Virus record (IMG/VR): IMGVR_UViG_3300046839_000025
Source of the DNA: an uncultured virus (IMG/VR IMGVR_UViG_3300046839_000025)
Taxonomy: Duplodnaviria; Heunggongvirae; Uroviricota; Caudoviricetes
Reading direction: 5' to 3' (one strand)
Length of the DNA: 64,000 nucleotides
The notes below the pieces were generated by a model that was not told the DNA's origin, made no database searches, and was given only the letters and a program-made list of their open reading frames with translations. The position numbers were made by a program, and so were the translations under genes. Below, one piece after another: positions 1-64,000 of the stretch (position 1 is its first letter; every line of letters starts with the position of its first letter).

Positions 1-31
1 TTTAGATTTAATGATATTATTATACCATGAA

Positions 32-196
32 TCAGAACTTATCGAAATCCTCCTGTGTTGCCACGCGGGCATATTTCACGCTGTCATTTGCTTTCTCTGT
101 CCAGATGTCTAAGACAAGCCCAATGGAAAGAAGGTCCAGGTCGCGGACGGAGATTCCAATTTCTGTGCAGCGCAGAAGAAAAAGCGGGGTGGTCAT
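32..196 (-). CDS. Tail assembly chaperone, downstream (T-like) ORF; probably the C-terminal part of a -1 frameshift product
   Basis: MTTPLFLLRC...ATQEDFDKF; ATGA overlap with upstream chaperone; homologue at 63585-63749. Confidence 0.7.
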   Translation of the reverse strand: MTTPLFLLRCTEIGISVRDLDLLSIGLVLDIWTEKANDSVKYARVATQEDFDKF

Positions 197-567
197 TTCC
201 CGCTCACTTCTGCCAAGCCTTTTTTTGCCTGCACATCCGTCATCAAATTGCTTCCCCAGAGCTCTAAGATCTCCGGAAGCACCTGGTAGATGGAAAACAT
301 CTCGAACTGGTCGAGCCACTCGTCGATGGTCTTTGGAATCGACGGATCCGCATGATAAGCCATGATGTAGGCGACGTTTTCAAAAATCTCAAGATCGTCA
401 ATCTCAAGCTCTTCAGAGTCTGTCGCTTTAGCCCGGTAGGACTTTTCCAGCTTGGAAAGGTCCTTAAAGATATCCCGCTTGAATTTCAGCCGGTAGATTC
501 TTGGGATCGCGGCAGAAGAGCGGAAGGTGACCGGTTTTCCGCTGATTTCGATTTTTTTTTCAATCAT
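193..567 (-). CDS. Tail assembly chaperone (G-like)
   Basis: 124 aa directly after the major tail gene; FRSSAAIPRIYR motif; A7 slippery run near the 3' end. Confidence 0.75.
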   Translation of the reverse strand: MIEKKIEISGKPVTFRSSAAIPRIYRLKFKRDIFKDLSKLEKSYRAKATDSEELEIDDLEIFENVAYIMAYHADPSIPKTIDEWLDQFEMFSIYQVLPEILELWGSNLMTDVQAKKGLAEVSGK

Positions 568-579
568 GAATTAACTCCT

Positions 580-1191
580 TTACTGCCCGGAAGAAGATGC
601 ATCTGAAGAGGAAGACGCAGCTTTCTCTGTCGGAACGTAGACTGCCTTATACCATCCGTCATAGACCGTGGTATCTGTGGTGTCTCCAGATCTTGCTTTG
701 ACCAGGCCGTCTGATCTTGGGTCTGCCGTAATGGAGAGCTTCTCGGTGCCCGGTTCAATCGTGTCTTCTTTTGTTTCTGACTCTAAGGATGGGCGGGATG
801 CCGTGCAGTAGTAAAGGACGTGGCGAATGGAGTTGACGTCTCCATCAAACTCAAAGAGAAGGGCAAACTTCACGGTGTCAGTCAGGCCGCTCTTTTCTAC
901 CAGCACGCCCTTACTGTCCAGCTCTTCCTGCAGAATCTCGGTCCGAAACCACTCCGGAATCAAAGCAAGCTCAAGGTCACCGGAATAGCCGTTGTTTGTG
1001 ATGGAGCGAAAGTAGACGATGCCGTCTGCATAGAAGGCTTTGGTTTCACCTTCAGCGTCCAGGCTGATCGACACGGCTCCGGGGATTGCTTTAGGGGCTG
1101 CATAAGTAAAGCTAGACACGCCGTCCGTTACGGTTTCTGTCAGCTTTGCCGCGTAGACATTTTTCAGGTTGTATTTGACTTTATTTCCCAT
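580..1191 (-). CDS. Major tail protein (phi13 family)
   Basis: NKVKYNLKNV, FYADGIVY, GYSGDLELA motifs; position. Confidence 0.9.
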   Translation of the reverse strand: MGNKVKYNLKNVYAAKLTETVTDGVSSFTYAAPKAIPGAVSISLDAEGETKAFYADGIVYFRSITNNGYSGDLELALIPEWFRTEILQEELDSKGVLVEKSGLTDTVKFALLFEFDGDVNSIRHVLYYCTASRPSLESETKEDTIEPGTEKLSITADPRSDGLVKARSGDTTDTTVYDGWYKAVYVPTEKAASSSSDASSSGQ

Positions 1192-1194
1192 AGC

Positions 1195-1512
1195 TTAAAC
1201 CTCCAATTCGTAAAGGACTTCATAGAGCTTTTCCGACTCGATATAGACTTCGGTCTTGTCATAGAAGAGGCCGCGGCTTGTCAGCACGCGCTCAATATTT
1301 TCTTCTTGCTCTGGGTTCTTTTTGTCTGTGTAAAGCTCGATATGAAGAACGTGGATTTTCTGATAGGCGATGCCGTCTGCCGCAAAGTTGTCGCTCTCCG
1401 GAAGAAGAAAGCAAAGATAGGGTGGGGCAGGGGAGAAGCCTTCTTCAAAATGATCATAGGCAAGAGGAAGTTCCGTTTCTTCCAGCATCTCTACAATCTC
1501 GTCGTATTTCAT
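1195..1512 (-). CDS. Tail terminator/completion protein
   Basis: 105 aa between gp10-like and major tail genes; IELYTDKK, YIESEKLYEV. Confidence 0.7.
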   Translation of the reverse strand: MKYDEIVEMLEETELPLAYDHFEEGFSPAPPYLCFLLPESDNFAADGIAYQKIHVLHIELYTDKKNPEQEENIERVLTSRGLFYDKTEVYIESEKLYEVLYELEV

Positions 1513-1513
1513 G

Positions 1514-1897
1514 TCAGCCTCCTTTTAGTTTTTGTTTGATCAGTTTTTCAAGCTCCTCGTTTCCCTTCTGTTCAGCCGGGGCGATGTGAGGCCTTGCAGC
1601 GACTCTTCCTCCACCTCGTTTGGCGTGGCCGCGCTCTAAGAGGTGGGCAATCTGGTAGCGGTTTCTGGAGTGGACGACAAGGTTGATGCTGCTTGATGTC
1701 TCGCTTACTTTCTTTACGGACCAGGATTTCTTATATTTTCCGGTTCTTACCGGAGCAGAATCCCGAATGTCGGTCCGTACGTCTTTTGCGGTTTTCTTGA
1801 CCGCATCTTTCAGATCATCCGATGCAAGAGAAGCGTATTCTTTTAGCTCCTTCATGATGGCGTCTTCCATCTGATCGACTGAAACTTTCTTACTCAT
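1514..1897 (-). CDS. HK97 gp10-family protein
   Basis: APVRTGKYKKSW, HLLERGHAKRGGGRV motifs. Confidence 0.85.
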   Translation of the reverse strand: MSKKVSVDQMEDAIMKELKEYASLASDDLKDAVKKTAKDVRTDIRDSAPVRTGKYKKSWSVKKVSETSSSINLVVHSRNRYQIAHLLERGHAKRGGGRVAARPHIAPAEQKGNEELEKLIKQKLKGG

Positions 1898-2225
1898 TTC
1901 TTTTCTCCAAACTGCAGTTAAACTTGATGGAGTTTTTCTTGAAACCCATAGGGTTCACGTAGGTAATGTTGTAGGTCCTGCCTTCTGAAAGAATCCGGAA
2001 GTGAGTGGAGTCGACCTTTGAGAGTTCCGTGCACCAGCGGCAGGTAAAGTCTAACGTTTCCTCAGGCCGGATGACCTCCATATCGGTTTCTGATCCGGTG
2101 GACGACCCAACCGTCGCGTAACAGGCAAAATAATCCGTCCAAGAAGATCCTTGGTTCTTGTATTTGTCCGTCACGATTTCATTCTTTTGAAAAAGAATCG
2201 GGACGCGGAGTGATGCGATATTCAT
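1890..2225 (-). CDS. Head closure (head-tail adaptor) protein
   Basis: Size, position, GRTYNI motif. Confidence 0.8.
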   Translation of the reverse strand: MNIASLRVPILFQKNEIVTDKYKNQGSSWTDYFACYATVGSSTGSETDMEVIRPEETLDFTCRWCTELSKVDSTHFRILSEGRTYNITYVNPMGFKKNSIKFNCSLEKRNE

Positions 2226-2512
2226 TAAAACTGCTCCTTTCTTACGCCAAAGAGAAGAGCGCGAAGGGTCTGATTCAGTTCGTTATGGTCGGCTTCTTCC
2301 CGGTGCTCGTAAAGATAGGCGATGCAGTAGAGAATGGCAATGCGCATACGGATCAGGATCTTTTCTTCGCTTGCTTCCCATTCTTCATCGGTGAATCTTG
2401 CGATGTCCTGGACCTGCCTGGTGGCTGCCCCGATCAGGCTTTTGATCAGGTCATCTTCGTCACTAGAGCTTACGCGTAGATAAGATTTTGCTTCTTCCAG
2501 GGTGATTTCCAT
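2225..2512 (-). CDS. Head-tail connector (gp6-like)
   Basis: TLEEAKSYLRV...EDDLIKSL...AYLYEHRE. Confidence 0.9.
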   Translation of the reverse strand: MEITLEEAKSYLRVSSSDEDDLIKSLIGAATRQVQDIARFTDEEWEASEEKILIRMRIAILYCIAYLYEHREEADHNELNQTLRALLFGVRKEQF

Positions 2513-2532
2513 AGGATGCCTCCAAACAAAAT

Positions 2533-2563
2533 GTGCTGCCCAAGGAAAATCCTCAGGCAGCGG
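2533..2563 (-). terminator. Hairpin after major capsid gene
   Basis: gctgcc...ggcagc stem followed on the - strand by a T-rich run. Confidence 0.45.
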
Positions 2564-2570
2564 TGTGCGA

Positions 2571-3776
2571 TTAACCTGCAGCCTTTACAGAAAGGCCTCT
2601 GACTGCTTCTGGAAGGATCAGCTTTCCATCCACACGTTCTGACGCGAGGAAGCCGATCTGGCCGTTTGCTGCGTAAAGCTCAGACAGCCTCTTGAAAGAC
2701 CGTCCCTGACAGTCTGCAATCCAGTAGTAAGAGAAATCTCCAAAGAGGATCGGCACCTTGCCTGCCGCAAGCTCCGGTGCGTAGATCGAAGTTCTATACG
2801 GGCGGTTTAAGATGGTGTCCGGCTGGCCGGCGACTACGGAGGGCTGCCAGATATAGTTGTTGTTTCCATCCTTGATCTTACGAAGAGCTTTGACGGTGGA
2901 GTCGTTCAGAATCCAGACGGCGCTGTTTCGATAGACGCTCCGAAGAGAGTGGAAGACGTCCATCATGGCATCAAAGTTGATGCTCGTGTTGCTGATTTCT
3001 GTCAGGGCTTCCTTATTTGATGCGACTTTGGTAAAGACGCCTTCCGGCTTCTTGCTTCCGTCTCCAACAAGGAAAGCCTCTTCTTCAGCTGCTCCGATTC
3101 GTCTAGCAAACTCCGTAGAGATGTATCCTTCCAGATCAAAGACCGAGTCGTTCATCAGCTCTTCAGACACCTTGATCGCGGTACCAAGCTTGTAGGCAGA
3201 CAGCGTGATCTGATCGAAAGTGTCGTCAGATTCTGGGTAAAGCCCGTTTTCATCCATCCAGGACGCAGTGCCGTGGGAGGCGACGATCGGGATGGTGTGG
3301 GTTCCGGACTGGGTCTGAATCACGTGAGCAATAGAACGGAAGAAGTTCTCATCGGTAAGAGCCTGAAGTAACTGCCTCTCATATTCATCTGGCACCAGGT
3401 AGCCACCGTTCGCGTCTGTACCAACTTCAAGAACGTTGTTCACATCAAACCAGTTGCGTCTTCTGATGGAGTCCCAGAAAGCGGTTTTGTAGGCTTTCGA
3501 AGAGGTTCCTTTTTTCTCCTCTGGCTCTGCTTTTACGCCAGGCTTTGAGGTAAGAGGAGATGAGGTCGGCTGATTTAACATCTGGTCGATCTGCTCCTGC
3601 CTCTGCAGGCGCTCAATGTCGCAGGTCAAATCAGTAACTTCTTTTTCCATTTTCTCGTAGGTTGCGGCATCTTCCTGGGAGACGTTTCCTCCGTTATCAG
3701 AATGCGTATCCAGGAATTCTTTTGCCGCATTCCAGGCCTTGGCTCTTTTCTCCATGAGATCTAAAATCTTAGTCAT
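2571..3776 (-). CDS. Major capsid protein, HK97 family
   Basis: Coiled-coil delta domain, GGYLVP, FGDFSYYWIAD. Confidence 0.95.
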   Translation of the reverse strand: MTKILDLMEKRAKAWNAAKEFLDTHSDNGGNVSQEDAATYEKMEKEVTDLTCDIERLQRQEQIDQMLNQPTSSPLTSKPGVKAEPEEKKGTSSKAYKTAFWDSIRRRNWFDVNNVLEVGTDANGGYLVPDEYERQLLQALTDENFFRSIAHVIQTQSGTHTIPIVASHGTASWMDENGLYPESDDTFDQITLSAYKLGTAIKVSEELMNDSVFDLEGYISTEFARRIGAAEEEAFLVGDGSKKPEGVFTKVASNKEALTEISNTSINFDAMMDVFHSLRSVYRNSAVWILNDSTVKALRKIKDGNNNYIWQPSVVAGQPDTILNRPYRTSIYAPELAAGKVPILFGDFSYYWIADCQGRSFKRLSELYAANGQIGFLASERVDGKLILPEAVRGLSVKAAG

Positions 3777-3789
3777 TGTAGTTTCCTCC

Positions 3790-4515
3790 TTAGTGTGAGA
3801 GAAGCGCCAGGCGCTTCTTTAGTGAATCAACAGCTACTGTTGGCGCTGCTTTCTTCTGCTTTACCGGTTCTTTTGGGATGAGTTTGGAAAGAAGGGAGTC
3901 CGTAACTGCTTTTCTTGAAAACAGCATCTCAGGATCTTCTTCGTTTTCCTTTTCTCCCTCAGAAAAGAGAATTTCATCGGCAAACCCGAGTTTCTTTGCT
4001 TCTTTTGCATTCATCCAGGTTTCTGCGTCCATGAGCTGAGAAATCTTCCGCCTCGATAGGCTCGTTTTAATCTCATAGGCGTTTACGATGGATTCCTTGA
4101 CTTCGGACAGCATATCGATGGCCTTCTGCATCTCGCTTGAATCTCCAATCGCAACAGTCATCGGGTTATGGATCATCAGCATGGCAACAGGGCTCATGCA
4201 GACCTTGGTTCCTGCCATTGCGATCACAGAGGCTGCAGATGCAGCCAAAGCGTCAATCTTTACAGTAACATCATATGGGTAATCCATTAACATGTTGTAA
4301 ATCGAGGCGGCGGCAAAGACATCGCCTCCTGGAGAGTTAATCCAAAGCGTAATGTTTCCTTCGCCATCCTCCAGTTCGTCTTTAAAAAGCTTCGGCGTAA
4401 CTTCATCTCCAAACCAGGTCTCATCGGAAATTTCTCCGTTTAGGTAGAGGGTTCTTTCGCTTCCAAAGGAATCTGGAGTTTCGTTTCTTACCCAGTTCCA
4501 GAACTTTCTTCTCAT
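3790..4515 (-). CDS. ClpP-like head maturation protease
   Basis: INSPGGDVF, AASAASVIAMAG, MIHNP, ETWM. Confidence 0.95.
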   Translation of the reverse strand: MRRKFWNWVRNETPDSFGSERTLYLNGEISDETWFGDEVTPKLFKDELEDGEGNITLWINSPGGDVFAAASIYNMLMDYPYDVTVKIDALAASAASVIAMAGTKVCMSPVAMLMIHNPMTVAIGDSSEMQKAIDMLSEVKESIVNAYEIKTSLSRRKISQLMDAETWMNAKEAKKLGFADEILFSEGEKENEEDPEMLFSRKAVTDSLLSKLIPKEPVKQKKAAPTVAVDSLKKRLALLSH

Positions 4516-5849
4516 AAGGCTTTTCTCCTTTCCTGGATCCTCGCATCTGGCCGCGCCGACTCCTCGGTTTGTTCATCGTCCTTCTCACTCTCTTGCTCCT
4601 CTGTATTTTGACTCTGCGCAGATGCCGCGAAAATTCCGGCATCCTTGAGTTTCGTCATGTTTCCATTGATGAGGTAAAGGTCTCCGCCTTCTTCTTCTGG
4701 AATCCGGTCCAGGTTCTCCAGCTCTCTGATATCGTTTGCGCTCATCCAGCCATTCTGCCGTCCGACAGCGTATCCGTTCATGCGGCTCTGGTAGTCTCCC
4801 CGAAGAAGTCCGTCCACGTTGAACTTAAAGAAGTAGTCCTTCTTTTCCTCAGGGCGGAGGAGTGCACGTTTCATGGACTGCTCCCAGCGACAGACCCAGG
4901 GGTCCAGCGTGTACTTTACAAACTCAAGAGACTGCTGCTCAATGTTACTGAAGCTGGATTTTTCCAGGTCTCCAATCATATGAGGAGGGATGCGGAAAAT
5001 ACGCGCGATCTCATCGATCTGAAACTTTCTCGTCTCAAGAAACTGCGCCTGCTCAGGCGAGATTGAAATTGGCGTGTACTTCATGCCTTCTTCAAGAACG
5101 GCCACTTTGTTGGAATTGGATGATCCTCCAAAGGCTGAGTTCCAGCTCTGACGTACGCGCTCAGGGTCTTTCACAACGCCTGGATGCTCTAAGATGCCTC
5201 CTGGCGTCGCTCCGTTTGCAAAGAACTTACTTCCGTATTCTTCTGTCGCAATGGCAAGGCCGATCGCGTTCTTGGCCATGGCTATAGGAGAGTAGCCAAC
5301 GAGCCCGTCAAAGCCTAGACCTGGGATGTGAAGAACATCACGCAGGGACAATCGGACGAGAGAACCTTTCATCGTGTGGGCTTCCTCCTGAGAAGTCTGG
5401 TATTCATAGTAAAGCTGGCCGGATTGATCCCGGTCGACCGTCATCTTGTTTGGCATCAGAGGATACAAAGCAATGACTTCTCCTTTACCATTTCGGATGA
5501 TCTGCGCGTAGGCATTACCCCACAAAAGAAGGTGGGTCATCAGCGTTTCCCGAAAGACGAAAGACGTCATCTCAGGGTTAGGTTCATCGTGAAGGATGGT
5601 GTAAAGCGGGTGATCGACCGCTTTCTCTTTTGAGCCTTCCTCAGTGTATCGGTAAAGGTGAAGGGGGAGCCCTGCCACAGCTTCTGAAAGAATCCTGACA
5701 CAGGAGTAAACCGCCGTCATCTGCATGGCAGACCGCTCCGTTACTGCTTTTCCAGAAGTCGTTCCTCCAAAGAAGAAGCGGTACATGCTTCCTGAGGTGG
5801 AGTCTTTCGGCTTGTCCCTTGATTTAAAAAGTCCTGATAAGATGCTCAT
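4512..5849 (-). CDS. Portal protein, HK97 family
   Basis: AVYSCVRILSE, LLLWGNAY, IARIFRIPPHMIG. Confidence 0.95.
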   Translation of the reverse strand: MSILSGLFKSRDKPKDSTSGSMYRFFFGGTTSGKAVTERSAMQMTAVYSCVRILSEAVAGLPLHLYRYTEEGSKEKAVDHPLYTILHDEPNPEMTSFVFRETLMTHLLLWGNAYAQIIRNGKGEVIALYPLMPNKMTVDRDQSGQLYYEYQTSQEEAHTMKGSLVRLSLRDVLHIPGLGFDGLVGYSPIAMAKNAIGLAIATEEYGSKFFANGATPGGILEHPGVVKDPERVRQSWNSAFGGSSNSNKVAVLEEGMKYTPISISPEQAQFLETRKFQIDEIARIFRIPPHMIGDLEKSSFSNIEQQSLEFVKYTLDPWVCRWEQSMKRALLRPEEKKDYFFKFNVDGLLRGDYQSRMNGYAVGRQNGWMSANDIRELENLDRIPEEEGGDLYLINGNMTKLKDAGIFAASAQSQNTEEQESEKDDEQTEESARPDARIQERRKAL

Positions 5850-5860
5850 TTATACCTCCA

Positions 5861-7453
5861 TTAAATAAACAAGATCCCTCTGCTGTCATAGACCGACTCC
5901 CCAGTGTCGTTTCCGCAGCGGATTGCCCGGTCTAAGGCCATAACAAGAGCGACGGCTCCGTCGATCTTTTCAGTGGATTTCTCCTTATCCATCTTGATGT
6001 TTCCTGCAGGGTCAGTCCGGACATAAACGTTATCCATCATCCAGCGGAGAACCGGATGGCCGCCATGGGCGATTTTCTGATCCAGCGTCAGCCGCATCAG
6101 TTCTTTGGTGGGACTGCTCATGGAGGAAAAACCTTGGCCGAATGGCACAACAGTAAAGCCCATACCTTCCAGGTTCTGCACCATCTGAACCGCTCCCCAG
6201 CGGTCAAAGGCGATCTCTCTGATGTTGTACTTTTCTCCAAGGCGCTCGATGAATTTTTCGATGAAGCCGTAGTGGATGACATTTCCTTCGGTTGTCTGGA
6301 TTGCGCCTCGCTTTTGCCAGAGGTCGTAAGGAACGTGATCTCTTCGGACGCGTAAATCCAGCGTATCTTCCGGCAGCCAGAAGTAGGGGAGAACGACGTA
6401 TTTATCATTTTCATCTTCTGGAGGGAACACGAGAACGAAGGCCGTGATGTCCGTGGTGGAGGAAAGGTCCAGGCCGCCGTAACACACACGACCGTAGAGG
6501 TCTTCTTCCCTGACTCTAAAGGAGCAGGCGTCCCATTTATCCATCGGCATCCAGCGCACGGACTGCTTGACCCACTGATCAAGGCGGAGCTGTCTAAAAG
6601 CGTTTTCTTCCTGCGGATTCTGCTTGGCAGATTCGCAGGCGGCCTTAACTTTGTCAATGCTGATGGTGACGCCAAGAGATGGGTTTGCTTTCTTCCAAAC
6701 CTCAGGGTCCGTCCAATCTTCATCCATAGAAGCGCCATAGATCACCGGGTAAAAGGTCTCATCGTGCTTTCTACCGCTTAGGATATCTTCTGCCTTCTGG
6801 TGAAGTTCATAACAGATAGAGTTTACGTCATTTCCTGCTGTCGTGATGATGAAGTGGAGGGGGTTCTTTCTTGCATCCGATGTTCCCTTTGTCATCATGT
6901 CAAAGAACTTCCGGTCCTTCTGGACCCAGAGCTCGTCAAACACCAGGCCGGACACGTTCACGCCGGACTTTCCCGCAACCTCCGCAGACACCGCCTTGTA
7001 GATGCTGTTAGTGGGGCGGAAGTGGATGGTTTTTCGGCTGGGCCGGATATCGCAATACTTGCTCAGGGTCTTATGGAGCTTCACCATGTCGCAGGCCACA
7101 TCAAAGACAAGCGAGGCCTGGTCCCGGTCCGCGGCGCAGCCATAAACCTCAGCCCGCTGCTCACCGTCTGCGCATAGCATGTATAAAGCGACAGCTGCGG
7201 CAAGCTCACTCTTTCCACACTTCTTAGGAATTTCGATGTAAGCGGTGGTGAACTGCCGGTAACCATCTGGCTTAAGGACGCCGAACAGGTCGCGGATGAT
7301 CTGTTCCTGCCATCCCATCAGGTGAAAAGGCTTGTTATAGAAGTCGCCCTTGGTGTGGGAAAGCTGCTCGATAAACATCACGACAAGATCCGCTGCTGTT
7401 TTGTCGTAATGCGAGCTTTCTGCCATAAATTTTGTGGGCTTGTATCTTTCCAA
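5861..7453 (-). CDS. terL: Terminase large subunit
   Basis: Walker A-like IPKKCGKSE, VFDE, GGLDLSSTTD, KIDGAVA; TTG start at 7453 after GGAGG chosen over the longer ORF call. Confidence 0.93.
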   Translation of the reverse strand: MERYKPTKFMAESSHYDKTAADLVVMFIEQLSHTKGDFYNKPFHLMGWQEQIIRDLFGVLKPDGYRQFTTAYIEIPKKCGKSELAAAVALYMLCADGEQRAEVYGCAADRDQASLVFDVACDMVKLHKTLSKYCDIRPSRKTIHFRPTNSIYKAVSAEVAGKSGVNVSGLVFDELWVQKDRKFFDMMTKGTSDARKNPLHFIITTAGNDVNSICYELHQKAEDILSGRKHDETFYPVIYGASMDEDWTDPEVWKKANPSLGVTISIDKVKAACESAKQNPQEENAFRQLRLDQWVKQSVRWMPMDKWDACSFRVREEDLYGRVCYGGLDLSSTTDITAFVLVFPPEDENDKYVVLPYFWLPEDTLDLRVRRDHVPYDLWQKRGAIQTTEGNVIHYGFIEKFIERLGEKYNIREIAFDRWGAVQMVQNLEGMGFTVVPFGQGFSSMSSPTKELMRLTLDQKIAHGGHPVLRWMMDNVYVRTDPAGNIKMDKEKSTEKIDGAVALVMALDRAIRCGNDTGESVYDSRGILFI

Positions 7454-7543
7454 GGTTATTCCTCCAGGACAAAAGAAAAAGACCGCCGGAGCGATCTTGT
7501 GTATAAAAAACAAGAACAGGAGCCTTATCGGCTCCAATCTTTC

Positions 7544-7837
7544 TTACGCTTCAATCGCCTGATCAAAGGCGTCGAGCTCCTCGTTTGTGTAAAGGTCCGT
7601 CCAGTCGGCATCATCAGGTTCCTTCATGTAGAGGATCCGCTCTTTGTCATCAAATCTCTTTGGGTCCGTCTTGATTGCGCAAGGGTGAAAGCCGTTCTGT
7701 TGGAAAAGATCATCTGCAGACTGTTTGTATTCTCTGCTTGCTTCTACTGGGATCGTAAGGATTGCTGATCTTCCGTAAAAGTCTCTTTTCAGGTTCTTCC
7801 AAAGGTAAGTGAATTCGTTTCTTTCTGCTCTTGTCAT
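7544..7837 (-). CDS. Hypothetical accessory protein
   Basis: MTRAERN... start with GGAGG RBS, downstream of a repeated promoter motif. Confidence 0.7.
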   Translation of the reverse strand: MTRAERNEFTYLWKNLKRDFYGRSAILTIPVEASREYKQSADDLFQQNGFHPCAIKTDPKRFDDKERILYMKEPDDADWTDLYTNEELDAFDQAIEA

Positions 7838-7879
7838 GGTATTTTCCTCCTGGGTTCTTCGTGTCTTTGCTTTTTGCAT

Positions 7880-7914
7880 GTACATATATCACTCTAAACC
7901 CTTGGAATAGCAAG
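7880..7914 (-). promoter_or_regulatory. Repeated cassette promoter motif, copy 1 (TTGCTATT-N6-TTTAGAGTGATATATGTAC)
   Basis: Near-identical copies at 8683-8717 and 9869-9903, partial copy at 44920-44947. Confidence 0.65.
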
Positions 7915-7943
7915 CTTTATCTGGGAATAAGATCATTCTATCT

Positions 7944-8168
7944 TTAGTTATATTGATGGATCAGGACCGCGTAGGCGAGCTGGCTTGTTTCATCTTCCGG
8001 CTCGATGTCCCAGCCCCGGTCATAGCGGAGCGTCGTTTTGCTTTCAACGCGGATCTCCATCTTGCTGATTTTTCCGCATTCGATGCCGTAGCCCGAAGGT
8101 TCATCATAGTGTTTTAGTTCGTATTCTACTGTTTTCCCTTCAATTTCAAGCGTTCCTTTTTCCCACAT
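7944..8168 (-). CDS. Small conserved phage protein (MWEKGT...YDRGWDIEP)
   Basis: AGGAGG RBS before ATG 8168; motif typical of this element family. Confidence 0.7.
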   Translation of the reverse strand: MWEKGTLEIEGKTVEYELKHYDEPSGYGIECGKISKMEIRVESKTTLRYDRGWDIEPEDETSQLAYAVLIHQYN

Positions 8169-8178
8169 GGCGGCCTCC

Positions 8179-8646
8179 TTATGCAATCGTAAACTCAATT
8201 CCGTTCTTTGTTTCTGGCTCGTTTGTTCCGAAGTGGTGGTCATTTTCTCTTGTAACAGTTTTGAGGGCTCCCATCTTCCAGGCGTTTTCGCAGAGCCCAT
8301 AGATTCCATCCATCAGGCCGGTGCTCTGGTCGGTGACTGTGATGGCGTCAATTCCGGCTTCCAGGAGCGTTTCCGCGAAATCTTTCATGTCCTTAGGCCA
8401 AGGCAGGTCTTCGACCTCGAAGCAGTCGGATCCGCGATAGTTCATGTTCTGGTAGGCCCAGTAGGCTTTCATCGCTCCGTCTGTGTAAGGAAATTTGTTT
8501 TCCTCTTCGAAGGCTTTCATCAGGGCGGTTCCTTCGTCGTATTTTTCTTCGTCGAAAAGTTTGCTGCGCTGCTTCTTAGCGGCTTCTTTCTTTTCCTGGT
8601 AGTCTCTTACTTCTTTGTACATGCTTTCAAAATATGCGTTTTTCAT
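8179..8646 (-). CDS. Hypothetical accessory phage protein
   Basis: GGAGG RBS; TVTDQSTGLMD motif. Confidence 0.7.
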   Translation of the reverse strand: MKNAYFESMYKEVRDYQEKKEAAKKQRSKLFDEEKYDEGTALMKAFEEENKFPYTDGAMKAYWAYQNMNYRGSDCFEVEDLPWPKDMKDFAETLLEAGIDAITVTDQSTGLMDGIYGLCENAWKMGALKTVTRENDHHFGTNEPETKNGIEFTIA

Positions 8647-8682
8647 GGTCTTTCCTCCGTTGTTCTTTGCTTTTCTTTGCAT

Positions 8683-8717
8683 GTACATATATCACTCTAA
8701 AGCCTTGAAATAGCAAG
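8683..8717 (-). promoter_or_regulatory. Repeated cassette promoter motif, copy 2
   Basis: gtacatatatcactctaaagccttgaaatagcaag. Confidence 0.65.
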
Positions 8718-8739
8718 CTTTATGTGAGTTTTTCCACCT

Positions 8740-8919
8740 TTATTTTTCGCTACCTGTCAGGATGAAATGAACGTACTCTTTCCGGTGTTCTTCGATGTAA
8801 AGAACCAGATCGTAGTAGTCATAATCGAAGGCAATCCGCTGCACAGAGTTTGTGTCTAGCATGTTAGTTAAACCGCTTCGCTGGATTGCGAGAATTTCAG
8901 TTTTGATTTCTTCAGTCAT
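8740..8919 (-). CDS. DUF5049-like small protein (not in ORF track)
   Basis: 59 aa MTEEIKTEILAIQRSGLTNMLD...EYVHFILTG translated by hand. Confidence 0.75.
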   Translation of the reverse strand: MTEEIKTEILAIQRSGLTNMLDTNSVQRIAFDYDYYDLVLYIEEHRKEYVHFILTGSEK

Positions 8920-9145
8920 GGCAAGTTCCTACTTTCCGTACGAGGTCTTCTCCAAAGATTACATTTAGGCCAGATCCATTATCCCAGTGGACCAGGATAG
9001 AGCCGGTGTCATCAACACCGTAGACGGTGCCAAGCGTTCCTTTGGGCGGCGCCTGGACATCATCCATTTTTATAAGCTCAACTCTCGTTCCGGCTGGATA
9101 GCCGGAGCGGAGAATCGATAAGGTTTCTTTTCCAATGATGCTCAT
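8912..9145 (-). CDS. DUF4314-like protein
   Basis: YPAGTRVEL..MDD..APPKGTLGTV..VDDTGSILVHWDNGS. Confidence 0.85.
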   Translation of the reverse strand: MSIIGKETLSILRSGYPAGTRVELIKMDDVQAPPKGTLGTVYGVDDTGSILVHWDNGSGLNVIFGEDLVRKVGTCHD

Positions 9146-9834
9146 GCGTTAACTTCCTCCTTTGCTTCTGGGGCATTTCTAAACGCGGAGTTTCCGGATA
9201 AATTCCGTAGAAGTATCTTCCTATCAAGTTTGTAATCCGGCCCGATAAATCCAAGACGCAGAAGGAAGCAGCGGAAGGCGTACTTTTCGTTGGTCACCTC
9301 AGAGGCTCTGCTGCTGACTCTAGACTGCTCCTTGCTGAGCTTGCAAAGTAGGGTAATGAAGTCGGTGTAGGCTTTGATTTCATCTGGCTCCGGCATTTTC
9401 TTAAACCATGGGAAGCTGACCCTGTCATCGTTTACGTCGATGCTAAGATCGTCAATTCCAAAGGACTTCTTGATGAGATTTCCTTTTGCTTTTAAAAAAT
9501 TGGAAAGGTTGGTGACGTTTACCTCATCAATTGGAATTTCAATGGTCAGGCCGGTGTCTTCTTCAGTGTTTTCCGTCTCATCTGGAGCATCAGGTTCATC
9601 CGCGCCGCTGTCATCTACCGGGGTGAAATCTACTTTCTCAAGTTCCTTTGCGATGTAGTTCAGCTTTTCTTCGTCCTCGCAAGTAACCCCGCCGTCTTTA
9701 TCGATGGTGACGTTTCCCACCTTGTATGCGCAGGTCGGCATGAACTGGTATTCCGAAGGCTCGCCTGTGATGCGGCAGATTTCTGTGACTAAATCTTTCC
9801 GTTCTTCTCCTGTTACCTTGTAGTTAAGTCTCAT
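9142..9834 (-). CDS. Conserved phage hypothetical ('virulence-related' family)
   Basis: NEKYAFRCFLLRLGFIG..YK..RKILLRNLSGNSAFR motif. Confidence 0.75.
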   Translation of the reverse strand: MRLNYKVTGEERKDLVTEICRITGEPSEYQFMPTCAYKVGNVTIDKDGGVTCEDEEKLNYIAKELEKVDFTPVDDSGADEPDAPDETENTEEDTGLTIEIPIDEVNVTNLSNFLKAKGNLIKKSFGIDDLSIDVNDDRVSFPWFKKMPEPDEIKAYTDFITLLCKLSKEQSRVSSRASEVTNEKYAFRCFLLRLGFIGPDYKLDRKILLRNLSGNSAFRNAPEAKEEVNA

Positions 9835-9868
9835 TTTCGTACCTCCTTGGTTTTGTTTCTTTTGGCAG

Positions 9869-9903
9869 GTACATACATCACTCTAAAGCGGTGAAATAGC
9901 AAG
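9869..9903 (-). promoter_or_regulatory. Repeated cassette promoter motif, copy 3
   Basis: gtacatacatcactctaaagcggtgaaatagcaag. Confidence 0.65.
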
Positions 9904-9939
9904 TGTTTTCAAGGAAAAGAAAGAGAAATCAGATGCTCT

Positions 9940-10551
9940 TCATCGGTTTCCTCTTTGCATAAAAAATAAGCGGTATGTTTCTGTATCCACATACCACCCA
10001 TAGCGATCAATATACCTCTGACACCTATTGAAGACATCTGTCTGAAAGTCATGACTCAGTTCCCGGATTCCCGGCCCGGTGTTTTCTCTTCGATATTCTC
10101 CGAAGAATATTCTTGAAGCAAAATTATAAACAGAAGCAGCCACTTTCTCATCAGTATATTTACCCAGCTCCACACGCCGCCCATTGTAGCGGATTCTTGC
10201 TGTCCATTTATTATTGCCAGTACGCATAAAAACACCCTTGTAGCTGCTTGTACAAGGGATATTTGTCTTTCTCTTATTAAACGCATTCTGCTGTGTGGAC
10301 GCATATCTGAGATTCTTTTTCCTGTTGTCCAGACCGTTGCCGTTAATGTGGTCTATGACTGATCCATCAGGTGCGTGCATAACTTCACGATGCATCTGAA
10401 CCGTTCTTGGTTCTCCTCTTCTTTTGCTTCCTTTTCGTACGGCATAACCCACTCCTTCTGGATTGAATGCCCATTTTCGCCGAGTCAGACGTTCATAATC
10501 TTCATCATCGACAATGGCCTCTGCGCCTCGGGTAAGTTGGATTCTCTTCAT
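9940..10551 (-). CDS. HNH-AP2 endonuclease (free-standing homing type)
   Basis: MHREVM..IDHINGNGLDNRKKNLR..QQN HNH core; SSYKGV..KWTARI..LGKY AP2 domain. Confidence 0.9.
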   Translation of the reverse strand: MKRIQLTRGAEAIVDDEDYERLTRRKWAFNPEGVGYAVRKGSKRRGEPRTVQMHREVMHAPDGSVIDHINGNGLDNRKKNLRYASTQQNAFNKRKTNIPCTSSYKGVFMRTGNNKWTARIRYNGRRVELGKYTDEKVAASVYNFASRIFFGEYRRENTGPGIRELSHDFQTDVFNRCQRYIDRYGWYVDTETYRLFFMQRGNR

Positions 10552-11825
10552 CTGTCACCTTCCTTTGGCATCTCCGCCAGCGCTTCGTCCAGGGTCAGTT
10601 TCTTGCCGTCCCGGATCAGATAAATGTCAGAAGCATCTTGACCTGCGTCTTCCATGAACTTCTTGTAGCGCATCACCTCGACATCGATGAACTTCGGCTC
10701 GATCTCTATCCCATAGGCGATCCGGCCCAGTTCCTCACAAGCTACGATCGTCGTGCCGGATCCCATAAAAGCATCCAGGACGAGGCTGTTCGTCATCGTG
10801 CACTGGGAGATCAGATAGGCGATGAGCGGCACTGGTTTCGCGTCCGGATGGTTATAGCCTTCTTTCTTGCTGCTCTTGATTCGGGGAAATTCAAATACCG
10901 TGACCTGTTTTTGGTCTCCGTACCAGATATGCTTGCCCTTTTTCTTCCATCCCCAGATGATCGGCTCGTGGATGTATTTCCAGTCCGTCCTGGTGAGAAC
11001 AAGCCGGTCCTTTTTCCAGACCAGACCGGCGCCTACCTTAAAGCCTGCATCTTCAAAGGCATCATGGAATATACGTGCTTTGGATGTCGCATAGAACTCA
11101 TAGATCGAAGCATCGTCCGCCATGCTATCCCGCATGCAGGTAAAGGCCTTCATCAGGAACTCATAAGCATCCTTGTCATTCAGATCGTCATTAGTGACTT
11201 TGCCGGATGCGCTTTCCAGATTCACAAAATATGGAGCATCGGTACATACCAGATTCACCTTTTTGCCTTCAAGAAGAGATGTGTATGTATCAATCTTTGT
11301 GGAATCTCCGCAGATGACTCTGTGTTTTCCTAGATACCAGATGTCACCTGGCTTAGAAAAGCACGGTTTCTCGAGCTCTGCCTCTACATCGAAATCATCG
11401 TCTACTGCTTCTGTATCCACATCCATGAGCTTCGCGAGGTCCTTTTCGTCAAAACCAAGAAGGGAAAGGTCGAAGGCGTTTTCCTGAAGATCAGACAGCT
11501 CAACGGATAATAAATCTTCATCCCAGCCAGCGTTGAGGGACAGCTGGTTGTCCGCGATAATATATGCACGCTTTTGGGCGTCGGTCAGATATTCTTCCTT
11601 TACGCAAGGAACTTTCTTCAGCCCTAATTTCTGCGCAGCATAAAACCTTCCGTGCCCGCAAAGGATGGTGTTATCTTTTGAGATTACAATAGGGGACAGG
11701 AAGCCGAATTCTTTAATCGATGCAGCAATCTGTGCAATCTGTTTGTCAGAATGGGTTCTCGCATTTCTGGCGTAGGGGATCAGCTTATCGGTGTCTTCGA
11801 GATAGTACTGTGTTGTTTTCTCCAT
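10548..11825 (-). CDS. ParB-N / DNA amino-methyltransferase fusion
   Basis: LIPYARNARTH, GHGR ParB domain; TDAPY, HPDAKP, LDAFMGSGTT. Confidence 0.9.
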   Translation of the reverse strand: MEKTTQYYLEDTDKLIPYARNARTHSDKQIAQIAASIKEFGFLSPIVISKDNTILCGHGRFYAAQKLGLKKVPCVKEEYLTDAQKRAYIIADNQLSLNAGWDEDLLSVELSDLQENAFDLSLLGFDEKDLAKLMDVDTEAVDDDFDVEAELEKPCFSKPGDIWYLGKHRVICGDSTKIDTYTSLLEGKKVNLVCTDAPYFVNLESASGKVTNDDLNDKDAYEFLMKAFTCMRDSMADDASIYEFYATSKARIFHDAFEDAGFKVGAGLVWKKDRLVLTRTDWKYIHEPIIWGWKKKGKHIWYGDQKQVTVFEFPRIKSSKKEGYNHPDAKPVPLIAYLISQCTMTNSLVLDAFMGSGTTIVACEELGRIAYGIEIEPKFIDVEVMRYKKFMEDAGQDASDIYLIRDGKKLTLDEALAEMPKEGDR

Positions 11826-12379
11826 TACTTACCTCCGCGTCTTGCTCTAAGCAGCCGCTCCATCACGTCATCCTGAGGATTCGATCCATTGAATTCGGTC
11901 GAGCAGTTTTCTTTTACGATCTGAAAGATTTCATTCCAGAGCCTGTTGGCCTGATTCATGTAGTTAATCCCGATGTTGATGAAAGGTGATGGAATTGGCT
12001 TTCCCGTAGTCGGATGCTTGCTCAGATATCCAAGTTTTGAGGTGATCTTCTCACAGGCGATCCATCTGGCGGAGGCCATGGAGTATCGCTCAAGAAGCGC
12101 CGGAGACACCGCGCGGGCGACACCCAGGCCATCGAGCCAATCCCAGGTCTCTTTGTAGATCTCAGCAGCGGCAAACTCAGAGCCATCATGCTGAATATCC
12201 GAAAGAAATTCATGAGGCTTCGGCATTTCCGCGCCTTCAAGGTCCGGAATGTCCAGTACCTCAAGTGGCCTTCCTCCGGGATTTCCATTTTGGTATTTCT
12301 CCAGCGCAGCTTTTTTCTTTCGTCCGGCGCCGGGGCGTCTGCCTCCGCGACCGCCGGTATTATTCGATTTTGTAGGCAT
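11825..12379 (-). CDS. terS: Terminase small subunit (P27 family)
   Basis: GGRRPGAGRKKK, KHPTTGKPIPSPF, DDVMERLL. Confidence 0.85.
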   Translation of the reverse strand: MPTKSNNTGGRGGRRPGAGRKKKAALEKYQNGNPGGRPLEVLDIPDLEGAEMPKPHEFLSDIQHDGSEFAAAEIYKETWDWLDGLGVARAVSPALLERYSMASARWIACEKITSKLGYLSKHPTTGKPIPSPFINIGINYMNQANRLWNEIFQIVKENCSTEFNGSNPQDDVMERLLRARRGGK

Positions 12380-12419
12380 AATGTAGCTGCCTCCTTTTTC
12401 AATATTTTGATATTCCTAA

Positions 12420-12520
12420 CAGTCTGCTGGGTTATTACCCTTAAGAAAACGCATGTTCTGCGCAGGTGAGGGGGCGCCGGTCTCCAGAGAGGCTCGCCGT
12501 AGAGATCTTTCCTCCCCCTG
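12420..12520. other. Putative cos/packaging region
   Basis: GC-rich non-coding gap between HNH and terS, where HK97-like phages usually carry cos; inferred from position only. Confidence 0.35.
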
Positions 12521-12522
12521 GG

Positions 12523-12870
12523 TCAGCGACTTCCTTTCCGTTTATGCATTTTCTCGTGGCAGGAGTGGCAGAGGCTCATCAGGTTATTTTCCTCGCTGCT
12601 CCCGCCCTCGGACAGCGGCACGATGTGATGCACCTCCTGCGCCTTCACGTACCTTCCTTCAAGAAGGCAGCGCTCGCAGAGTGGGTGCTTATGGATGTAG
12701 CGGTCCCGGATTCTCTTCCAGGGCCTGCCGTACCTCTTCCCGGTGGAGTAGCCGCGGGTGAACGTGTCGTAATGACGCTGCATCATCTTTTCATGCTCCT
12801 CGCAGTAGGTGCGTTCGGTCAGGCGAGGGCATCCTGGGTAGCGGCAGGGCCGCTTGGGTTTTCGTGGCAT
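12523..12870 (-). CDS. Packaging-associated HNH endonuclease
   Basis: CRYPGC, HPLCERC, EVHHIVPLSEGG..NLMSLCHSCH. Confidence 0.9.
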   Translation of the reverse strand: MPRKPKRPCRYPGCPRLTERTYCEEHEKMMQRHYDTFTRGYSTGKRYGRPWKRIRDRYIHKHPLCERCLLEGRYVKAQEVHHIVPLSEGGSSEENNLMSLCHSCHEKMHKRKGSR

Positions 12871-13004
12871 GGCTTCTCCTTTCGGGCAAAAGAAAACCTC
12901 GCAAGGGGATTTCCTTACGAGGCTGCTTTATCCTAACTTTCTACACTATCATTTTACTATTTCTTGAGGTGCACTCAAGTGAAGTGAACTGCACATGACT
13001 GCAC

Positions 13005-13436
13005 TTAACTGCACTCTTCGTTGATGACCCGGTCCAGCTCTTCAAGAGCGTAGCCGTGAAGGGAGTAAACCCAGCGGAGGGAATAGAACATGTTTAAAGA
13101 GATCTCTTCCCAGGACTCGTTCTTAAAGTAACGGGAGATTAAAACCGTCTGGTAGTCTGGTTCCTTGATCCTTCCAATGTAGTCCAGAGCCTCGGTCTTC
13201 CTTTCCGTCAGTTCATCCTCATCGCTTTTAATTTCTTCTTCTAAGCTCAGCATCTTCACGATGGTTTCTTCCAGGCGGGAAGAATCATGGTTTGAGGCCG
13301 TTGGCAGGTCAGAGAAAGCAGGGGAGCTGACGGAGCGGGCCAGGTCCTGCATGATCGTTAATCGCTCCTTCTTTGCCTTGATCCTGGCTTCCTCTCGGGA
13401 CAGTCCCCTTAGATATTCTTTTGCATTCATAAGCAT
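13005..13436 (-). CDS. RinA/ArpU-like late transcriptional activator (DUF1492-like)
   Basis: AKEYL N-terminus; RY...SWEEIS...YSLRWVYSLHG HTH; upstream of the packaging genes. Confidence 0.8.
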   Translation of the reverse strand: MLMNAKEYLRGLSREEARIKAKKERLTIMQDLARSVSSPAFSDLPTASNHDSSRLEETIVKMLSLEEEIKSDEDELTERKTEALDYIGRIKEPDYQTVLISRYFKNESWEEISLNMFYSLRWVYSLHGYALEELDRVINEECS

Positions 13437-13642
13437 TCCTCCCTCAGCTTTTCAATTAAGTACTCCCCGTCGACTTTAGTGAGCGACTTAAACCAGGAAG
13501 AACGGAAGAAGCGTTCGTCTTCCTTGACCTTACCTTTGTTGATGTTGCTTGGACTATTCTTCATGCGCCTTAAATCCTGCCGGTAGTCTTTGACTGCCTG
13601 AAGGACGATTGCGTCTGCTAATTTCTGATATGGATCCATCAT
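13427..13642 (-). CDS. Small conserved phage protein
   Basis: PYQKLADAIVLQAVKDYR...ERFFRSSWF. Confidence 0.8.
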   Translation of the reverse strand: MMDPYQKLADAIVLQAVKDYRQDLRRMKNSPSNINKGKVKEDERFFRSSWFKSLTKVDGEYLIEKLREECL

Positions 13643-14988
13643 TTCACCTCCAGCTGCGCTTTCACCGCATCAATTAAGGCGGCCTGCGTCTTGTCTTTCC
13701 GTTTGAGAGACTCCATCACGTTTTCATCGATGGTGCCTCGCGTGATGATGTGGTGGATGACCACCGTATCTTTCTGGCCCTGCCGCCAGAGCCTGGCGTT
13801 GGTCTGCTGGTAAAGCTCTAAAGACCAGGTTAAGCCAAACCAGATCAGGGTCGATCCTCCTGCCTGAAGGTTCAGGCCGTGTCCTGCAGAAGCAGGGTGG
13901 AGGACAGCAAGAGAAATCTTGCCTTCATTCCAGTCGCGGATGTCTTCACTTGTCTTGATCTCACGAACAGGAAAACGTTTCCGGATCCTCTCTAAATCAT
14001 GCTTAAACCAGTAAGCAATTAATACAGGCTTTCCGTTTGCGCTTTCAATCAGGTCCTCTAAAGCGTCGAGCTTCCGATCGTGGATCCGAACCGCTTTTCC
14101 ATCGTCACTATAGACGGCCCCGTTTGCCATCTGAAGAAGTTTATTTGATAGGGATGCTGCGTTGACCGCATCGATTTCCTTATCCTTTAAGTTCACCACC
14201 ATGTCCCTTTTCAAGTCGTCGTATAGCTTTTGCTCTTTTTCGTTTAAAGACACCTTGACTTTATTCATGAAGAGATCCGGCATCTTGAGATAATCACAAG
14301 CTTTCATGGAGATCGTGATGTCCGAAAGCTTTTTATAGATCGCATCTTCCGCGCCAGGAAGCGGCTTGTAGGAAAAGACAACTTGCGCGTTTCTTTTGTC
14401 TGGAAGAAAGTAGTTCCTCCGGTACTGGCCGATGTAACGCCCAAGCCTTTCTCCCATGTCAAGCAGCCTGAACTCTGCGAAAAGGTCCATCAGGCCGTTA
14501 CTTGATGGCGTTCCGGTTAAGCCCACGATCCGTTTTACCTTTGGCCTCACCTTTAGAAGGCTCTTAAAGCGCTTGGACTGGTGGGATTTAAAGGAGGACA
14601 GCTCATCAAGCACAAGCATGTCGTAGTCAAAGGGAAGGCCGGACTTTTCCACGAGCCAGCTGACATTTTCCCGGTTGATGATGTAAAGGTCAGCTTTACT
14701 TTTCAGGGCTTTCTTCCGCTCGCTTTCCGGGCCAGTCGCTACGGAGTAGGTCAGGCCTTTCAGATGGTCCCACTTTTTGATTTCTTCCGGCCAGCTGCTG
14801 GTGCAGACGCGAAGAGGAGCAATGATTAAAGGCTTCCTTACTTCAAAGCGGTCAAACATCAGCTCCTGAATCGCGGTCAGTGTGATCACGGTCTTTCCAA
14901 GTCCGCAGCTAAGAAGGATCGCGGACACTGGATGATCGATGATGAACTTTGTGGAGTAGGCCTGGTATTTATGAGGATTGTATTTCAT
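13639..14988 (-). CDS. SNF2-family helicase
   Basis: CGLGKT, LDELSSFK, LTGTP, AGHGLNLQ, QTNARLWRQGQ. Confidence 0.93.
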   Translation of the reverse strand: MKYNPHKYQAYSTKFIIDHPVSAILLSCGLGKTVITLTAIQELMFDRFEVRKPLIIAPLRVCTSSWPEEIKKWDHLKGLTYSVATGPESERKKALKSKADLYIINRENVSWLVEKSGLPFDYDMLVLDELSSFKSHQSKRFKSLLKVRPKVKRIVGLTGTPSSNGLMDLFAEFRLLDMGERLGRYIGQYRRNYFLPDKRNAQVVFSYKPLPGAEDAIYKKLSDITISMKACDYLKMPDLFMNKVKVSLNEKEQKLYDDLKRDMVVNLKDKEIDAVNAASLSNKLLQMANGAVYSDDGKAVRIHDRKLDALEDLIESANGKPVLIAYWFKHDLERIRKRFPVREIKTSEDIRDWNEGKISLAVLHPASAGHGLNLQAGGSTLIWFGLTWSLELYQQTNARLWRQGQKDTVVIHHIITRGTIDENVMESLKRKDKTQAALIDAVKAQLEVK

Positions 14989-15250
14989 CTAAAATTCCTC
15001 CAATCTGTTCTGGCTGATCGATTAAGTAAACAGAAAAGCCAAGATCTTCAAGCTGGCGTTTTCTTTTTAGCTGAAGAGGCCGCATCTTCTTCCCGGGTGC
15101 TTTCAGCTCGACAAAGGCTATATTGCCTTCCGGCAGTAAAACGATCCGGTCTGGTACTCCGCTTAGGCCGGGAGAGATAAATTTCAGTGCTAGGCCTCCC
15201 ATGCCTTTAACTTCCCGTCGCAGTTTCTCTTCGATTTCTTTTTCTTTCAT
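14969..15250 (-). CDS. VRR-NUC nuclease
   Basis: MKEKEIE, GVPDRIV, FVELKAPG. Confidence 0.9.
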   Translation of the reverse strand: MKEKEIEEKLRREVKGMGGLALKFISPGLSGVPDRIVLLPEGNIAFVELKAPGKKMRPLQLKRKRQLEDLGFSVYLIDQPEQIGGILDEIQSS

Positions 15251-16030
15251 ATCGTCCTTTCCGCGTTCCAGTGATCCACTGATCCACTGATCCACGTTTT
15301 TCTCTATATATCGTATATATGTATATATATTCTATATACTCTATATTTATATATATTATTTTTAATAGAATATAGTGGAACAGTGGAACAGGATGTGCTG
15401 AAACACTTGTAATTACAAACTTCTGGCATGATCCAGTTTTGTTGTTCCGGTCTGGATCAGACTGGAATGGAACACGATCCAGTAATCCAGACCGGATTGC
15501 TTTTCACCCGATTAGAATTTATGGCTGGATGCGTTCAGATGGAAGGTAAACCCACTGCGAACCATAGAGTGGAAGGCGGATTTTCTTTTCATAAACGATC
15601 CACTTAGGCTAGGAGAGATAAACTTCAGCGCTAAGCCTCCCATGGTTTTTGTCTTCTTGCGAAGCCTCGCTTCGATTTCTTTTTCTTTCATATCGTCCTT
15701 TCTCTGTTCCAGTGTTCCACTAAATCCCCATTAATTTAGAAAAGGGTATATATGGTTATATATGTGTCCTATATGACCTATTTCTATGTTTTTTATTTTT
15801 AATAGAATATAGTGGAACAGTGGATCAGTAAGCGCTGAAACACTTGTAATTACTAACATCTAGCATGATCCAGTTTTGCTGTTCCGGTCTGGATCAGACT
15901 GGAATGGAACACGATTCAGTGATCCAGACCGGATTGTTTTTCGGCCGACTGGAACTTATGGACGAAGGCGTTCAGGTGGTATGTAAACCCACTGAGAGCC
16001 ATAGAGTGGAATGCGGATTTTCTTTTCGAA
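15161..16030. repeat. Diverged ~440 bp tandem duplication (VRR-NUC 5' end + origin-like block + VapE 3' end)
   Basis: 15161-15600 aligns by eye with 15602-16030, e.g. ttttaatagaatatagtggaacagtgga and gttccggtctggatcagactggaatggaacacgat in both. Confidence 0.85.
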
Positions 16031-18313
16031 CCGATGCCAGCCGAGCTTCACCAGGATGGCCCGAATTTTTGCTCCTTCCGCGATGGTAAGGTCGGCCCGG
16101 TTCTTTCCAAAACACTCGCACCAAATCTCCATGTTGGAGACGCTGGTGCGCTCAATCGTCCCGGTGCGAAGATCTGCTCCAAACTCGCTTTCACCATTTA
16201 GGAAGTTCCTCCGCTCATACAGGGTCATGCGGTCCCATTCGGAAGGGAGCTTGGTCTGAAGGTAGGAGACTACAATGCCTTCCCGCTCATCCGACTCCAT
16301 GGCTTTAAGCTGCTCTGTCTTCGCAACATCCTGAAGCTCTGGCTCAAGGTAGAGCTTTTCACCAGCTTTAGCATACTCTAAGGCCTCTGCCCAGATCTGC
16401 TTGATGTCTTCCTCCGTAAGGCCCCAAGGGTGCCTGGCTAAACTTCCTGGTGTCTTGACTGGCCAGAACCTTCTGTTTCCTGTGGTGTCCCGAAGATACC
16501 CAGTCTCTGCGTTGGTGGTGCCAAAGAACACGCACTGGCGTGGGTGAGGCGTTGTGCGGCGCCCGAAAGACGCCCGGTAAATGTCGTTCTGGCGGGATAA
16601 AAAGGAACGGAGCGTTTCCACTTCTGCTTTTCTTAAACCTGCCAGCTCTCCAATCTCTAAGATCCAGTAACCCTGGAGCTTTTCTGCTGCGGTCTTATCT
16701 CTCGTATCACTGAGGTTAAGAGAGTCCGAGAACCATTCACCGGCGAGCTTAGCGATCAGGGTTGACTTTCCAATTCCCTGAGGGCCGTTAAGGACCAGCA
16801 TGGAGTCGAACTTACAGCCAGGATGCATAACCCGGCATACGGCAGCGCAGAGGGTCTTTCTGGTGACGGCCCGGACATAGGCATTGTCTTCTGCACCGAG
16901 GTAATCGATAAGAAGGGTGTCGACTCGCTTCACGCCATCCCATGCGGGAAGTGATGCAAGAAACTCGCGGATAGGGTGATAGGATCTGTCGTCCGCCACC
17001 CTTGCCAGAGCGATCTGGTAGAAGCGCTGTGAAAAGTTTCCATAGTGTTCATCCACGTAGCTTACAAGCTGGGCGTCGTCTGCATCTCTCCAGTACTTGG
17101 TCGGATGATTCCAGGGCACCTCTCCTTTTATTTCCAGACAGTCAAGCTGCTGGTTGTAGACAATGGCCTTAAGGTTCTCATCGTTCTGAAGAATCAGAGT
17201 CAGGTTACCAAGTTCGTTCTCAATATTTCCTCTCCTGTTTAAGGTGAGCTTTCCCATCCAGTCGTCTGAAGTGAATTCCTCCATGGCCTGCTCCCGGCGC
17301 TCTCCGGTGATCAGCTCCCTGACCTTTGCGTCACCACGGGCAAGATCAATCATTGCCTTGTAAGATGGAAGTTTTGTCACCGGAGTGTCATCTGAGCAAG
17401 TTTCATCAAGGTCTCTAAACTTATGGAGCCTGACTAAGTCAAAGGCATTAAGAAGCTTTCCGCATGCCGGGTCGGTGGCGTGGTGGGAGTAGGAGAACTT
17501 ATGTTCATAAATTACGACGCCAGCAGAAGACTCGCCTTTGATGTAGTCATAGCGGCCATCGATGACCGATGGCGCGTAGACATCAGGCAGAAAAGTTTCT
17601 ATCGCGTCTTCCACGTTGTAGGCCCGGCAGAAACAGCCAATCAAGCCGGGTTTCGTTAAAGGGTCTTCCGCTTTTCTTACTGCGGACCTTCTCACTTCCG
17701 ACTGCCGGGAAGACACCGGCCAGGTGGATTCATCCCGCCAGTTGTCGTACCTGGAGAGGTAATCGTCCGGATCAAGCAGTACGCCATCGTGCTCCTTATA
17801 GAAAAACATCCCATTTGAAGAGGTGGACGGCCAGTACATCAGCCGGTGCGCCTCATAGGTTGAGTCGTCGAACAGGTCGATTCCGATTTCTTTAGCTGCC
17901 ATACGTCCTACCGCCGGGTACTCAGTTTCCGATACCTCGCGGCTCAGCGGAATGATCATGCGAAGTCGCGGGTGCTCTGGGGTATGCTTATGCGTGGAGT
18001 AGGCGCAGAAAGCGTAGGGAAGATGCGATAAAACGCTTTCCCACACACCTGGCGTGCCAAAGTCCATGTCTAAGGCTAAGGCAGACCTACTGAGGACGTG
18101 TCCTTTCTTGCGCCGTCCAGCTTTCAGGTGGCCAAGAACATATCCTCCTTTGTCTTTAATTTCGGCCTGCTTTGCTTTTGGCATTTTCTTGTATTCTTCT
18201 ACCGTTTCTGTTGTTTTGATGGTCTGGCTGACCCTTTTCTTGAAGTCTTCCCAGCTGATCTCGCTGTTCTTCCAGTGAAGCTCTTTTCTGCTGTTTCCAA
18301 AAGAGATTTTCAT
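15956..18313 (-). CDS. VapE-family primase/helicase (virulence-associated E)
   Basis: N-terminal primase-like LDMD, YSTHKH, RLMYWPS; P-loop GPQGIGKST, GTTN, GNRRFWPV. Confidence 0.9.
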   Translation of the reverse strand: MKISFGNSRKELHWKNSEISWEDFKKRVSQTIKTTETVEEYKKMPKAKQAEIKDKGGYVLGHLKAGRRKKGHVLSRSALALDMDFGTPGVWESVLSHLPYAFCAYSTHKHTPEHPRLRMIIPLSREVSETEYPAVGRMAAKEIGIDLFDDSTYEAHRLMYWPSTSSNGMFFYKEHDGVLLDPDDYLSRYDNWRDESTWPVSSRQSEVRRSAVRKAEDPLTKPGLIGCFCRAYNVEDAIETFLPDVYAPSVIDGRYDYIKGESSAGVVIYEHKFSYSHHATDPACGKLLNAFDLVRLHKFRDLDETCSDDTPVTKLPSYKAMIDLARGDAKVRELITGERREQAMEEFTSDDWMGKLTLNRRGNIENELGNLTLILQNDENLKAIVYNQQLDCLEIKGEVPWNHPTKYWRDADDAQLVSYVDEHYGNFSQRFYQIALARVADDRSYHPIREFLASLPAWDGVKRVDTLLIDYLGAEDNAYVRAVTRKTLCAAVCRVMHPGCKFDSMLVLNGPQGIGKSTLIAKLAGEWFSDSLNLSDTRDKTAAEKLQGYWILEIGELAGLRKAEVETLRSFLSRQNDIYRASFGRRTTPHPRQCVFFGTTNAETGYLRDTTGNRRFWPVKTPGSLARHPWGLTEEDIKQIWAEALEYAKAGEKLYLEPELQDVAKTEQLKAMESDEREGIVVSYLQTKLPSEWDRMTLYERRNFLNGESEFGADLRTGTIERTSVSNMEIWCECFGKNRADLTIAEGAKIRAILVKLGWHRFEKKIRIPLYGSQWVYIPPERLRP

Positions 18314-18640
18314 ACTGCTGCCTCCTCAATCTGGTCCGTAAGAACCTTCGTGATAAATTTCAGGGCCTCTAAGATCGTGGATAGCTCAGAGTCTCCGCCA
18401 AGAATCAGTTCAAGCCCGCTATTTCCTTTAAAGTAGTTTCGAAGTGGGCGTACCGTGATGTCCGTTCCCGCCATGTCCTCGATTCGGATGTAGGTCCTGC
18501 TGCCATGGCCAGCTGTCCCCACCGCAGTAGCCGTTTGTCCCGGCTTCGACTGCGAGGATGTTCGCATCGAAAATCTCCCGTTTCCAGGTCTCTATTTCTT
18601 TTCCCTTGACCTGCCTTGTGTCTATTCTTGTTTCGTACAT
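18310..18640 (-). pseudogene. Conserved phage hypothetical split by one frameshift (~18510)
   Basis: EAGTNGYCGGDS continues as HGSRTYIRIED in another frame. Confidence 0.6.
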
Positions 18641-18963
18641 GTAAACGCCTCCGTCCTGCGAAATCTTCTGATTGGAATTTCCCTTTTTATGGCCTCTGTT
18701 GCTTCAAGAAGCATGCCGGATGTAACTTTGCTTCCAAAGATCCAAAGTTCATCACACTTTGCTAGAATTTCCTTATTCATCGAAAGAGCAAGGCTCCGCT
18801 CGTCCGGATCATCATCATCCATAAACTGAGGAAACAGCAGATGGGGAGCAAGGGGAATCCCGCCTAGTTTCAAAGCGAACCTGCAGTAAGACCTGGCGAG
18901 ATCTTGGTTTCTTTCCACATCGCCAGAGTAGGGGCTGCAGATAAAGATAAGTGGTCTTTCCAT
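18622..18963 (-). CDS. DUF4406-like / nucleoside deoxyribosyltransferase-fold protein
   Basis: IFICSPYSGDVERN, PLAPHLLFPQF, CDELWIFG..TSGM. Confidence 0.85.
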   Translation of the reverse strand: MERPLIFICSPYSGDVERNQDLARSYCRFALKLGGIPLAPHLLFPQFMDDDDPDERSLALSMNKEILAKCDELWIFGSKVTSGMLLEATEAIKREIPIRRFRRTEAFTCTKQE

Positions 18964-19008
18964 GACTTCACCTCCTGTAAAGTACTTGTGAGATAACTTC
19001 TACAGGTA

Positions 19009-19039
19009 TTCCGTCAAAAGAAATGGGCAAGATCCGTAC
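19009..19039 (-). promoter_or_regulatory. GTACGGA-N14/15-TTTGACGGA motif, copy 1 (candidate phage-sigma promoter)
   Basis: Matching copies at 45152-45181 and 50317-50346, each before an operon start. Confidence 0.55.
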
Positions 19040-19042
19040 TCT

Positions 19043-19745
19043 CATTAAAAATTTCGTACGTGTTTTTTCAGCTCCGGGTCCTGCCTGAGCCTTCTCGTAG
19101 ATCCTCTTGACCTTCCTCTGGATGACCCGCTCGTTCCGGCTTTTCATCCTGGCGTAGTTTGCGGCGGAGTGGTGCTCCAGGATCACATACTGGAAGATCT
19201 CCTGGTCTTCCTTACTAAGCGTACTTACGACTCTCAAGGATCCGGTCAAAGGCAGAGCCCTGGGTCTCGCTTAAGATTCCAAAGGTCAAAGAGGGCGGAG
19301 GGACTTGTCGCTGCAGCCTTCTTCTTCATCGGAGGACAGGATCCGGTCCTAAGGAATCAGTCCAGTTCTTTGGGAAGGCTTCCTTTGCGGCATCTTCAAC
19401 ATATTCAGAAGATGGGGCGTAGCCGTGATCACGCATGAAGTTTTGGGTGAACGCTTCTTTCCATCCTTCAATTTTTCTTTTTCTTGATCGCTGCGAATTG
19501 GCCTTCTTGCTTTTAAGTTGTAATACACTTCTGAATCCTCGATCGAGTAGAGGGCTTTGATGTCTTCTTCTTTGACTCCGTCCTGGCCTGGGATGATTTC
19601 GAATTCTTCGATGAAATCAACATTTCTTCCGTCATGCTGCTCACGCATCGGAAATTTGTATGTATAGGAATAACGCTTTCTCTGGTCCGTTTTCTTCAGT
19701 TGATCAGACTTATTTCTGCATGGACATATACTTGTTTACGTTCAT
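19043..19745 (-). pseudogene. Frameshifted sigma-70/ECF-like regulator
   Basis: Fragments IKALYSIEDSEVYYNLK and STLSKEDQEIFQYV...SAANYAR...VIQRKVKRIYEK (region-4-like HTH) in different frames after a GGAGG-ATG. Confidence 0.5.
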
Positions 19746-20145
19746 AGTGTTGTCCTCCAGTCCATCCCGAACCGAAAGAAACATGGCAAAAAGAGCATGG
19801 CAGGCCTCTTCGGAACGAGATATTCGTTTCGATACGGCCAGCCATGCTCGTAGGCTGGGTTTGTTTAGTTTTCTTCTCACCTCTGCTCGAGCCACCTCTG
19901 CATGCCTGGGTGAACAGGGGTAAGAAAGAGGCTTTTACCGTCATCCTCAGGACAAAAATAAAAAAACGGCAGGCAGTTATCTTTTGCAAAAGGAAAAACT
20001 TCCTATTGCTTTTGATATCTGTCTGCCGGATTCTTCACGGTGCTCTGCGCTGTTGCGCTGCCGAGTTCAATACTTCGTGCAAACTTATGCTGCAGATTAG
20101 CTCTTCGCGGTTCTCTGCCGGGTTCAGCTCATATACTGCAAGCAA

Positions 20146-20331
20146 TTATTTATTTTTCAGATGGGCGGGTGATTTGCTGGAATGCCTTAGAATCTCAACC
20201 GTTACTTTTCCATCCATGACTTCATAGTTAAGTAGGGCCCCGCATTCGGGCAGGACGTTTCAGTGTTTGTCCCGTCGCCGGAACGCCCCCAGCTTATACC
20301 CGCATTCGGGGCAGGTGGTGAAGAGCTTCAT
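20146..20331 (-). pseudogene. Small zinc-ribbon protein (CPECG...CPxCG) with two single-base frameshifts
   Basis: Hand translation restores MKLFTTCPECGYKLGRSGDGTNTETSCPKCGALLNYEV... Confidence 0.55.
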
Positions 20332-20354
20332 TGTGATCAATCCCCCCAATCTGT

Positions 20355-20960
20355 TCAATTTATGTTTTTTAACACATTTACGGCTATGCCCTGGATAATG
20401 CAGTGCTCAACATAGATGTCATTCATCTCCTTATTTTCTGGATGAAGGCGGATGAGCTTTTTCTTAGGCTCCGGATAAAAACGTTTTAAGGTTGCATCTT
20501 CATCGATCAGAGCAACAACAATCTGTCCAGGCTCTGCTGCGTTTTGCTTTTGTGATGAGAACAAGATCGCCGTTATTGATTCCAGCATCAATCATTGAAT
20601 TGCCTTTTGCGTGAAGCAGAAAGAAATCGCTTTGCCGAAAAGGGAAACCGGTAAGGGGATATATTTTTCGATATTGCCTTCAGCGTACTTCGGGATGCCG
20701 CAGGCAATGCTTCCAAGAAGCGGGACTAACACAGTGGACTCTTTTTCTTCTTTCATTTTCGGTGTTATGATTCCCCGATGTCCTTTATATTCGATCTTGC
20801 CTTCTTGCGAAGGTCCTGCAGGTAGCGGGAGACCGTAGCAGTAGAAACACCTGTTCCTGCTGCGATGATCCGGTTTGTTGGAGAAACTCCGATGCTCTTC
20901 CCGGTAGTCATCGATGAAGGAAAGTAAGGTTTTGTAGTACTCCTGGCTCTTTAACTTCAA
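20355..20960 (-). pseudogene. lexA: LexA-family repressor, multiply frameshifted
   Basis: HTH (SPTNRIIAAGTGVSTATVSRYL), VPLLGSIACG cleavage region, GNSM serine and ATLKRF lysine spread across frames; AGGAGG-TTG start. Confidence 0.8.
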
Positions 20961-21007
20961 CTCTTGTCCTCCTTTCTTAGCGTAAGAATAAGTACCTTGC
21001 ATCTACT

Positions 21008-21035
21008 ATTATACGAACAAACGTTCAGTCGTCAA
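21008..21035 (-). promoter_or_regulatory. sigmaA promoter (TTGACG-16-TATAAT) with Firmicutes SOS box GAAC-N4-GTTC in the spacer
   Basis: cGAACaaacGTTCa at 21014-21027, upstream of lexA. Confidence 0.8.
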
Positions 21036-21169
21036 TATGGTAATTTTGCTATTCGGAAAACTGTCACTTTTTCCTTACACTTGAGAAGATGTTGGTAGAT
21101 GGGCAGAAAAGGGTAGAAGAGGATGCTTGAAAATCCGGTCTTTATATAGTCCGCAAAATAGCAGAACAT

Positions 21170-21187
21170 TGTCGTGAAATTGCGACA
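21170..21187. promoter_or_regulatory. Palindrome TGTCG-N8-CGACA, candidate WYL-regulator operator
   Basis: Inverted repeat ~80 bp upstream of the WYL gene. Confidence 0.45.
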
Positions 21188-21264
21188 GTTTATGTTTGCG
21201 GGCTCAGCTTTATGCTGATATACTATTATTTATTGAGTATGCATAAGAAACCGGAGGAGCCCAG

Positions 21265-22245
21265 ATGCCAAACGGGAACAGACAGAAAATCAAGCTGCTG
21301 AAGCTCATGGAGATGCTTTACCAACAGACCGATGAAGAGCATCCGCTTTCGACCAGCCAGTTAATGAAAAGACTGAATGATCTTGGAATTAGCTGTGACC
21401 GCAGGACCCTTGGTAACGACATCGCGACCCTGAACGAGTACGGCTACGAGGTCTTAAGCTGCTACGTGGGCCACGAGAAGGGCTACTACGTCGTCGACCG
21501 GACCTTTACCGTCCCGGAGCTGAAGATCCTGATCGATGCGGTCCAGGCCGCAGGCTTCATCACAGAGAAGAAGACAAAAGAATTCGTGGACAAGATCGCA
21601 AGTCTTGGAGGAAGCCACCGAGCCGAGATTCTGAAAGGCAATATGGTCTGCTTCAACACAACGAAGCATTCCAACGAAGAGATCTACTACAACATCTCCG
21701 AACTCGAAAATGCGCTTCTTCATAAGAAGAAAGCCTCCTTCTATTACTTCGACCGGGACGAAAAGGGGCAGAAAGTCTACCGGCAGAACAAAGAGCGCTA
21801 CATCGAAAATCCGATGGCTCTGATTTACAACAACGATCGCTATTACCTGATGTGCTATTCCTTCAAACATAACGGGATCTGCAACTATCGGATCGACCGG
21901 ATGGAGCACGTCAACACAGAAAATGAAGACGTCACTCCGGAAGCCATCATGGATGCATCGGGCATCGGAGAATACACCGAGCAGGTCTTCAAGATGTACG
22001 GCGGCAAGGCCGAAGACATCGTCCTGGAGTTTGACGACAAGCTGATCGGCGTGGTGCAGGATAAATTCGGAGAAGGCACCAAAATGATCCGGACAGCCCC
22101 GGGCAAATGCACAGCCTCGATCAAGGTGCAGATCTCACCGACCTTCTGGGGCTGGCTCTTTCAGTTCGTTGGGCAGATGAAGATCCTGTCACCGGAAAGC
22201 TTGATGGAAGAGTACCGGCAGCGGGCGAAGATGGTGATGGAATAG
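21265..22245 (+). CDS. WYL-domain transcriptional regulator (wHTH-WYL-WCX)
   Basis: TDEEHPLS, DRRTLGNDI HTH; NP..L.YNNDRYYL, YRIDRM; TFWGWLFQF. Confidence 0.9.
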   Translation: MPNGNRQKIKLLKLMEMLYQQTDEEHPLSTSQLMKRLNDLGISCDRRTLGNDIATLNEYGYEVLSCYVGHEKGYYVVDRTFTVPELKILIDAVQAAGFITEKKTKEFVDKIASLGGSHRAEILKGNMVCFNTTKHSNEEIYYNISELENALLHKKKASFYYFDRDEKGQKVYRQNKERYIENPMALIYNNDRYYLMCYSFKHNGICNYRIDRMEHVNTENEDVTPEAIMDASGIGEYTEQVFKMYGGKAEDIVLEFDDKLIGVVQDKFGEGTKMIRTAPGKCTASIKVQISPTFWGWLFQFVGQMKILSPESLMEEYRQRAKMVME

Positions 22246-22263
22246 GAAAGGAAATACAAGCGA

Positions 22264-23214
22264 ATGCTTGAGATAGATATCATAGAACAGAATATTGCAG
22301 ACATCAGCTTGGACCTTCTGAAAATTCTCCTCACTGATAAAACGACGAGAAAATATATCCGATGGGGAAGCGATAATTATACCAAGTATGGTTCTGAGTA
22401 CAGCGCAAATCAAGAGATAAGGCCGGAACTCATTATCGGGGATCGAAGTACAGTGATTCAGCCCCGCGTTTCTAAGAAAGAAGAGGAGCAGACAAAGCGA
22501 ACCAGAGATAAAGCGGAAGTCTTCACACCGTCCTGGGTCTGTAACGAGCAGAATAATTTAGTCGATGAAGCATGGTTTGGAAGACAGGATGTATTTAATA
22601 CGGCTGGAGACAAGTGTTGGACTACACATTTAGAGAAAATAGAGTTTTCCGGAGAGAAAACTTGGATGAGTTACGTCGATGCCAGGCGAATGGAAGTCAG
22701 CTGCGGTGAGGCACCGTACTTAGTCAGCCGTTATGATACGGTTACTGGTGAAATAATTCCGTTACACGATCGCATTGGCATTTTGGACAGGAAGATCAGG
22801 ATCGTAAATGAAAATGCTTCTACCGATGATGAGTGGAAGAAGTGGGCAGAAAGAGCATTTCAGAGCTGCTACGGATATGATTTCCAGGGTGATAATGTAT
22901 TACTTGCACGGGAGAATTTATTGTATTCCTACCAGGAATATTATGAAGACAGATTCGGGCAAACACCTGCTGTGCAAGAGTTAAAGAAGATTGCGCAGAT
23001 AGCTGCCTGGAATATCTGGCAGATGAACGGACTTACCTTGACCGCACCGTATAGTCTGGCTCCTCCGGTGCAGAAACAGATGTCTTTGTTTGATGTACTC
23101 GGACAGGATGATAATGACGAGAGTGAAAAAGAAAATAACGAACTGCCATGTAAAATCTTCGACTGGCGTTCGAAAGAGAGTTTAGAGTTTAGATCACTAG
23201 TAAATAGAGGGTAG
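22264..23214 (+). CDS. RM-associated methyltransferase-like subunit
   Basis: KAEVFTP, EVSCGEAPYL, YGYDFQGDNVLLAR, NIWQMNGL; no NPPY/DPPY. Confidence 0.75.
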   Translation: MLEIDIIEQNIADISLDLLKILLTDKTTRKYIRWGSDNYTKYGSEYSANQEIRPELIIGDRSTVIQPRVSKKEEEQTKRTRDKAEVFTPSWVCNEQNNLVDEAWFGRQDVFNTAGDKCWTTHLEKIEFSGEKTWMSYVDARRMEVSCGEAPYLVSRYDTVTGEIIPLHDRIGILDRKIRIVNENASTDDEWKKWAERAFQSCYGYDFQGDNVLLARENLLYSYQEYYEDRFGQTPAVQELKKIAQIAAWNIWQMNGLTLTAPYSLAPPVQKQMSLFDVLGQDDNDESEKENNELPCKIFDWRSKESLEFRSLVNRG

Positions 23215-23215
23215 A

Positions 23216-26200
23216 TTGATGGATACAAGATTTAAAGAAGCCTTCGACTACAAAGTAATTTACGTATTTACAATCCTGGATGAGGCACATAAGGGATTGC
23301 TTAAAATCGGCGATGCAACAGTAGAAACGGAAAGTCCTATCGACAAACTTCCGCCAAACTGTCATGAATTGAATCAGGCAGCCCTGAAAAGAATCCGTTC
23401 CTATACAAACACGGCTGGATTGAATCCGAAACTCCTTCATACAGAACTTGCAGTCCGCCAGAAGAAAAATAAAGATGGAAGCGTTGTAAATGAAGCCTTT
23501 CGCGATCATCAGGTTCATGACGTATTAAAAAATTCGGGAATCAGAAATGTCAAATTCGACGGATCAACAGGCCAGGAATGGTATAAGATTGATCTCGAAA
23601 CAGCGAAAAAAGCGATTGAGGCGGTTAAGAATTACTATGCAAATTTAAGCAATAGCTCTTCATCAGCATCAACACATACTCCGATTGTTTTCCGCCCGGA
23701 ACAGGAGGACTGCATCAAAAAGGCCGTAAAGCATTTTAAAAAGGCAGATCGTTTCCTTGTCAATGCTAAAATGCGTTATGGCAAGACACTGGTCTCTCTT
23801 GAGATCGTTAAAGAATGCAAATTCAATAAAACTATTATCATGACCCATCGACCGGTAGTAAATGCCGGCTGGTATGAAGACTTCACGAAAATTTTCTACG
23901 ATGAGAATGACATTATTTACGGATCTAAGGATAATGGCTATACAGTAGAAAAACTGCTTAATACAGGAAAACGCTTTATCTATTTTGCGTCGATTCAGGA
24001 TCTTCGAGGATCATCGGAAGTTGGTGGAAAGTTCAACAAAAACGATGCCGTTTTCAGTACGCACTGGGACTGCGTGATTGTTGATGAGGCGCATGAAGGC
24101 ACGACAACAGCACTTGGAGAAGAAACCGTCAAGGCAGTCGTAAAAGAAGGCTCCGGGACGAAATTCCTTGCGCTGTCCGGTACGCCGTTTAATATTCTGA
24201 CTGATTATGATGAGAACTCCATTTATACCTGGGACTACATCATGGAGCAGGAATGCAAGTATGGATGGGACGACAAACATTTCGGTGATCACAATCCGTA
24301 TGACGACCTGCCTGAGCTGCGTATTTACACGTATTCTCTAGGGGATATTCTCCACAACAGCAACTATATCACATACGAGGATAAGGCCTTCAATTTCAGA
24401 GAGTTTTTCCGCACATTTACAGGTGACTATAAAGCGGACTACGCGGATATGCCAGAGGGCGCTGAAGTAGGCGATTTTGTACATGAAGCTGACGTTTGGT
24501 CGTTCCTTAATCTGATGACAAAAGAAGACGAGCAGAGTGGATACCCGTATTCGAATGAAGAGTACAGAAACATCTTTAAGCATTCTTTGTGGATGGTTCC
24601 AGGCGTTAGAGAGGCTCGTGCGTTGAAGAAACTGATGCTGAAGCATCCTGTTTTCGGAAGCGGTCAGTTTGATATCGTTAATGTTGCCGGAAATGGAGAT
24701 CAGGACGAAGAATCAGAAGATGCGCTCAAAAAGGTGAAAAATGCTATCCGTTCTGCCAAGAAGTCCGGAACTTATACCATCACGTTGTCTTGCGGAAAGT
24801 TAACGACTGGTGTTACCGTCAAGGACTGGACGGCGGTATTCATGCTTGCTGGATCCTATTCGACTTCGGCTGCGAATTATCTGCAGACGATTTTTCGCGT
24901 GCAGTCTCCTTGCAGCGACAATGGTAAGGTGAAGGATAGGGCATATGTGTTTGATTTTGCGCCAGATAGAACGCTGAAGATGATTTCAAGCGCTGTACAG
25001 GTATCTTCTAAGGCCGGGAAGACAAAAGAAAGCGACAGGAGAATAATGGGTAAGTTCCTGAACTATTGTCCTGTTATCTCCGTCTCTGGATCACAGATGC
25101 ATGAATACAGCACCAACAGACTTCTTCAGCAGCTGAAGCGTGCATATGCTGACAAAGTAGTTAGAAATGGCTTTGACGATTCAAAATTATATAACGATGA
25201 GCTTTTCAAATTAGATAAAGTTGATATTGAAAAGTTTGATAAATTAAAGGGAATCATCGGGACCTCAAAGGCAGCACCAAAAGCCAACGATATTACTGTT
25301 AATGACCAGGGATTAACAGATGAAGAGTATGAAGAACAAGAGAAATTAAAGAAGAAAAAGAAAAAGGACTTAACACCTGAAGAAAAGGCACGTCTTGAGG
25401 AACTGAACAAAAAGAAGAAAGTACGCAGTGATGCGATCAGTATTTTGCGTGGTATCTCTATTAGAATGCCGCTTCTCATTTATGGTGCAGATATTCCATA
25501 TGACGAAGAGGTAACACTTGATAAATTAGTTGATATCGTAGATGATTCATCTTGGGAAGAATTTATGCCAAATGGTATTACCAAGCGTGTGTTTAAAGAC
25601 TTCCAGAAATATTACGATGAAGAGGTGTTCATTGCTGCGGGAAGAAGAATCAGAAATATTTCCAGAGAAGCAGATACCTTGGAGCCGACCGAGAGAGTAA
25701 AGAAGATCGCCGGCCTCTTCAGCTACTTTAAGAATCCGGATAAGGAAACCGTACTTACGCCATGGCGTGTTGTAAACATGCACATGTCTGACTGTCTCGG
25801 CGGCTGGTGTTTTTACGATGAGAGCTTTGAAGAAGATAAAAAGCTGGATGAGCCACGTTTCGTAGATCGAGGTCAGGTCACAGCTGATGTATTTGGCAAG
25901 CTGGATACGCGGATCCTGGAGATAAATTCTAAGACTGGACTATATCCGCTATATGTCACTTACAGTGCATATCGCAGACGGCTAAGGGAACTCGGGAACA
26001 AAGAGCTGAATGTTCAAGAATTGCAGAAGATATGGCTGGACACTGTAAGGGAGAATATATTTGTTATCTGTAAGACGCCGATGGCGAAAGCTATCACAAA
26101 GAGAACGTTGGTAGGGTACGCTGATGCTGTAATCAATGCGCATTACTTTGATGACTTGATTAATACGATGAAAAATAAGCCACAGCAGTTTGTTAAGCGC

Positions 26201-27202
26201 GTGTTAAAAGAAAGCTATTGGAAAAAAGGTATTGATGAGATGAATTTTGATGCTATTGTAGGAAATCCGCCATATCAGAATATGGATGGCGGAAATAAAT
26301 CGAGTGCTTCGCCAATTTATCATTATTTTATTGAGCAGGCAAAGTCAATAAATCCACATTATCTTTCTATGATTGTTCCAGCAAAATGGTATTCGGGTGG
26401 CAAGGGACTGGATGCATTTAGAAAAGAAATGTTAAGCGACAGACGAATCGTAAAAATCTTTGATTTTAGCAATAGCTTGGATGTCTTCAACAATGTAGAT
26501 ATTGCAGGTGGAATATGCTATTTTTTGTGGGATAATGCTTATAATGGAAAATGTTTGTTTACAAACCATAGCGCAATTGGAACTACAAGCATTCAAAAAT
26601 ATTTGGATGAATATGATGTGCTGATCAGATACCCTCTGGCGGATTCAATTATCAGGAAAATATTAAATAAAAATGAGAGCAAACTTTCTGAAGTTGTATC
26701 TAGCAGAAAACCATTTGGACTTGCTACCAATGTCAAACCGCAACAAGAAGGGGATCTTACGCTGAGATATACAGGTGGAACTGGACCTTATAGGAGAGCA
26801 GATGTAAAGGTGGGAATCGACATAATCGATAAATGGAAGGTAATGATTTCCTATTTAAGTGCGGAACACGCTGGCCAGCCTGATAAAAATGGTCAATTTA
26901 AGGTATTATCTACGACAGAACTATTACCACCAAAATATATTTGTACGGAAACGTACTTGATAGCTGGGTACTTTGATACGGAAAATGAAGCTGTCAATTA
27001 CTATGATTATTTAAAAACGAAATTTGTTAGATTCCTTATAGGACAAGTTGCGGTATCTCAGCATATAACAAAGAATTCGTTTATGTTTGTTCCGAGCCAG
27101 GATTTTAGCAAGGAATGGAATGATGAACAATTATTTGAAAAGTATGGGTTGAGTAACAATGAAATCCATTTCATTGATTCAATGATAAAGCCTATGGATT
27201 AA
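23216..27202 (+). CDS. Fused GIY-YIG-like nuclease / SF2 helicase / Eco57I-type adenine MTase / TRD
   Basis: IYVF..LLKIGDA; AKMRYGKT, VDEAHEG, LSGTP, QTIFRVQ; IVGNPPY; AT-rich C-terminal TRD. Confidence 0.85.
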   Translation: MMDTRFKEAFDYKVIYVFTILDEAHKGLLKIGDATVETESPIDKLPPNCHELNQAALKRIRSYTNTAGLNPKLLHTELAVRQKKNKDGSVVNEAFRDHQVHDVLKNSGIRNVKFDGSTGQEWYKIDLETAKKAIEAVKNYYANLSNSSSSASTHTPIVFRPEQEDCIKKAVKHFKKADRFLVNAKMRYGKTLVSLEIVKECKFNKTIIMTHRPVVNAGWYEDFTKIFYDENDIIYGSKDNGYTVEKLLNTGKRFIYFASIQDLRGSSEVGGKFNKNDAVFSTHWDCVIVDEAHEGTTTALGEETVKAVVKEGSGTKFLALSGTPFNILTDYDENSIYTWDYIMEQECKYGWDDKHFGDHNPYDDLPELRIYTYSLGDILHNSNYITYEDKAFNFREFFRTFTGDYKADYADMPEGAEVGDFVHEADVWSFLNLMTKEDEQSGYPYSNEEYRNIFKHSLWMVPGVREARALKKLMLKHPVFGSGQFDIVNVAGNGDQDEESEDALKKVKNAIRSAKKSGTYTITLSCGKLTTGVTVKDWTAVFMLAGSYSTSAANYLQTIFRVQSPCSDNGKVKDRAYVFDFAPDRTLKMISSAVQVSSKAGKTKESDRRIMGKFLNYCPVISVSGSQMHEYSTNRLLQQLKRAYADKVVRNGFDDSKLYNDELFKLDKVDIEKFDKLKGIIGTSKAAPKANDITVNDQGLTDEEYEEQEKLKKKKKKDLTPEEKARLEELNKKKKVRSDAISILRGISIRMPLLIYGADIPYDEEVTLDKLVDIVDDSSWEEFMPNGITKRVFKDFQKYYDEEVFIAAGRRIRNISREADTLEPTERVKKIAGLFSYFKNPDKETVLTPWRVVNMHMSDCLGGWCFYDESFEEDKKLDEPRFVDRGQVTADVFGKLDTRILEINSKTGLYPLYVTYSAYRRRLRELGNKELNVQELQKIWLDTVRENIFVICKTPMAKAITKRTLVGYADAVINAHYFDDLINTMKNKPQQFVKRVLKESYWKKGIDEMNFDAIVGNPPYQNMDGGNKSSASPIYHYFIEQAKSINPHYLSMIVPAKWYSGGKGLDAFRKEMLSDRRIVKIFDFSNSLDVFNNVDIAGGICYFLWDNAYNGKCLFTNHSAIGTTSIQKYLDEYDVLIRYPLADSIIRKILNKNESKLSEVVSSRKPFGLATNVKPQQEGDLTLRYTGGTGPYRRADVKVGIDIIDKWKVMISYLSAEHAGQPDKNGQFKVLSTTELLPPKYICTETYLIAGYFDTENEAVNYYDYLKTKFVRFLIGQVAVSQHITKNSFMFVPSQDFSKEWNDEQLFEKYGLSNNEIHFIDSMIKPMD

Positions 27203-27366
27203 GGTGGAGAATGATTACTATGAAAGCAGACATTATCACTATAACTAATTTATTGTGGTGGTCGAGTCCTTTGATTTACTGGGGATGAAGGACATTCAAC
27301 GTGATAATGAAATTTGCTTAGTTGCTTTTTAAAAATAATTTGAGAAAGAGAGTTAGGCAGGATCAA

Positions 27367-30300
27367 ATGAAAGGTTCAGAAGCGAAGTTATTAAACTTTA
27401 TGGAAGGTGCAAATTACAGATACGTCATTCCAGTTTATCAGAGAAAGTATGATTGGAAAAGAGACAACTGCGAACAGCTCTATGACGATTTAAAGAGCGT
27501 CATTCGGGATCATAGAGACAGCCATTTTTTCGGAAGTATTGTTTCACAGGTGATACCAGAAGGTGCCAATATTCATTATCAGATTATTGATGGTCAGCAG
27601 CGTTTGACAACGGTTACGTTGCTCCTTCTGGCAATGAGTAATCTTATCCGAGACAAGAAAATCAAGTCTGAGGAGCATAAACTTGATGAACAGATCATGC
27701 AGCGTTTTCTTATTGCCCCTTGGGCAGCGGAAGAGGACAAAATAAAACTTCGGCCCGTAAGAGAAGATCGGGAAGCATTAAAAAAGTTATTCGGACAAGA
27801 GGAGGATTTTGATCGAAGTTCCAACCTCACCATAAATTACTATTATTTCTGTGAACAGCTTCTTCGGGAAGAAGTCAGTGTGGACGATTTATATGCGGCA
27901 ATCGGAAAGCTTGAAATCATCAGTATTCTGCTTGAGCATGGTGATAATCCACAGCTTATTTTTGAAAGTCTGAACTCGACCGGCCTGGCTCTCACCGAAG
28001 GAGATAAAATAAGAAACTATATTCTGATGGGATTAACACCAAAGGAACAGACTCAATATTATGATAAGTACTGGACTAAAATTGAGAAGTGCACGCAGAA
28101 TAACGTCAGTGGATTTGTTCGAGATTATCTGAGTATAAAGCAGCAGGTTACGCCAACCATAAGTAATGTTTATCATGCGTTTAAGAAATATGCTGAAGAG
28201 GCGAATTTGCAGGTTGAAGATCTCCTCGCAAGCCTTTTGGAATATGCTCGTTATTATGAAAAGCTACTTACTGGTAACAGTGGGTTAAATAACCAGGAAC
28301 TGGATGACTGCCTGTATCGCTTAAACCGATTAGAAGTGGGTGTAACTCGTCCATTCTTTATGGAAGTCCTGAGGCTTAACCATGAGGGGAAGTTGTCCGT
28401 GGATGATGTGCTGCAGGTTTTCCTTATCACGGAGAACTACTTATTCCGTAGAAATATCTGTGATGTTCCGACGAATGCCTTAAATAAGGTGTTCTTGAAC
28501 TTGAACAGAGATATCCTTCGCTACGATAACACGGTTAATGATTACGTCGATAAATTTGTGTACGCGTTACTTACGAAAAAAGAAAGCGGCAGATTCCCGC
28601 GTGATGATGAGTTTTCGATGGCACTTTCTGAGAAGCAGGTATATCAGATGCGTGGAAAATATAAAGTTTACCTGTTCGAGCGTTTTGAAAACTACGGTAC
28701 GATTGAAACCAAGGATGTTTATAAACATTTAGATCAGAACGATTATTCAATTGAGCATATTATGCCGCAGCATCTCACTCCAGCATGGATTGAAAGTCTT
28801 GGCCCAGATTATGAGACAATACACGAAACATGGCTTCACCGACTGGCAAATCTTACTTTGACTGGATATAATCCGAGCCTCAGCAATAATACTTTTATTG
28901 AAAAGAGAGATGCCAAAGTTGGCGGATATAAAAACAGTGGACTGCGCATGACCCAGAAAATTGCGGCTAAGGATTCTTGGGGGCTTCCTGAATTAGAAGA
29001 ACGAAATAAGAGAATGGTGAATTATGCTACGAAAGAAATCTGGAAATGCCCAGCAACTGCATTCCGGCCAGCAATAAAAGAATTTGATTCTTGTACATTG
29101 GAAGATGAGAATTATGACTTAACTGGAAGGGATATTATTAAATACAGTTATCAGAACATGGAGCAGCCGGTAGCCAGCTGGGCAGATATGCTTGAGCATG
29201 TACTGAAGTTTCTGCATCAGAAGGACAAATCTGTTCTTGTGAGCATAGCCTATAACCAGAATTCGGCGTCGGATCTCGCAGCTTATGTCAGCACTGATCC
29301 AAAGAAATTACGCAGTGCAATAAAGGTAGATGAAGAACTCTATTTTGAAAAGGGAACCAGTACTTCGCTCAAAATTTCTATCCTCCGCAGATTATTTGCA
29401 CTCTACAATGCTGACCCAATGGATTTGGTGTTCTATCTGCGTGATGTTCAGCAAGAGAAGGTATCGGATGAGTCGAGGTATGAATTAAGAAAGAGGTATT
29501 GGGCTTACGCGTTGCCGGAGATCCAAAAAAAGAATGCTCATCGGGGAACATTTACAAATTGCGCATTAACCTCTTCAAACACGGTTTCTGGATATTTTGG
29601 ACTTTCGGGATTTAGTATTCACTGTGTTGCGAATTATGATAAAGCACGCATTGATATGTATCTGGGAAATGGAAGCAAGGAAAAGAATAAAAAGGCATTT
29701 GACTTATTACAGAACCATAAGTCGGAAATCGAGAGTAACTTAGGAACGGCTCTCAACTGGGAACGTTCTAATGATACTAAAGGATCTTGGATTTCATATT
29801 CTTTGAAAGATGTCAGCATTACGAACGAAGCTGACTGGACCAGGATGGCGAAGTTTCAGGCAGAGTGGAGCGATAAGTTTGGCAATGCGATGATTCCTAT
29901 CCTTGAGGAGAACTTCAGCGACGAGACTGAGGATGAAAGAAATAAAAGGAAACGCATAGCTGTAGTCACAGGGTATATTCATGAATGGGGCTTGAAGAAG
30001 ACCGAGTCTGGAGAAATCGACTTTGATCTTGCCAAGAGCAATCAGGCCTATTCTCGTTTCAGGACAAAAGAAATGTCTGCTCTGCTTCCGGATGTGGAAG
30101 GTGCGCTAAGCGACTGGAATGTGCTGAATCATTACTTTTATGAAATCCGCAATACGACAGGGGAAAGCCTGTATATTCAGTTAGCCTTTAATTCAAAGAA
30201 TCTTCCTGAGGATCAGAGGGAAATCTGCGAACGCATTTGTGATATAGAATCCACGAAATATAAGAAGAATTGGGATTGGCTGCTCCCGTTACGTACCGGC

Positions 30301-30420
30301 ACTGAGACCTTTGGTATTGACGCAGAGGAGGAAGCTGTATTTGAATCACTGGATAAACTGCAGGAAGAGATTCTTGAGAAGCAGAATGATCTGCTAAAGC
30401 GATTGGAAGAAAGCAGATAA
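27367..30420 (+). CDS. GmrSD-like type IV restriction protein (DUF262-DUF1524) with C-terminal extra domains (DUF4268-like)
   Basis: IPVYQRKYDW, IIDGQQRLTT, IFESLNSTG; IEHIMPQ..LANLTLTGYN..LSN. Confidence 0.88.
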   Translation: MKGSEAKLLNFMEGANYRYVIPVYQRKYDWKRDNCEQLYDDLKSVIRDHRDSHFFGSIVSQVIPEGANIHYQIIDGQQRLTTVTLLLLAMSNLIRDKKIKSEEHKLDEQIMQRFLIAPWAAEEDKIKLRPVREDREALKKLFGQEEDFDRSSNLTINYYYFCEQLLREEVSVDDLYAAIGKLEIISILLEHGDNPQLIFESLNSTGLALTEGDKIRNYILMGLTPKEQTQYYDKYWTKIEKCTQNNVSGFVRDYLSIKQQVTPTISNVYHAFKKYAEEANLQVEDLLASLLEYARYYEKLLTGNSGLNNQELDDCLYRLNRLEVGVTRPFFMEVLRLNHEGKLSVDDVLQVFLITENYLFRRNICDVPTNALNKVFLNLNRDILRYDNTVNDYVDKFVYALLTKKESGRFPRDDEFSMALSEKQVYQMRGKYKVYLFERFENYGTIETKDVYKHLDQNDYSIEHIMPQHLTPAWIESLGPDYETIHETWLHRLANLTLTGYNPSLSNNTFIEKRDAKVGGYKNSGLRMTQKIAAKDSWGLPELEERNKRMVNYATKEIWKCPATAFRPAIKEFDSCTLEDENYDLTGRDIIKYSYQNMEQPVASWADMLEHVLKFLHQKDKSVLVSIAYNQNSASDLAAYVSTDPKKLRSAIKVDEELYFEKGTSTSLKISILRRLFALYNADPMDLVFYLRDVQQEKVSDESRYELRKRYWAYALPEIQKKNAHRGTFTNCALTSSNTVSGYFGLSGFSIHCVANYDKARIDMYLGNGSKEKNKKAFDLLQNHKSEIESNLGTALNWERSNDTKGSWISYSLKDVSITNEADWTRMAKFQAEWSDKFGNAMIPILEENFSDETEDERNKRKRIAVVTGYIHEWGLKKTESGEIDFDLAKSNQAYSRFRTKEMSALLPDVEGALSDWNVLNHYFYEIRNTTGESLYIQLAFNSKNLPEDQREICERICDIESTKYKKNWDWLLPLRTGTETFGIDAEEEAVFESLDKLQEEILEKQNDLLKRLEESR

Positions 30421-30495
30421 AGAATCGTTCAGGGACGATAATTAAAATTGGGATAAATATTTTCATGAAAACCGAGAGGAACGAAGTATCAGAAG

Positions 30496-31029
30496 ATGAG
30501 TAATTTATCAAGAATGCAGGGATCACCCTGGCACGTAGAACGTATGGAACGAGGTGACGGTGACGAGAGGAGGCACCGCAGCAGGTGCATTTATTTTCAT
30601 AAGAGAGGAAAGCATTGCATTTATTATAATGGCCAATGCTATGGATCAGCGCATTGCAATTATTACAAGGAAGGAAATCATAAAAATAAAGAATTCGCAG
30701 ATTCACTTCGAAAGAAAACTGAGAAAGTACATAATAACAATTGGCCAGGATCAGGAACAACAAATTATGAGATGGTCGGAGTATATACGGAAACGGCCAG
30801 AAATCCAATTGTCACAAAGAATAGCAAGGTTACGCTGCGGACAGGGGAGCAAGAAGAATTTACTATCATTATTGTTGAGGACGGTCGGGGCGATCCGTTC
30901 TCTAATCCGATGAAAGTTTCTGAATCCGCTGCACTGGGCAGGGCGTTAATGAGACATAAAGAAGGTGACACTGTTCAAGTAATAATGAATGACGAAGTCG
31001 TAAAATACAAGATAGTAAGTATAGGATAA
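30496..31029 (+). CDS. Cys/His-rich N-domain fused to GreA/GreB C-terminal domain
   Basis: RHRSRCIYF..C..C.GSAHC; VS.SAALGRALMRHKEGDTV..YKIVSI. Confidence 0.7.
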   Translation: MSNLSRMQGSPWHVERMERGDGDERRHRSRCIYFHKRGKHCIYYNGQCYGSAHCNYYKEGNHKNKEFADSLRKKTEKVHNNNWPGSGTTNYEMVGVYTETARNPIVTKNSKVTLRTGEQEEFTIIIVEDGRGDPFSNPMKVSESAALGRALMRHKEGDTVQVIMNDEVVKYKIVSIG

Positions 31030-31094
31030 ACTTATTAACGATTAACCATACCTTTTAACGTTTACCACACCATTTAACGATTACAGATAGGAGG

Positions 31095-33821
31095 GTGTGC
31101 ACTGTGACAAGATCAACTACAGTTCAAAACGGTGCATATCCTCTATATGCAAATCGCGGAGCGTCTGATGGCGGAGCTGAAGGGCCGGAAAGCCGTTATT
31201 TCAAGACATTCAGTGGTATTGTGCTGAGCGAGGCAATGAAGAGGCATGGTATCAAATTCGACGTCTTTATAGATCCATGTATGGGTTCAGCACACTTCGG
31301 GGTCTACGCTTTTGACGTGCTCATGAAAATTTACACGGAATACGGCTATACAGAGCGAGAAGCAGCTGCCTCCATTGTGCAGAATAATTTGTTTGGACTC
31401 GATATTGATGAGCGTGCTGCACAGCTTGCCAGCTTTGCCATTATGATGAAGGCTATGCAGTATGACAAGCGGTTCCTGAAGCGTGACATTCAGCCGCATT
31501 TTTACGAGATAAAGGAAAGTAATCATGTTAATTCCTTTACCATTGATTCCTTTACCAATGGGAACGACAAGCTCAAGAAGGATATCCAGTCGATTATCGA
31601 GGAAACACGGGATGCCAAGGAATACGGCTCTATCATTCAGATAAAGCCTGTAGATTTTGGCGCACTTTTTGCGCGATTTGAAGAGATCGAAGGAGATGTC
31701 AATCTCTATAAAGATATGGCATTGGATACACTTCTGCCGCTTGTACGAGAAGCAAAGATTCTGTCCGACAAATATGCAGTGGTAGCTACGAATCCGCCGT
31801 ACCTCAATAAGTTTGACGCGAAGCTGAAGAAGTATATCGTGGACAACTACGCCGATTACAAGGGTGACCTGTTCAGTGTGTTCGTTTACAGAAATTTTGG
31901 ATTCTGCGAGGAGAATGGATATTCCGGATTCATGACGCCTATGGTCTGGATGTTCATAAAGACATATGAGCCTTTACGGAATTATGTGCTGAAGAATAAA
32001 GCAATCACAACGCTGATCCAGTTTGAATACTCAGCGTTTGAGGAAGCGACAGTGCCTATCTGCTCGTTTGTGCTGAAGAATGGAAAAACTGAGAGCAAGG
32101 GAGAGTATTTCCGCCTGTTCGATTTTACGGGCGGCATGGAAGTACAGCGTAAAAAGGTAAAGGAAGCATTAGCAAATCCGGATTGCGGCTACTTCTACGA
32201 ATCCACCCAGTCCAACTTCTCCAAAATTCCCGGCAGCCCGGTGGCGTATTGGGCGAGTGAACAAATGTTGAAGGATTTTGAAATAGGAACGCCTTTAGAA
32301 AAAATCGCCTATCCTCGACAAGGCATGGCAACAACAAATAACAATAAGTTCTTGAGATTATGGTTTGAGCTCATAGCGGGAAATATAGGATTTAATCTTC
32401 ATGATGAACGCGACACCTATGATGGATTTAAGTGGTTTCCTTATAACAAAGGCGGAGACTTTAGAAAATGGTATGGTAACAACGACTATGTAGTCAATTT
32501 CAAAAATGGCGGAAGGGAAGTCTGCGATTATATAGATGCGCATTCAGCTGTTAATCATACTGGACGAGTTATTAATAGAGATAGGTACTTTAAGCCAAGT
32601 GTCACATGGTCAAAAATATCAAGTGGCAATATTGCATTTAGGTATAAGCCGAATGGCTTCATATTTGACGTCGCAGGCACATCAATTTTTGGAAATGATA
32701 AAACTCTAAAATGGATAGAAGGTTTTTTGAATTCAAACACTACGCGTAGAATATTATCTATGTTATCACCAACATTAAATTTTGAAGTTGGTCATATATG
32801 TTCAATACCGGTGATAGAAACTTACGATGATAAAACTATAGATCTTGTAAATGAAAATATACATTTAAGCCAATTTGACTGGGACTCCTTCGAAACCTCC
32901 TGGGACTTTCAGCGACATCCACTTATCCGCAGCACAACGACGATCAAAGAAGCTTTCTCTCAGTGGCAGCAGGAATGCGACGAGCGTTTCAATCAGCTGA
33001 AAAGTAACGAGGAAGAACTGAACCGTATCTTCATCGACATCTACGGCTTGCAGGATGAATTGACACCGGAGGAAGAGGAAAAGGATGTGACTGTCCGCAA
33101 AGCTGACCTCGAACGGGACATCCGTTCGTTTGTCTCCTATGCTGTTGGCTGTATGTTTGGTAGGTATTCTCTTGATGTAGACGGTCTCGCCTATGCGGGC
33201 GGCGATTGGGACAGCTCGAAATACAAAACATTCATTCCAGATAAGGATGCCATTATCCCGATTACTGATGACGAATATTTCACAGATGATATTGTCGGTT
33301 GCTTCGTGGAATTTGTGAAGGATGTTTATGGCGCTGACACGCTGGAAGAAAATCTGAAGTTCATTGCGGATGCGTTGGGTGAGAAAGGCGCTACATCACG
33401 GGAGGTCATTCGGAATTATTTCATAAAGGATTTTTACAAGGATCACTGCAAGACCTACCAGAAACGTCCGATTTACTGGCTCTTCGATTCCGGCAAGAAG
33501 AACGGATTCAGGTGTCTAATATACATGCACCGCTATCAGCCGGATACTATCGCCCGCATTCGAACTGACTATGTACATGAACAGCAGGCGCGCTATCGCA
33601 CGGCAATTTCCGGTCTTGAGCGCCAGATTAACGGTGCTTCGACATCAGAGCGGATTCGTCTGAATAAGCAGCTCAAAAAGCTTCGTGATCAGGCGGAGGA
33701 AACTCGTCTATACGAGGAAAAGATACACCATCTTGCGGATCGGATGATCTCGATTGATTTGGATGATGGCGTGAAGCACAACTACGCAATATTCCAGGAT
33801 GTTCTGGCGAAGATTAAGTAA
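31095..33821 (+). CDS. pglX: BREX-1 methyltransferase PglX, N-terminally truncated
   Basis: DPCMGS, GLDID, TNPPY, IPGSPVAYW, DWDSFETSWDF, YQKRPIYW, IDLDDGVKHNY; similarity starts only at motif I. Confidence 0.85.
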   Translation: MCTVTRSTTVQNGAYPLYANRGASDGGAEGPESRYFKTFSGIVLSEAMKRHGIKFDVFIDPCMGSAHFGVYAFDVLMKIYTEYGYTEREAAASIVQNNLFGLDIDERAAQLASFAIMMKAMQYDKRFLKRDIQPHFYEIKESNHVNSFTIDSFTNGNDKLKKDIQSIIEETRDAKEYGSIIQIKPVDFGALFARFEEIEGDVNLYKDMALDTLLPLVREAKILSDKYAVVATNPPYLNKFDAKLKKYIVDNYADYKGDLFSVFVYRNFGFCEENGYSGFMTPMVWMFIKTYEPLRNYVLKNKAITTLIQFEYSAFEEATVPICSFVLKNGKTESKGEYFRLFDFTGGMEVQRKKVKEALANPDCGYFYESTQSNFSKIPGSPVAYWASEQMLKDFEIGTPLEKIAYPRQGMATTNNNKFLRLWFELIAGNIGFNLHDERDTYDGFKWFPYNKGGDFRKWYGNNDYVVNFKNGGREVCDYIDAHSAVNHTGRVINRDRYFKPSVTWSKISSGNIAFRYKPNGFIFDVAGTSIFGNDKTLKWIEGFLNSNTTRRILSMLSPTLNFEVGHICSIPVIETYDDKTIDLVNENIHLSQFDWDSFETSWDFQRHPLIRSTTTIKEAFSQWQQECDERFNQLKSNEEELNRIFIDIYGLQDELTPEEEEKDVTVRKADLERDIRSFVSYAVGCMFGRYSLDVDGLAYAGGDWDSSKYKTFIPDKDAIIPITDDEYFTDDIVGCFVEFVKDVYGADTLEENLKFIADALGEKGATSREVIRNYFIKDFYKDHCKTYQKRPIYWLFDSGKKNGFRCLIYMHRYQPDTIARIRTDYVHEQQARYRTAISGLERQINGASTSERIRLNKQLKKLRDQAEETRLYEEKIHHLADRMISIDLDDGVKHNYAIFQDVLAKIK

Positions 33822-33835
33822 AGGAGGCTCTGCTT

Positions 33836-36445
33836 ATGGCTTTGCCTGATTCAGATAAAGTAATACAGGAATTAAACCGCCGGTTCGCCGCGCCGCTTCC
33901 GGAGTTCTATCAGCGCCGGATCATTTTCTGGTACGACGAGGATCGGGATTTTGAGGAAAAGGTTCAGAACGGAGAAATCGAACTGGCGGACTCAAAGCTC
34001 ATCGAGCTGAATGAGACAAATAATTTTGAAGTAAAGAAGCTTTTGACGCATGACGACAGGACGAGCAATTTCTGTGTCTATTGCCCGGTCACATATCCAG
34101 ATGAAAAGAACTGGCTTCTGCCGGTTCAGCTTTACAGCGAGGAATTCCGTGCGGATCTTGTTTCCATCTGGCTTGAGGAGATGGGCATAGAGAACACGGC
34201 GAACCTGCGTAAGACGGTGAAGGACTATCGTCCGTTTTTCAAGACGAAGGCTCACCGAACGAAGGTGGCAAATCTCAATCAGAAGATTACTGCGCCTGTA
34301 CATCTTCATAAGGCTGTGATTGCGGTTCTCTGCGGTGTGAAAGATACCGGCCCGAATCTTTTGATCCGGACAGTGCTCCGTGCTGGAACCAATCAGGAAC
34401 AGAATGGCATCTATCAGTCGCTCGTGAAGTATGGAGCGGACTCTGTCTTCTGGCAGATGGTCGCACAGGTGACCGGATATCGGGAAGAAACGCCAGATCT
34501 CGGCATGCTTTCATGTCATATTCTGATGACAGCCGCTACGCGTACTATGCGCATGGATAATCTGGTCGGACTGGATAGCTTCATTTCCATTCCGCACCAG
34601 AGCTATTGCTATGACTTTATGTCGGAGTGGATGCATTCGGATGAGGTGCAGGAACTTTACGGCATCGCGAGAGAAACAGAGGACGAGCTGCGTCTTCCGG
34701 CAAGATTCAGCCAGCTTCCGATTGAAGAACTGGTCGGAACCGAGATCTTCCCGTGCATCGACGAATGCATCTTGAAAAAGCTGATGACAGATATCATCGA
34801 CCATACGATCAACGTAGATGTCATCGAGCAGACTGTGGGACAACGAAGGACGATGCTCTGGTATGAGCGGGTCCAGAATTTCTACGAGGGTGTTCTGGAA
34901 GTTGCGCATATGCAGCAGTTCTATCTGGATCATGCAGCAGGGTTCCATACGGTGGAGCCGCACAAGGCCTGGAAGGAATACACGACGGATTATTACAAGA
35001 TGGACACTTATTACAGACTGTTCCATGTTGCATTCGGAGAATCTTTGAATTCATCGAATCCGCTGCTTGATGATCTGTTCAAGCATGTGGCGGACAATGT
35101 GGAAGGGCTGTACGCAAACTGGTACTTGGACAATCTCGGCTCCAACTGGGCGAATGCGGCAGCAGATAACCTGAAGGAATACGGCAGGATTCTGGAAGTT
35201 CCGCAGCAGCGGGATTTCTATAGAACCTATGTACAGAATGCAGACACGCGTGTCTTCGTGATCATCTCTGATGCAATGCGCTATGAGGTGGCCGCTACAC
35301 TTTCAGAGGAATTGCGCCGGGAAACGCAGGCGGAAGTGAAGCTTTCATCCTGTGAAGGAATCTTCCCGACCGTGACGAAGTTTGGCATGACTGCGCTTTT
35401 GCCGCACAAGGAACTAAAGGCAGAATTGAAGTCAAACGGCGTCGTGGGTGTTCTGGCGGATGGTCAGCCGACGGATGCGCAGTACCGGGATGGAATCCTT
35501 AAAAAAGCAAATCCGGCAAGTGTGGCACTTAAGTACAAGTATCTCATTAAGATGAAACACGCCGAACGCAGTGCGTTGGTGAAGGGTATGGAGGTCGTGT
35601 ATATCTATCACGATAAGATCGATGAGACGAGTCATACCGATGAAGCACTTGTTTTCGATTCCTGTAGTGACGCGATTTCCGAGCTCAAGAACATGGTGCG
35701 GATCATCGTGAATGAGTTCAGCGGGACGAGAATATACATCACTTCTGACCACGGATTTATCTATACCTATAAGCCGCTGACAGAGGATGCAAAGGTAGAT
35801 AAGACGCCATCCTCAGCCGATGATATAGAAGTCGATCGCCGCTATCTCATCACGAAGAAGGGCGCGAAGCCGGAATATCTGCTTCCGGTGAAGTTCCTCG
35901 ATGGCACGCAGTATGACGCTTTTGTGCCGATCGGGAATACGCGGATCAAGAAGAAAGGCGGCGGTCTGAATTTCGTGCATGGAGGCATCAGCCTGCAGGA
36001 GATGGTTGTGCCGGTGATCGATTACCATTACATGCGTACGGACAGCGCCGGGTATCAGAAAAATAAGAAAAAGTATGATACCAAGCCTGTAACGCTGAGC
36101 CTTCTCTCCGCAAGCCGCAAGATCAGCAATATGATCTTCTCTTTGAATTTCTATCAGAGGGAAGCTGTCGGTGATAACCGGGAAGCTGCAAATTACCTTC
36201 TGTACTTTGTCGATTCAGAAGGAAAACAGGTCAGCGATACGCAGCGGGTGATTGCGGATAAGACGAGCAGCAATAATCAGGACAGGACGTTCCGCGTGAG
36301 CTTCAACCTGAAATCAATGAAATACAGTAATAAAGAAAGCTATTATCTGGTAATTGCAGACGAAAGCGGTCTGCAGCTGCCACAGCGTGAAGAATTCTCC
36401 ATAGACATTGCCTTTGCTGTGGATGACTTCGATTTCTTCAGTTAA
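33836..36445 (+). CDS. pglZ: BREX-1 PglZ phosphatase-domain protein
   Basis: RRIIFWYD, IISDAMRYE, TSDHGF, FVHGGISLQE. Confidence 0.93.
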   Translation: MALPDSDKVIQELNRRFAAPLPEFYQRRIIFWYDEDRDFEEKVQNGEIELADSKLIELNETNNFEVKKLLTHDDRTSNFCVYCPVTYPDEKNWLLPVQLYSEEFRADLVSIWLEEMGIENTANLRKTVKDYRPFFKTKAHRTKVANLNQKITAPVHLHKAVIAVLCGVKDTGPNLLIRTVLRAGTNQEQNGIYQSLVKYGADSVFWQMVAQVTGYREETPDLGMLSCHILMTAATRTMRMDNLVGLDSFISIPHQSYCYDFMSEWMHSDEVQELYGIARETEDELRLPARFSQLPIEELVGTEIFPCIDECILKKLMTDIIDHTINVDVIEQTVGQRRTMLWYERVQNFYEGVLEVAHMQQFYLDHAAGFHTVEPHKAWKEYTTDYYKMDTYYRLFHVAFGESLNSSNPLLDDLFKHVADNVEGLYANWYLDNLGSNWANAAADNLKEYGRILEVPQQRDFYRTYVQNADTRVFVIISDAMRYEVAATLSEELRRETQAEVKLSSCEGIFPTVTKFGMTALLPHKELKAELKSNGVVGVLADGQPTDAQYRDGILKKANPASVALKYKYLIKMKHAERSALVKGMEVVYIYHDKIDETSHTDEALVFDSCSDAISELKNMVRIIVNEFSGTRIYITSDHGFIYTYKPLTEDAKVDKTPSSADDIEVDRRYLITKKGAKPEYLLPVKFLDGTQYDAFVPIGNTRIKKKGGGLNFVHGGISLQEMVVPVIDYHYMRTDSAGYQKNKKKYDTKPVTLSLLSASRKISNMIFSLNFYQREAVGDNREAANYLLYFVDSEGKQVSDTQRVIADKTSSNNQDRTFRVSFNLKSMKYSNKESYYLVIADESGLQLPQREEFSIDIAFAVDDFDFFS

Positions 36446-36459
36446 AGGATGTGATACGA

Positions 36460-38580
36460 ATGGATGATATTTCTACCGGGGAAAAGAGTGCCCGTGAAAT
36501 CATAAAAGAAAAGCTCCGTCAGAATTTTGATGGGAAGATCGTGCGGAAGGATCTGACTAAGAAGATCAAGGAAGGCGCGAATGTGCCGGTCTATGTTCTG
36601 GAGTTCCTGCTCGGCCAGTACTGCAGTTCCGATGACGAGGAAGTCATCGAACAGGGCATTGAGAATGTGAAGCGGATTCTGGCGGACAACTTTGTCCGTC
36701 CGGATGAAGCCCAGAAGGTTTTGTCGAAGCTTCGCCAGAGGGGGAGCCACACCATTATTGATATGGTGACAGTGAATCTCAATCTCCATTATGACGAGTA
36801 CGAGGCGAGCTTTTCTAATCTCGGCCTTGCCGGGATTCCAATCAGTGAGGAATATCCGGAGAAGTATGACCGCCTGCTCTGCGGAGGTATCTGGTGCATT
36901 GTTCAGCTTGAGTATAACTCCGGCGAAGACGCAGTGCCAGATATTATTTCTCTTTCTGGCGACCGGATTCAATCGAAGCGGAAAAAGCAGAAAGATCTGA
37001 CACCGATCAGCATCCGCAAGCTGACGCCGATCCAGTTGCCAAACGTGGATATGGAGGGCCTGAAAGAAGGCCGGAAAGACTTCACAAAAGATGAATGGCT
37101 CGATATTTTAATGCGCTCCATTGGAATGGAGCCGGATGAACTGACCTACAGAGAGAAATGGTTGCTTCTCACCCGGATGATCCCGCTGGTCGAGAATAAC
37201 TTCAATCTCTGCGAGCTGGGTCCACGTTCGACCGGAAAGTCGTATCTGTATAAAGAAGTGTCGCCGAACAGTATTCTTGTATCCGGTGGGCAGACGACGG
37301 TCGCAAACCTCTTCTATAACATGGGCCGGAAGACCATCGGACTTGTCGGACTATGGGACTGCGTGGCTTTTGATGAAGTCGCTGGAATCAAGTTCAAAGA
37401 TAACGACGGCATTCAGATTATGAAGGACTACATGGCTTCCGGTTCCTTTGCCCGCGGAAAGGAAGAAAAGGCTGCTTCTGCGTCAATGGTTTTCGTTGGC
37501 AATATCAATCAGAGTGTCGATGTGCTTCTGAAGACATCCAGCCTCTTTGATCCGTTTCCGCCGGAAATGGGTACGGATACAGCATTCCTGGATCGTATTC
37601 ACTGCTATCTGCCGGGATGGGAAGTGCCGAAGTTCCGCCCTGAACATTTTACAGATGACTATGGATTCATCACGGATTATCTGGCCGGATGGATTCGCGA
37701 GATGCGGAAAGAGCAGCTGGGTGACGCGCTGGATCATTATTTCCATCTCGGCAAGAACTTGAACCAGCGTGATGTCATAGCGGTCCGCAGGATGGTGGAT
37801 GGTTATTTGAAACTCATGTATCCAAACGGCGAATTCACAAAGGACGACATAGAGGAAGTCCTGAAGATTTCTCTCGAAATGCGCCGCCGCGTTAAAGAGC
37901 AACTCAAGAAGCTCGGTGGCATGGAATTCTATGATGTGAACTTCAGCTATATCGACAACGAGGCCTTTGAAGAAAAGTATGTATCCGTCCCAGAGCAAGG
38001 CGGCGGAAAGTTGATCCCGGAAGGAATCTGCAATCCAGGTCAGGTCTATACCGTGTCCCGTGGTAAGAGCGGCATGCTCGGTGTATTCCGTCTGGAATCG
38101 CAGATGTTGCCGGGAACTGGAAAGCTCGTATGCACCGGCCTTGGAAGCGATCGTGGTGCAAAGGAAGCAACAAATACTGCATTCAATTTCCTGAAGGCGA
38201 ATGCAAAGCGGATCAGCGGTTCCATCAGCATGACGTCGAAGGATTACAACATCGATTATCAGGATTTGCAGGGCATCGGAATCACAGACAAGCTGGCTCT
38301 GCCGACGGTCATCTCTATCTGTTCGATTGCGCTGAACCGACCGACGCAGAGTTCTCTGGCCGTCCTGGGAGAGATCAGCATCGCCGGTTCCATGATAAAA
38401 GTTGATGAGCTAGCAAATACGCTCCAGGTATGCCTTGACAGCGGAGCTAAGAAGATTTTGCTTCCGATCACATCGGCAGCAGACATGGGAACTGTACCAC
38501 CGGAACTGATGGGAAGCTTTCACATTATTTTTTATCAGAGCGCGGAGGACGCGGTGTTCAAGGCGCTGGGAGTGGAATAA
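36460..38580 (+). CDS. brxL: BREX Lon-like protein BrxL
   Basis: ANVPVYVLEFLLGQYC, ELGPRSTGKS, VAFDEVAG, Lon-like C-terminus. Confidence 0.93.
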   Translation: MDDISTGEKSAREIIKEKLRQNFDGKIVRKDLTKKIKEGANVPVYVLEFLLGQYCSSDDEEVIEQGIENVKRILADNFVRPDEAQKVLSKLRQRGSHTIIDMVTVNLNLHYDEYEASFSNLGLAGIPISEEYPEKYDRLLCGGIWCIVQLEYNSGEDAVPDIISLSGDRIQSKRKKQKDLTPISIRKLTPIQLPNVDMEGLKEGRKDFTKDEWLDILMRSIGMEPDELTYREKWLLLTRMIPLVENNFNLCELGPRSTGKSYLYKEVSPNSILVSGGQTTVANLFYNMGRKTIGLVGLWDCVAFDEVAGIKFKDNDGIQIMKDYMASGSFARGKEEKAASASMVFVGNINQSVDVLLKTSSLFDPFPPEMGTDTAFLDRIHCYLPGWEVPKFRPEHFTDDYGFITDYLAGWIREMRKEQLGDALDHYFHLGKNLNQRDVIAVRRMVDGYLKLMYPNGEFTKDDIEEVLKISLEMRRRVKEQLKKLGGMEFYDVNFSYIDNEAFEEKYVSVPEQGGGKLIPEGICNPGQVYTVSRGKSGMLGVFRLESQMLPGTGKLVCTGLGSDRGAKEATNTAFNFLKANAKRISGSISMTSKDYNIDYQDLQGIGITDKLALPTVISICSIALNRPTQSSLAVLGEISIAGSMIKVDELANTLQVCLDSGAKKILLPITSAADMGTVPPELMGSFHIIFYQSAEDAVFKALGVE

Positions 38581-38601
38581 GCATTTTTATTGAGGTATCG
38601 T

Positions 38602-39390
38602 ATGAACGAAAGAATTGAGGAATCATTTGAACTGTTGTCCCAACAAGAATGGGATGATTTCTTAGCTGTAAATTATTTTGATAACATGATAATAGACGGC
38701 AGTAAATTTGGTGTTGGCAGTATAGGCAAGCCAAAGTTACCAGAAATAATTCAACAGCATAACAATAAAATTGGCGATTGCAAAATCACATACTGTTTTT
38801 GTAGACACTACTACGATAGAGGGATACCGGATGATCCTTGGTATAGTTCTCCAGGAGAAAACGGAGAATCAATACAATATTTTCCCTATTTTAAAAAAGA
38901 ACATTGGATGAGAAAATATTGGTTCGCGTATTTTTCCGATACGTATTATTTAAAGATGTCCGCTGTGTGGGATTCAATTGTTGAGCTTTTGAATTATTAC
39001 TATGGATTAGAGTATAGATCTGATTACCGGCTAAAAAGTAATGTCTTGGAGTGGTTGAAAGACAATCAGAAAAATTTATATGATGAATTGGATGCCTTGT
39101 GGAAAGATAAGATATTCCAAGATGCCAATAAATATAGAACGGCAGCAGCTCATGGAATTTCAGAGAATGAAATCCATAATACTATTTCAGAAGAAAAAAA
39201 TGTGACGGCTACATTCCCGAAATTAGATGAAAAAGGGAATGTTGTTTTTAAAGAAGTGAAAGGGGAAAGAATCTCTGCTACAGCAGGTGAATATACGAAT
39301 GTAAAAACAATTATGGACAATATGCAAGATTATGCAGTTTTATCAGGAAATGAAATACAAAAGATTATTTCTATTATTCTTGCTAAGTAA
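38602..39390 (+). CDS. HEPN-domain protein (Cthe_2314-like), putative toxin/Abi
   Basis: RxxxxH motif (YRTAAAH), helical SAVWDSIVELLN segment, AT-rich. Confidence 0.6.
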   Translation: MNERIEESFELLSQQEWDDFLAVNYFDNMIIDGSKFGVGSIGKPKLPEIIQQHNNKIGDCKITYCFCRHYYDRGIPDDPWYSSPGENGESIQYFPYFKKEHWMRKYWFAYFSDTYYLKMSAVWDSIVELLNYYYGLEYRSDYRLKSNVLEWLKDNQKNLYDELDALWKDKIFQDANKYRTAAAHGISENEIHNTISEEKNVTATFPKLDEKGNVVFKEVKGERISATAGEYTNVKTIMDNMQDYAVLSGNEIQKIISIILAK

Positions 39391-39916
39391 TAAACAGAAG
39401 GTTATTCGAAAATGTAAGGCTTTACTACTGGTATAGACAGAGTGTACAAGAACCTTTCAACGATAGCCATACTTTTTAACGATAGCAGATGGGGGTGTCG
39501 CTTTTGACCACAGCAAGCACAGCAGTATATAACTTCAGGGGCAGAACCGCGTTCCCGCACTCTGCCCGGAAGTCGAGAAAAGCCCAGAAACAGCGCAGTT
39601 TCCGGGCTAAAAGTACATACGGGTACGGGCATTGTATCAAAGATGAGGTCTTGATCGAGCGATAAAATGTCTGAGGTTATTTTATGATTGCAAAAAAACT
39701 ATAGGGCCGAGACGTCATCTCCCATCAATCAAGTGCGCCTATATAGGGTGGAGACGTCTCGGGATCTGTGATAGATTAACTTTGATTACAAGCGAAACTC
39801 CGGCTCTTTGACCACTTCCCGAAGTCGAAGCAACGTGTACAAAAGCACCTATTTTTGCCTTGACCGTTTCCCTTTGACGGGAGGAAAATGGCGATATTTA
39901 TACGCTAAGCTCGTCG

Positions 39917-39955
39917 CATGTTGAGTGCATAGCATTGATGTCACGAGTAAAGTAA
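39917..39955 (+). other. rlmD/rumA 3'-end remnant (HVECIALMSRVK*), putative att junction
   Basis: catgttgagtgcatagcattgatgtcacgagtaaagtaa with no upstream ORF; followed by a cccgcca...tggcggg hairpin. Confidence 0.6.
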
Positions 39956-40210
39956 CAAAGGCCAGGAATGGCTTGAAATCAAAGGCTCCCGCCATTGTGC
40001 ACATGTGGCATGGTGGCGGGAATTTCTGTAAACATCTGAAACAAAATATAAGCGGAGTATTGTTATAGTAAAATAATAACAACACTAATCCGTACATAGT
40101 AAATGAAGATGACGTCGGGTCGTGTGTTTATGATGAATGTCAGGCGGGTCGGGTTCTGTGACTGGATGTAGTGCTCAGGATGGATGTGAAAAGAAAATCA
40201 GAATATTGCA

Positions 40211-40239
40211 TTGACGTCTATACATAATAAGATTATACT
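40211..40239 (+). promoter_or_regulatory. sigmaA promoter TTGACG-17-TATACT
   Basis: Near-consensus, upstream of 40282. Confidence 0.65.
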
Positions 40240-40281
40240 AAATACATCATTCTAATGCATTGTTTGAATAGGAGGGAAGTT

Positions 40282-41268
40282 ATGAAGGCAATAAAAAAAT
40301 CATTGTTGATCACATTGGTAGTTGCTATAGTCGCAACATTCAGTGTTTCGACGACCAGCTTTGCTGCTACAAAGCTTAAGCTCAATTGTACAAAAGCTAC
40401 GATTGGCGTAGATAATGTTATCACACTCAGTGTCAATGCGAAAAAGGCCAAATGGAAAAGCGGTAATACGAAGATAGCAGATGTCAGTAAGAACGGTGTT
40501 GTGACTGGAGTGAAATCGGGAAAAGTCACGGTTACCGCAAAAGCAAATGGTAAGACCGCAAAATGCAGAATTACTGTGAAGAACTATTTGACGGATAGTC
40601 AGGCTGCACAACTTATTGCTTCAGGTGTTTTGACGGAAAACTCTGTGAAACAGATTATTAAAGATAACAGCCTTACCACAGAAGAAGTGATTAAGTTGAT
40701 AAAACAGAATTCGAACAATACAACTACAATTGTTTCTGGAGGAGGATTATCACAATCCGAAGTACAGGCAATGATTAATGATGCAATGGGTAATAACTGG
40801 ACTGACGGAACAGAACTTACCTTCTATAATTCTGAACAGATGCCAGTAACTGTTTATGGCGAGAATGTAGAAGATTTTACTCTTGAAACAGATCCATCGG
40901 ATAGCCATATAGAGATAACGTCTGTAAAGATAACAAAATATCGTGACACATCTGTTATTCTTGGACATAAACAAAAGTATAGGTATCATGTAGAGATTAG
41001 TGGCGTCAACTACCCGAATTCGAAAGGTGAACAGCTTCGTAGATGTAGTATCACGTATATGCGTAGTGATGGGGCAGGAACTGATGAACGCGAGTATCCT
41101 CTGACTGATAAAGAAATAGAATCGGATAATAGCAATCTCCTAAGGTCAAACTCAAACTTAAGAAATTGCCAGATCACACGAGATGGTAATAATTTTACCT
41201 TCTCATGTGACCAGTATAATATGTGGTCAGATTACGATGAGTTCTTGATGCAGAATTATGGTTATTAA
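40282..41268 (+). CDS. Secreted Ig-like (Big_2) domain protein
   Basis: Signal peptide MKAIKK...SFA; WKSGNTKIADVSKNGVVTGVKSGKVTVTA. Confidence 0.8.
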   Translation: MKAIKKSLLITLVVAIVATFSVSTTSFAATKLKLNCTKATIGVDNVITLSVNAKKAKWKSGNTKIADVSKNGVVTGVKSGKVTVTAKANGKTAKCRITVKNYLTDSQAAQLIASGVLTENSVKQIIKDNSLTTEEVIKLIKQNSNNTTTIVSGGGLSQSEVQAMINDAMGNNWTDGTELTFYNSEQMPVTVYGENVEDFTLETDPSDSHIEITSVKITKYRDTSVILGHKQKYRYHVEISGVNYPNSKGEQLRRCSITYMRSDGAGTDEREYPLTDKEIESDNSNLLRSNSNLRNCQITRDGNNFTFSCDQYNMWSDYDEFLMQNYGY

Positions 41269-41296
41269 CTTTGACAGGGGTGCTGACTAAATAACA

Positions 41297-41341
41297 GGAC
41301 GGATTCCAGAACTATTTCTTCAGTTCTGGGATCCGTTTTTC
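41297..41341. terminator. Terminator between convergent genes
   Basis: ggacggattccagaact-loop-agttctgggatccgttttt. Confidence 0.7.
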
Positions 41342-41361
41342 CGTGGGGCAGGTGCTTTTCC

Positions 41362-42930
41362 TTATTTTTCAATCTCCACGCTCACGCCGGATTTGAATTC
41401 AACGGTGAAGCGAGATGGGTATACGGTGATTTTCTGAATCAGTCTGCGCACGAGCTTTTCGTCAAACTCGGTAATTTCTGCGCTCTGCTTCCCGATGAAA
41501 TCCTGCAGCTCGGAAATTCTATCTAAAGCTTCTCTCTGTTTGCAGCTGTCCGCTTCGGCCTGTTTCTTTTGCTCTCTGAGCCGGAAGATCTCGTCGGCTA
41601 TTGCATTGTAGTCCTGTTTGCTGTTTGCTTTTTGGATAAGCTCTTTCTGAAGCTCATTGAGCCGATCCTGGATGCCATCCGGGGAGAGGGTATCGGCTTT
41701 CGAAACAGCCCTTGCGATGTTTTCCTGAAGCTGCTGAATAAAGGAAGATTTATCGGTAAGGATCTGGTTGATCGCGTCAAGCGTGATTTCTTTCAGCAGT
41801 TCTTCTTTGACGGTCCGGTTGGTGCAGTTGATCTCTGCAGATGATGGCTCCAGCCGGCTGATGCAGCGCCAGACGATGGACTTCTTTCCGTGGTTATTCC
41901 AGTGGACGCGCCGGTAAAGGTCACCGCATTCACTGCAGAAAACAATCTGGGAAAAGCAGCAGCTGCTGGAAAAATTACGCTTTTTCCCAGAAGGGCTTTT
42001 ATGAACGTTGCGGCGGCGGACAATCTCAGCCTGGACCTGCATGAAAATGTCTTTTGGGATAATTGCCGGATGGTCGCCCTCCACGTAATACTGAGGAACA
42101 GAGCCGTCGTTTTTGATTCGTTTCTTGGTAAGAAAGTCGACGGTTACCGTTTTCTGAAGAAGTGCATCGCCAAAGTATTTCTCGTTTCGCAGGATCTTGT
42201 TGATGGAGGAGATCCACCATTTCGTTTTGCCTGCACCGGTGAGGATCCCGTCTTCTTCTAATCCTTTTGCGATCTGTCCCATTGAGTAGCCATCTAGGTA
42301 TTCCCGGTAGATGCGCTTTACGACTTCGGCTTCCTTTGGGACAATGACAAGCTTTCCATCCGCGTCTTTGGTATAGCCGAGAAAGCGGGTGTGATTGACC
42401 TGCACTTTTCCCTGCTGGTAGCGGTACTGCAGTCCAAGCTTAACATTCTGGGAAAGGCTCTGAGATTCCTGCTGAGCAAGGCTGGCCATGATGGTAATCA
42501 GGACTTCACCTTTGGCGTCCATGGTATTGATGGATTCTTTTTCAAACCAGACCGCGATGTTCTTTTCTTTGAGTTTTCGAATGTACTTCAGGCAGTCCAG
42601 AGTGTTCCTTGCAAATCTGGATATCGATTTGGTGATGACCATATCGATGTTTCCGGTCATGCATTCTTCAATCATCCGGTTGAATTCTTCTCTCTTCTTG
42701 GTGTTGGTGCCTGAGATTCCGTCGTCCGCGAAGATCCCGGCAAGCTGCCAGTCCTCGTGGCTTTTGATGTAATCGGTGTAGTGGGAGACCTGGGTTTCAT
42801 AGCTGGTTTCCTGTTCATCTGTATCTGTAGAGACGCGGCAGTAGGCAGCTACGCGCAGCTTTGGCTTTTCAGATTTCTTAACGCTGTTTCCGACCTGTCT
42901 TCTGGCGGGGATAATGGTTACGTTTGACAA
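41362..42930 (-). CDS. Large serine recombinase
   Basis: [24 protein letters not shown], recombinase domain and Zn ribbon (CSECG..WRC). Confidence 0.95.
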
Positions 42931-42933
42931 TTT

Positions 42934-43338
42934 CTACACCTCGCTTTCAATCAGGCTGTATAAAAACTCGGCTTGCTGTTTCGGATCTTCAAAGGACCGA
43001 TTCGCTGGGAGCCGGTGAAAACGTGTCGGAGGGATGCGCTCTGGCTTTTCCTTGCTTTTTCCTTTTGTCCGACCTAGCTTATGAGCTCTCCGCATGCGTT
43101 CTTCCGCGGCAAGGTCAAAAGTGCACCTATCGATGATGGGAGGGTAGAAATCATCTCCCAGGTAATGCCGGTTCTCAAGGATCCGGCTGACGGATCCGTG
43201 CCGGGCATTGATTCCGGCCTCTTTGGCCGCTCTGGAGAGAGTCATGCCGGAGAGGTAGTTTTGGTAAAGCGTCCTGATTTTCCCGGCTGCAATTTGATCG
43301 ATCACAGCAGCTCCGTTTTTTATTTCATATCCGTACAT
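42934..43338 (-). CDS. Small recombinase-domain accessory protein
   Basis: YGYEIKNG, ILENRHYLGDDFYPPII, QQAEFLYSLIESE. Confidence 0.8.
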   Translation of the reverse strand: MYGYEIKNGAAVIDQIAAGKIRTLYQNYLSGMTLSRAAKEAGINARHGSVSRILENRHYLGDDFYPPIIDRCTFDLAAEERMRRAHKLGRTKGKSKEKPERIPPTRFHRLPANRSFEDPKQQAEFLYSLIESEV

Positions 43339-43340
43339 AT

Positions 43341-44912
43341 TCAAATCCTTTCCGTTAAATCGAGTCCGCATTTTAGTTCGAACGTAAGTTCATTTCTAGA
43401 CTTTACTATGATTTTGCTTACAAACTTTTCAAAAAGCTCTTCGTCGAAATCATCCAGCATGACACCTTTTTCGGTGAAGCGCAGGAGCGCAAAGGCAGAG
43501 GATGCTATAGCGGCTTTACTGCTTGCCGAATGGGAAAGCGTTTCTTTTTCCTTCCGGAGCGCTCCAGCTTCCTTTCTAAGGGCATTTGTTTCCTTTAGGC
43601 AGATCGCCTGACTGATGATGCCATCTGCCAATAGTTTTGTCAGGGTTTCCCGCTTTTCTGTGTTTTGCGCAAGATCGGTTTCGATCTGCTGGATTCTTCG
43701 GAGAGCGTCGTCTCTAGAGGAACTTCGGAGCGCCGCCGCATAAGGGCGGAGAATGGTTCTCCTGGAGAAAACGAGTTTGTTCAGCATCGTGACAAAGGCG
43801 TATTGAATCGCATCGTCCCGGATAAACTTCATGCTGCATTGCTTTTTATCTGTGATGTGAGTCTGGCAGCTCCAGACCGCGTAACGGTTTAGACTGCTGG
43901 AGCAGATCCTTCTTCGAAACACGCTGCCGCACTCTCCGCAGATAATTTTTCCGGAAAAAGGGTAGCGCTTCTGGTATTTACGGCCTTGCCTTTGGATTCC
44001 TTTTTCTTCTGCATGCTGCTGAATCAGTCTTTGCGCAGCATCAAACTCTTCATGGCTGATGATCGCCTCGTGGTGGTTATGGCAGAGGTACATCGTCTGT
44101 TCTCCATGATTGTGGTGCCGGTTAAACTGCGAATCGGTCCAGGTCTTTTGAAACAGGCAGTCACCGGTGTATTTTTCATTTGTGAGCATTCCTCTAATGG
44201 TACTTTCCGACCATTTGCCGCCACGTCTACTTGGGATCTTCTTTTCATTCAGATCCTTTGCGATGGCGGTCATTCCTTTCCCTGAAAGAAGAGAAGTGAA
44301 GATCCCTTTTACAATTTCCGCCTGTGCAGGATTCACAGACATCTTTCCATCTTTCCAGTCGTAGCCGTAGGGCACGCTGCCTGCCTTAAAGGTGCCGCTT
44401 TCAAACCGCTTTTGAATGGACCATTTGCTGTTCTGAGAAATGGATGAGGACTCATCCTGGGCCATACTCGAGAGAAGGGAAAGAAGCAGCTCGCTTTCCA
44501 TAGTTCCGGTGTCGATGTTTTCTTTTTCAAACCAGATCGGAATATGCAGAGACAAAAGTTCACGTACAAGCTGAAGACAGTCTGCCGTATTCCTTGAGAA
44601 ACGGCTGATTGACTTGGTGATCACGAAGTCGATTTTTCCTTTTCTGCAGTCTTGCATTAAACGCATCAATTCCGGGCGCTTGTCTTTCTTTGTCCCGCTG
44701 ATGCCTTCGTCAAAGTAAAGCCCTGCAAACACAAGATCAGGTCTTGCTGCGATGTAGCTTTCGTAGTGTTGTTTCTGGGTTTCTAAGCTTTCCAGCTGCG
44801 CGTCCATATCGGTGGATACGCGGCAGTAGGCTGCCGTCCGAAGTTTCTCTGGCTTTGCTCTTGTTTCTTCTATTTTCGTTACTTTCTTCAATGCTTTTTC
44901 CTCCTTTTTCAT
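43341..44912 (-). CDS. Large serine recombinase
   Basis: [36 protein letters not shown]. Confidence 0.95.
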   Translation of the reverse strand: MKKEEKALKKVTKIEETRAKPEKLRTAAYCRVSTDMDAQLESLETQKQHYESYIAARPDLVFAGLYFDEGISGTKKDKRPELMRLMQDCRKGKIDFVITKSISRFSRNTADCLQLVRELLSLHIPIWFEKENIDTGTMESELLLSLLSSMAQDESSSISQNSKWSIQKRFESGTFKAGSVPYGYDWKDGKMSVNPAQAEIVKGIFTSLLSGKGMTAIAKDLNEKKIPSRRGGKWSESTIRGMLTNEKYTGDCLFQKTWTDSQFNRHHNHGEQTMYLCHNHHEAIISHEEFDAAQRLIQQHAEEKGIQRQGRKYQKRYPFSGKIICGECGSVFRRRICSSSLNRYAVWSCQTHITDKKQCSMKFIRDDAIQYAFVTMLNKLVFSRRTILRPYAAALRSSSRDDALRRIQQIETDLAQNTEKRETLTKLLADGIISQAICLKETNALRKEAGALRKEKETLSHSASSKAAIASSAFALLRFTEKGVMLDDFDEELFEKFVSKIIVKSRNELTFELKCGLDLTERI

Positions 44913-44942
44913 GTCTATTCATCACTCTAAGTAAGGAATCTA

Positions 44943-45128
44943 TCAAGAGTTTTCTGGATCGATTTCCGAGAAAAGAGGAGGAAAGGTCTTAAAGTTGATG
45001 TCCGAGAGCCGGTTGAATTCTTCCTTGCTGATCAAGCCGGAATCAAGAAGAAGCTCTGCAATTTTCTGCGCCCTCCGGGAATCTAGTTCTGCCTGCAGTT
45101 TTTCTTTCGTATAGTATGTGTTGTTCAT
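44943..45128 (-). CDS. SHOCT-like small protein
   Basis: LLDSGLISKEEFNRL; AGGAGG RBS; precedes the recombinases. Confidence 0.75.
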   Translation of the reverse strand: MNNTYYTKEKLQAELDSRRAQKIAELLLDSGLISKEEFNRLSDINFKTFPPLFSEIDPENS

Positions 45129-45151
45129 TTTGGAAAGCCTCCTTACAGGTC

Positions 45152-45200
45152 TTCCGTCAAAAGAAAATCAGAAGTCCGTACTCTGGACTTCCGATTTCTT
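45152..45200 (-). promoter_or_regulatory. GTACGGA...TTTGACGGA motif copy 2, overlapping the polA terminator hairpin
   Basis: aagaaaatcagaagtcc/ggacttccgatttctt stem overlaps the motif. Confidence 0.55.
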
Positions 45201-48082
45201 TAGTCTTTTTTGTAGAACGAACATTCGTACCCATCAGCCCGAAGAAGAAGCCCTGGCGCCCAGGGAGGCGTTCGTCCCATGAGATCACAGATCTCCTGAA
45301 GCTCGGTCTCAAGAGGGCACTCGATAATCAGCTCATCGTGGACGTGGGCGACAATAGAGCAGTCTGAGAGATTGTGCATGGCATAGCAGAGGATGTCTCT
45401 TGCGATGGCCTGGATGATGTTCTCCACGAACTTTGGCCCGTAGGACTCAATCCGCTCCCACTTTTTCGAAGGGCCTATTCCCATGTAAGTAACCGATTCC
45501 TCTCCGAAGCGGTTTTCTCCAATCTGGGGCTTTACGTAAGACAGTCTCCGGCCAGATGGCAGGGTGATAAACAGCATCTGGCTTTGGCATTTGATCGTCA
45601 GGCCATGCGTTTTCGTGACTATCTTCTTCTTTACCGCTGTTTTTACCGCCCGGTCCACATCCCACCAGAGCCGCACGATGTGGGGATTGGCTTTTCTCCA
45701 CATGTCGACGATGGGTTTAAGCTCAGATTCCTTAAGGCCCATCTCGAGAGCGCCCATAGCCTTTAGAGCTCCTACAGAACCTCCGTATCCGCAGTTATGA
45801 ACTAATTTCCCCGATACGGTAAAACGGTGATATTCTCCGGCATTTCGTATGTCATAAACTCTAACCTTGCCTCGATGAGCCGCCAATTTTTTCTCTTTTC
45901 TTTGACAGCCTGCTCTGCACTTTCTATAATCCCCGTACGGTCCATTCCCTGGCTTAGCTTCTTGATTACAACACTTCTGGCATAAGGCCAATATTTCTGA
46001 TGGAATTCGCTTAAGACGGTATTCCTTCGATTTGCCTGGTTCTGCCTGCGAGTTGCGAAGCGGATGTTTCCAGGGGCATAATTTCCATTGTTGTTGATCC
46101 GGTCGATTTCCATTTCCCGGCTTGGAAGACCGAAAGTACGAATGAGATAAAGCCCGGCTTCGGTTACTGATGGAAATTCGAACTTTATGCCTCGTCCTCC
46201 ATAGTTTGGATAGTTGCGGTCCTTTGGATTTGTGCATCGTTGTTTTGCAGCGGTAAGACGTCTGTCCAGCCATACCGGGATTTTCCTCGGTTGGGAGCAA
46301 TGCTGACAGCCCCTGGATTTTCTTCTTCTTAGACTTCCAAGGTCTGTCCATTGGATTCTTCCGCAGCCGGTGCATTGGGTTAGAACATAACACCGGTTCC
46401 AACTCTCGCTCCAGCGCTTTTGGGGACTGATAATCTTCACCCAGCCGTACTGCCTGCCTACTATCTCCTGCCTGTATGAGATGTGCGCCGCTTCTGGCGG
46501 CTTCTTCAAAGTGTACTGGCTGACATTTCCCTTCGATGAAAACGAGGTGATCTGGTGTTGCGGTAAGTCCTTCATAAGTGATTACCTCCTTTCTTCCTCT
46601 GTAGACTACTCCGTCATGCTTTACCCAGGACTTCCCGTCCCAGAGAAGATCACTCCTTGTTACAGATTCTATCGGCTTTAAGCCGTGGTTTGTAAGTACA
46701 GGCTGGCCTTCCGCGATGCAGGCGAGCACTGCGATTTTCCCTTTCTGGCGGAGCTCCCCGTTGATGCCGTGCTTGACCACGGGAACGCCAAACATGGCAG
46801 AAGCCGTGGAGCAGTAGATATCTTCACCCTTCGCAAAAGCATCCATCGTGTGGGTTTCTCCCGCCAGCCAGGCGAGAACTCTAGCTTCAATGGAGGAGAA
46901 GTCGGAAACGATGAACTTGCATCCCTCCCGCGGGATAAAGGCGGTCCGGATCAGCTGGCTTAAGGTATCCGGGATGTCATCATAAAGTAACTGAAGAGCT
47001 TCATAGTCACTAGATTTTACCAGAGCTCTTGCTTCTCCTAAATCCGGCATGGTATTTCTTGGAAGGTTCTGAAGCTGAATCAGGCGCCCTGAGAATCTTC
47101 CGCTTCGGTTGGCGCCGTAGAACTGAAACATCCCTCTGGCCCGTCCATCCTTACAGGCTGCGTTTTCCATTGCCTGGTATTTGCGCACAGAGGATTTCGC
47201 TAATTTCTGGCGTAGCTTCAGGACTTCCTGAATGCTGGGCGGCGCTGTTTTAATCAGTTCTGCAACCGCTTTCTTTCCAAGGGTCTCTGTTTCGATGCCG
47301 CGCTCCTTCAGCCAGCTTTTCATTTGCATCACGCTGTTTGGATTTTCCAAGCCGGTCAGGTCCCTTAGTTTATCTGTCAGTTGCTGTTTGGACTGTTCAT
47401 CAATTGTAATGGCGGACCGAACAAGCGTCTTATCAATCCTAATTCCTCTGTCGTTGATCTTCTGATCGAGCTTGTATTCTTCCCAGACGAAATCCGGGAC
47501 AGGGTAGTGGGAGAGTTTCCTTTGGATAGACATTTCGACCTCCACATCCCGCTTGTTGTAGAATTTAAAGAGATTCCACTTTTCTATTGCGTCAGATGGG
47601 AGGTTCCGCGTTTTACCTCCGTTTGCCTTCGTTGGCCTGCAGGGGATGCAGAAATAGCGGATTAAGTTTTTACCCTCTGTCAGCTTCTGCTCCTTAAGGC
47701 CAAGAGCCTCACCAGATTCTTTTAGAGATAACGGAAGCCCAAGGTAGGCAGACCAGATCATGGAGCAGCGCCAGTTCTTAGGACTTAGATACTTTGCAGA
47801 GAGCCGCTCGGGATAGCAGCGGTGAAGATACGTAGACAAGCAGACGCGTTCAAAGTTAGCGTTAAAGGCCCATTTAGAAATTTCATCGTCTGTCAGGGCG
47901 TCTAAGATGCCTCTTGGAAGCCTTTCTTTTGCCGCAAGGTCTACAACCTGAACCGGGCCATCGTCCAGCGCGTAACCAAAGAGCAGAATCTCAAAATCAG
48001 GAGCCTCTGCATATCGGTACACGCCGGATTTGTTCAGGTTGATGCTGGAATAGGTTTCAATATCGATGTGAAGTGTTTTCAT
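45200..48082 (-). CDS. polA: Phage family A DNA polymerase containing an intein (651 aa after splicing)
   Basis: HIDIETYS exonuclease, QLQNLP, SDFSSIEAR motif A, KGKIAVLA|CGYGG motif B, HVHDE motif C. Confidence 0.93.
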   Translation of the reverse strand: MKTLHIDIETYSSINLNKSGVYRYAEAPDFEILLFGYALDDGPVQVVDLAAKERLPRGILDALTDDEISKWAFNANFERVCLSTYLHRCYPERLSAKYLSPKNWRCSMIWSAYLGLPLSLKESGEALGLKEQKLTEGKNLIRYFCIPCRPTKANGGKTRNLPSDAIEKWNLFKFYNKRDVEVEMSIQRKLSHYPVPDFVWEEYKLDQKINDRGIRIDKTLVRSAITIDEQSKQQLTDKLRDLTGLENPNSVMQMKSWLKERGIETETLGKKAVAELIKTAPPSIQEVLKLRQKLAKSSVRKYQAMENAACKDGRARGMFQFYGANRSGRFSGRLIQLQNLPRNTMPDLGEARALVKSSDYEALQLLYDDIPDTLSQLIRTAFIPREGCKFIVSDFSSIEARVLAWLAGETHTMDAFAKGEDIYCSTASAMFGVPVVKHGINGELRQKGKIAVLACIAEGQPVLTNHGLKPIESVTRSDLLWDGKSWVKHDGVVYRGRKEVITYEGLTATPDHLVFIEGKCQPVHFEEAARSGAHLIQAGDSRQAVRLGEDYQSPKALERELEPVLCSNPMHRLRKNPMDRPWKSKKKKIQGLSALLPTEENPGMAGQTSYRCKTTMHKSKGPQLSKLWRTRHKVRISISNRSRALSHSYFRSSKPGNGNRPDQQQWKLCPWKHPLRNSQAEPGKSKEYRLKRIPSEILALCQKCCNQEAKPGNGPYGDYRKCRAGCQRKEKKLAAHRGKVRVYDIRNAGEYHRFTVSGKLVHNCGYGGSVGALKAMGALEMGLKESELKPIVDMWRKANPHIVRLWWDVDRAVKTAVKKKIVTKTHGLTIKCQSQMLFITLPSGRRLSYVKPQIGENRFGEESVTYMGIGPSKKWERIESYGPKFVENIIQAIARDILCYAMHNLSDCSIVAHVHDELIIECPLETELQEICDLMGRTPPWAPGLLLRADGYECSFYKKD
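45794..46720 (-). mobile_element. Intein, 309 aa (C1...HN/C+1)
   Basis: Block A CIAEGQPV, block B TATPDH, block F VYDI, block G LVHN followed by Cys; removal restores motif B. Confidence 0.92.
45802..46575 (-). CDS. HNH-type homing endonuclease nested in the +1 frame of the intein
   Basis: AGGAGGT 8 nt before ATG; CTGCG..GCQHC, KQRCTNP..NYGGRGI, EIDRINNNGNYAPGNIRFAT..NQANRR. Confidence 0.85.
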   Translation of the reverse strand: MKDLPQHQITSFSSKGNVSQYTLKKPPEAAHISYRQEIVGRQYGWVKIISPQKRWSESWNRCYVLTQCTGCGRIQWTDLGSLRRRKSRGCQHCSQPRKIPVWLDRRLTAAKQRCTNPKDRNYPNYGGRGIKFEFPSVTEAGLYLIRTFGLPSREMEIDRINNNGNYAPGNIRFATRRQNQANRRNTVLSEFHQKYWPYARSVVIKKLSQGMDRTGIIESAEQAVKEKRKNWRLIEARLEFMTYEMPENITVLPYRGN

Positions 48083-48138
48083 GTTTTCTCACCTCAGGGT
48101 AAAAGGCGGCAAGAATATCTCACCGCCCACAAGTAGTC

Positions 48139-48300
48139 TTATGCGTCACGTTCTTTCTGCCGAAGCGCTCTTCTTGCTTCCTTTCTTTTGTCCTCCCGGA
48201 TAGAGTCAAGCAGAAGCTTTATTCCAAGACACGCCCAGGAGAGAAGAAGGAGGCTGAAGCTAAAAACAAGCATCAGGCAGAGAAATGAGGATAGATTCAT
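48139..48300 (-). CDS. Small membrane protein (53 aa, not in ORF track)
   Basis: AGGAGG RBS; hydrophobic N-half then basic tail. Confidence 0.55.
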   Translation of the reverse strand: MNLSSFLCLMLVFSFSLLLLSWACLGIKLLLDSIREDKRKEARRALRQKERDA

Positions 48301-48312
48301 TGCAAGCCTCCT

Positions 48313-48858
48313 TTACGCCAGAAAATCATCTTCCGAACTTTCCAGGGCAGTGAAGTCATCAGCCGCGTTGCTATGACCGCCAAGGGGCTCGCCGTCACGG
48401 ACTTTCTGGATATTTCCAAGCCCGCAGGCCACGCCCTTGTTTCCGTTGGTGTTAAAGGCGTAGAAGTTGATGGAGACTCTGGCGTAAACGCCGCTGTAGA
48501 CTTCGGAGCGGTCCAGGATCGGCTGAACTCTACCGTCTACGATCTGAGGCGGCGTCATGCTGTTGGCATTGATAAAATAGCATCCCGCGTATGCCGGATC
48601 ATCCTTTTCCGTGTCGCCATCCCGAAGAGGAAGCTTCAGCGCTGCCTTATTTGGCTTTTTTCCTCCGAACTTCCCGATGCCTTCTTCAATCGCGGCATCG
48701 ACTGCCTTGTTGATTTTCTCGATGGTTTCCTTATCTTCTTTAGAGATGATCAGGGATGTGCTGTATTTTTCCTTTCCTCCGTTGATGGATTTTGGCTCCC
48801 ACACGTTGGCGTAGGAGAGTCTTACGGTACCGGTTACGACTTTTGTTCTGTTCTTCAT
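48313..48858 (-). CDS. DUF2815 family ssDNA-binding protein
   Basis: VRLSYANVWEP, LPLRDGD, GVACGLGNIQK, acidic tail DDFLA. Confidence 0.9.
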   Translation of the reverse strand: MKNRTKVVTGTVRLSYANVWEPKSINGGKEKYSTSLIISKEDKETIEKINKAVDAAIEEGIGKFGGKKPNKAALKLPLRDGDTEKDDPAYAGCYFINANSMTPPQIVDGRVQPILDRSEVYSGVYARVSINFYAFNTNGNKGVACGLGNIQKVRDGEPLGGHSNAADDFTALESSEDDFLA

Positions 48859-50005
48859 TTTTCTTCCTCCAATGTTTTAAATTCTTCTTTTGCATTTTCG
48901 ATGTTTACTTCTGGCCGTTTGTCTGTGCTTGGCACCAGCGTCAGCTTCCCAGGAGGTTTTACAACCAGGCTGCCTAAGACATTTTGAAAGGTTTTCTTTC
49001 CCATCAGCTTTTCCATTTCGGTGATGGAAATCAGCTTACGGATGTAGATATCGTGAAAGCCGGCTTTTTCCGCGGCCTTAATGACAGCGCTTTCGTCCTT
49101 GTATTTCCGATTGCTTCTTCCATGAACGAGCTTCCAGTTTTTCCATTTCTTTCCGTGATGGATCGCCATGTTTGATGCGTACGAGCTTATGTCATTTGCC
49201 CATTTGTGAGCCTGGGAAGAAGGGGCAGGAGCTCTTCGATTTCCTCATCTGTGAGCTTAGGCGGGAGGGCAAATTCCTTCCGGGCAAGGGATAAATTGGC
49301 TTCTGCTCTTGCCCGGCATTTGACCGCGGCCTTGCAGAAAAGACACCAGTCGCCGCAGCAGAAATCTCCATTTCCTTCATTGGCAAGTTTCGCTTTTGGC
49401 TTGAGAACATCGATAGCCCATTTCTTGAGCTCCTTTACCGATTCCGTCCAGGTGCTGATATTCTCCCGCCTTGGCTGAAAGATTGTCATGGAGACTTCCT
49501 CAAAGTCGTAGAGATGTTCATAGAGATCTAATGCGCCAAGGGCATACAGCTTCATCTGCGGATTTTCCTCAGCTTTAACGACAATTCCCTGACCGTACTT
49601 GAAATCGATGACGTGGAGCCTGCTGTCTGACACGATGATGCAGTCCGAGGTGCCAAAGGATCCAGGCACGTATCTTGTCAGATCTAATTTTGTCTCCACA
49701 TAGACCTTCGCGTCCGGGCAGGTCTGTTTCTCTTTCTCCCATTGCTCCAAAATGTAGTCCCGGTAGTCATCGGTGAAGCCCTCCATCTCGTCTGAATCAA
49801 AGCTTGATATTGGTCTGCGGCTTCGCATCTTTAAAGCCTTCTTCAGCTTGTGCTCGGCCAGCGCGTGAGCCGCGGTTCCTTCTGCGGCAGCAGGCGTTTC
49901 CTTATCCGCAAAATCAAGTTCAAACCTCGGCGCTCTGGTGCAGTGAAGCCATCTTTCCGCGCTGGAAGGAGAGAGGATGGCGTGATTTCTAGCTGGCACT
50001 TCCAA
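48855..50005 (-). pseudogene. DUF2800 (PD-(D/E)XK, Cas4-like) nuclease split by one frameshift at ~49205
   Basis: HAILSPSSAERW, GTSDCII, IDFKYGQG, QMKLYALG, WCLFC; adding one A (acaaatgg) joins the two ORFs. Confidence 0.8.
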
Positions 50006-50276
50006 ACACCTCCGCTTCTTTCAGCATCTCGCTGTAATGCGAGGGATCAATGGCTGAGAGCTTGTCCGCGCCGTATTTCTTGATGAGTGCGCGGACCTTG
50101 TCGCCATAGCCTTCTCTGGACTTTGCTGCAAGTACTGCCCGGATGTCGGAAAGCTGAATCGGATCTTCCTGTTTAGCTGTTTCTTCCATCGGCGCATTCA
50201 CGATCCGCTCTAAGTCATCTGCAGCTTCCCGGATGTGTTTAATCAGGCTGCTTAAATCGTCTCTTCGGATAATCAT
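49989..50276 (-). CDS. Conserved phage hypothetical protein
   Basis: DIRAVLAAKSREG..VRALIKKYGADKLSAIDP. Confidence 0.8.
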   Translation of the reverse strand: MIIRRDDLSSLIKHIREAADDLERIVNAPMEETAKQEDPIQLSDIRAVLAAKSREGYGDKVRALIKKYGADKLSAIDPSHYSEMLKEAEVFGSAS

Positions 50277-50316
50277 AGCTTCTCCTTTCCTGAGTGTTTG
50301 TTTTACCTTACATATC

Positions 50317-50346
50317 CTCCGTCAAAGGAAAACCCGAAATCCGTAC
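50317..50346 (-). promoter_or_regulatory. GTACGGA...TTTGACGGA motif, copy 3
   Basis: Upstream of the DUF2800-SSB-PolA operon. Confidence 0.55.
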
Positions 50347-50388
50347 CCGTAAGAAGAAAAAAGTTTGATCAAAAAAGGCAAACCGTGC

Positions 50389-50612
50389 CTGTTCCGGTGA
50401 TCCAGTATTCCAGTGAATTCTCTATATACCGTATATATGTATATATGTGTCTATATAGGTATATATCTATATTTTTATTTTTAATAGAAAATAGTGGAAC
50501 AGTGGAATAGAGCAGCCGGGAAGCATTGAAAACACTGAGAGGAAAGTCGATCCAGAAAAGCTGATCCAGTGTTGTAATCACTGGAACTGGAATGCGTGAA
50601 GGTAATCCAGTT
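50389..50612. repeat. Origin-like block (GATCCAG/TGGAAC repeats around a TA-rich tract)
   Basis: Shares ttttaatagaa.atagtggaacagtgga with the two copies at 15260-15950. Confidence 0.65.
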
Positions 50613-50748
50613 GGGGGACGGAGAGCAAGGACGGAACAGGGGTGATTTTTGGGTGTTGAATAAATTGACTCGGCAAGGTGTCATCGCTAAAATGAAATCA
50701 GGTAAGGATTTACCGCTTTGAAAAAAGACCTAAAGCAGCGGGAGGCTG

Positions 50749-50964
50749 ATGGCAGTGATTAGAGAAAGCGATGTTTATCCTAAGATTTGTCCGATTTGCG
50801 GAAAGAGTGTGATTGAAGAAGAGGATGATATTTGTCCGGTCTGTTATTGGCAAAGCGACCCGGTGCAGGAGGACGACCCGACCTATGCAGGCGGCGCTAA
50901 TAATTTAAGCTTGAACCAGTACAGAGAAGAGTATCGGAAGAAATCCGTAACCTTTAATAAATGA
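50749..50964 (+). CDS. CPCC-family cysteine-rich protein
   Basis: CPICG..DICPVCYWQSD..GGANNLSLNQYR; promoter TTGACT-17-TAAAAT at 50665-50693. Confidence 0.8.
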   Translation: MAVIRESDVYPKICPICGKSVIEEEDDICPVCYWQSDPVQEDDPTYAGGANNLSLNQYREEYRKKSVTFNK

Positions 50965-50998
50965 GGAGTAGCAAGACTCAGAGAGAAAGGAAAAGAAT

Positions 50999-51325
50999 AT
51001 GATCAATTTTTCTGATATGGTGTTGTGTGACATCAGCAGTAAAAAAGTGGATGTTCACATCCGGGTTTCCGGCGATGATGAAGGTCTGCATTTCAGTGGC
51101 TATGAGATTGGCCCTGTTGTGGACGATTCCTGGGGAGATGACGATTATGAATATTGGTATAATCTGGATGCCGAGAATGCAGAGAAACTGCTGGAACTGA
51201 TTGAAGGAACGGATGATCCGAAGGCGGCGCTTGTGCGTGAATTCAGCGGTACGGATGGACTGAGGAAAATGACAGATCTCTGTAATCAGAACAATATCGA
51301 GTACAGTTTCCATTCGTATGTCTGA
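50999..51325 (+). CDS. Acidic hypothetical protein
   Basis: 108-aa ORF with AGGA RBS; WGDDDYEYWY. Confidence 0.7.
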   Translation: MINFSDMVLCDISSKKVDVHIRVSGDDEGLHFSGYEIGPVVDDSWGDDDYEYWYNLDAENAEKLLELIEGTDDPKAALVREFSGTDGLRKMTDLCNQNNIEYSFHSYV

Positions 51326-51578
51326 TTGCCTGAGAGAATTTTTTAGAATATGGAGTACTTTCGTTTATCCATTCTCGCGATGAACATGGATAGTTTGCAA
51401 AGGCGATAAAGGCGATCTTTATCTTTGGTCGTATAATGGCTCAATTAATAAAGCTCATTAAGCACACAGAATCCTACAGGTATCGTTCGTAGAATTTTAG
51501 GAGCGCTTAATGAGCAGGTGATAAATAATTTATTTTGTAAGTATTATTATAACCATTATATGGTTTTATAGCGAGATA

Positions 51579-52109
51579 TTATTCGGCTTTCTCCGGAGCC
51601 ATCTGTTTCATGGACTCTTCCATTTGCTCAGATAACTGATCCATAGTCTGTTTTTTTAATTCATCCGATATGCCAGGGATCGTATCGAGATATTGTCCAA
51701 TATAAACTTTGTAAACTCTCATACCCTGATGATTGTAAACTTCATAAAGCTTTTTGAACCATTTATCGTATACTTCGTACTCATCGCCCTTTGAGGCCAT
51801 GTGAGCCGCGAGTTTTTCTCCTCCTTCAACCTGTACATCTGCGATTGTCTGAACTTGATCATTCGCTATAGTTGCCAGGTCGTTAATGTCGCTTTTTCCA
51901 GCTGCCTTTTTTTGATATTCTTTTACGGCATTGGTTCCAGCCTTTTTGATTTTTGAACTGTACTCACTATAGATAGTTTGGTACGAAACTTTAGGTTTTT
52001 TTGTACTTGAAGAACTGCCACTATCAGAACTGTCCGATCCACACGCTGTGAACGCAAAAGCGATCACTGTGATTAGAGCGAATACTGCAATCCTTTTGAT
52101 TACTTTCAT
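51579..52109 (-). CDS. Lipoprotein (moron)
   Basis: Lipobox FTAC followed by a Ser-rich linker. Confidence 0.8.
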   Translation of the reverse strand: MKVIKRIAVFALITVIAFAFTACGSDSSDSGSSSSTKKPKVSYQTIYSEYSSKIKKAGTNAVKEYQKKAAGKSDINDLATIANDQVQTIADVQVEGGEKLAAHMASKGDEYEVYDKWFKKLYEVYNHQGMRVYKVYIGQYLDTIPGISDELKKQTMDQLSEQMEESMKQMAPEKAE

Positions 52110-52230
52110 TTTTCCTTACCTCATTCGCATTGCTATTCAGCAGAAATCAACGTAGCTTCGTGATAAATTTGTTTTGAGAATTTTCACATTATCGAATAGT
52201 TTATAAATTAATGGTTACATTATCTATCCG

Positions 52231-52584
52231 CTATGCTTTCTTGGATTTTATAATCGAAATAATAGCCAGTACTGCACATATCAGGCACCAACCCGCCCAT
52301 ATGCGTAAATCTGAATAATCACCAGCCATTGAGAATCCGAGTAAGGCTGCCAATCCAAAGAGAATTATTAAAGCAATGTTTCCGCCTTTTCCAGTCTTGT
52401 TTCTAATTGCAATCGAAACAATTCCTGCTGCTAGCATAAGTATAGCGACAAATAATCCCGCCGAGCCGCTGGATTGGTTGTTACCATCAAGTGCATTATA
52501 CATTCCTGCAGCACCTGACTGGAAAACAACGAAAACCGATAAAACTATAGATAAAATACCCGATACTAATTTCCAAATTTTCAT
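52231..52584 (-). CDS. Four-helix membrane protein (moron)
   Basis: Four hydrophobic segments; AGGAGG RBS; promoter TTGAAC-17-TATAAT at 52651-52679. Confidence 0.8.
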   Translation of the reverse strand: MKIWKLVSGILSIVLSVFVVFQSGAAGMYNALDGNNQSSGSAGLFVAILMLAAGIVSIAIRNKTGKGGNIALIILFGLAALLGFSMAGDYSDLRIWAGWCLICAVLAIISIIKSKKA

Positions 52585-53019
52585 TTCTGTTTTCCTCCTT
52601 TAAAATAATCGCTTTACATATCTTGTTCTTTGAACAATTCGCTTTACTTGATTATACAACTGAATGTATTATCGTTCAATCTATTATTTCCCTTGATGGT
52701 GTCAAGAAGAGGTAGTGAGATTATTTTATGACACCAACTGGGAAATCATTCTAATTGTGGCAGGGCCAATAGTTTGAAACAATTATCGCGGTTTGAGGAA
52801 ATCTCAGAAAGAAACAGCGGGTTCCCAAGGCGTCATTCCTTTTTGGGTCTTTTCTTTTTTGTAAACATAGATGAAGCTAAAGTCGACGAACTTGAAGAAG
52901 TGTCTGAGAATGGTTACATTGCAGACATTTATACTGAGGCGGAGTTAGGTTATAGCGATGGGTTGTATCACGGAGGAGGACTAAATTTCTTGCCGCCCTC
53001 GGGCGGTATTTTTATGTGA

Positions 53020-53062
53020 AAAAAGCCCACCAGCGTCCCGATGAGGGGATGCCAGTGGGCGC
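53020..53062 (-). terminator. Terminator after endolysin
   Basis: gcccac...gtgggc stem with a T run on the - strand. Confidence 0.6.
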
Positions 53063-53065
53063 ACT

Positions 53066-53764
53066 TTATTTCAGCAGCTGATTGACTTTTTCCTGCACGG
53101 CGGCGTAGTCGTATCCGGCGGCGGTGAGTTTCTGTTTTCGCTCGGTTCCGTTACCCCATTTTCCGGCGATGACTTCCTTGGCAATTTCCGTAGTAGATTT
53201 CTTGCTGCTGCTAGAAGTTTTGGAAGAGGAACTGCCTGAAGAAGAGCTTCCCGTCAGTTTCTTGTGAAGAACGGCCCAAGCTTTAGCAGAAATATATCCG
53301 TTTGGACAGATCTTTCCATTGACGTCAAAATGCCGGATCACATGAGAGGCTGGGATACCGTACTTTTTCATCAGTGATTTGACCAGAGGAGCGGCGGTTT
53401 CAATAGCAGTCGGCGTCGGTACCACCATTCCATTTTTCTTGTAGCAGCAGAGCTCGATTCCAATCGAGTTATAATTTGTGCAGACGTGAAAGTAGGTCGC
53501 TCCCCGGTTTCCCTGGTTCATGGCTCTTCCGGTATCAAGAAGGCCTCCTCCACAGTGCCAGGCGGCTTTGCTCTCCGGGATGCACTGCCAGATTTCGCTG
53601 TCTACAAAGTAGTGTGCGGAGGCCCTCCGGTTCCCGCCACAGAAGTAGATGCAGTTGTTCTTCGCGGAGCTGATCGCTCCGACGTAGTGGATTACGATAA
53701 ATTTGACCTTCTGGCCATAGCGGCTCTCCTGGTTGTACTTACTGATCATTTTATTAATCTTCAT
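53066..53764 (-). CDS. Endolysin: amidase_2 plus Cpl-7 (CW_7) binding repeat
   Basis: IVIHY, ASAHYFVD, AWHCG, SIGIELC, RHFDVNGKICP; EIAKEVIAGKWGNG..RKQKLTAAGYDY. Confidence 0.92.
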   Translation of the reverse strand: MKINKMISKYNQESRYGQKVKFIVIHYVGAISSAKNNCIYFCGGNRRASAHYFVDSEIWQCIPESKAAWHCGGGLLDTGRAMNQGNRGATYFHVCTNYNSIGIELCCYKKNGMVVPTPTAIETAAPLVKSLMKKYGIPASHVIRHFDVNGKICPNGYISAKAWAVLHKKLTGSSSSGSSSSKTSSSSKKSTTEIAKEVIAGKWGNGTERKQKLTAAGYDYAAVQEKVNQLLK

Positions 53765-54179
53765 TCTTCACCCCATCTCTTTCTGCTTCATTGTGAAGCT
53801 GTTCTAACACGGCTTTGAGTTTACTTGGAATCGGAAGACCTAAGCGGCCTGCGTTTTCCAGAAGGCTGATTCCTTCGTTACTGAGATAAAAGAAAATGAC
53901 CGCAGTCCGAACGACTCCGGCCTTTCCAAGTACGTGAAGGTCTACGATGTTGGCAACCCCAACAAGCAGGAAGATCAAGGCCTTCTTTGCGATTCCTTTG
54001 AAGCCCACGTTGCTGGATAATTTCTTATCTGCAATCGCGCTCATGACTCCTGTAATGTAATCACAAACGACGAAGACGATAAGAGCGTATAGCGGCCCAT
54101 CGCAGCCTCCAAGGTAGTAGCCGATCCATCCGCCTAGGACGGCGAAGATCGTTTTTATTACTGCCCAGAATTCTTTCAT
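53754..54179 (-). CDS. Holin (phage holin 4 family)
   Basis: LGGCDG, DYITGV, LSSNVGFKGIAKK, NEGISLLENA.LGLPIP. Confidence 0.92.
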   Translation of the reverse strand: MKEFWAVIKTIFAVLGGWIGYYLGGCDGPLYALIVFVVCDYITGVMSAIADKKLSSNVGFKGIAKKALIFLLVGVANIVDLHVLGKAGVVRTAVIFFYLSNEGISLLENAGRLGLPIPSKLKAVLEQLHNEAERDGVKNED

Positions 54180-54193
54180 GGCTTTCTCCTTTC

Positions 54194-56428
54194 TCATGCG
54201 GTGCGTTTCCACATGTAAACAGATAGATAGGGCGGCATGTTTTTTCCGGATCCGTCCTCTCCGGTTTCGATATTGACGGCGGTTGTCTCCAGGTTTTCTG
54301 CGGTTTCACTAGAGGTGTATGTTGCGCCTTTCCAGTCGGTTGAAGAGCTGTTGATGACCGGCGCCTTGTAATTTCCGCTGGCAGAGGCCACGGACCTTTC
54401 GCTGACACCTGTCTGTACGTCGCTATAGTTATAGTAGAGATACCGCGAACCATCCAGACTTGGCCCATGCTTATGGGGACTCTGCTCGTGGGTGTGGCTC
54501 TGCTGCAGGTGGTTATGTTTGACCACAACTGCATCTTCCGATCCTCCGGTGCTTCCCGCGGCGTACGCGTCGCCAGCTCCAAGAAGGAAGGTGTCTTTGA
54601 TCCTTTCCCAGGTCCCTCCAAACAGATCAGAAGGGGATGCAGGGTTTACCGATAGGTAAATCGATCCCACCGGGTAAATGAGATCAAGAAGCTCCTTCCC
54701 TTTATAATTGAGCCCGCCGTTGAACTTAGCATCGTACTGACATTCAAAGCCGGATCCTTCTGAGATCTTCCCAATCGCAAGGCCTTTTCCTTCCGCGTGA
54801 AAATCCATAATGACTTCGGCGGTCTGAACAATAGTAGTCGCGCTGCCAGATCCAAAGTCATCCGTGACGGTCAGAGAAAGCTGATAGCGGCTGGTTGGAA
54901 GAAATTGTACATAGCCATCCGCGTCTTTAAGATCAAGCTGGCCAGACGCCTGGTAGCCCGTCATGGTCAGATTAATTGTGCCAGTGGACTTGTCGGTGAG
55001 ATTCATCCAGGTCAGAACGGCAGATTTTGAATTCTTGCTGTTTAATGAACTTACGGAGATCCCGTAGCTTACGCGTAGGCAGCTCCCAGACTCGTCAGCC
55101 GTAAGGTTACCGTCGCTATCTTCGCTCATGCGGGCAGCCTTTAGCGTTGTGACAGATGGAGAAGCGTAGGGAAGGACTGTGATTTCTTTTTCTGCAGTAA
55201 CAGAACTTCTGGATCTACCGTCCATGACAAAGGCGGAAAGCAAGGTAGAACCTTCTTTGATTTCTGCATCCGCTGTAATTACTGGCAGGGAAGAAGACAG
55301 GTAGCTTCCTTCCGTAAAGCCAGCAAAATAGGTCTTAATGGGAGAGCTGTAGCTTTCCGTTCCCGTGATTTTTATCTTTGGAATGGATTTTCCAGAGACA
55401 AAGCCTCCATAATGCTGGAGGAGGGTTTCTGTTTGATACGCATCATAAAAAACCGTATCGGTGACCTCGGTGATCTCTGCTGTTGGGATGACGGATGATG
55501 GCACGATCAGAGTCAATCCCTCCTGATCTGTAGCAAGCACACTGCCTTCGTAGCAGGTTTCCAGAAAGACCGTGCAGGAAGAAGACGTGGAGATTGTGAT
55601 CTGATTCAGAAGATCAAGTGGCGGGGTAAAGCTGGTCGTTCCCACGGCAGAAGAATCCGCAATTCCGTCTGTCCCCGTCACGCTGTTTACCTGGTAATAG
55701 AGATGATGTGTGTAGCCAGAGTAGTTCCCCTGAGTCGTTATTTCTACTGAATTTGCCCCGTCAACGATGCAGGAAGATGCGGAGAGAAAAAGAACGCTTG
55801 TTTCTGGCCGCTTTAATGTCAAACTGCAGCTGTTGCTTCCAAGAGAAGTAGAACCGTTATAGGTAGTGCAGGTAATCGTGCAGGTCCCGGATACTCCTTC
55901 CGTGCACCAGGAAAGAGGCGGCGTCCAGTTGACGGAGGCGGCTGTCGTTTTGGTCGCGATCGCATCGGATTTTCCATTCCAGGAAGCGGTCAATGTATGG
56001 GTAAAGGAAGACGATTTCCGGTTCGTGTTGATGGTCAGAGCCGTTCCGAGAGTCCCTGAAGCAGGGCATGATGGTGCTGATTTTCTTGCGATCGTGGTCA
56101 GCGTTTTCGTTAATGAATCTTTTACGGTTCCTGAGCTCGTGCTGGTTGCGTATGATGCAGAGACGGTTAGTTTCTTTGATCCGTCAGAGTTATGCTCGAT
56201 ATCCAGCGTTTTGCTGTAAATGGTATTGCTTCCGCTGGTCGTGTTGTTTGGGTTCAGGCTGACCGATTTGGTGTATTTGTCTCCATCGATGACGACGGTG
56301 AGTTTCGGCGGGTTATGATCAAAAGTTCCGGAGGTCCATTTTGCCGTGACTTTGACGGTGACATTTGAAGTGTTCGAAGAGACCGATGTGCTGTTTTCGG
56401 TAATTCCAATGGTAATCGATGCTGGCAT
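54194..56428 (-). CDS. Minor tail/receptor-binding protein (DUF859-like) with C-terminal baseplate-type domain
   Basis: TLTTIARKS, SSFTHTL; YPVGSIYLS..P..LFGGTWE, NMPPYLSVYMWKRTA. Confidence 0.8.
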   Translation of the reverse strand: MPASITIGITENSTSVSSNTSNVTVKVTAKWTSGTFDHNPPKLTVVIDGDKYTKSVSLNPNNTTSGSNTIYSKTLDIEHNSDGSKKLTVSASYATSTSSGTVKDSLTKTLTTIARKSAPSCPASGTLGTALTINTNRKSSSFTHTLTASWNGKSDAIATKTTAASVNWTPPLSWCTEGVSGTCTITCTTYNGSTSLGSNSCSLTLKRPETSVLFLSASSCIVDGANSVEITTQGNYSGYTHHLYYQVNSVTGTDGIADSSAVGTTSFTPPLDLLNQITISTSSSCTVFLETCYEGSVLATDQEGLTLIVPSSVIPTAEITEVTDTVFYDAYQTETLLQHYGGFVSGKSIPKIKITGTESYSSPIKTYFAGFTEGSYLSSSLPVITADAEIKEGSTLLSAFVMDGRSRSSVTAEKEITVLPYASPSVTTLKAARMSEDSDGNLTADESGSCLRVSYGISVSSLNSKNSKSAVLTWMNLTDKSTGTINLTMTGYQASGQLDLKDADGYVQFLPTSRYQLSLTVTDDFGSGSATTIVQTAEVIMDFHAEGKGLAIGKISEGSGFECQYDAKFNGGLNYKGKELLDLIYPVGSIYLSVNPASPSDLFGGTWERIKDTFLLGAGDAYAAGSTGGSEDAVVVKHNHLQQSHTHEQSPHKHGPSLDGSRYLYYNYSDVQTGVSERSVASASGNYKAPVINSSSTDWKGATYTSSETAENLETTAVNIETGEDGSGKNMPPYLSVYMWKRTA

Positions 56429-56431
56429 AAG

Positions 56432-58093
56432 TTATCCCTCCTGATCTTCCAGAAGTTTAAAAGACAGATTTCCGTTTGGCTGAGGGACAAAAGCAAAGTC
56501 ATCTTTATTGTCACCCGCGCTTCCAAAGCGGATAGACTCAAGGATCCTTGCCTTTGTGATCTTCATGGTGTCCGTATTAAAAAAGGCGGAGATCGCTCCG
56601 CCTGCGTAAAGGCTCATTCCTTGTTTAGATATCGTCACTTTGTAGGGCGATCCTTCTTCACCGATCTCAATGACTAGTTCTCCGTCTACTTCTGCAGATC
56701 GGATGTACTTAAGTGGCTGATTGATGAGGCTAAGTGCCTCTTGAGAGAAGCTCGAAATGAGAAGAGCGCCTGCCGCGATCTTTTCTGAAGTAATGGTGCC
56801 TTTACCGATTTTGCTTCCGTCGATAGTTCCAGATCCATCATCAAGGGACCATTCCTTTAAAATTTCTTTTGCCTCATCCACGGAAGACTTCATAGAAGAA
56901 AGCTTTTCCTGACCATCGATTGCCTGCTTGGCCTGGTCTGCTGCATCCTGGACTTTACTGTCCAGTTCATCCAGCCTTCCAGGGATGCGCTCTGTTCTTG
57001 CGACTTTTTCTGTGTGAGAGGTCCGGTCAGAATCGGTGTAGGTGATTTCATCGTAGATCACTTCTCCAGCTTCATCGGTCACGGTTTTTGTCTCTCCAAC
57101 GAGGCCTGTGATGGTCTCTGTGATCCCACCGTCCCCATAGACGTCTTCCTGAAGGCCAGTGACAGAACTATCCAGGCTGTCTGCCGTCTGCTGGGCCGCA
57201 TCTGCTGCCTGTTTTGCGGCGTCTGCTTTTGCGTTGATTTCAGACAGCGATTCTCTCCAAGGAGTCGCCAGGGCACCTTCCTCTACTTTGAGGTTCGCAA
57301 TGTCTAGTGTCGAGCCAGACGGCATAGCTGAAAGGTCAAAGGATAGATTCTGGGAAGATGCGGCTACTCCAAGAGACAATGCCGTGGAGGAGTAGTGGAT
57401 CCATACGCCAGAATTATCGGTGTCTTCACCCGCAGCAGTATTGTCAATGTCTGAGAAGGCGATCTGGATATTGCTTCCATCGCTGTCCTGCATACGGACT
57501 GGAATCGTAAATAGCTCAGACATTCTGATATCCGCTGATAGGGTGTAGCTGTTTCCTTCCGGCTGACTGGACAGCACATTTCTAAGGTCCGCTGCGAAAA
57601 AAGAAAGACTGTTTTCTCCAGCGGTTGTGCAGGTTACCGTGAGGTAATTGACGGTATCTAAATCAGTGTAGATGCCTTCCTCATTTTCTGAAAGCGTAAG
57701 GTTACTGGACGCGGACCAGCCGGTTACTCCCTGATTCGTAGAAACGAGTAGGTTGACATTTCCAATCTCTGTGTCGGTGTTCCCCTGGGTTAAGGTGATG
57801 TCCATGGAGTTGATTTCCGCATCTGCGGAAAGGTCATCTGCTGCATCTTCCAGTTCTTCTAGCCGATCTTCGAGATCTTCAAAAGTGCCTGGATCATTCT
57901 CTTCAGCAGGCTCAATTTCTTGCCAGCTGTATTTTGCCGGGTCCGTTGATTCTTCACTGGACTGGTCGGTATAGCGCCCGATAAAAAGGGCATCATTTGA
58001 TTCCTTGAGGCTTAAGTTCGTCCCGGCTTCATCATCTGCCCAGGCGGCATGAAGGAAGAAATATTGCTCATTAAATTTTGTCTTTACTACCAT
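56432..58093 (-). CDS. Minor tail structural protein
   Basis: HAAWADD..IGRYTD..DPAKYSW, KVEEGALATPW carbohydrate-binding-like domain, coiled coils. Confidence 0.7.
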   Translation of the reverse strand: MVVKTKFNEQYFFLHAAWADDEAGTNLSLKESNDALFIGRYTDQSSEESTDPAKYSWQEIEPAEENDPGTFEDLEDRLEELEDAADDLSADAEINSMDITLTQGNTDTEIGNVNLLVSTNQGVTGWSASSNLTLSENEEGIYTDLDTVNYLTVTCTTAGENSLSFFAADLRNVLSSQPEGNSYTLSADIRMSELFTIPVRMQDSDGSNIQIAFSDIDNTAAGEDTDNSGVWIHYSSTALSLGVAASSQNLSFDLSAMPSGSTLDIANLKVEEGALATPWRESLSEINAKADAAKQAADAAQQTADSLDSSVTGLQEDVYGDGGITETITGLVGETKTVTDEAGEVIYDEITYTDSDRTSHTEKVARTERIPGRLDELDSKVQDAADQAKQAIDGQEKLSSMKSSVDEAKEILKEWSLDDGSGTIDGSKIGKGTITSEKIAAGALLISSFSQEALSLINQPLKYIRSAEVDGELVIEIGEEGSPYKVTISKQGMSLYAGGAISAFFNTDTMKITKARILESIRFGSAGDNKDDFAFVPQPNGNLSFKLLEDQEG

Positions 58094-58102
58094 AGCGGCC
58101 TC

Positions 58103-58594
58103 CTACAAAGTAGCGATCCAATAAAACGAGGTGTCGGTGTCGCTGGAGCGGTAAAGGCAGAGGTCAAAACCCTTGGTCGTGACGCTCTTAACGCTGAAGG
58201 ACACCAGATTAGGCGCCGCGGTGATCGGGGTGATGGCGACCGATGGGACAGAAGAAAAGGCCTTCGGAAAGTTCACGTGCTTGGTCACCACCTTGTTTTT
58301 CTTTGCGTCAACACGGGCGGATCCTCGCTGGAGGTTCCTTACCTTGACGTTCTGGCTGGAGTCGATCGTAAAGGGAGAAAGCGCTGTAGTTACTGCATCA
58401 CTTACGTTTTCATTTACTTCCGTAATAACGCTCTGAAGCTCGCTGTTCAGGTTCGCCGCATTCAGCTGCGTTCCTTCTGTTGTGATGGTGCCTTCTGCAC
58501 GCGTCAAATCAAAGGTGCCAAGGACCTCTCCGGTATCGGAATTGGTCAGGGTATAGCGCCCCGGATGCTCGACGACGCGGTCAATAAATGCCAT
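58103..58594 (-). CDS. Tail-associated protein with H-type-lectin-like C-terminus
   Basis: EGTQLNAANLN; VNFPKAFSSVPSV..VTTKGF..FYWIA. Confidence 0.65.
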   Translation of the reverse strand: MAFIDRVVEHPGRYTLTNSDTGEVLGTFDLTRAEGTITTEGTQLNAANLNSELQSVITEVNENVSDAVTTALSPFTIDSSQNVKVRNLQRGSARVDAKKNKVVTKHVNFPKAFSSVPSVAITPITAAPNLVSFSVKSVTTKGFDLCLYRSSDTDTSFYWIATL

Positions 58595-58606
58595 AATATA
58601 GCCTCC

Positions 58607-58978
58607 TTAATATCCACTTGAATACGTCTCTGCTGCGTAAATTGAATCTCCACTGTAGGACGATGCCTTCGTCTGATCAAGCAGAATCTGGATTTGTTCT
58701 TTATACAGTAGCGTCAATTCTTCCACCTGGTTAAAGGTTTCTGCGGCCATTTCGCTCCCCGGAAGCGGGGCATTGAGTCCGGTAACAGCGCTAAGCTGAT
58801 TTAACGTAGTTAGAATCTGATTCCATTCAGTTACAGTCACAAAGTCATTTAAGCTGAAGTTCTCTTTCAGGTTTCCAGTTGGAAGAAGGACGTTTAGATT
58901 TCCGCAGATGCGGTTCATGTCCTCTGTAGTGACGCGATCTGAAGCAGTCCAGTCGGTTTTGGGTTCTTTCCATGTCAT
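58607..58978 (-). CDS. Tail-module hypothetical protein
   Basis: MTWKEPKTDW..DMNRI..N motif. Confidence 0.7.
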   Translation of the reverse strand: MTWKEPKTDWTASDRVTTEDMNRICGNLNVLLPTGNLKENFSLNDFVTVTEWNQILTTLNQLSAVTGLNAPLPGSEMAAETFNQVEELTLLYKEQIQILLDQTKASSYSGDSIYAAETYSSGY

Positions 58979-58989
58979 ATTCCACCTCG

Positions 58990-60774
58990 TTAACAGATCC
59001 CTTTCCGGTAGGTAACTTCCGCTTTCGTTCCTCCGCCTTCGTGGGTTAAGGTGATCGTTTCAATCGTGCAGAGCTCCTCGCTTCCATCAAGCCGGTGAAA
59101 AGAAAACACGTCTCTAGGCTGCATGCGTGGGTCTCCCTTAAAGGTAAAAGAACCCGTGATGTTTGACCGGTTAAATAGATAGGCGTAGTTTGGGTAGAGC
59201 AGGGTGGTTCCACCGTAGATTTTCCCGTGAGAAATGGGATCAACCGTGATTGTTGTTCCTGGCCTTTTTCCAGAAGGAAGAATGGAGGAGTTCTCCATGG
59301 TTACCGTGACGGATTTTCCTTTGACGACGCACTGGTTCAGCTTTTTCGTCACCGTCTTATAGATCGGCGTTCCTTTCTTCTTTCCCGTTTTATATTTCTT
59401 CCCGGATTTAACTTTCACCTTCTTAGAAACCGTCGTTTTCTTTGCGGTCCAGACGATCTTGCTTGCAGTAGCTAAGACGGACTTTGCGTTAGAAACCGTT
59501 AAATACCACCAATAACCTTCAGGCGAATGGGAATACCCTTTTCCAGCTTCTACGGATTTTGTCTCCAGAGTCTCTAGTTTATTAGACCTCACGGCTTTGC
59601 TGTGAAGGCCGTAGTCTGCGTCTGTTATGATTTTGGAGATATTCCGCTCGACGCTCCGGACGACATCTCCACAGTCTTTTTCGTAGATGTCCCATTTTTT
59701 GATGGGCTTGCTCCAGGTGACTCTTGGAATCCCTGCATCTACAAAGGCTGGCCAGAAAGTCCCGTTATGCGATAAGTTCATGATGTCAGCTACGATCTCA
59801 CGGGAGGACTGCTCGTCAAAGATCAAGGTGTAAGGAGATGAATTGCTGTTCGTATCCGGAGCAGTTTCTCTTGACACGAGCTTTACCCCGGAGTCCGTGA
59901 TGAACTTTAAGAAGCGGTTGTAAAGGACTTTTCTTCCGTTTCCGCCGGTAGAGTTTACGACCTGGGAGATGTTGTTCTTATCTTCTAGTTTTGCGCTCAT
60001 GTCTTCACCTTTGATGGTGATGACGTTGTTTTCCATGGAAGCTTTTTCAGATAGGTAGAAAGAGCGGACCTTGGAGTAGTCACCTTCATATCCTGCGTAA
60101 TACCAGACCGGAACATCGTCTCCTACATTGCTGATCGCTTCTGAAATGTCATCTGGCCAGTAGGCCTGAATCTCAATTTCAGACACCTGCCAGGAAGGAC
60201 TGGTGATCGAAAGATCTGACCGGAGGGCCAGGGTGCAGGAGACCAGATTCTTATTATTAAACTCCAAGGTGATTCCTGGAGTAATTGAAGCAATTTCAAT
60301 CCGGCTTTCTGGATCCGTGCTTTTCGCTGTCAGAGTGATCGCCTTTCCGTTTACCGGGATCACGACAATTCTTCTTGCTTCGTAGTCTGTTCCGTTTGCA
60401 CTGATCGTTCCGGAAGAATCGGAAGTCACCGCGAGGGTAAGGGCCGCGATGTCGGTTTTCGAGGTCACGGTGATTGTGATGGTTTCTCCGACAATCGACC
60501 TTAGCCCGAGTTTTCCATTTTCCAGGCTCCCTGAAAGAGAAGAGTCAAATAGGGAGCAGGTTCCATCAAGAGGAAAGCCAGGTCCAGCCAGGTCCGCGAG
60601 ATCTCTCATATCCCAGTGCTCGTTGTCTAATGCTTCTGATACGTTCGCGTCTGTTACAGCGCCTGAGATACCTGTAAAGGTAAGATCAACTTTCTCGTTT
60701 CTTCCGGAAAAGCCGCAGTGGACTTCAAAAGGCGTCCGAATAGATTTCTTGTTTTCGGAATCAATTGTGAGCAT
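58990..60774 (-). CDS. Tail (baseplate hub-like) protein
   Basis: Position after the distal tail gene; KGDPRMQPRD C-terminal motif. Confidence 0.65.
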   Translation of the reverse strand: MLTIDSENKKSIRTPFEVHCGFSGRNEKVDLTFTGISGAVTDANVSEALDNEHWDMRDLADLAGPGFPLDGTCSLFDSSLSGSLENGKLGLRSIVGETITITVTSKTDIAALTLAVTSDSSGTISANGTDYEARRIVVIPVNGKAITLTAKSTDPESRIEIASITPGITLEFNNKNLVSCTLALRSDLSITSPSWQVSEIEIQAYWPDDISEAISNVGDDVPVWYYAGYEGDYSKVRSFYLSEKASMENNVITIKGEDMSAKLEDKNNISQVVNSTGGNGRKVLYNRFLKFITDSGVKLVSRETAPDTNSNSSPYTLIFDEQSSREIVADIMNLSHNGTFWPAFVDAGIPRVTWSKPIKKWDIYEKDCGDVVRSVERNISKIITDADYGLHSKAVRSNKLETLETKSVEAGKGYSHSPEGYWWYLTVSNAKSVLATASKIVWTAKKTTVSKKVKVKSGKKYKTGKKKGTPIYKTVTKKLNQCVVKGKSVTVTMENSSILPSGKRPGTTITVDPISHGKIYGGTTLLYPNYAYLFNRSNITGSFTFKGDPRMQPRDVFSFHRLDGSEELCTIETITLTHEGGGTKAEVTYRKGIC

Positions 60775-61132
60775 TTAAGAATCTCACCTCAACTTTCACA
60801 TCGGACCACACAGGGTTTCCATCTGAACTTGTCGCGCGAGAAGCTGTGCTGATGGCGGAGGTCCTGACGATGCTTTCTGTGTGGGATATTCCGTCCGCAC
60901 CCGTAAAGGTGATGGTCGACTCACCACTCATGGAAAGAAGAACTTCCATCTGGCTCTGCGGAAGCGTGTCCCACTCTAAACTCATGTCCGAATACCTCCA
61001 TCCGATCCGGTCTGCAATGGTGTTTCCTGTGCAGGTCGTGATTTCAGCTGCGTAGATGTCTTCTCTTTGCGGGGAAAAGTCATTAGGGCGGAGGATATTT
61101 TGACCATTTATCTGAATGGTTGAGTAGATCAT
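60761..61132 (-). CDS. Distal tail-like protein
   Basis: 123 aa directly after the tape measure gene. Confidence 0.6.
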   Translation of the reverse strand: MIYSTIQINGQNILRPNDFSPQREDIYAAEITTCTGNTIADRIGWRYSDMSLEWDTLPQSQMEVLLSMSGESTITFTGADGISHTESIVRTSAISTASRATSSDGNPVWSDVKVEVRFLNAHN

Positions 61133-63573
61133 CAGCCGAGCCTCCTTTTGTAGGTGTCGTATGCATGGACGATTTCTTCTCCCATCTTTGGGCCGTTCTT
61201 AAAGAGGTAAACATCAAGATGAATATCACCTCCAAGGTTACCGCTCTGAGAGATTCGGCTAGCGGTAAGCACCGCATTTGCCATGTCGTTTCCGGCGCCT
61301 GCAACAGCGGATCTTATCATACTCATCAGAGACTCTGTCCCGACCACAGTTTCTGATCCAGCTTCACCTCCTGCAAGAAGGCTGTCACCTGCTGCTCCAA
61401 AGATAGTCGGGGAGTTTAAGATGATTCCGTTTTTCATGGCCTTTGCGTACCAGTCCACAGAGAATTTCGGAAGTGATCCTTTTCCTCCGATACCAAACGG
61501 GGCTTTCCCTCCTGAAACGTGGATATGAGGAAGCCTCAGGTTGCTGAAGATGTTTCCAATCCGAAGAGGAAAGAACCCTTTGATGGTGTTAATGATTCCC
61601 CGGATCCGGTCACGGGCCGCATTAATAGGAGTCAGCATAGCAGACTTGATCCCATTCCAAACGCGAGACGTAATCGAGCGGATTGCAGTCCATGCTGAAG
61701 TCACACTTGAACGGATGGCTCTTACCGGTGACAGCACGGCGCTTTTGATTGCGCCCCACATCGTAATCGCAAATTTTCGTATTGCTCCCCAGACTTTTGC
61801 CGAAGCCGCCCGAATGCTATTCCAGATAGCGATTACTCCGTTTCTAAACTTCGCGTTCGTCTTCCAGAGATAAATGAAGGTTGCTGCCAGGGCCGCTACA
61901 GCCGCAATGACAAGTGTGATCGGGTTTGCCAGCATAACTGCATTCATCGCTGCTATGCCAGTCCGGACAAGCTTTATGGCAGAGACAATCTTAGGAGCAA
62001 GCGTCATGACCGTTCCGACACCAACCGCGATCTTTCCGATGACAATGAGAAGTGGCCCAACTGCTGCAGCGATGCCGATTAAAGTGAGAATCAGCCTCTG
62101 CGTTGCCGGGTTCATGTTCATGATGGCGTTCATGATCGAGATGAGCTTCTGAAAGAAGCTGGTCAGAACTGGCGCTAATGTCTGGCCGATCGTGACGGTC
62201 AGCACGTCAAAGGTGGATTTCAGCTGTTCAATGGTGCCTCCGGTTCCTGACATCAGGGCCTTTGACATCTTTCCAGCAGAACCTCCCGCGTCGTCTAGTG
62301 CGTTTCGCAGGGAGCTGACATCTTTTGGTGAAGTCTGAATCAGGGTCAGCCACTTGGACATCTGCTCTTTTCCAAAGATGTTTGACGCAGCTTCCAGTTT
62401 TTCCTGGTCGGAAAGACCGGAAAAGGCTTTGTTCAGGTTCTTTAACACATCCGGCATGGATTTGAGCGTTCCGTTGTCGTTAAAGATGGAGTAAGTTTGG
62501 CCGGTGGATAATTTCAGCTGGTCCATGGCGGCAGCTCCTGACTTGGCAGGGGAGGCTAGCCGGGCAAGACCAGTCTTTAAGGCGTTCGCACCTTCTGATC
62601 CAGAGATACCGGCATTTCCAAACACGTCCGTGATGGTCGCTAAGTCCTTTACATCCCATCCGACCGTCTTACAGATCGGGCCAGCGACAGAAATTGCTTG
62701 GAATAATTCCGAGGTGTTGGTGTTTGCTTGCGCCTGAGCCTTTGCCAAAATGTCTGAGTAAGAGGCGGCCTCGGAAGAGTTCGCACCAAACATCTTCATG
62801 GCATTTCCAAGGCCTGACGTCACTTCAGAAAGATCAGTACCGGTGCCTGCTGCAAGGTTCATGGCAGGCGTCAGCATGTCTGTTGCCTGTTTGGCGGTGA
62901 AGCCCTGGCGGGCAAAGTTCAACGTCGCGTCTGCAGCATCCTGCATTCCAAAGACAGAAGCCTTCGCGGACTCGCTGATCTGGTTCCACAGTCCCTTAAA
63001 ATCTTCTGCAGAGTTTGCTGTACTTCCCATTGTCTGCTTGACCAGGTTAAACTGCTTGTCGACATTGCCGTAGGAGTTGACCGCAGCAGTCGCACCGGCG
63101 ACGACAGGCGCGGTGAAGCCAACCGTCATCTTTTCTCCTGCGTCAGACATCTTTTCTCCGACGCCTTTTACTTTTTCTCCTGCAGCAGCAATTCTCTGTG
63201 AAGAGACTGACCCGAAGCTCTTGGACTCTTTTTCCAGGCTCTTAAGTTTAGACTCTGTCTCGGCAATCTCACGCTGGAGGGCGTCATACTTGTCCTTGCC
63301 GAGACTTCCATTTTCCATCTGCTGTTTGGCCTGGACCTGGGCATTCTTTAATCCTTCGAGCTTCTCTTTCGTCGCATCGATGGATGATTTCAGCAATTTC
63401 TGCTTCTGGGTAAGGAGGGTGGTGTTCTTTGGATCAAGTTTAAGAAGCTTGTTGACATCTTTGAGGGAAGACTGGGTGGTGCGAATCGTGCTATTCACAG
63501 ATTTCAGAGCTTTCTCAAGACCTGTGGTGTTACCGCCGATTTCAACCGTGATTCCTTTGATTCTGCTTGCCAT
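61132..63573 (-). CDS. Tape measure protein (TP901 family)
   Basis: MASRIKGITVEIGG, LKLDP, AGISGSEGANAL, Trp-spaced repeats. Confidence 0.93.
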   Translation of the reverse strand: MASRIKGITVEIGGNTTGLEKALKSVNSTIRTTQSSLKDVNKLLKLDPKNTTLLTQKQKLLKSSIDATKEKLEGLKNAQVQAKQQMENGSLGKDKYDALQREIAETESKLKSLEKESKSFGSVSSQRIAAAGEKVKGVGEKMSDAGEKMTVGFTAPVVAGATAAVNSYGNVDKQFNLVKQTMGSTANSAEDFKGLWNQISESAKASVFGMQDAADATLNFARQGFTAKQATDMLTPAMNLAAGTGTDLSEVTSGLGNAMKMFGANSSEAASYSDILAKAQAQANTNTSELFQAISVAGPICKTVGWDVKDLATITDVFGNAGISGSEGANALKTGLARLASPAKSGAAAMDQLKLSTGQTYSIFNDNGTLKSMPDVLKNLNKAFSGLSDQEKLEAASNIFGKEQMSKWLTLIQTSPKDVSSLRNALDDAGGSAGKMSKALMSGTGGTIEQLKSTFDVLTVTIGQTLAPVLTSFFQKLISIMNAIMNMNPATQRLILTLIGIAAAVGPLLIVIGKIAVGVGTVMTLAPKIVSAIKLVRTGIAAMNAVMLANPITLVIAAVAALAATFIYLWKTNAKFRNGVIAIWNSIRAASAKVWGAIRKFAITMWGAIKSAVLSPVRAIRSSVTSAWTAIRSITSRVWNGIKSAMLTPINAARDRIRGIINTIKGFFPLRIGNIFSNLRLPHIHVSGGKAPFGIGGKGSLPKFSVDWYAKAMKNGIILNSPTIFGAAGDSLLAGGEAGSETVVGTESLMSMIRSAVAGAGNDMANAVLTASRISQSGNLGGDIHLDVYLFKNGPKMGEEIVHAYDTYKRRLG

Positions 63574-63584
63574 GTCTTCACCTC

Positions 63585-63749
63585 CTAAAACCTGTCAAAA
63601 TCTTCCTGCGTCGCAAGCCTTCTATACTTCACTCCGTCATTTGCCTTTTCTGTCCAGATATCAAGGACCAGGCCGATGGAAAGAAGATCAAGATCGCGGA
63701 TGGAAATTCCAATTTCTATGCAGCGCAGAAGAAAAAGCGGGGTGGTCAT
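63585..63749 (-). CDS. Tail assembly chaperone, downstream (T-like) ORF
   Basis: Homologue of 32-196. Confidence 0.7.
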   Translation of the reverse strand: MTTPLFLLRCIEIGISIRDLDLLSIGLVLDIWTEKANDGVKYRRLATQEDFDRF

Positions 63750-64000
63750 TTCCCGCTCACTTCTGCGCGTCCTTTTTTTGCCTGGATGTCTGTTACAAGG
63801 TTGCTTCCCCAAAGCTCTAAGATCTCAGGAAGGACCTGATAGATCGAAAACATCTCAAACTGGTCCAGCCATTCGTCGATGGTCCTTGGAATCGTTGGAT
63901 CCGCGTGGTAGGCCATGATATAAGCGACGTTTTCAAAAATCTCAAGGTCATCAATCTCAAGCTCTTCGGAGTCTGTCGTTTTGGCTCGGTAAGACTTTTC
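63746..64000 (-). CDS. Tail assembly chaperone (G-like), partial
   Basis: Homologue of 193-567; ends DIQAKKGRAEVSGK*. Confidence 0.75.
   Translation of the reverse strand, partial: EKSYRAKTTDSEELEIDDLEIFENVAYIMAYHADPTIPRTIDEWLDQFEMFSIYQVLPEILELWGSNLVTDIQAKKGRAEVSGK

Follow-up and report, generated by a model that had tools for sequence, protein, structure and literature searches.

How can a single stretch of phage DNA carry a splicing intein and, in an overlapping reading frame, a gene that resembles a homing endonuclease, and is such an arrangement real, selected and mobile? The question is raised by a prophage DNA polymerase gene in the window, by which we mean the whole analysed stretch of 64,000 nucleotides from an uncultured virus. 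An earlier note, made from the sequence alone, had placed the endonuclease of the polymerase intein in a separate gene in the +1 frame. The coordinates it gave for the intein, the nested ORF and the AGGAGGT motif are all confirmed to the base.

The polymerase gene and its intein

The polymerase frame contains the following features:

45200..48082, minus strand: ORF of a family-A DNA polymerase precursor, 960 aa (651 aa without the intein)
45794..46720, minus strand: intein, 309 aa, 927 nt, from Cys1 to His-Asn
46466..46720, minus strand: N-terminal splicing region, intein residues 1-85, with blocks A (CIAEG) and B (TPDH)
45875..46465, minus strand: intein-frame linker, residues 86-282, dual-coded, open, protein sequence not conserved
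45794..45874, minus strand: C-terminal splicing region, residues 283-309, VYDIRNAG..HRFTVSGKLVHN

Polymerase residues 228-452 match Pfam DNA_pol_A (E 3.8e-25, profile positions 31-214), and an intein-less phage polymerase of 645 aa is 55-57% identical to the window polymerase on either side of the insert. Compared with the intein-less allele L121, the insertion is exactly 309 aa, with polymerase residues 1-454 and 765-960 aligning. It lies at about position 214 of the Pfam DNA_pol_A profile, a site that we take to be polymerase motif B, the O-helix. An Rfam scan of 45000-48300 returned no intron family at E ≤ 1; a sub-threshold snoRNA-like match in this interval (25.7 bits, gathering score 43) was taken as chance.

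Cys1 is encoded by TGC at 46720-46718, the His-Asn end lies at 45794 and Cys+1 occupies 45793-45791. C1, the C-terminal HN and C+1 are invariant in 25/25 sequences, and the same 25 show no variation at C1, I2, A3, E4, G5 and H58. The Thr-x-x-His of block B is present as T55-P-D-H58, T55 and H58 both being invariant (25/25). Invariant residues of the C-terminal splicing region are Y289, D290, F300, T301, V302, S303, H308 and N309. Pfam intein models gave no match at E 0.1. In the AF2 model of the intein frame, pLDDT is 84-93 for residues 1-85, 76-89 for residues 283-309 and below 50 for residues 86-282. In other words, both ends are confidently modelled, and the middle is predicted to be disordered. 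Searched against the PDB, the model matches the gp41-1 intein (Z 16.0, rmsd 2.2, 117 aligned) and the Mtu RecA intein (Z 15.9), and every one of the 30 chains that score Z ≥ 8 is an intein or a Hint domain. The ends are predicted to form a class 1 Hint domain. The proposal that the splicing blocks are intact is thus supported by the conservation of Cys1, block B, HN and C+1 and, at the level of the model, by the Hint fold at Z 16.

A nested gene in the +1 frame

Within the intein, three further features mark the second gene:

45802..46575, minus strand: nested +1-frame ORF, putative HNH-like homing endonuclease, 257 aa
46573..46575, minus strand: nested start codon, tAT-Gaa, in Tyr-Glu codons of the intein frame
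46584..46590, minus strand: Shine-Dalgarno-like AGGAGGT, 8 nt 5' of the nested ATG, in Lys-Glu-Val codons of the intein

The nested ORF, in frame +1 relative to the intein, runs from an ATG at 46575-46573 to a TAG at 45804-45802. Its start falls within the Y-E codons of the intein '...EVITYEGLTATPDH', upstream of block B, and its TAG is supplied by the Leu-Val codons of the intein's terminal LVHN. The motifs NYGGRGI and DRINNNGNYAPGN are found in the ORF, which consists of a part with four invariant Cys (C68, C71, C90, C93), a core YGGRGI...DRINNNGNYAPGNIRF...N and a helical tail.

The nested ATG is kept in 30/30 unique inteins. It requires the Tyr codon TAT, which is likewise present in 30/30; the share of TAT among Tyr codons averages 0.54 in exteins and is 0.38 in the window's own polymerase. 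A Shine-Dalgarno (SD) core lies 5-16 nt 5' of the nested ATG in 28 of the 30 unique homologues, the background at out-of-frame ATGs of N-exteins being 37/554 (7%). Judging from these signals, the nested ORF is most likely translated independently from the internal SD and ATG. Part of the SD signal is explained by the intein's conserved Glu-Val codons, with GAG used in 23/30 against a background of 0.40. The sequencing runs listed as containing the stretch include no RNA run. In the close phage records (7/7), 'DNA polymerase' is the only annotation over the nested gene.

Selection in two overlapping frames

The homologue set comprised 41 sequences, namely 40 loci and the window, 3 of them cut by contig ends. 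The intein frame is free of stops in all 41. A length of 309 aa is shared by 31 inteins, from 30 loci and the window; their +1 ORFs reach 257 aa or more in 29 cases and are shorter in L011 (242 aa) and L003 (195 aa). To judge openness, each sequence underwent 2000 shuffles of the synonymous codons of its +1 ORF within intein nt 211-838. The shuffled sequences contained on average 10.4 intein-frame stops for the window and 6.4-15.0 over 30 unique homologues, and at most 0.1% of shuffles were open for any sequence. The observed number of intein-frame stops in this interval is 0 in 30/30, and the third frame has 8-21. Since no stops are observed where 6-15 are expected, the openness of the intein frame is under selection, and the earlier argument that the two frames stay open beyond chance holds (0/2000 window shuffles open).

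The pattern of variation points the same way. Variation is greatest at intein position 3 throughout the exteins and intein nt 0-209. Over nt 210-839 the codon position that varies most is intein position 1, that is, position 3 of the +1 frame. There is little variation at any of the three codon positions in nt 840-929, which suggests double constraint in this segment. For 29 pairs with 75-98.5% identity, dN/dS in the overlap is 0.00-0.25 in the +1 frame and 0.25-3.9 in the intein frame, where 5 pairs are undefined. Between the window and L004, for example, dN and dS are 0.061 and 0.861 in the +1 frame and 0.174 and 0.175 in the intein frame.

Half or more of the stretch's words are contained in 19 sequencing runs from 16-17 studies. 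The earlier note had pointed to indels as a possible source of the layout, but over 45700-46800 the contigs from 4 independent runs show substitutions only. Assembly error is rejected because these contigs contain no inserted or deleted letters. The homologues, also named there as a check, keep the RBS and the ATG together with an open +1 frame. This is dual coding with frame-specific purifying selection, and the layout is due neither to chance nor to error. The proposed dual-coded element is supported by this selection and by the conserved ATG and SD. A same-strand nested layout with an open host frame is present in 60 of the 80 IMG/VR loci with relatives.

Identity of the nested protein

PHROG families labelled 'HNH endonuclease' match the +1 protein at E 1.1e-24 (phrog_374), 6e-19 (phrog_3377) and 2.2e-12, and phrog_1035 'endonuclease VII' matches it at E 0.0045. 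The nested protein has 787 homologues, and its wider family includes 57,919 clusters at E ≤ 0.001, many of them in mobile contexts. IMG/VR scans with the single distant relatives P0125 and P0140 gave no matches; IMG/VR relatives were obtained with an alignment query instead. No family was found for the +1 protein in Pfam (even at E 10) or NCBIfam (even at E 0.1), and its relative P0261 matched Pfam HNH_3 below the cut-off (E 0.003, 17.6 bits, cut-off 24.8). The best match of its profile to PDB sequences was at chance level (E 0.63). The AF2 model has a mean pLDDT of 74.9. Foldseek of this model against the PDB returned nothing at E ≤ 0.001; the best HNH fold match, a weak one over residues 97-185, was to PacI (3m7k_A, Z 5.5, rmsd 3.1, 76 aligned), and GVE2 HNH (5h0o) reached Z 2.8. 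For residues 97-195, the ESM Atlas gave leads below 0.9 only, to an 'HNH endonuclease family' and to clusters with NUMOD modules in 11-20% of members.

Across 35 diverse relatives, C68, G126, F134, R159, Y166 and N170 are invariant, and D158, N170 and N182 stay conserved; no core His is invariant or 90% conserved in this set. The position of Arg159 is presumably that of the general-base His in the HNH_3 consensus. A canonical HNH enzyme label was not adopted for the +1 protein, the conserved catalytic His being absent, and we call it HNH-like because no core His is conserved. The HNH-type core proposed earlier has the PHROG 'HNH endonuclease' matches in its favour, but the match to solved HNH folds is weak and the conserved His is missing. 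For the latter reason we only infer catalysis, and on its sequence the nested protein is a putative nuclease.

Allele forms and exchange

Polymerase alleles are polymorphic for the presence or absence of the intein. The intein-less L125-L127 read ...KVAVLA before and CGYGG after the insertion site, and so do polymerases that are 95-97% identical to P0277 and are without an intein. P0277 itself is a protein cluster (962 aa, 7 member sequences) with the nuclease core in frame with the intein; frameshift fusions, P0274 and P0271, are rare. A viral scan for P0277 recovered intein-less, mini-intein or distant alleles only. Mini-inteins of 120-168 aa from which the +1 gene is deleted (L037-L040) and a 260-aa intein (L032) are decay forms. 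Close pairs share 97-100% identity in the intein and 87-96% in the extein flanks; double constraint, not recent transfer, could partly explain this higher similarity. Several polymerase and helicase sites, including some in phage helicases, have inteins with nested relatives, and these inteins have similar splicing ends in host-frame translations.

The nearest record examined, G001, has a second polymerase intein copy that shares only the nuclease core with the window:

46016..46505, minus strand: near-identical tract relative to the second G001 polymerase intein, intein nt about 215-704

Up to intein nt about 199 this copy is 100% identical to L004, and over nt about 215-704 it is about 100% identical to the window, with 1 difference. 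The intein and extein sequence flanking the tract in the window is only 74-92% identical to that of the second copy. The left breakpoint of the exchange tract coincides with the switch of the selected frame at about nt 210. Among the 31 sequences, no further mosaics of splicing domain and nuclease core were found beyond the window/G001 pair. In runs X1 and X2, one contig piece spans 45938-46505, and the low-coordinate flank 45779-45967 is present in two variants.

Comparison with known systems

Literature searches for inteins with an HNH in a different reading frame, and for polymerase inteins with an alternative-reading-frame endonuclease, found no papers. An earlier description of the layout is reportedly that of Gorbalenya in 1998 ('Non-canonical inteins'), on which the dnaX preprint considered below builds. 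An intein with an out-of-frame endonuclease gene is a layout described before, in two 2025-26 preprints and in the APSE-1 P45/P46 record. The reservation of the earlier note about novelty was thus justified, as out-of-frame endonuclease genes inside inteins are in print.

One of the preprints (Phillips, DeSimone, Gogarten; bioRxiv 10.64898/2026.09.14.751524), in the part of its text available, describes a cyanobacterial dnaX intein with an out-of-frame LAGLIDADG endonuclease. Likenesses to the window element include a disordered intein-frame middle with a folded other frame and Shine-Dalgarno motifs upstream, a low dN/dS for the endonuclease frame against an elevated one for the host frame, and coexisting full, mini and empty alleles. 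However, the dnaX case involves a LAGLIDADG enzyme, the +2 frame and a cellular clamp-loader gene, whereas the window element has an HNH-like protein, the +1 frame and a phage polymerase. The second preprint, as far as its accessible portion goes, reports an endonuclease ORF that lies between the splicing blocks on the same strand but in a different frame, and an unstructured intein-frame middle, both shared with the window element. Its hosts, for all non-canonical endonuclease types together, include DNA polymerase, and it proposes that a free-standing endonuclease invaded an intein and predicts that indels would later bring it into frame. Its ORF is given as 'frame 3' and endonuclease VII-like, whereas the window ORF is in +1, matches phrog_1035 only at E 0.0045, and has its start ahead of block B and its stop within the codons of block G. 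The hosts of the window element are Bacillota and Gardnerella prophages, and overlap with the family of that preprint, judged by the same portion, may exist.

The polymerase P45 of Hamiltonella phage APSE-1 (GenBank AF157835) is 31% identical to the window polymerase and has a related intein (C..VLT..G..PIE..WDG ... VYDL.N.GP.NRF...VHN, followed by C). It also has an annotated nested same-strand ORF, P46, in the +1 frame as in the window. Over 75 aa, P46 shows 39% identity to the window ORF's core (E 1e-11); it has 140 aa, corresponds to the core only and is assigned no function in GenBank AF157835. The P45 insertion is elsewhere, after ...YGGK, equivalent to window residue 884. ShiLan likewise has a hidden out-of-frame HNH ORF inside a host gene with an open frame and a disjunct, homing-like distribution, but it is without a splicing domain or a detectable RBS, its authors proposing a GTG start and leaderless initiation; the window element combines a complete Hint domain with an ATG preceded by a strong SD. 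In fractured genes (Dassa et al. 2009, PMC2677866), as described in the available part of that paper, a free-standing endonuclease gene lies between the halves of a split intein. There too the endonuclease is a separate gene within the intein locus, but host gene and intein are in two ORFs, in contrast to the contiguous intein and overlapping genes of the window.

Proposed mechanism and alternatives

We consider it probable, at roughly three chances in four, that the element is a mobile intein which keeps its two functions in separate, overlapping reading frames. The polymerase frame would encode both halves of a class 1 Hint splicing domain, joined by a linker of ~197 residues that would be meaningless as protein and need only stay stop-free. 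With the linker open, a full precursor would be made, from which the intein would splice out to leave the 651-aa polymerase. The +1 frame would give the 257-aa HNH-like protein through the internal SD and ATG between blocks A and B. This protein, as a putative homing endonuclease, would cut intein-less polymerase alleles at a target that presumably reads ...KIAxLA before and CGYGG... after the insertion point, and repair would then copy the whole element in. Splicing, internal initiation, nuclease activity and target site are the parts of this scheme that we infer.

Could the layout instead be an artefact of frameshift errors that displaced an in-frame HNH, or a dead remnant of such a domain? 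The in-frame core of P0277 and the rare fusions P0274 and P0271 would fit, but codon-position variability, a +1-frame dN/dS of 0.00-0.25 and the indel-free reads of 4 runs refute this reading. Moreover, the same frames recur in 30 unique sequences from independent assemblies, including complete genomes, and the nested ATG and SD are conserved; the probability left to it is practically negligible. It is also very improbable that the insert is removed as RNA, as an ORF-bearing group I or group II intron, or that ribosomes reach the nuclease through a programmed +1 frameshift out of the polymerase frame and not by starting internally. The former finds no support, and the latter only a 146-nt frame overlap before the conserved nuclease part. 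Against these readings stand the maintained openness of the host frame, a Hint fold with C1...HN/C+1 boundaries, a conserved SD and ATG, and the lack of any Rfam intron match in 45000-48300 at E ≤ 1.

Two other readings concern the role of the +1 protein. It might be no nuclease: an HNH fold could have given rise to a protein that binds DNA or has an accessory role, and mobility would then be due to another enzyme or to general recombination. The core without a conserved His, the invariant Arg159, the lack of a Pfam HNH match and the weak fold match to HNH enzymes speak for this. Nonetheless, strong purifying selection on the +1 ORF, the 57,919 relatives at E ≤ 0.001 with many in mobile contexts, the PHROG 'HNH endonuclease' matches and the conserved D158, N170 and N182 argue against it, and both the presence/absence polymorphism and the decay forms are consistent with a homing cycle; we regard it as unlikely. 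Alternatively, the nuclease gene might be a mobile module of its own that targets mini-intein DNA, not the empty polymerase site, and would be a parasite of the intein. Such a module would be in keeping with the second G001 copy, L004-like to nt about 199 and window-like from about 215 to 704, with the left breakpoint at the frame switch near nt 210, and with the existence of mini-inteins as potential targets. Yet the mosaic is seen in one pair only among 31 sequences, and ordinary recombination of two co-resident prophages explains it equally well. The alike splicing ends around nested relatives suggest that the whole unit may move together, and intein-less alleles at 95-97% extein identity point to gain or loss of the whole intein; we find this reading quite unlikely.

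A tentative and rather improbable possibility is that the nested nuclease is an independent selfish module, a parasite of a parasite, which would invade inteins, pass from one to another and sometimes fuse in frame, thereby giving rise to canonical endonuclease-bearing inteins. Between two co-resident polymerase inteins, the exchange tract is essentially the nuclease core; this observation, the in-frame cluster and the relatives in several polymerase and helicase inteins lend support to the idea. If it is true, exchange tract, in-frame cluster and multi-site relatives would be snapshots of the module's life cycle.

Implications

The element adds a large, well-conserved family, found in Bacillota, Gardnerella and gut phages, to the few two-frame inteins described, and its nested gene is missed by gene callers and depositors. 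The clear SD and ATG make for a convenient bench system, as a mutation silent in the intein frame could remove the start, and there are carriers in culture, Gardnerella phage vB_Gva_AB1 among them. Such a system could be used to address both internal initiation within a gene that is itself translated and triple constraint on one stretch of DNA. The missing catalytic His raises the question of how a very abundant family of 57,919 clusters would cut DNA, if at all. The element may also help to address whether the endonuclease domains of inteins arise from invading free-standing genes.

Organization of the polymerase, intein and nested gene

The element consists of the following features:

45200-48082, minus strand: family-A DNA polymerase, a single 960-aa ORF (ORF call)
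46720-45794, minus strand: intein, polymerase residues 455-763 (sequence inspection)
46575 (ATG) to 45804-45802 (TAG), minus strand: nested ORF of 257 aa, one base downstream in phase, inside the intein
46590-46584, minus strand: AGGAGGT, 8 nt upstream of the nested ATG

The only Pfam match in the 960-aa ORF is DNA_pol_A (residues 228-452), and the intein sits at what we take to be motif B of the polymerase. It opens with Cys (codon TGC, 46720-46718), carries T-P-D-H at its residues 55-58 and ends in ...VYDIRNAGEYHRFTVSGKLVHN at 45794, followed by Cys. The coordinates that an earlier note on this DNA had given for the intein, the nested ORF and AGGAGGT were all exact on recheck. Contigs from four independent sequencing runs have no indel over 45700-46800, including any that would place the HNH in the intein frame, which rules out assembly error as the source of the layout.

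As to the neighbouring genes, two adjoining ORFs of 104 aa (48855-49169, minus strand) and 272 aa (49187-50005, minus strand) match the PHROG exonuclease phrog_69 at consecutive positions, 375-479 and 82-361, so that judging by these matches the exonuclease gene beside the polymerase module seems to be divided into two parts. Immediately downstream of the polymerase, three serine-recombinase ORFs of 522, 145 and 523 aa stand in a row (41362-44912, minus strand) that marks the prophage end. All three match phrog_95 'integrase'; 'DNA invertase' matches are phrog_125 for the 522- and 523-aa recombinases and phrog_7701 for the 145-aa one.

Both frames stay open across homologues

Searches turned up homologues of this DNA at 37 genome loci, the hosts being Peptoniphilus, Anaerococcus, Lachnospiraceae, Oscillospiraceae, Selenomonas, Acidaminococcaceae, Pelotomaculum, Allofustis and Gardnerella; phage records with such DNA include Streptococcus Javan phages and Gardnerella phage vB_Gva_AB1. 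The intein frame has no stop in 41 of 41 sequences (40 loci and the window), three of which end at contig edges; six loci (L021, L023, L024, L034, L035 and L040) failed a stricter boundary pattern and were left out of later counts. Thirty-one inteins, from 30 loci and the window, are 309 aa long; in 29 of them the +1 ORF reaches at least 257 aa, the exceptions being L011 (242 aa) and L003. In the latter (Streptococcus phage PhiSdyV1524-fexAoptrA, locus 2721-3308) the nested ORF is cut at 195 aa and the intein frame is open, as would follow from earlier decay of the nuclease gene. The earlier note had held the double open frame to be beyond chance, and this is borne out: no intein-frame stop was observed in any of the 30 unique sequences (30/30), versus 6-15 expected from synonymous-codon shuffles of the +1 ORF.

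Frame-specific selection and start signals

To locate the constraint, we aligned 30 unique inteins without gaps, each with 150 nt of sequence on either side; pairwise identity was 60-99.7%. Variation peaks at codon position 3 of the polymerase frame in the two exteins and over intein nt 0-209, and at codon position 1 of that frame (position 3 when read in the +1 frame) over nt 210-839; nt 840-929 vary little at all three positions. Per-frame dN/dS across homologues agrees with the dual coding that had been proposed: by Nei-Gojobori, in 29 pairs of 75-98.5% identity that are non-independent and come mostly from two clades, the middle region gives 0.00-0.25 in the +1 frame and 0.25-3.9 in the intein frame (5 of 29 pairs undefined). 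The shift in variable position and the dN/dS values together indicate that the intein middle is constrained as the +1 protein; its polymerase frame is constrained only to stay open.

The start signals are likewise kept in homologues. The nested ATG requires the Tyr codon TAT in the intein frame, and TAT is kept in 30/30, whereas its share of Tyr codons averages 0.54 in exteins and is 0.38 in the window's own polymerase. A GGAG/GAGG/AGGA core lies 5-16 nt upstream of the nested ATG in 28/30, against a background of 37 of 554 out-of-frame ATGs in N-exteins. Part of this signal arises because an intein Glu-Val is conserved; even so, at the conserved Glu, GAG is chosen in 23/30 versus a background of 0.40. 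The layout is thus genuine and under selection: one intein coded in two frames, with a nuclease-like gene nested inside it.

Predicted products of the two frames

The intein-frame model is confident at residues 1-85 and 283-309 (pLDDT about 76-93) and matches solved inteins (gp41-1, Z 16.0; Mtu RecA, 15.9; NpuDnaB, 15.2), with 30 chains at Z >= 8. Residues 86-282 are disordered, which fits the earlier remark that this stretch reads like an off-frame translation. L121, a 645-aa phage polymerase that has no intein, aligns with residues 1-454 and 765-960 of the window polymerase.

The model of the +1 protein has a mean pLDDT of 74.9, with residues 1-17 disordered. The HNH-type core proposed for it stands in part: PHROG families named HNH endonuclease match (phrog_374, E 1.1e-24), but structural similarity to HNH enzymes is weak (PacI, Z 5.5) and no histidine is conserved across 35 diverse relatives. 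Searches of Pfam, NCBIfam and PDB sequences gave no match. Arg159, invariant in the same relatives, presumably occupies the position of the catalytic His of the HNH_3 consensus, and we therefore term the protein HNH-like. Within the core (ORF residues 156-182; ORF at 45802-46575, minus strand), D158, R159, N170, N179 and N182 are kept. The protein probably has nuclease activity, in which case its core would act without a conserved His.

Signs of mobility and decay, and the nuclease gene as a possible module

Several forms of the element share one insertion site, including mini-inteins of 120-168 aa from which the +1 gene has been lost (L037-L040) and a 260-aa intein (L032). A protein cluster of 962 aa with seven member sequences (P0277) carries nuclease residues 53-200 in frame with the intein at 53% identity and would be a canonical-style version of the same polymerase-intein element; rare frameshift fusions (P0274, P0271) also appeared in the search for longer proteins. 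The intein is absent from polymerases with 95-97% identity to P0277, and there the site reads ...KVAVLA/CGYGG. Close pairs share 97-100% identity in the intein versus 87-96% in the flanks, a contrast to which the double constraint may contribute. For the Streptococcus phage pair L001/L003, identity is 91-100% in the intein, 92-100% in the nearest flanking windows and 73-84% farther out.

Among the records examined, the one nearest to the window (G001, 214 kb, a provirus by IMG/VR class) shares 98% of the 31-letter words sampled from the window and contains two nested-ORF copies about 67 kb apart (L123, L124), one protein-identical to the window's ORF and the other 96% identical. The second copy equals L004 (Eubacterium sp. 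F2) at 100%, starting 400 nt upstream and continuing to intein nt ~199; over nt ~215-704 it follows the window copy with 1 difference, and beyond that it is mixed. This copy is a mosaic: its polymerase and intein are L004-like, its nuclease core window-like. Contig pieces from two sequencing runs (X1, X2) follow a single path over 45938-46505 and show two variants on the low-coordinate flank (45779-45967), in agreement with this reading. The pair is the only such mosaic among 31 sequences; it hints that the nuclease gene may act as an independent module.

Breadth and relation to known systems

The +1 protein has 787 relatives in a 90%-identity cluster database and, among 50%-identity cluster representatives, 57,919 at E <= 0.001 and 70 at E <= 1e-30. 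The gene is nested in a longer open ORF of another frame at 60 of 80 IMG/VR loci (relatives down to ~30% identity), 55 in the window's phase and 5 in the other, counts that are not independent because some loci duplicate genome loci. A Pfam scan of 49 of the 60 host ORFs gave 35 family-A polymerases (4 below the Pfam cut-off), 10 SF2 helicases and 4 without any match, and host-frame flanks show related Hint ends at several distinct insertion sites. The phage helicase hosts (L066, L067, L073, L075, L076, L080, L081, L083, L090, L092), with the gene out of frame in related inteins, have ResIII in 10/10 and Helicase_C in 9/10; L092 has a second intein of another type (Hom_end_hint) near its N-terminus. 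At L089:444-4304, a 1287-aa host ORF joins a uracil-DNA glycosylase domain, a family-A polymerase and a nested-gene intein.

An endonuclease gene out of frame inside an intein was reportedly described by Gorbalenya in 1998. In the APSE-1 record, a nested +1 ORF (P46) is annotated within a related intein of polymerase P45 and is homologous to the core of the window's +1 protein (E 1e-11). An actinobacteriophage survey (2025) describes an endonuclease VII-like gene in 'frame 3' of inteins; taken together, its non-canonical inteins have DNA polymerase and three further proteins as hosts. A preprint on a cyanobacterial dnaX intein (bioRxiv 10.64898/2026.09.14.751524) presents an out-of-frame LAGLIDADG enzyme with SD motifs and the same dN/dS pattern as here, and an out-of-frame HNH without a splicing domain was described in 2025. 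The caution of the earlier note about novelty was thus warranted, as out-of-frame endonuclease genes in inteins are already in print. We found no paper on the polymerase motif-B intein family of Bacillota or Gardnerella prophages, and 7/7 close phage records annotate only the polymerase across the nested gene. The dual-coded layout is of a kind already known, and the window element adds one more case; its value rests on a large family, clean start signals, a His-less core and signs that the nuclease gene may be a module in itself.
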